Positions 1 to 11,223 of a stretch of DNA of 11,223 nt are shown here, piece after piece. Within the stretch, counting starts at the first letter, position 1. Each line of letters opens with the position of its first letter. A program made the position numbers and the translations under genes. The DNA lies in assembly GCA_039000165.1 (NCBI GenBank), contig JAWBTW010000020.1, forward strand, positions 1 to 11,223, written 5' to 3'. This DNA is from Candidatus Aenigmatarchaeota archaeon (lineage in GTDB: Archaea; Aenigmatarchaeota; Aenigmatarchaeia; CG10238-14; SCSR01). A model generated the notes under the pieces. That model did no database searches. It was not told the origin of the DNA and worked only from the letters and a program-made list of their open reading frames with translations.

Positions 1-1
1 C

Positions 2-196
2 TTTCCAGTTCATGCTATTGAAATTCTAACAATTAAAAAAGTTTTTGGGAAGAATGCTGAAAAATATCTTCGCATAGCAAAATGGTGGGAAATTTCCCAA
101 AAAAGTTTAAGAGCAAAAAATTACAAAAAGTCATGGGAAATTGTCGAGAAAGAAGGGCCAGAAAACGTAATAAAAAGCATAATCAAATTAAGTTAA
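2..196 (+). CDS. C-terminal 64 aa of an unknown protein, 5'-truncated by the window edge
   Basis: Frame 2 is open from the window start: FPVHAIEILTIKKVFGKNAEKYLRIAKWWEISQKSLRAKNYKKSWEIVEKEGPENVIKSIIKLS, stop TAA at 194-196. It ends 6 nt before the convergent MFS stop and has the Lys/Glu-rich composition of neighbouring genes. Not in the ORF track; family not recognised. Confidence 0.75.
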   Translation, partial: FPVHAIEILTIKKVFGKNAEKYLRIAKWWEISQKSLRAKNYKKSWEIVEKEGPENVIKSIIKLS

Positions 197-202
197 TTGC
201 TT

Positions 203-1324
203 TCAACTCTTTCTAAAGTAATAAAGAAGCAAGAAAGAATAAACAAGGAAAATCAAGGCAGAGGAAATGAAGAGAAAAGGAAAACCGAGGAAAGAAATTA
301 GAAAACCTGAAAAGATTAGGCTTATGGTTCTTCCTGCATGAAAAGTTGTCATTAGCAATCCTATATCAGTACCGTAAGCAAAATTGTTTGTAGTAACTCT
401 TGAAAAAATTGCTTCTATTCCGCTTGTAATAATTCCGTTAGCTATGCCAAAAAGAATTAGAATTAAACCTGCCCAAAAATCTTTAAGGAAGCAAAGCAGC
501 AAAAGAAAAGCAGGGTAAAGAAATGCCCCGAATATTATCGTTTTTCTGAAGCTAAGCTTTTTGGATAAATAATGGAGAGAAATTCCGGTAATAAAAACTT
601 GAATTCCAAGAACAATTCCAATACTTTCTATTTCGTAGCTATTTTCTTTAAGGAAAAGAGGAAAAACATAATAAGCTGTTAGGCCAAGGGATAAACCAAG
701 AACAAAAAATATTACCAAAGCTTTCTTGAAAATTTCAGTTTTTTTGGTTAAATTCAAAACCTCAAAAATTTCTTTTACATTAAGTTTTCTCTTCTTCTCT
801 GGAATTTTTAGAGAAGTTGGAATCGAAAGAAAACTTACGAAAGCGCAGAAAATCAAAACATTAGAGTAAAAAAGAAAAACTATAAGAAAACCTGCTAGCA
901 AAGTGCCTAAGGCTTCTGAAATAAAGTCAAAAACCCTCATTTCTACCAAGCTTCTCCATTTTTCCTTGCTTTGCTCAAGTATAAAAGCCCTGTTAACAGC
1001 CCAGAGAGAAGCGCTGCTTGCTCCTTCTGCAATCTTTCCGAACAAAAATTCTAAGGGAGAAAAAGCAAAGTAGTAAATCAAGCTGTAAAAAACTCTTAGA
1101 ATCCCGTTTAAAAAGAAAAATATTTTTCTTCCTATAAAATCTGAAAGAATTGCAAAAGCAAACCTTGTTAGTTGGAAAATTATTGGCAAGGCTGAATAAA
1201 CTAAACCGATAGAAATTATGTCTATTCCCCTTTCAAGCATTAGCAAAGGCAAAAGAACAGTAAGGATTCCGCTAACAAAAGAGTCTACTCCTTGAATGAA
1301 AAAGGCTTTTTTGTTCTCGCTCAT
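203..1324 (-). CDS. MFS transporter (373 aa, about 12 hydrophobic segments)
   Basis: Very hydrophobic with a two-halves layout and a charged central loop (PEKKRKLNVKE). MFS motif A-like ILSDFIGRK after TM2, with a degenerate copy (LSKKLSFRK) in the second half. Start overlaps the upstream stop (ATGA, 1321-1324). Substrate unknown. Confidence 0.9.
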   Translation of the reverse strand: MSENKKAFFIQGVDSFVSGILTVLLPLLMLERGIDIISIGLVYSALPIIFQLTRFAFAILSDFIGRKIFFFLNGILRVFYSLIYYFAFSPLEFLFGKIAEGASSASLWAVNRAFILEQSKEKWRSLVEMRVFDFISEALGTLLAGFLIVFLFYSNVLIFCAFVSFLSIPTSLKIPEKKRKLNVKEIFEVLNLTKKTEIFKKALVIFFVLGLSLGLTAYYVFPLFLKENSYEIESIGIVLGIQVFITGISLHYLSKKLSFRKTIIFGAFLYPAFLLLLCFLKDFWAGLILILFGIANGIITSGIEAIFSRVTTNNFAYGTDIGLLMTTFHAGRTISLIFSGFLISFLGFPFLFISSALIFLVYSFLLLYYFRKS

Positions 1325-1773
1325 TCCTTGCCCTTTGGTCTTTTCATGCTTTCTATTCTTCTGTTTATCTGCTCGTAAACAGCTTCTGGGTTTTTTATTC
1401 CTTTCATTATTATATCATCTTTAACTCCTTTCACTATTATATTGCCATAATTAAAAATTCTTCCAACTATTCCTTTAACAACTCTAACGTCAGCAACGCT
1501 TTGGTAAGGAATTGAAATTCTTTTTTTAGTCAAGATTCCTTCCACTTTTATAACTTCCGCGTTTGTTATAAAATATTCTCTTATAGCTCTTTCTGCTTCT
1601 GGCTCAAAAATTAAAGCTAGAATGAGCAAAAAGAGAAAATAGTAAACTAAAAAACCAAAGGAAAAATTGAGGTAAGGGATTAGCAAGAAAGTTAAGATTA
1701 AAACTAGAATTACAAGAAAATAATTAAAAAGGAAGGAAATCCTGGAAGTTTTGTACTTGAGTTTTTCCTCCAT
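1321..1773 (-). CDS. Membrane protein with two N-terminal TM helices and a bacterial-type PH domain (bPH_2/YdbS-like)
   Basis: Two hydrophobic helices followed by YFITNAEVIKVEGILTKKRISIPYQSVADVRVVKGIVGRIFNYGNIIV..IKNPEAVYEQI, the typical bPH_2 pattern (YxITxxR/xxxxG, IpyxxIxdv, GRxxxYGxI, ixnP). Confidence 0.85.
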   Translation of the reverse strand: MEEKLKYKTSRISFLFNYFLVILVLILTFLLIPYLNFSFGFLVYYFLFLLILALIFEPEAERAIREYFITNAEVIKVEGILTKKRISIPYQSVADVRVVKGIVGRIFNYGNIIVKGVKDDIIMKGIKNPEAVYEQINRRIESMKRPKGKE

Positions 1774-1817
1774 ATTATTAATTTTAGTTCTTAATTTTAA
1801 AGAAAGTCTTTTCTAAA

Positions 1818-4712
1818 TCAAGAACAACAAGCATATATAGAATATTCAGCTCCTGTAGCGTCTGGAACTGAACCAAAAGGATTGGGGAAAGGATCAGCAT
1901 AATTGTGAGTGCGCCATTGACCAAAGCCTCCTCTTGGAATTGCTGTCAACATTCCACTAGTGTTAATCTTTATTGCTAAGAAATATTTTCCAGGTTGAAG
2001 CTGAGTGTCTGGAATGTCAAAAATGCACCACTCTCCAGCTTTACATTCTTGTTCACCACTTTGAATTATCAGATTGTTTGGGTTATGCTTAGTGAGATAC
2101 TGGTTTGGATTATAAATTGCGTCATAAATTGCAACCTTTGCTTTTCCTGCAGTGAACACATAAAGATAGATAGAGGAAACTGTTAATGTTTGGTTAACAT
2201 CGTAAGGTCCTGCTGTGTAGATATATGGGTTATAAGCTGTACCTTGATTCCCAGCCTCAGGATTTCCGAACAAGGGAGCAAAACCTATAAGAAATCTGTC
2301 AGTAGCTAAGTAAATCTTTTGCTCGCTTGAGTTGTAAAACCATTTATTACTTTTAACTTCTTCCAAAGAATAAACCTTTTCCAAAGCAGTTCCATTTTTT
2401 GTTACTTGCTTAGGATTTCTTCCCATGAATAAAACCTCAACAAACTGAGGGTTAAAGTTTGATTTGTTAGTATTTATTCCAAGAATTATTCTGTTTTCCT
2501 CCTTTACTAGGTAACTTATTGGTTCAGACAAATCGTAACTTAAATCCATGTTTTTAAGTTTAATGGAAAGTTGAGTTAAGTTAAACTCTATGTCATAAAT
2601 TCCCGAAGGAATGAAAAAATAGTAGTTTCCTTGAGAATCTGTTCGATTGAAAGAAATTAGGTTATCGGTTCCTTTTTCATAGATTTTGATTAAAGCTTCA
2701 ACTGGCCTATCGTTCTTGTCTTTTAATTTTCCAGAAAAAATTGACTTTGGCTTAACATGAACATACTTAAATTCTAGATGAGTTTTCCATGGTTCGTTTC
2801 CAAAATCAGCTTTTGCAGCAATCATAAACCTATTGTCAACGTTATAATTTCTCAAGTTAGATTTAACTGTAAAACTTATTTTTTTGGTTTCAGAAGGAGC
2901 TAAGTTAATAATAGCATTAGGAGCTGAGATAAATTGCCAGCCAGGAGTGTTGTTTAATAAATAAACATTAACTGGTAATGAATTAGAACCAAGGTTTGTT
3001 ACTGTTATATTCCCAGTAAAGGTATCTAGATAGTAAATTTCATCAGGAGTTTCTATGCTTAAATTAATAGGAATCCTTCCTGCTTTTACTCTTAAGTCAG
3101 AAGCTGCTGCTCCTCCTGCTATTGCGTATTCCACCCCTGAGTAAGGAGAAGTAAAACCACTTCGCCAAGTTACTCCCATTGCTCTCCAAATGTCGTGCCA
3201 AAAGATTCCAGGAATTGTACCATCTTTGTACATTTTTTCTCCACTATACATCATTCTATTATACATATCAACAGGTGCAGGGGGATTTCTATACCTTTGA
3301 TAACTACAATTTTGATAAGCATAATCTTGAACTATTTGACCAGGAACAACATTTGGAAGTTTCTCGAATGTTAATTCTTTTCCCCAAGGATCTATTACAG
3401 CATTTTCGTACCAACATCTTTTATTTTGTGAAATTCCTGAAGGTGAATAGTAGGTCATAGGAGCTATTATATCAATGCCAGCATCATTAAATACGAAAGG
3501 GTCATGACCATTACTTCTTCCCAAGTAAGAAGACCAAGTAAACATGAAAAAAGATCCTGAAAAATTTGATTCATCAACAATTCTTTTAAGACTTCTTGCA
3601 TAATTATAAGCCATCCATCTGTCCCATATTTCCTTAAGCGTGGAATTGTACTCACCACAACCAGAAGTTATTCTTTTACCAACCCACTTCATCTTTTCCT
3701 CTACTGAATAATTATCCCAATCAGAAGGAACATTTATATTCATTTTTCTTACAAACTCGTCATTCACAAGTCTTAAATCAACAGAACCTTCTGGTTCCCA
3801 GTCAAAACCTATTGTGCTAACTTTATCGTTAGTTTTAAGAATTTCTATTAGTTTTAAAGTACTTTCGATTGCTCTTTCGTCAGTCACACTAATTTCACCA
3901 GTAACATTTATTAATTGTCCATTACTACAATCGTACTTTAAACTCCAGTTGTATTCGATACCAAAATTTTGCTTAGCCAAATCAGCAGGAGCTACGTTAT
4001 AAGGCCAAAGCCAAGGAGCACAAGTAAAACCTGAATTGTTTGCTTCCTGACAGTATTCTCTAAAGTGCCAATAGGTTAGAGAACACCATGGGAATGACAT
4101 GTTTACTGGAGCGTAACGATTACAACCGCTCCAACCTGCTCTATATCCTACAGTAGGCCAGACAGAATCTGCGCCCATAAATTTAGCCCATCTATAAATG
4201 TTTAACCAACTTTTAGATTCGTTGTAAGGACCAGGAATTTGAAAAGAGGAATGAGTAGCAACATCTTCTACTTCTTCGGCCGTCATAGCTAAATAGCCAG
4301 GAGGTATAATTTCTTTTGGTTTTCTCATACTAATGTTAAAGATAGTTGAATTTGTGTAAATTGTTCCAGAAACATTGGCAGTAATGTTTAAAGTATATTC
4401 TCCCAACTCACGGTTCCAAGGAATTGGCCAATAGCCATACCAAAGGTTGTCTGAAGAATTGTAGTATAGATTTACGTTTTGTATGTTTCCTACTGTTGTT
4501 ACTAAACCTCCTGTTGAATTATAAATTCTTGCTATAAGGGCAGTAGAAGAATTTGTAATTGGGTTACCGTTTTGGGTTAGATTGACTTTAAAAGAAACTA
4601 TTTCATACCTCAAAAAAGAAGGTTTTTCTAGGATTATGGTAAAAGTAGAAGGTTGGGCACTAACAATCGGAAATATTAATAAAAAGAAAATGAGAATCAG
4701 AATTTTCTTCAT
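1818..4712 (-). CDS. Large secreted multidomain glycoprotein (964 aa), putative TIM-barrel glycoside hydrolase with Ig-like/beta-sandwich accessory domains
   Basis: Sec signal peptide MKKILILIFFLLIFPIVSA|QP. Beta-rich N-terminal domain (aa ~20-130). Trp/Tyr-rich alpha/beta core (aa ~135-545) with IGFDWE (D304/E306) and GIDIIAPMTY. CARDB/NEW3-like Ig domain (NITVTNLG..NLAPSETKKISFTV). Carboxypeptidase-regulatory-like domain (SGKLKDKNDRPV..TDSQGNYYF..PSGIYDI). C-terminal beta domains. More than 20 N-x-S/T sequons. The CDS itself is near certain; the function is inferred. Confidence 0.6.
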   Translation of the reverse strand: MKKILILIFFLLIFPIVSAQPSTFTIILEKPSFLRYEIVSFKVNLTQNGNPITNSSTALIARIYNSTGGLVTTVGNIQNVNLYYNSSDNLWYGYWPIPWNRELGEYTLNITANVSGTIYTNSTIFNISMRKPKEIIPPGYLAMTAEEVEDVATHSSFQIPGPYNESKSWLNIYRWAKFMGADSVWPTVGYRAGWSGCNRYAPVNMSFPWCSLTYWHFREYCQEANNSGFTCAPWLWPYNVAPADLAKQNFGIEYNWSLKYDCSNGQLINVTGEISVTDERAIESTLKLIEILKTNDKVSTIGFDWEPEGSVDLRLVNDEFVRKMNINVPSDWDNYSVEEKMKWVGKRITSGCGEYNSTLKEIWDRWMAYNYARSLKRIVDESNFSGSFFMFTWSSYLGRSNGHDPFVFNDAGIDIIAPMTYYSPSGISQNKRCWYENAVIDPWGKELTFEKLPNVVPGQIVQDYAYQNCSYQRYRNPPAPVDMYNRMMYSGEKMYKDGTIPGIFWHDIWRAMGVTWRSGFTSPYSGVEYAIAGGAAASDLRVKAGRIPINLSIETPDEIYYLDTFTGNITVTNLGSNSLPVNVYLLNNTPGWQFISAPNAIINLAPSETKKISFTVKSNLRNYNVDNRFMIAAKADFGNEPWKTHLEFKYVHVKPKSIFSGKLKDKNDRPVEALIKIYEKGTDNLISFNRTDSQGNYYFFIPSGIYDIEFNLTQLSIKLKNMDLSYDLSEPISYLVKEENRIILGINTNKSNFNPQFVEVLFMGRNPKQVTKNGTALEKVYSLEEVKSNKWFYNSSEQKIYLATDRFLIGFAPLFGNPEAGNQGTAYNPYIYTAGPYDVNQTLTVSSIYLYVFTAGKAKVAIYDAIYNPNQYLTKHNPNNLIIQSGEQECKAGEWCIFDIPDTQLQPGKYFLAIKINTSGMLTAIPRGGFGQWRTHNYADPFPNPFGSVPDATGAEYSIYACCS

Positions 4713-4732
4713 AATTTAAATTTGAGTTTTTA

Positions 4733-5291
4733 TTAGCTTAACTTTTTCATCATCCAAATGTCGTCAACATACTTTCCTTTGTAAATAAAGATTTTTGGGA
4801 TTCTTGCTACTTGCTTAAAACCAAATTTTTTGTAAAGTTTTATAGCAACTTTATTGTTAGCCATAACCCCAAGTAAAAGGTATTTGAACCCCTAGCCTTT
4901 TCCCAAAATTTATCAGAAGGGAAAGCAACCTTTTTCCTATTCCTAAATTTCTGTAAGTTTTAAGGACTGCTAACCTTATTTCACCAACATGCGGGCTCCT
5001 TTCCCCATTCCCTACTTCAACGCTTCCATGAGCTACAATTTTGTTTTTGTACAAGCCTACAAGCCAGATTCCTTTTCCTTTTTTCATCAAGCTTAAAACG
5101 TTCTTTAAGTATTCTTTTTCTTCTTTTATAGTCTTTCTCTTTGCTATTAGAATAAAAGTATCTTCTTTCACTAAAGCGTTAATGAAGTTAAGCAATTGAA
5201 ATAAATCAGAATTTTTTGGAGTGCGAAAAATTATTTTTTTGCCGTCTTTTGCTTTGAATTCTTCTATTAATTGACCTGGCTTGATTTTCAT
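4733..5291 (-). pseudogene. GNAT-family N-acetyltransferase (RimJ/RimL/YhhY-like), 185 aa when repaired, interrupted by a +1 frameshift at a G4 run (4889-4892)
   Basis: ORF 4857..5291 carries acetyl-CoA motif A (VLKTYRNLGIGKRL) but ends in an atypical VQIPFTWGYG. Removing one G from CTA GGG G TTC continues as FKYLLLGVMANNKVAIKLYKKFGFKQVARIPKIFIYKGKYVDDIWMMKKLS, stop at 4733-4735, which supplies motif B (NxxAxxLYxKxGF) and the usual G.Y.D..M tail. This could be a real lesion or a sequencing error. Confidence 0.85.
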
Positions 5292-5324
5292 ATAATTAAT
5301 TTAAACAACAAAATAATTTATATG
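5289..5324. promoter_or_regulatory. Compact divergent promoter region between the GNAT and HPF-like genes
   Basis: Only 30 nt separate the two start codons (5291 on -, 5322 on +). TATA-like TATAATTA (5291-5298, +) and TATAAATT (5322-5315, -) each lie 24-31 nt upstream of the ATG they face, consistent with leaderless archaeal transcripts. Confidence 0.5.
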
Positions 5325-5666
5325 GCAACAGTTGAAATTTCTCACGCTATCCTGCCAGAAAAGCTTGAGATTCAGGAAGAAGTTAAAAAGTTTTTGGAAA
5401 AATTTGAAGAAAGATGGAAAATCTCTAGCTTCAAGCTTGATGTTAGAACTTACAGCCCAGGAGGAAGAAAGAAGTATTCATTTCATGCAAAAGTTGTTGC
5501 TAGCGACAAAATTTTTATAGCAAAGGCAAGCTCCTGGGATATCCCTTCAACATTAAGCATTCTTTTAAAAAAGTTGGAAAGGGAAATAGGAAAAAAATTG
5601 AAGAAAGAAAGGCTGAAGAAAATTTCCACTGCAAGGAAAATTTTGATGAAATCCCTAGAGGCTTAA
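5322..5666 (+). CDS. Stand-alone HPF/RaiA-fold (ribosome hibernation factor-like) protein, 114 aa
   Basis: Start reassigned from TTG 5271, which overlaps the GNAT start, to ATG 5322. MATVEISHA..EIQEEVKKFLEKFEE..SFKLDVRTY..GRKKYSFHAKV..IFIAKASSWDIPSTLSILLKKLEREIGKKLKKE follows the beta-alpha-beta-beta-beta-alpha HPF order. The A.a.xxD....l..KLE.+i.K pattern parallels HPF (A.a...DmyaAid...dKLerQl.k). Confidence 0.7.
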   Translation: MATVEISHAILPEKLEIQEEVKKFLEKFEERWKISSFKLDVRTYSPGGRKKYSFHAKVVASDKIFIAKASSWDIPSTLSILLKKLEREIGKKLKKERLKKISTARKILMKSLEA

Positions 5667-6395
5667 TTCCTTAATTCTTCCGAAGTTTAAAGCTCCTGTC
5701 TCTTTATCTAAAGCTATAGCTGAAAGGTTTTCAAAATCAACATCTTCTCTTAAAATTGGTGAAAGCAATTCCTCTTTTGAAATTGCGTTTATTTCAACCC
5801 CAGAAGCTAAGGGAGAAAAAGCAGGCAAGCAAATGAAATTTTTTCCCTTTTTTGTTTTTCCATAAAGCAAGCAAGGAACTTTTATTCTATCAAAACCTTT
5901 CCTCAAAATTAAAGCAGGCTGCTCATGACCAATAATCAAAACTTCCATTTCTTTAGGAAAATCTATTTTTTTATGCCCATGAGCAAACAAAATTCCTTGG
6001 GAAAAGTAAAAAGGTTGAAAAACTTTTAGCTCAAGCTTGCTCGCTATGGTAAGCAAATAGTTGTCATGATTTCCTCTTACCAAAACTATTTCCTCAACTT
6101 TTTTTCTCAAGAAATTTACCAAATCCTTTACTTCCCTCCATTCTTGTTGTGAAGCTTCTCCAAACTCATGCTTTAGATCGCCATTTATTATTACCTTTTT
6201 AGCTTTTGTTTCTCTTAGAATTTCTTTCAAATCAGCTTTCATTTCTTTTAGCTGGAATTGAGGAACAAAGATTCCCTGCTCAGCCAAATAAAGCTCTTCT
6301 CCTAGTTGTAAATCAGAAATAGCTATAGCTTTAAGCTTTTCTATATAAATTGCTCTAAACCCATTTACAGTGAAAATTCCTTCAAAAATTTCCAT
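5655..6395 (-). CDS. Calcineurin-like metallophosphoesterase (Lhr-associated MPE, COG1407-type) with variant metal site
   Basis: Motifs ISDLQLG, INGDLKHEF, VRGNHD, FAHGH, IGHEQP and LPAFSPL, plus co-location with lhr, a known pairing. The 3' end overlaps the convergent HPF-like gene by 12 nt. Confidence 0.9.
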   Translation of the reverse strand: MEIFEGIFTVNGFRAIYIEKLKAIAISDLQLGEELYLAEQGIFVPQFQLKEMKADLKEILRETKAKKVIINGDLKHEFGEASQQEWREVKDLVNFLRKKVEEIVLVRGNHDNYLLTIASKLELKVFQPFYFSQGILFAHGHKKIDFPKEMEVLIIGHEQPALILRKGFDRIKVPCLLYGKTKKGKNFICLPAFSPLASGVEINAISKEELLSPILREDVDFENLSAIALDKETGALNFGRIKELSL

Positions 6396-6396
6396 C

Positions 6397-6564
6397 TTAT
6401 CTTTCCTCTAAATAAATCACAGCATCTTTATGAATGTACTTAATTTTTCCTTTAGTTTCTAGAGCTATCCACTTATCAACTTCTTTCAAAATTCCTTCTA
6501 GAGGAATTGTTGTGTCACCCATCGCTATTATTATTCTGACTTTTTTGCCAATTAGCTCTTTCAT
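6397..6564 (-). CDS. Small Sm/Lsm/Hfq-fold-like protein (55 aa), missing from the ORF track
   Basis: MKELIGKKVRIIIAMGDTTIPLEGILKEVDKWIALETKGKIKYIHKDAVIYLEER, ATG at 6564, TAA at 6399-6397. It fills the lhr-MPE gap, starting 5 nt after the lhr stop and ending 1 nt before the MPE ATG. An in-frame GTG at 6573 overlaps the lhr stop. Sm1-like LIGKKVRI...G.L..VD and Sm2/Hfq-like YIHKDAVIYLE. The CDS is more certain than the fold. Confidence 0.8.
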   Translation of the reverse strand: MKELIGKKVRIIIAMGDTTIPLEGILKEVDKWIALETKGKIKYIHKDAVIYLEER

Positions 6565-6569
6565 TCCAC

Positions 6570-9278
6570 TCACTCTAAACTTTTAACCTTTTCCATAACT
6601 TTTTTGTGTAGCTCCAATAATAATTTTTTCCTGTCTTCCATTAAAACTACGTCGCTTTCACCAAGAGCTATTAGTGAATGAGAGAAAGGACTTGGAACAT
6701 TACTTTCAGGTAAAAATTCATACTTTATTCTTCCTTTTTCCACTTGCTCCAAAACCCATTTTGCATGCTCTAAATCCATAAAATCTTGCATTACTTCACG
6801 ATAAGTTTCTTCCACAACAGGAAAATTTTCAAATTTCTCGCAAACTCTTAGCAAGCGATCAGCATTCATTTGTTGCCTAGCAACTTTAATCTCATAACCT
6901 TTATAATTTCTCAGAATCATCAAGCTTCGAGTAGCACAATGCCTGAAACGCCTTTTTATCAGCTCTGTTTGTCTTAAAGCTTTTCTCAAAACTTCTTCAA
7001 GCTCAGAAGATTTTAACAGCTTAACTAACTCCTTAGGATTAACCCTTTCTTCCTCTCTTCTCTTTATTTTTGCTTTTAAAGTTATCAAATCGAGCCACTC
7101 GCTTCCTATGCTTTCTGAAGGAATAGAAATAACAAAACCGTTATCGCTAACCGTTAAGCCTACAGATTTTTTAATCTTTTTTGTTAGCAAATAGCCAAAT
7201 GCTCGAGATAAAGCGTCGTTTATTCTTCTTCCGAACAAAGTGTGAAAAATTATGTTTTGGTTTCCTTTTTCATCGATATAATTTTCGATTAAAATTGTTT
7301 TTTCGTCAGGAAAATTCTTTGCTCCTAGCGATTTAAGGAATTTGTATTCCCAGAGAAAGTATTCATAAATTGAATTTGCACTCCACTCGTCAAGATAATA
7401 ATTTTTTAATAGCCATTTTACTACTTCTTCCTTGCTTTTGTTTTTTACTAGCTTGAACATTTTTCCTCTAAACTCTTGAATTTTTAGAGCAAGCTCAAAG
7501 CTTAGAGGAAGCATTTCTGAAAACCAGGCAGGAACTGTAGGTCTTTTTTCTTTTACTGGTTTAACAAAAGCAGTCACTTGCTTTGCTTTAATAAATTCAT
7601 AAGTTTTTCCTGCTAAAACAAAAATATCTCCTGGCAAAAGCCTTTGCAAGAATTCTTCCTCTATTGAACCAATATATCTTCCATCCAAACTTCTAACTTT
7701 TATTTTCACTTCATCTGGTATTGTTCCTATATTTAAAGAGTAAATTACCCTTGCATATTTTCCTCTTCTCCCGAACATCATATCTTTAGGATCAAACCAG
7801 ATTTTTGCATAAACTTTTTTATCTTCTAGAGTATGGTAAGCTCCTGCTAAAAATTCTAAAACAGAAAGAAAATCCTCCCATTTCAAGTTTCTGTAGCAAT
7901 AAGAGTTTCTTATAAGGTTAAAAGCTTCCTTTACATTCCATTTCTTTTCCAAACTCATTCCCATCAAGTGCTGAGCTAAAACGTCAAGACAATTTTCTGG
8001 GATTTGGATTTTGTCTAAGAAGTAGCGATAAGCTTGCTGAATCATTACTGCACATTCTACCAGATCATCCCTATCCATGCAAATTATTCTTCCTTTTGAA
8101 ACTTCGTGCAAGCGATGGCCTGCCCTTCCTATTCTTTGAATGCATCTTGTAATGCTTTTTGGGCTTCCAAGCTGGCAAACTAAATCTATGTAACCTATAT
8201 CTATCCCTAATTCAAGACTTGTGCTTGAAACCACAACTTTTAACTTTCCGTTCTTAAGTTTATCCTCTATTTCTAGCCTTATTTCACGAGAAACTGAGCT
8301 GTGATGGGCTCCTATTTGCTCGTCTGTATAGACTTCTGGAAACATTTGCTTTAAGTGATGCACGCATCTTTCAGTTCCGCTTCTTGTATTTGTGAAAACT
8401 AGGGTAGTGCGATGCTGTTGAATTAACTTATCTAAAAGCTTGTACATGCTATTCGTTATGGTTTCAGCTTGTGTGTAAACTAAGTCTTTTACTGGAGAAA
8501 GAAGTTTTATGTCTAAAGGTTTAACAAATCTTGCGTCTATTATTTTACAATTTCTCTCTTTTCCGTTTTCATAACCAACTAAAAACTTTGCAACTTCAAT
8601 CAAAGGTTCGAGCGTAGCTCCCATACCTATTCTTACAAAGGGCTTTCCAACAAAATTTTGAAGTCTTTCTAAGCTTAAGCTTAAATGTACTCCACGCTTA
8701 GAATTAGCTAATTCATGAATCTCATCAACTATAACCCATCTTACTTTTTTAAATTTTTCTTTAAACTTTCTTGTCGACAAAACTATTGCTATGGTTTCAG
8801 GCGTAGTTACGAGAATGTGAGGCGGAAGCCTAAGCTGCTTTTGCTTTTCATGAGGCGAAACATCTCCCGTTCTTACTGCAATCCTAACTTCAGGTAATTC
8901 TATTCCCATTTCTTTTGCTATTTCTCTTATTTCTTTCAAAGGAATTATTAGGTTTTTGAGTATGTCGTTATCTAAAGCTCTGAGGGGAGAAATGTAAACA
9001 CAATAAACAACATCTTCTAATTCCTTCTTTTCTCCAAGGATAAAAAGCTCATCAATTATCGCCAAAAAAGAGCTTAAAGTTTTGCCTATTCCTGTTGGGG
9101 CAGTAATCAAAACATTTTCTCCTTTTTTTATTAAAGGGATGGAAAACTTTTGTGGCAAGGTTAATTGCTTAAAATTTCTTTTAAACCATTCTCTAACATA
9201 AGGTCTAAGTAAAGCTAAAACTTTCTCATCTTTCGGCAATTTTTTCGTGTTAACAAAGCCTATCATGGAAACGCGCAT
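6570..9278 (-). CDS. lhr: ATP-dependent SF2 helicase Lhr (archaeal Lhr2/Lhr-core type), about 900 aa
   Basis: Q motif LTLPQ, Walker A APTGIGKT, YISPLRAL, VRTGD, ILVTTPE, DEIH, FTNTRS, AHHSS, STSLELGIDIG, QRIGRAGH, winged-helix LDVLAQH, NIGTIPDE, P.WFSE, RRFRHCA.RSLMILRNY and C-terminal PSPFSH. Alternative start at ATG 9266. No intein-sized insertion. Confidence 0.96.
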   Translation of the reverse strand: MRVSMIGFVNTKKLPKDEKVLALLRPYVREWFKRNFKQLTLPQKFSIPLIKKGENVLITAPTGIGKTLSSFLAIIDELFILGEKKELEDVVYCVYISPLRALDNDILKNLIIPLKEIREIAKEMGIELPEVRIAVRTGDVSPHEKQKQLRLPPHILVTTPETIAIVLSTRKFKEKFKKVRWVIVDEIHELANSKRGVHLSLSLERLQNFVGKPFVRIGMGATLEPLIEVAKFLVGYENGKERNCKIIDARFVKPLDIKLLSPVKDLVYTQAETITNSMYKLLDKLIQQHRTTLVFTNTRSGTERCVHHLKQMFPEVYTDEQIGAHHSSVSREIRLEIEDKLKNGKLKVVVSSTSLELGIDIGYIDLVCQLGSPKSITRCIQRIGRAGHRLHEVSKGRIICMDRDDLVECAVMIQQAYRYFLDKIQIPENCLDVLAQHLMGMSLEKKWNVKEAFNLIRNSYCYRNLKWEDFLSVLEFLAGAYHTLEDKKVYAKIWFDPKDMMFGRRGKYARVIYSLNIGTIPDEVKIKVRSLDGRYIGSIEEEFLQRLLPGDIFVLAGKTYEFIKAKQVTAFVKPVKEKRPTVPAWFSEMLPLSFELALKIQEFRGKMFKLVKNKSKEEVVKWLLKNYYLDEWSANSIYEYFLWEYKFLKSLGAKNFPDEKTILIENYIDEKGNQNIIFHTLFGRRINDALSRAFGYLLTKKIKKSVGLTVSDNGFVISIPSESIGSEWLDLITLKAKIKRREEERVNPKELVKLLKSSELEEVLRKALRQTELIKRRFRHCATRSLMILRNYKGYEIKVARQQMNADRLLRVCEKFENFPVVEETYREVMQDFMDLEHAKWVLEQVEKGRIKYEFLPESNVPSPFSHSLIALGESDVVLMEDRKKLLLELHKKVMEKVKSLE

Positions 9279-9328
9279 ATTATATGAGAAAAAGAAAAGA
9301 TAAAGTTTACTGTTTTCTTATAGTAATC
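9279..9328. promoter_or_regulatory. Divergent promoter region between lhr and the radical SAM operon
   Basis: About 50-60 nt between divergent starts. It contains the imperfect palindrome AAGAAAA-GA-TAAA-G-TTTA-CTG-TTTTCTT (9292-9319), with BRE-like AGAAAA followed by an AT-rich box on each strand. Confidence 0.45.
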
Positions 9329-10435
9329 ATGGGAGTTTGTAAAATTTGCAAGAAAGAGTCTGAACTAATTTCTTCTTTTTTAGGGCTTTGTAGAGAGTGC
9401 ATTCTTGGAGAAAAGGAAAAGGCAATAGAAATTGCTAAAAAAGCGCATGAAATTTCCAGAAAAAAATTTGGCTTAACTCCTTTTGTTCCTAAAGGCCCTG
9501 GATTGCAATGCTTTGGTTGTGGGAATGAATGCAAAATTTCTGAAGGAAGCAAAGGGTATTGTGGCTTGGTTGAGAATAAGAACGGCAAGCTAATAAGGTA
9601 TGCAGGCGATGCTGAAAAAGGTTTGTTAGAATGGTATTATGATGCTTTACCAACAAATTGCGTAAGCATAAACTTTTGTCCTGGAGGTACTGGAATAGGT
9701 TATCCAAAATATGCTAAGTGTAAAAGTGCGGAAATAGGTTATTATAATCTTGCGGTTTTTTATGGAGCTTGTAACTTTAATTGCTTGTTCTGCCAAAACT
9801 GGCATTTCAAGCATTTAACTCAGGAATTAAAGCCATTAGTTTCTGCAAAAGAGCTTGCAAGTAAGGTTAACGAAAAGGTTAATTGCATTTGTTACTTTGG
9901 AGGAACTCCTGAACCTCAGTTAATTCATGCAATAGAAACTTCTAAGCTTGCTTTAGAAAAAAAGAAAAACGATATTTTAAGAATTTGTTTGGAATCTAAC
10001 GGAAACGCTAATTGGAAATTGCTAAAAAAATTTGCTAAGATTTCTTTTGAAACAGGAGGGAACATAAAGTTTGACTTAAAGTTCCCTAAAGAATCAGCTT
10101 TAAACTTTGCTCTTTGCGGCATAGACAATAAAAAAACTTACGAGAATTTTAAGAAATTGGCAAAATTTCACAAGAAGAGGGAAATTCCTTTTTTAACAGC
10201 AAGCACTTTGCTTGTTCCAGGATATGTTACAGAAAAAGAAATAAGGGAAATTGCAAGCTTTATTTCAAGCTTGGACAAAAGCATTCCTTATTCTTTGCTT
10301 GCCTTTTATCCTTATTTCATGCTAAAGGATTTACCCTTAACTTCAAGAAAATTAGCTGAGAATTGCTTAAAAGTTGCAAAGGAAGAAGGTTTGGAAAATG
10401 TAAGAATTGGGAACGAGCATTTGCTTGTGGATTAG
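9329..10435 (+). CDS. Radical SAM protein, PflA/COG1180-like archaeal family with a Cys-rich N-terminus (368 aa)
   Basis: CxxxCxxC motif GACNFNCLFCQNW, FGGTPEP (GGEP-like), ESNG, KFDLK, STLLVPGY and LLAFYP. Extra N-terminal CKIC, CREC, CFGCGNEC and GYCG. Start moved from 9284 to ATG 9329 (MGVCKIC) to leave room for the divergent promoter. Confidence 0.9.
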   Translation: MGVCKICKKESELISSFLGLCRECILGEKEKAIEIAKKAHEISRKKFGLTPFVPKGPGLQCFGCGNECKISEGSKGYCGLVENKNGKLIRYAGDAEKGLLEWYYDALPTNCVSINFCPGGTGIGYPKYAKCKSAEIGYYNLAVFYGACNFNCLFCQNWHFKHLTQELKPLVSAKELASKVNEKVNCICYFGGTPEPQLIHAIETSKLALEKKKNDILRICLESNGNANWKLLKKFAKISFETGGNIKFDLKFPKESALNFALCGIDNKKTYENFKKLAKFHKKREIPFLTASTLLVPGYVTEKEIREIASFISSLDKSIPYSLLAFYPYFMLKDLPLTSRKLAENCLKVAKEEGLENVRIGNEHLLVD

Positions 10436-10436
10436 T

Positions 10437-11048
10437 ATGAGTATAAAAGAAGAAAAAGCAAAGTTAAGGGAAAAGATTTGGAGAATTATGGAAGAAAAAA
10501 ATATAGCAAGATTTCCTCTTCCTGTTCGAGATAAAATACCGAACTTTGAAGGAAGCGAAAAGGCTGCAGAAAAAGTTAGAGAATTGGAGGTTTATAAAAG
10601 GGCAAAGATTATTTTTGCAAACCCTGATTATGCGCAGAAAAAGATAAGGGAGTTTGCTCTTAAAGATGGGAAATTGCTGATAATGGCAACTCCAAGGCTT
10701 AAGCAAGGTTATCTTTTGATAGAGCCAGAAAAGGTTAAAGGAAAGGAAGAGTTTGCTTCAACTATAAAAGGTGCTTTTTTGCTAGGAAAAAGAGCAAAAG
10801 AAATACCAAAACCTGATTTGTTAATTACTGGTTGTGTGGCTGTGGATAAAAAAGGGAATAGACTTGGTAAAGGTTATGGTTATGGAGATAGGGAAATAAA
10901 ATTTTTTCTTGAAAAGTTTGGCAAGATTCCTGTTTTAACCACAGTTCATGATGCTCAAATAGTTGATTCTGTGCCTATAGAAAAAGGAGATGCAAAAGTT
11001 GATATCATAGTTACTCCTAGCAAAATAATTGAGGTGAAAAATGAGTAA
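10437..11048 (+). CDS. 5-formyltetrahydrofolate cyclo-ligase family protein (COG0212; archaeal/MTHFSD-like paralog clade), 203 aa
   Basis: K.kLRekIW, IPNFEGS..AA, NPD.AQ, MATPRL and PDL..TGCVAVD..GNRLGKGYGYGDRE..TTVHD.Q..D..VDIIVTP. Start at ATG 10437, 1 nt after the radical SAM stop, rather than TTG 10407. Confidence 0.88.
   Translation: MSIKEEKAKLREKIWRIMEEKNIARFPLPVRDKIPNFEGSEKAAEKVRELEVYKRAKIIFANPDYAQKKIREFALKDGKLLIMATPRLKQGYLLIEPEKVKGKEEFASTIKGAFLLGKRAKEIPKPDLLITGCVAVDKKGNRLGKGYGYGDREIKFFLEKFGKIPVLTTVHDAQIVDSVPIEKGDAKVDIIVTPSKIIEVKNE
11031..11037 (+). promoter_or_regulatory. Shine-Dalgarno site for the DUF362 gene
   Basis: GAGGTGA ends 3 nt upstream of ATG 11041 and matches the archaeal anti-SD complement. 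Confidence 0.75.
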
Positions 11049-11223
11049 GGTTGTGATTGCAGAAGGGAAGGATATAGTAAAAAGAACTTACCTTGCTTTA
11101 AAAGAGCTTAAGCCAAAAATGCCGAAAAAAGGAGAAAGAATTTTGATAAAGCCAAACTTAGTCGAGCCTATGCCAAACTATTCAGGAGCAATAACAAGGA
11201 AAGAAGTGATTGAAGGGATAATT
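11041..11223 (+). CDS. DUF362-family protein, N-terminal 61 aa (3'-truncated by the window edge)
   Basis: MSKVVIAEGKDIVKRTYLALKELKPKMPKKGERILIKPNLVEPMPNYSGAITRKEVIEGII. The G..vLIKPNl....G..T...v pattern is the DUF362 N-terminal signature. Overlaps the 5-FCL stop by 8 nt and has an SD. Not in the ORF track. Confidence 0.85.
   Translation, partial: MSKVVIAEGKDIVKRTYLALKELKPKMPKKGERILIKPNLVEPMPNYSGAITRKEVIEGII

Follow-up and report, generated by a model that had tools for sequence, protein, structure and literature searches.

Does the short gene that lies between the Lhr helicase and MPE phosphoesterase genes of this locus encode a partner of the two enzymes? The Lhr-MPE repair module is widespread and remains poorly understood, and we know of no accessory subunit for it; a conserved Sm-fold gene abutting the nuclease gene is a concrete candidate for such a partner. 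A sequence-only reading of the window (the whole 11,223-nucleotide stretch of aenigmatarchaeal DNA analysed here) had proposed a new three-component system of Lhr, an Sm-like protein and a remodelled MPE, acting on RNA or R-loops.

The three genes lie on the minus strand in the order Lhr, 55-aa ORF, MPE (Table 1). The Lhr stop codon (TGA, 6570-6572) is separated by 5 nt from the small-gene ATG (6564), and the small-gene stop codon (TAA, 6397-6399) by 1 nt from the MPE ATG (6395); these coordinates confirm the tight coupling first read from the letters. The ORF list gave the small ORF a GTG start at 6573, and we place the start at ATG 6564 because all homologues begin with MKEL. The true start of Lhr, as judged from relatives (compared with L108), may be an internal Met at ~9266. 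The GAGG element and the 1-nt spacer suggest that translation of MPE is coupled to that of the small gene.

Table 1. Features of the Lhr-MPE locus, in window coordinates.
Feature	Position	Strand	Remarks
Lhr-type SF2 helicase	6570..9278	-	902 aa as called; NF010338
Sm/Hfq-fold small gene (predicted fold)	6397..6564	-	55 aa; N-terminal helix and five strands; edge of DUF6897
MPE phosphoesterase, archaeal TIGR00024/COG1407 type	5655..6395	-	246 aa
GAGG, Shine-Dalgarno-like	6405..6408	-	10-13 nt before MPE ATG, within small gene 3' end
HPF/YfiA-fold ORF ('hibernation factor')	ATG 5319 to 5666	+	convergent with MPE

The two flanking enzymes belong to established families. Lhr matched NF010338 at 1263.2 bits (cut-off 849), with the domain order PF00270 (DEAD), PF00271 (Helicase_C), PF19306 (WH_Lhr, 132 bits) and PF08494 (DEAD_assoc domain 4, 198 bits), the first two being its RecA modules, and carries motifs I (APTGIGKT), II (DEIHE), III (GAT) and VI (QRIGRAGH). 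MPE matched TIGR00024 at 149.8 bits (cut-off 115.2) and PF00149 at 41.4 bits (cut-off 21.5). Two-gene Lhr-Core/MPE clusters have been described in bacteria and archaea (work of Ejaz & Shuman, cited by PMC7826289), and Hajj et al. 2021 (PMC8301817) reported that in DPANN genomes alhr2 has a phosphoesterase gene of the TIGR00024 type as its neighbour. The window shares with the Lhr-Core/MPE cluster the identical two families, their order and their strand; unlike that cluster, it has the conserved 55-aa Sm-fold gene in between and an MPE with Gln at both Mn1 histidine positions. Related helicase and phosphoesterase families also match the ligase-associated DNA damage response cluster (Lhr/PdeM/ligase/exonuclease), but the TIGR04121 and TIGR04123 matches fall below cut-off (546 vs 850 and 94.8 vs 150 bits), and a scan of ten window proteins turned up neither a ligase nor an exonuclease family. 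In the literature we found no description of an Lhr-Sm-MPE operon, as the sequence-only reading had supposed. The novelty of the locus is an extra conserved small gene within a known Lhr-MPE operon, in one small group of DPANN archaea.

Both enzymes carry the unusual residues that had been noticed at the outset. For P. putida MPE, the introduction of PMC7826289 gives seven signature metal ligands (D33, H35, D78, N112, H124, H146, H158), and its Results number the two Mn2 histidines His142 and His156. Alignment to 6NVO placed Gln30 and Gln159 of the window MPE at the P. putida Mn1 ligands His35 and His158, so the full seven-ligand signature is not present; D28, D73, N109, H141 and H157 are retained, and so are H76 and H110, which correspond to H81 and H113. 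Among 41 unique MPE sequences the metal-1 pair was H/H in 14, Q/Q in 19 and Q/E in 8, with none mixed, and among the best 120 database clusters it was Q/E in 56, Q/Q in 43, H/H in 18, and H/T, H/Q and a gap in one each; the remaining seven signature positions were invariant in these 120 clusters. As read from the alignments, the metal-1 histidine ligands are replaced jointly by predicted oxygen donors (Q/Q or Q/E) in a large MPE clade, a swap that probably alters metal preference without killing the enzyme. In Lhr, motif III reads GAT in place of the canonical SAT; of the 22 Lhr sequences compared, 14 have GAT and the other 8, including the second Lhr of the same genome, have SAT. The motif III Thr of T. 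barophilus aLhr2 has been mutated (T215A; PMC8301817), and its equivalent is retained in the window Lhr.

The small gene itself is conserved. Its homologues are 53-98% identical, with 14 invariant residues in the A1 alignment, all of them kept even in G093 (see below), and codon comparisons indicate that the gene is under purifying selection (pairwise dN/dS 0.06-0.34, mostly 0.07-0.2; dS saturated). The AlphaFold2 model of the protein (pLDDT 86.5) consists of a helix (residues 2-4) and strands at 8-15, 18-29, 32-37, 40-45 and 49-54. On this model the protein is predicted to have the Sm/Hfq fold, in agreement with the Sm-like character assigned to it earlier: the top Foldseek matches were Hfq, the M. 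jannaschii Hfq-like protein and SmAP (TM 0.69-0.84, E only 0.01), the best VIA-align match was the M. jannaschii protein (2qtx; Z 9.0, rmsd 1.1 Å, 51 residues aligned), and Hfq/Sm entries dominated the top rows of the structure comparisons. BirA, RimP and YaeO domains also matched the model (Z 7-8); small-barrel matches are generic, and the fold says little about function.

Size and layout, an N-terminal helix followed by a five-stranded bent sheet, are those of Hfq, 2qtx and the SmAPs. The likeness lies in the predicted fold and was not found in the sequence: a Pfam scan of the window protein returned neither LSM (PF01423) nor Hfq (PF17209), comparison with Pfam LSM gave no sequence match at E ≤ 0.01, Hfq scores of its relatives stayed at or below 20 bits (cut-off 27), and no PDB sequence matched at E ≤ 10. 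The best Pfam match was DUF6897 (PF21838), at 22.7 bits just under the 23.9 cut-off; of 12 relatives scanned, two passed (27.0 and 29.0 bits), seven were sub-threshold and three had no match. In the ESM Atlas, where DUF6897 is the 'MM0924 family' of Methanobacteriota, the nearest cluster to the small protein has DUF6897 in 95% of its members (score 0.92, 189 shared features). No mention of DUF6897 was found in the literature. The small-protein family amounts to nine clusters in 1.84 billion proteins. Some sources name relatives of the small protein RNase P/MRP subunit p29, which we reject: these relatives score at most 15.9 bits against PF01868 (cut-off 27), and the true Rpp29 of the same genome lies elsewhere (C1:67466-67717, 100.2 bits).

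We asked how widely the arrangement is kept. Of the 118 genomes that represent the order, 14 were found to carry the small gene; these 14 belong to a single family of Aenigmatarchaeota, and the gene persists in at least four genera. The arrangement is syntenic in relatives, with Lhr-small-MPE in 12 of these 14 genomes. Small gene and MPE adjoin in 13 of 15 metagenome loci, the other two of which stop at a contig edge. The small-to-MPE distance is at most 4 nt, or the genes overlap, in all 25 loci with both genes visible, even where Lhr has split off. Lhr and the small gene lie close together (-29 to +5 nt) in 18 of 26 loci, and Lhr is separated from the small-MPE pair in the other 8: the Lhr-to-small distance is 265 nt in G005, with a 90-aa ORF in between, and 838-1222 nt in seven metagenome loci, in two of which, when inspected, the insert held two genes, one of them on the opposite strand and coding for a nucleotidyltransferase. 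In the MPE tree all triads belong to one 15-row clade, within which they fall into two subclades (SH-aLRT 99 and 98); this suggests a single origin of the small-gene triad. Genus g20 has UDG and MPG glycosylase genes immediately upstream of the operon, divergently oriented, and these neighbours point to a DNA-repair setting.

The reading that we favour, tentatively, is that of the known Lhr-MPE pair with an inserted Sm-fold gene serving as a facultative accessory of MPE in DNA-damage processing. The aLhr2-type helicase and the TIGR00024 MPE nuclease represent the known archaeal gene pair, here in a DPANN archaeon, and the 55-aa Sm/Hfq small-barrel gene would have been inserted directly before the MPE gene in one family-level lineage. 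Small gene and MPE would since have been kept as a tight bicistronic unit, usually with Lhr abutting upstream. The small protein would most likely be a putative single-strand nucleic-acid-binding accessory, co-produced with MPE, that aids or modulates the nuclease in DNA-damage processing, and it would be facultative rather than an obligate helicase-nuclease bridge.

It is also possible, if somewhat doubtful, that the small protein works on its own, as an Sm-like factor that binds RNA or protein and has no task in common with Lhr or MPE, and that its gene sits here by hitchhiking, since compact DPANN genomes pack unrelated genes and the Lhr-MPE junction tolerates insertions. Several genomes fit this account. 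In G093 an intact small gene occupies the usual locus (order UDG / small / bPH_2 / MiaB-like), with the local Lhr and MPE shrunk to short remnants and otherwise only a 36%-identical second Lhr and a second MPE in the genome; because the remnants are still 75-83% identical despite saturated dS, this loss may be recent, and G093 is therefore a weaker point for survival of the small gene without its neighbours. G019 (86% complete) has a 55%-identical copy between two unknown genes, near HIT and ribosomal protein genes, and neither Lhr nor MPE of type A turned up in this genome. Lhr-MPE is in turn retained in G004 (same genus, 80% complete), where no small gene was found and an alpha/beta hydrolase gene occupies its place between Lhr and a Q/Q MPE. 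Lhr is followed directly by MPE in six genomes, and the same junction holds a HAD hydrolase gene in G042 and the nucleotidyltransferase cassette in the wide-gap loci mentioned above. Because the junction accepts such unrelated guests, position is weak evidence of partnership. A distant DUF6897-like 71-aa gene in G010, moreover, adjoins an integrase-like gene (named from reading its sequence). Against hitchhiking, the small gene, unlike the other guests, is kept across genera, hugs the MPE start whether or not Lhr has split off, and is under purifying selection; nor does its product fill a gap, because a canonical SmAP and an Rpp29 are already encoded in the genome. The small gene is demonstrably dispensable, and because it is also confined to one uncultured DPANN family, its general importance is limited.

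The three-component system proposed by the sequence-only reading, an obligate RNA or R-loop module with an Sm ring as the bridge between substrate, GAT Lhr and a chemically altered Q/Q MPE, is unlikely. Its elements are present: the tight triad, the predicted Sm/Hfq fold and the remodelled metal site all stood, and the small-linked proteins are uniform, with Q/Q in all 23 MPEs with both positions visible and GAT in all 10 Lhr sequences read. However, Q/Q and GAT are clade traits that are also seen where the small gene is missing, namely in 10 of the 19 unique Q/Q MPE sequences and 4 of the 14 GAT Lhr sequences, and GAT Lhr is found alongside a canonical H/H MPE in three genomes (G042, G063 and G102). 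The association of Q/Q, GAT and small gene is therefore explained by shared ancestry, and the co-occurrence on which that reading had relied for a check comes down to nesting of one clade within another. The metal-site change is older than the small gene and independent of it. The narrow range, the physical uncoupling of Lhr in 8 of 26 loci and the independent loss of components in G093, G019 and G004 likewise speak against an obligate module, and no fused forms of the components were found among 1.84 billion representatives. Nothing points to RNA or R-loop substrates; the two DNA glycosylase genes next to the g20 operon suggest DNA repair.

A reading in which the small protein is a dedicated MPE cofactor whose putative ring captures RNA or DNA single-strand tails and feeds them to a Q/Q enzyme with altered metal chemistry, we consider quite improbable; if true, it would make part of the Lhr-MPE repair pair an RNA/R-loop processing unit in Aenigmatarchaeota. 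That the small ORF is no gene but an open frame in an intergenic spacer, as its mere 55 codons and a window copy just under the Pfam cut-off might suggest, is effectively ruled out by its conservation and invariant residues, dN/dS well below 1, a confidently modelled fold and the two relatives above the DUF6897 cut-off.

Whatever the small protein does, the MPE family offers a large natural series in which the metal-1 histidine pair changes to Gln/Gln or Gln/Glu and the rest of the site is invariant. This amounts to a ready-made metal-selectivity experiment, and may be of more use than the small-gene result itself.

The putative hibernation factor that had been placed at the 3' end of the operon has the fold of such proteins, with sub-threshold profile scores. 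Its ORF overlaps the MPE 3' end by 12 nt and lies outside the operon because it is convergent with MPE, and it adjoins the triad only in genus g1. The scores are 17.6 vs 23.7 bits for PF02482 and 17.2 vs 40.9 for TIGR00741, and its 25 PDB fold matches at E ≤ 1e-3 (TM ~0.54-0.68) are all HPF/YfiA/pY-type ribosome-hibernation proteins.

The operon is real and conserved, and is a variant, restricted to one clade, of the known repair pair of Lhr helicase and MPE phosphoesterase genes. Re-reading of the window bore out the three minus-strand genes of the sequence-only reading, with a 5-nt spacer between the Lhr stop and the small-gene start and a 1-nt spacer between the small gene and the MPE start. 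The start of the small ORF was set to the ATG instead of the GTG at 6573 given by the ORF listing, because MKEL opens all homologues. A GAGG motif lies 10–13 nt ahead of the MPE start, and from this layout the small protein would be co-translated with MPE. A 752-nt contig from library X15 (67 differences) runs from the 3′ end of Lhr through the complete small gene into the start of MPE. X15 is one of two libraries that are labelled metatranscriptomic but are probably DNA; a contig as such cannot prove a single transcript. No RNA genes turned up in the window by Rfam or tRNA scanning. The window makes up contig C20 of its genome, which is 783 kb in 25 contigs and 91.6% complete. At the upstream end of the operon, the Lhr proteins of relatives open near an internal Met at ~9266 of the window, and the true Lhr and radical-SAM starts, with the shared promoter region, probably lie further in than called.

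Coordinates of features in the window, elsewhere in its genome (G000) and in related loci (L)
Feature	Location	Strand	Description
ORF	1818-4712	minus	964 aa; no Pfam/NCBIfam match at E ≤ 0.01
HPF/YfiA-fold ORF	5319-5666	plus	115 aa; convergent with MPE
MPE	5655-6395	minus	246 aa; ATG 6395
Small ORF	ATG 6564; TAA 6397-6399	minus	55 aa
Lhr	6570-9278	minus	902 aa; TGA 6570-6572
X15 contig match	6369-7115
Lhr and radical-SAM starts	9278-9284	divergent	as called, 5 nt apart
Second Lhr	G000:C2:26436-28715		37% identical; motif III SAT
Second MPE	G000:C3:8352-8990		canonical H/H; 105 bits on TIGR00024; type nearly universal in order
Nucleotidyltransferase cassette	L106 3046-3866; L108 2816-3867		189-aa nucleotidyltransferase (PF01909/PF18765); 161-aa gene without Pfam match (84 aa in L106)
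DUF6897-like gene, genome G010	L099 1465-1680		71 aa; 22.0 bits; distant
Long Lhr reading frames	L079 802-5001 (G100); L107 3-4001 and L115 3-4001 (metagenome)		at least 1333-1398 aa
UDG (PF03167) and methylpurine-DNA glycosylase (PF02245), genus g20	L074 18-2257; L075 2573-4848	divergent	just upstream of the operon
g1-like operons in genus g11	L069, L048 (G062); L071 (G060)

The ORF abutting the 3′ end of MPE had been proposed as a hibernation factor. Its model (pLDDT 83.9) supports an HPF/YfiA fold, with 25 PDB matches at E ≤ 1e-3, all to HPF/YfiA/pY-type ribosome-hibernation proteins; its HMM scores are under the cut-offs. Being convergent and on the plus strand, it is not part of the Lhr-small-MPE operon. 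The gene, here in a DPANN archaeon, is found in 35 of the 118 genomes of the order, with weaker matches inside ORFs of ~360–390 aa, and adjoins MPE only in G000, G001 and G004.

The small protein has an Sm-like fold, as the sequence-only reading had it, by its model; membership of the Sm family did not follow. PF21838 (DUF6897) scored 22.7 bits (cut-off 23.9), and two relatives passed that cut-off (27.0 and 29.0 bits); some relatives also gave weak Hfq, Rpp29 and RimP-SH3 matches. A PDB sequence-level search with the small protein gave no match. The AlphaFold2 model, built from 15 sequences (pLDDT 86.5), has a short N-terminal helix and five strands. Foldseek against the PDB returned Hfq, the M. 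jannaschii Hfq-like protein and SmAPs with TM 0.69–0.84, but with E only 0.01. In VIA-align (48,161 chains) the M. jannaschii Hfq-like structure 2qtx ranked first (Z 9.0; rmsd 1.1 Å over 51 aligned residues), followed by more Hfq and Sm proteins, against Z 7–8 for generic small barrels (BirA C-domain, RimP, YaeO). A role as stand-in for an absent SmAP was rejected, as a canonical SmAP is present in the genome; the label RNase P p29, carried by relatives in some sources, was likewise rejected, the genome having its own Rpp29 elsewhere and the Rpp29 matches of relatives being weak. With its own SmAP and its own Rpp29 in the genome, the small protein is thus an extra Sm-fold protein. The modelled barrel would be expected to bind nucleic acid.

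The small-gene family is very narrow. Within it the gene is under purifying selection (pairwise dN/dS mostly 0.07–0.2, with saturated dS). A word-indexed search of 5.8 billion clusters gave 13 proteins, and nine clusters at E ≤ 1e-3 came from a profile search, unrestricted by length, of all 1.84 billion representatives. Two of these are long proteins with several short matched stretches (P0020 and P0021, of which P0021 was read and is a repeat), and no small protein fused to Lhr or MPE was seen. Viral contigs held no relatives of the small gene. Within the order the gene occurs in 14 of 118 genomes, all in family f1 (genera g1, g11, g15, g20 and g35). Across 371 genomes of the phylum, PF21838 found family f1 plus only a distant gene in G010, but this model did not pick up the g20 copies and is thus less sensitive than our own small-protein profile. 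The G010 gene adjoins what we read from its sequence as a tyrosine-recombinase-like integrase, which suggests a mobile-element context.

The triad was found in relatives in the order Lhr-small-MPE, in 12 of the 14 small-gene genomes of the order (G000, G001, G005, G060, G062, G024, G092, G094, G095, G097, G099 and G100). In metagenome loci, Lhr or its 3′ end lay upstream of the small gene in 15/15 and MPE directly after it in 13/15, with a contig edge in the remaining two; several of the 15 are near-identical to the listed genomes and so not independent. The distance from small gene to MPE was at most 4 nt, or an overlap, in all 25 loci with both genes visible. The distance from Lhr to small gene was −29 to +5 nt in 18 of 26 loci, 265 nt with an extra 90-aa ORF in one (G005), and 838–1222 nt in seven, all metagenomic. 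Since the small-MPE junction is always tight and the Lhr-small junction variable, the invariant unit is small-MPE rather than Lhr-small. In the two wide-spaced loci that were read (L106, L108), Lhr is separated from the small gene by an opposite-strand nucleotidyltransferase and a second gene; this cassette, seen in several metagenome relatives, may be a toxin-antitoxin-like pair.

The proposal of a new three-component system found partial support, as a triad conserved in one clade whose components also decouple. In G019 (genus g15, 86% complete) a 55%-identical small gene is flanked by two unknown genes, of which it overlaps the downstream one by 4 nt; a HIT gene and rpl3/rpl4 are nearby, and no Lhr or MPE of type A (the Lhr-linked MPE type) was found in this genome. 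In G004 (the window's genus, 80% complete) Lhr is followed by an alpha/beta hydrolase of 271 aa and then an MPE of the Q/Q kind (residues at the two positions equivalent to P. putida His35 and His158), and no small gene was found. A HAD hydrolase stands between Lhr and MPE in G042, and MPE directly follows Lhr in six genomes (G104, G061, G063, G102, G026 and G025). In G093 (genus g20, 88% complete) the small gene is intact with 14/14 invariant residues, in the same neighbourhood as in G024 (UDG and MPG glycosylases on one side of the locus, bPH_2 and a MiaB-like gene on the other). What remains of Lhr there is ~38 nt from the 5′ end, a single internal stretch of 42 nt and the final ~20 nt, and of MPE a 69-nt piece and the last ~160 nt; otherwise G093 has only the second Lhr (36% identical) and the second MPE. 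As the remnants are still 75–83% identical despite saturated dS between these genomes, the deletions may be recent, and this case of decoupling is therefore weaker than at first sight.

The window MPE scored 149.8 bits with TIGR00024 (cut-off 115.2) and 94.8 with the ligase-associated PdeM model, under its cut-off of 150. TIGR00024 matches were found in 112/118 genomes of the order, which has two MPE paralogues, one nearly universal at ~100 bits and the other the Lhr-linked type A, which passes the cut-off in 41 genomes; G000 has both, as well as a second Lhr. A quick ML tree built from 41 unique MPEs showed type A as a clade (SH-aLRT 100). Small-gene operons were split between two subclades (support 99 and 98); these belong to a single clade of 15 rows (support 93), whose third subclade is without the small gene; one or two gains would therefore explain all triads, and the 12 triad genomes are not 12 independent observations. 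The operons of G062 and G060 (genus g11) resemble the g1 version (96–99% and 83–86% identical, respectively), and G061 and G063, also g11, have a different version with an H/H MPE directly after Lhr. The g1-like operons in g11 reflect either recent transfer of the genes or mis-binned contigs.

Of all the results, the joint change of two ligands at metal site 1 of MPE is the one most open to reuse. According to PMC7826289, the Mn1 protein ligands of P. putida MPE are His35, His158, Asp33 and the bridging Asp78. Alignment to this enzyme (6NVO) confirmed that both Mn1 histidines are replaced by glutamine (Gln30 and Gln159), with the other signature residues kept. The 41 unique MPEs of the order comprised 14 H/H, 19 Q/Q and 8 Q/E, none mixed; the best 120 database clusters comprised 18 H/H, 43 Q/Q and 56 Q/E, with one H/T, one H/Q and one with a gap, and the other seven positions were invariant among them. 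Judged from these alignments, the change is a concerted, conserved swap of two nitrogen donors for oxygen donors at a single metal site. The MPE would be active with an altered metal preference rather than decayed.

Small-linked MPEs with both positions visible were Q/Q in 23/23. The small gene is absent with 10 of the 19 unique Q/Q sequences, so by sequence Q/Q MPE is not tied to it. The window Lhr (NF010338, 1263 bits, cut-off 849) has the domain order DEAD, Helicase_C, WH_Lhr, DEAD_assoc. Motif III is GAT in 14 of 22 sequences compared, four of the 14 without the small gene, and SAT in the paralogous Lhr; GAT Lhr is paired with H/H MPE in three genomes. Because Q/Q and GAT also occur without the small gene, and GAT with H/H, the co-occurrence of small gene, Q/Q MPE and GAT Lhr reflects nested ancestry and gives no specific link among the three.

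We found no mention of DUF6897 in the literature, and nothing relevant on Aenigmarchaeota helicase and phosphoesterase. Judged by title and abstract, the papers listed for Lhr with an Sm-like protein in archaea dealt with the Listeria LhrA sRNA or with unrelated subjects. The gene neighbourhoods in Supplementary Figure S3 of PMC8301817 might show small intervening genes. Nothing found points specifically to the RNA or R-loop processing role that had been suggested, and the UDG and MPG genes in g20, which make the operon part of a small DNA-repair neighbourhood, agree with the role in DNA repair usually given to Lhr-MPE. As a partner of the MPE nuclease the small gene is plausible, unproven and not obligate, and the small protein would have a facultative accessory role for that nuclease.

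In G100 (L079), similarity to the window Lhr begins only at residue 351 of the latter, so the RecA region carries a large insertion in frame, which may be an intein.

Follow-up and report, generated by a model that had tools for sequence, protein, structure and literature searches.

A small Sm-fold protein with predicted Hfq-like geometry encoded between the lhr and MPE genes of Aenigmatarchaeota

The window, which is the whole 11,223-nucleotide stretch of DNA analysed here (G+C content 33.6%), carries a 55-residue gene at 6397..6564 of the minus strand, wedged between the genes for an Lhr-type (aLhr2-like) SF2 helicase and an MPE-type binuclear metallophosphoesterase. Based on its ORF, a family of 54 clusters, dN/dS ratios, AlphaFold2 models and Foldseek matches, it is described as a small Sm-fold (Hfq-like) β-barrel gene. 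At a probability of about 0.5, we read its product as an lhr-MPE-linked accessory nucleic-acid binder with an Sm fold and Hfq-like geometry, whose function would extend beyond Lhr and MPE.

Results and discussion

The small ORF is a genuine gene

On the minus strand of the window, the 902-aa lhr gene (6570..9278) ends with the TGA stop codon at 6572..6570, and the 246-aa MPE gene (5655..6395) starts with the ATG at 6395..6393, which leaves a gap of 174 nt (6396..6569). The small ORF runs from an ATG at 6564 to a TAA stop codon at 6399..6397 and occupies 168 nt of this gap, with spacers of 5 nt after the lhr stop and 1 nt before the MPE ATG. The initial annotation had described a hidden 55-aa gene filling the gap, and this description is correct; the strings that it had quoted from the translation (LIGKKVRIII, G.L.EVD.WI.LE and KYIHKDAVIYLE) are all present. 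The product has a mass of 6.35 kDa and a pI of about 9, which is not strikingly basic compared to that of Lhr (pI 9.4), and one relative, P0017, is acidic (pI 4.9).

An alternative GTG start at 6573 overlaps the lhr stop codon and would yield a protein of 58 aa. The ATG start is favoured because its Met is the first residue of the window protein and of 12 of the 13 relatives aligned with it (13 of 14 sequences) and because a purine-rich stretch precedes the start position, which is ATG or GTG, in the related loci. A clear GGAGG or GGTGG core lies before the start of the small gene in L001, L004, L005 and L006. In the window, the purine-rich stretch is found at 6565..6575 of the minus strand, directly 5' of the ATG and spanning the lhr stop, and it may serve as the ribosome-binding site.

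As judged from the pattern of substitutions, the small ORF is a genuine protein-coding gene under purifying selection. The sense frame contains no internal stop in any of seven copies (the window and six related loci), whereas each of the five other frames has at least one stop in all seven. The Nei-Gojobori dN/dS ratio was computable for 17 of the 21 pairs (window and six loci, all against all; dS was saturated in the other four) and ranged from 0.024 to 0.207. The idea that there is no gene here, and that the frame is open by chance in an intergenic spacer, draws on the shortness of the ORF, which lies under the usual annotation cut-offs. It is almost certainly wrong, given these ratios with synonymous sites near saturation, the closure of all other frames, the confident folding of the model (pLDDT 96.1), and codon positions 1, 2 and 3 of the L005 and L006 copies, which are 89%, 91% and 56% identical, respectively. 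The gene that the initial annotation had proposed is thus borne out and is conserved, as is also seen from the family of 54 clusters.

A narrow archaeal family on the edge of DUF6897

A word-indexed search returned 13 relatives with 65-98% identity, and a profile search returned 54 clusters, all at E <= 1e-8; Candidatus Aenigmatarchaeota is the organism of all seven rows bearing an NCBI name. In a HMMER search of 1.84 billion cluster representatives (one per 50%-identity cluster), eight representatives were found at E <= 1e-3, of which six (P0015-P0019 and P0021) were accepted as true relatives. The other two, P0020 (322 aa) and P0022 (195 aa), are repeat-rich with partial, multi-stretch matches and were rejected. 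On the evidence of these searches, the small family is restricted to Aenigmatarchaeota (DPANN archaea) and lies on the edge of Pfam DUF6897.

The family falls into two subgroups, one with proteins of 55-58 aa and the other with proteins of 62-77 aa that bear a Lys-rich N-terminal tail. In the alignment of 54 sequences, from which P0003 was excluded because its 58-aa form is called from a GTG start, the residues Gly16, Gly24, Trp32 and Glu53 are invariant (54/54), and Gly6, Lys7, Val9, Arg10, Lys42 and Glu54 are conserved in at least 90% of the sequences.

The closest sequence family of the window protein is DUF6897 (PF21838, the 'MM0924 family'), with 22.7 bits and an E value of 7.8e-5, just under the cut-off of 23.9 bits, which is passed by the relatives P0009 (29.0 bits) and P0015 (27.0 bits). 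At E <= 0.01, 24 of the 54 members match DUF6897 and six match Hfq, the best Hfq match among them having an E value of 3.5e-4. In a protein language-model atlas, the nearest clusters are likewise DUF6897, at 0.92 and 0.91, the former being 95% DUF6897; with DUF6897 excluded, DUF2642 and Hfq clusters follow at 0.84-0.87 and are leads only. In the reverse direction, the profile of the small family found no core DUF6897 protein at E <= 1e-3 among the 1.84 billion representatives, and the small family therefore appears to be a separate, distant branch. DUF6897 is itself a family of no known function, and a full-text literature search found no paper on DUF6897 or the MM0924 family.

The window protein did not reach the curated threshold of any RNA- or DNA-binding family. 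It scored 13.5 bits against Hfq PF17209 (cut-off 27), 13.1 bits against Hfq TIGR02383 (cut-off 61.7) and 12.7 bits against LSM PF01423 (cut-off 23.4), the last over residues 1-33 only. A match to the Hfq or LSM family, named as a check in the initial annotation, is thus not obtained from the sequence at the curated thresholds, and DUF6897 is closer. In profile searches against the PDB, Hfq ranked first at an E value of 0.3, a weak match, as the plainly chance hits to ribosomal protein L28, SmAP3 and HIV-2 protease in the same searches lie at 0.35-0.66. PADLOC and PHROGs did not assign the small protein to any defence or phage family, and Rfam gave no RNA family in the window.

One source offers a different identity. 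The JGI label 'RNase P/RNase MRP subunit p29' stands on 8 of the 54 clusters, and PF01868 is matched by the window protein with 14.2 bits (E 0.043) and by P0015 with 15.9 bits; this label and the label 'snRNP-like', which stands on one cluster, rest on the same weak likeness. It is very improbable that the small protein is the RNase P subunit Rpp29 (p29), since these scores lie well under the 27-bit cut-off and none of the 54 members matches PF01868 at E <= 0.01. Moreover, at 55 aa the protein is far shorter than the 84-position Pfam model and shorter still relative to full Rpp29, no Rpp29 structure occurs among the Foldseek matches listed for either model, and the operon points to DNA repair rather than to RNA processing.

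Motifs of the first and last loops

In the PDB profile alignment, Gly24, Asp30, Trp32 and Lys46 align with Gly, Asp, Tyr42 and Lys57 of Staphylococcus aureus Hfq, and Tyr42 and Lys57 presumably line the uridine pocket of Hfq. The last motif of Hfq reads Tyr-Lys-His-Ala-Ile. The corresponding motif is His-Lys-Asp-Ala-Val in the window protein and Asn-Lys-x-x-x in the family consensus, in which only the Lys aligns with Hfq, with Asn or His at the position of the Hfq Tyr and Asp at the position of the Hfq His. The initial annotation had placed this Sm2 motif nearer to that of Hfq; this holds for the retained Lys and fails for the Tyr and His.

The motifs of SmAP proteins are Asp-x-h-h-Asn (first) and Arg-Gly (second). 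The window protein reads Asp-Lys-Trp-Ile-Ala, with Ala where the Asn would stand, and it has no Arg-Gly ahead of its last strand. With these absences and the low LSM score, the protein is not a canonical SmAP, in agreement with the initial annotation, which had set it apart from the housekeeping SmAP.

Predicted fold and structural matches

AlphaFold2 gave a model with a pLDDT of 77.4 from 14 sequences and a model with a pLDDT of 96.1 and a pTM of 0.76 from the 54-row alignment. The latter consists of a three-residue N-terminal helical turn and five strands (residues 8-15, 18-29, 32-37, 40-45 and 49-54), the third and fourth of which are joined by a short loop. The five-stranded Sm fold and the short Hfq-like loop, both of which had been proposed from the sequence, are therefore reproduced in the model; the proposed short N-terminal helix is present as a helical turn, but is only about three residues long.

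Foldseek comparison with the weaker model (pLDDT 77.4) returned, among the 35 matches listed, 14 Hfq, 3 Sm/Lsm, 13 BirA/biotin ligase and 5 other structures, with a best E value of 0.088; the SH3-like C-terminal domain of BirA matched this model as well as Hfq did. With the high-confidence model, the 32 matches listed comprise 16 Hfq, 13 Sm/Lsm/SmAP and 3 other structures (GerQ filament, Mnx subunit and GatDE), and BirA is absent among them. The best match overall is the GerQ filament (E 5.5e-3, TM 0.83). Assignment to the Sm class is thus backed by 29 of the 32 listed rows, but not by any match at E <= 1e-3, which neither model gave; E values above this level are usual for a domain so short.

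The Hfq chains superpose on the model with TM scores of 0.76-0.81 and rmsd values of 1.5-2.3 Å. Among them, S. aureus Hfq has a TM score of 0.80 and an rmsd of 1.6 Å, Caulobacter Hfq has a TM score of 0.81 and an rmsd of 1.5 Å, and the Hfq-like protein of Methanococcus jannaschii (2QTX) has TM scores of 0.77 (query) and 0.76 (target) at 27% identity. The SmAP/Lsm chains have TM scores of 0.63-0.79, and most of them superpose at an rmsd of about 5 Å over longer alignments. The model thus supports an Sm-type five-stranded barrel whose shape is nearer to Hfq than to SmAP/Lsm, and the short loop that joins strands 3 and 4 is in keeping with the closer superposition on Hfq. A prediction of a four-copy complex scored 0.15; the mark of 0.42 for this score was calibrated on two copies, and the value gives no indication of self-association either way.

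The lhr-small-MPE operon

The helicase encoded upstream of the small gene matches NCBIfam NF010338 with 1263 bits and contains the Pfam domains DEAD, Helicase_C, WH_Lhr and DEAD_assoc. The protein encoded downstream matches TIGR00024 with 149.8 bits and is homologous to the Pseudomonas putida nuclease MPE (PDB 6NVO, E 5e-9). In the first metal-binding motif of the window MPE (residues 28-30), Asp-Leu-Gln stands in place of the Asp-Val-His of P. putida MPE; Asp-Leu-Gln also occurs in L003 and L005, and the window MPE keeps the GD..H and GNHD motifs.

One scan of a genome collection gave 50 pattern matches, seven of them confirmed, from which six related loci were obtained; the search patterns were drawn from the 55-58-aa subgroup, so that this sample does not cover loci of the Lys-tailed 62-77-aa subgroup. 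The order lhr-small-MPE is retained in five of the six related loci, down to 67% protein identity, two of which (L003 and L004) are short contigs that truncate lhr or MPE. The spacers at the junctions are mostly 0-5 nt or overlaps, and the junction between the small gene and MPE is 0-4 nt or an overlap in all five loci. Promoter- and terminator-like sites in 5200..9600 were no more frequent than in shuffled sequence, as scored with a bacterial consensus that is unsuited to archaea. In our reading, the ancestral place of the small gene is the middle of a tightly packed lhr-small-MPE operon, and the tight packing suggests that the small protein is as a rule co-produced with a 3'-to-5' helicase and an endonuclease for single-stranded DNA.

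Such tight coupling to both neighbours, tightest to MPE, would also be compatible with a protein-protein adaptor, that is, an SH3- or Tudor-like barrel that bridges or regulates Lhr and MPE and does not bind nucleic acid. The conserved acidic C-terminus (Glu53 and Glu54) could be its docking tip, and the equal match of the first model to BirA points in the same direction. On the other hand, BirA disappeared and only three non-Hfq/Sm/Lsm rows remained among those listed for the high-confidence model, the gene is retained at L006 in the absence of both proposed partners (see below), and no fusion with Lhr or MPE was found among 7999 longer candidates, although this last point is weak evidence. 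Taken together, an adaptor has only a small chance of being correct.

Several further features of the region were observed. At 9278-9284 of the window, only 5 nt separate the listed starts of lhr (minus strand, 9278) and of a radical-SAM gene (plus strand, 9284), too little to accommodate promoters. Both genes probably start further inside, with Met5 of Lhr and Met16 of the radical-SAM protein as candidate first residues. On the other side of the operon, a 131-aa ORF (5271-5666, plus strand) is convergent with MPE, overlaps the 3' end of MPE by 12 nt as well as the 5' end of the GNAT gene, and shows weak likeness to the ribosome hibernation factor S30AE (Pfam E 0.0099; phrog_8990 E 4.6e-5); it is conserved in L001 at 97.7%. 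The gene at 1818-4712 (minus strand) encodes a 964-aa protein whose N-terminus is hydrophobic and which has no Pfam match and only a weak match to phrog_25864 (E 1.1e-5). This gene is absent between the GNAT and bPH genes of L001 (97-98% protein identity) and thus looks like a strain-variable insertion. In L002 (6908-12165), lhr, the small gene and MPE match those of the window at 96-99% protein identity, and in the 12 kb of L002 analysed, none of the genes that follow MPE in the window (131-aa ORF, GNAT, bPH and MFS) occurs downstream of MPE; the region 3' of the operon thus differs even among closely related genomes. L003 alone has an extra 90-aa ORF (746-1018, plus strand) between lhr and the small gene, which overlaps each neighbour by 4 nt and has no Pfam, PHROG or PADLOC match.

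Retention of the small gene after decay of lhr and MPE

The loci L005 and L006 are syntenic and have the genes of both flanks in common. One flank comprises a TRAM protein, DUF72, a methylpurine glycosylase and a uracil-DNA glycosylase; the other comprises a bPH protein, a MiaB-like enzyme and two ORFs of 141 aa and 623 aa, the latter of which we take to be GatE. Between these flanks, L005 carries lhr-small-MPE, whereas L006 carries only the intact small gene. In L006, the 265-nt spacer 3' of the small gene matches the MPE gene of L005 with 75.6% identity over 168 nt (E 1e-27) and 76.8% over 69 nt (E 3e-9), and the MPE fragment is also detected by tblastn (E 2e-6). The 152-nt spacer 5' of the small gene matches lhr with 83% identity over 42 nt (E 6e-8), and a second piece matches the 5' end of lhr with 79% identity over 42 nt (E 4e-4). 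At the L006 locus, lhr and MPE have decayed while the small gene has stayed open.

The L006 copy of the small gene is preceded by GGAGG and an A+T-rich, TATA-like stretch, and its dN/dS ratio against the L005 copy is 0.085. There is no acceleration of its rate: six amino-acid changes are unique to L006 and three to L005 (chi-square 1.0), and the unique nucleotide changes number 13 and 12, respectively. A strict dependence on Lhr and MPE, with joint loss of all three genes, is contradicted at this locus, which argues that the small gene is not merely a part of Lhr-MPE and weakens the claim that its product works through them. The identity of about 76% that the MPE fragment still shows points to a recent loss, and the survival of the 168-nt ORF in L006 could for this reason partly reflect a lack of time.

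In L006, the uracil-DNA glycosylase (PF03167, 103.7 bits) and the methylpurine-DNA glycosylase (PF02245, 174.4 bits) are encoded at 4725-5848 (minus strand), and in both L005 and L006 the two genes are divergent from the lhr-small-MPE site. The wider neighbourhood is thus a DNA-repair gene cluster.

Retention at L006, with the gene's own GGAGG and TATA-like stretch, would suit a general Sm-like RNA chaperone that is specific to this lineage, as a counterpart of SmAP or Hfq or a paralogue of either, whose place in the operon reflects co-transcription only and which has no role in repair. Hfq as the nearest fold and the Lys-rich N-terminal tails of some relatives are in line with this possibility. 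However, it does not readily account for the persistence of the lhr-small-MPE order with near-zero spacers in five of six loci, for the repair genes that still neighbour the L006 copy on its other side, or for a family that is very narrow for a housekeeping factor, with six true representatives among 1.84 billion. A general chaperone is thus a somewhat unlikely explanation, and an accessory nucleic-acid binder linked to lhr and MPE is preferred.

Comparison with known systems

The window protein shares with Hfq, including 2QTX, the five-stranded Sm barrel, the short loop between strands 3 and 4 and a similarly small size, as well as the Lys of the last loop and, for the first motif, the spacing of Gly, Asp, an aromatic residue and Leu. 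It differs from Hfq in the lack of a significant match to PF17209 or TIGR02383, the N-terminal helix cut down to about three residues, and the Asn/His and Asp that replace the Hfq Tyr and His. Hfq forms a homohexameric ring, and a ring of the small protein is hypothetical. The Hfq gene usually stands alone or next to miaA, whereas the small gene sits in a helicase-nuclease operon. With SmAP and Sm/Lsm proteins (PF01423), likeness extends to the fold class, at the TM scores given above for the Foldseek matches listed; the LSM score, the poorer rmsd of most chains and the missing first-motif Asn and second-motif Arg-Gly set the window protein apart.

In the available text of PMC7826289, a two-gene Lhr-Core-MPE cluster in bacteria and archaea has already been noted, and according to that of PMC8301817, aLhr2 lies beside a TIGR00024 phosphoesterase in DPANN genomes. 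The window agrees with this cluster in its adjacent, co-oriented lhr and MPE genes and in the homology of its MPE to that of P. putida, and it differs in the third gene of 55 aa between the two. The available sections of the two papers make no mention of a third gene between lhr and MPE; as far as those of PMC8301817 go, neighbours were named there by means of TIGR profiles, which would not name the small gene. Full-text searches for Lhr with Sm-like, DPANN with Sm-like and Aenigmarchaeota (the older phylum spelling only) with Lhr found no paper describing the small gene among those listed, as judged from titles and the opening lines of abstracts.

Proposed function

Based on the results presented above, the divergent Sm-fold protein probably binds single-stranded nucleic acid. 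From the Hfq-like geometry, Trp32, the basic residues, the Lys-rich tails and the neighbouring genes, we infer nucleic-acid binding through an Hfq-like pocket, assembly into a ring and a hand-off to Lhr or MPE; the ring-forming nucleic-acid chaperone or adaptor of the initial annotation is thus a putative role. The small protein would bind RNA or ssDNA tails through the pocket that is used by Hfq, which would be centred on the invariant Trp32 together with Lys42 and Lys46 and assisted by Lys7 and Arg10, and the Lys-rich N-terminal tail of some relatives may add to the binding. Two points count against such a pocket: the N-terminal helix, which forms part of the Hfq pocket, comprises only about three residues, and the Tyr and His of the last Hfq motif are absent. 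The bound strands would be held or presented for loading of Lhr or for incision by MPE, possibly by an Hfq-like ring. The small protein would not be an obligate subunit of either enzyme and would have a function of its own besides, as lhr and MPE have decayed at the L006 locus of one lineage, which kept the small gene.

A bolder proposal, which we consider clearly unlikely, is that an Sm/Hfq-type ring has been co-opted into an archaeal machine for DNA repair, where it is the subunit that handles strands, and that it doubles as a free-standing chaperone. In that case, the ring would take hold of a 3' single-stranded tail or of the RNA in an RNA:DNA hybrid and pass this strand on to the helicase Lhr and the endonuclease MPE. 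If this were true, it would be the first Sm-fold protein dedicated to a helicase-nuclease repair pathway, and the double role as a chaperone would account for its outliving its partners in one lineage.

Significance

The Sm fold is already known, and in sequence the small family comes nearest to an uncharacterised DUF; the novelty lies in an Hfq-shaped protein encoded by the conserved middle gene of a helicase-nuclease repair operon in one DPANN lineage. The usual annotation cut-offs of 60 aa miss the small family, and one source labels it wrongly as RNase P p29. With 55 residues and a confident fold, its members are a cheap target for biochemistry. The cellular role of the Lhr helicase and the MPE nuclease is still obscure in bacteria and archaea, and a conserved third gene in their operon provides a handle on their substrate, which may be RNA, ssDNA or hybrids. 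Hfq-like proteins are rare in archaea, and with the small family an Hfq-shaped protein is now predicted for archaea whose genomes are very small. The natural deletion at L006 points to a value of the small protein by itself.
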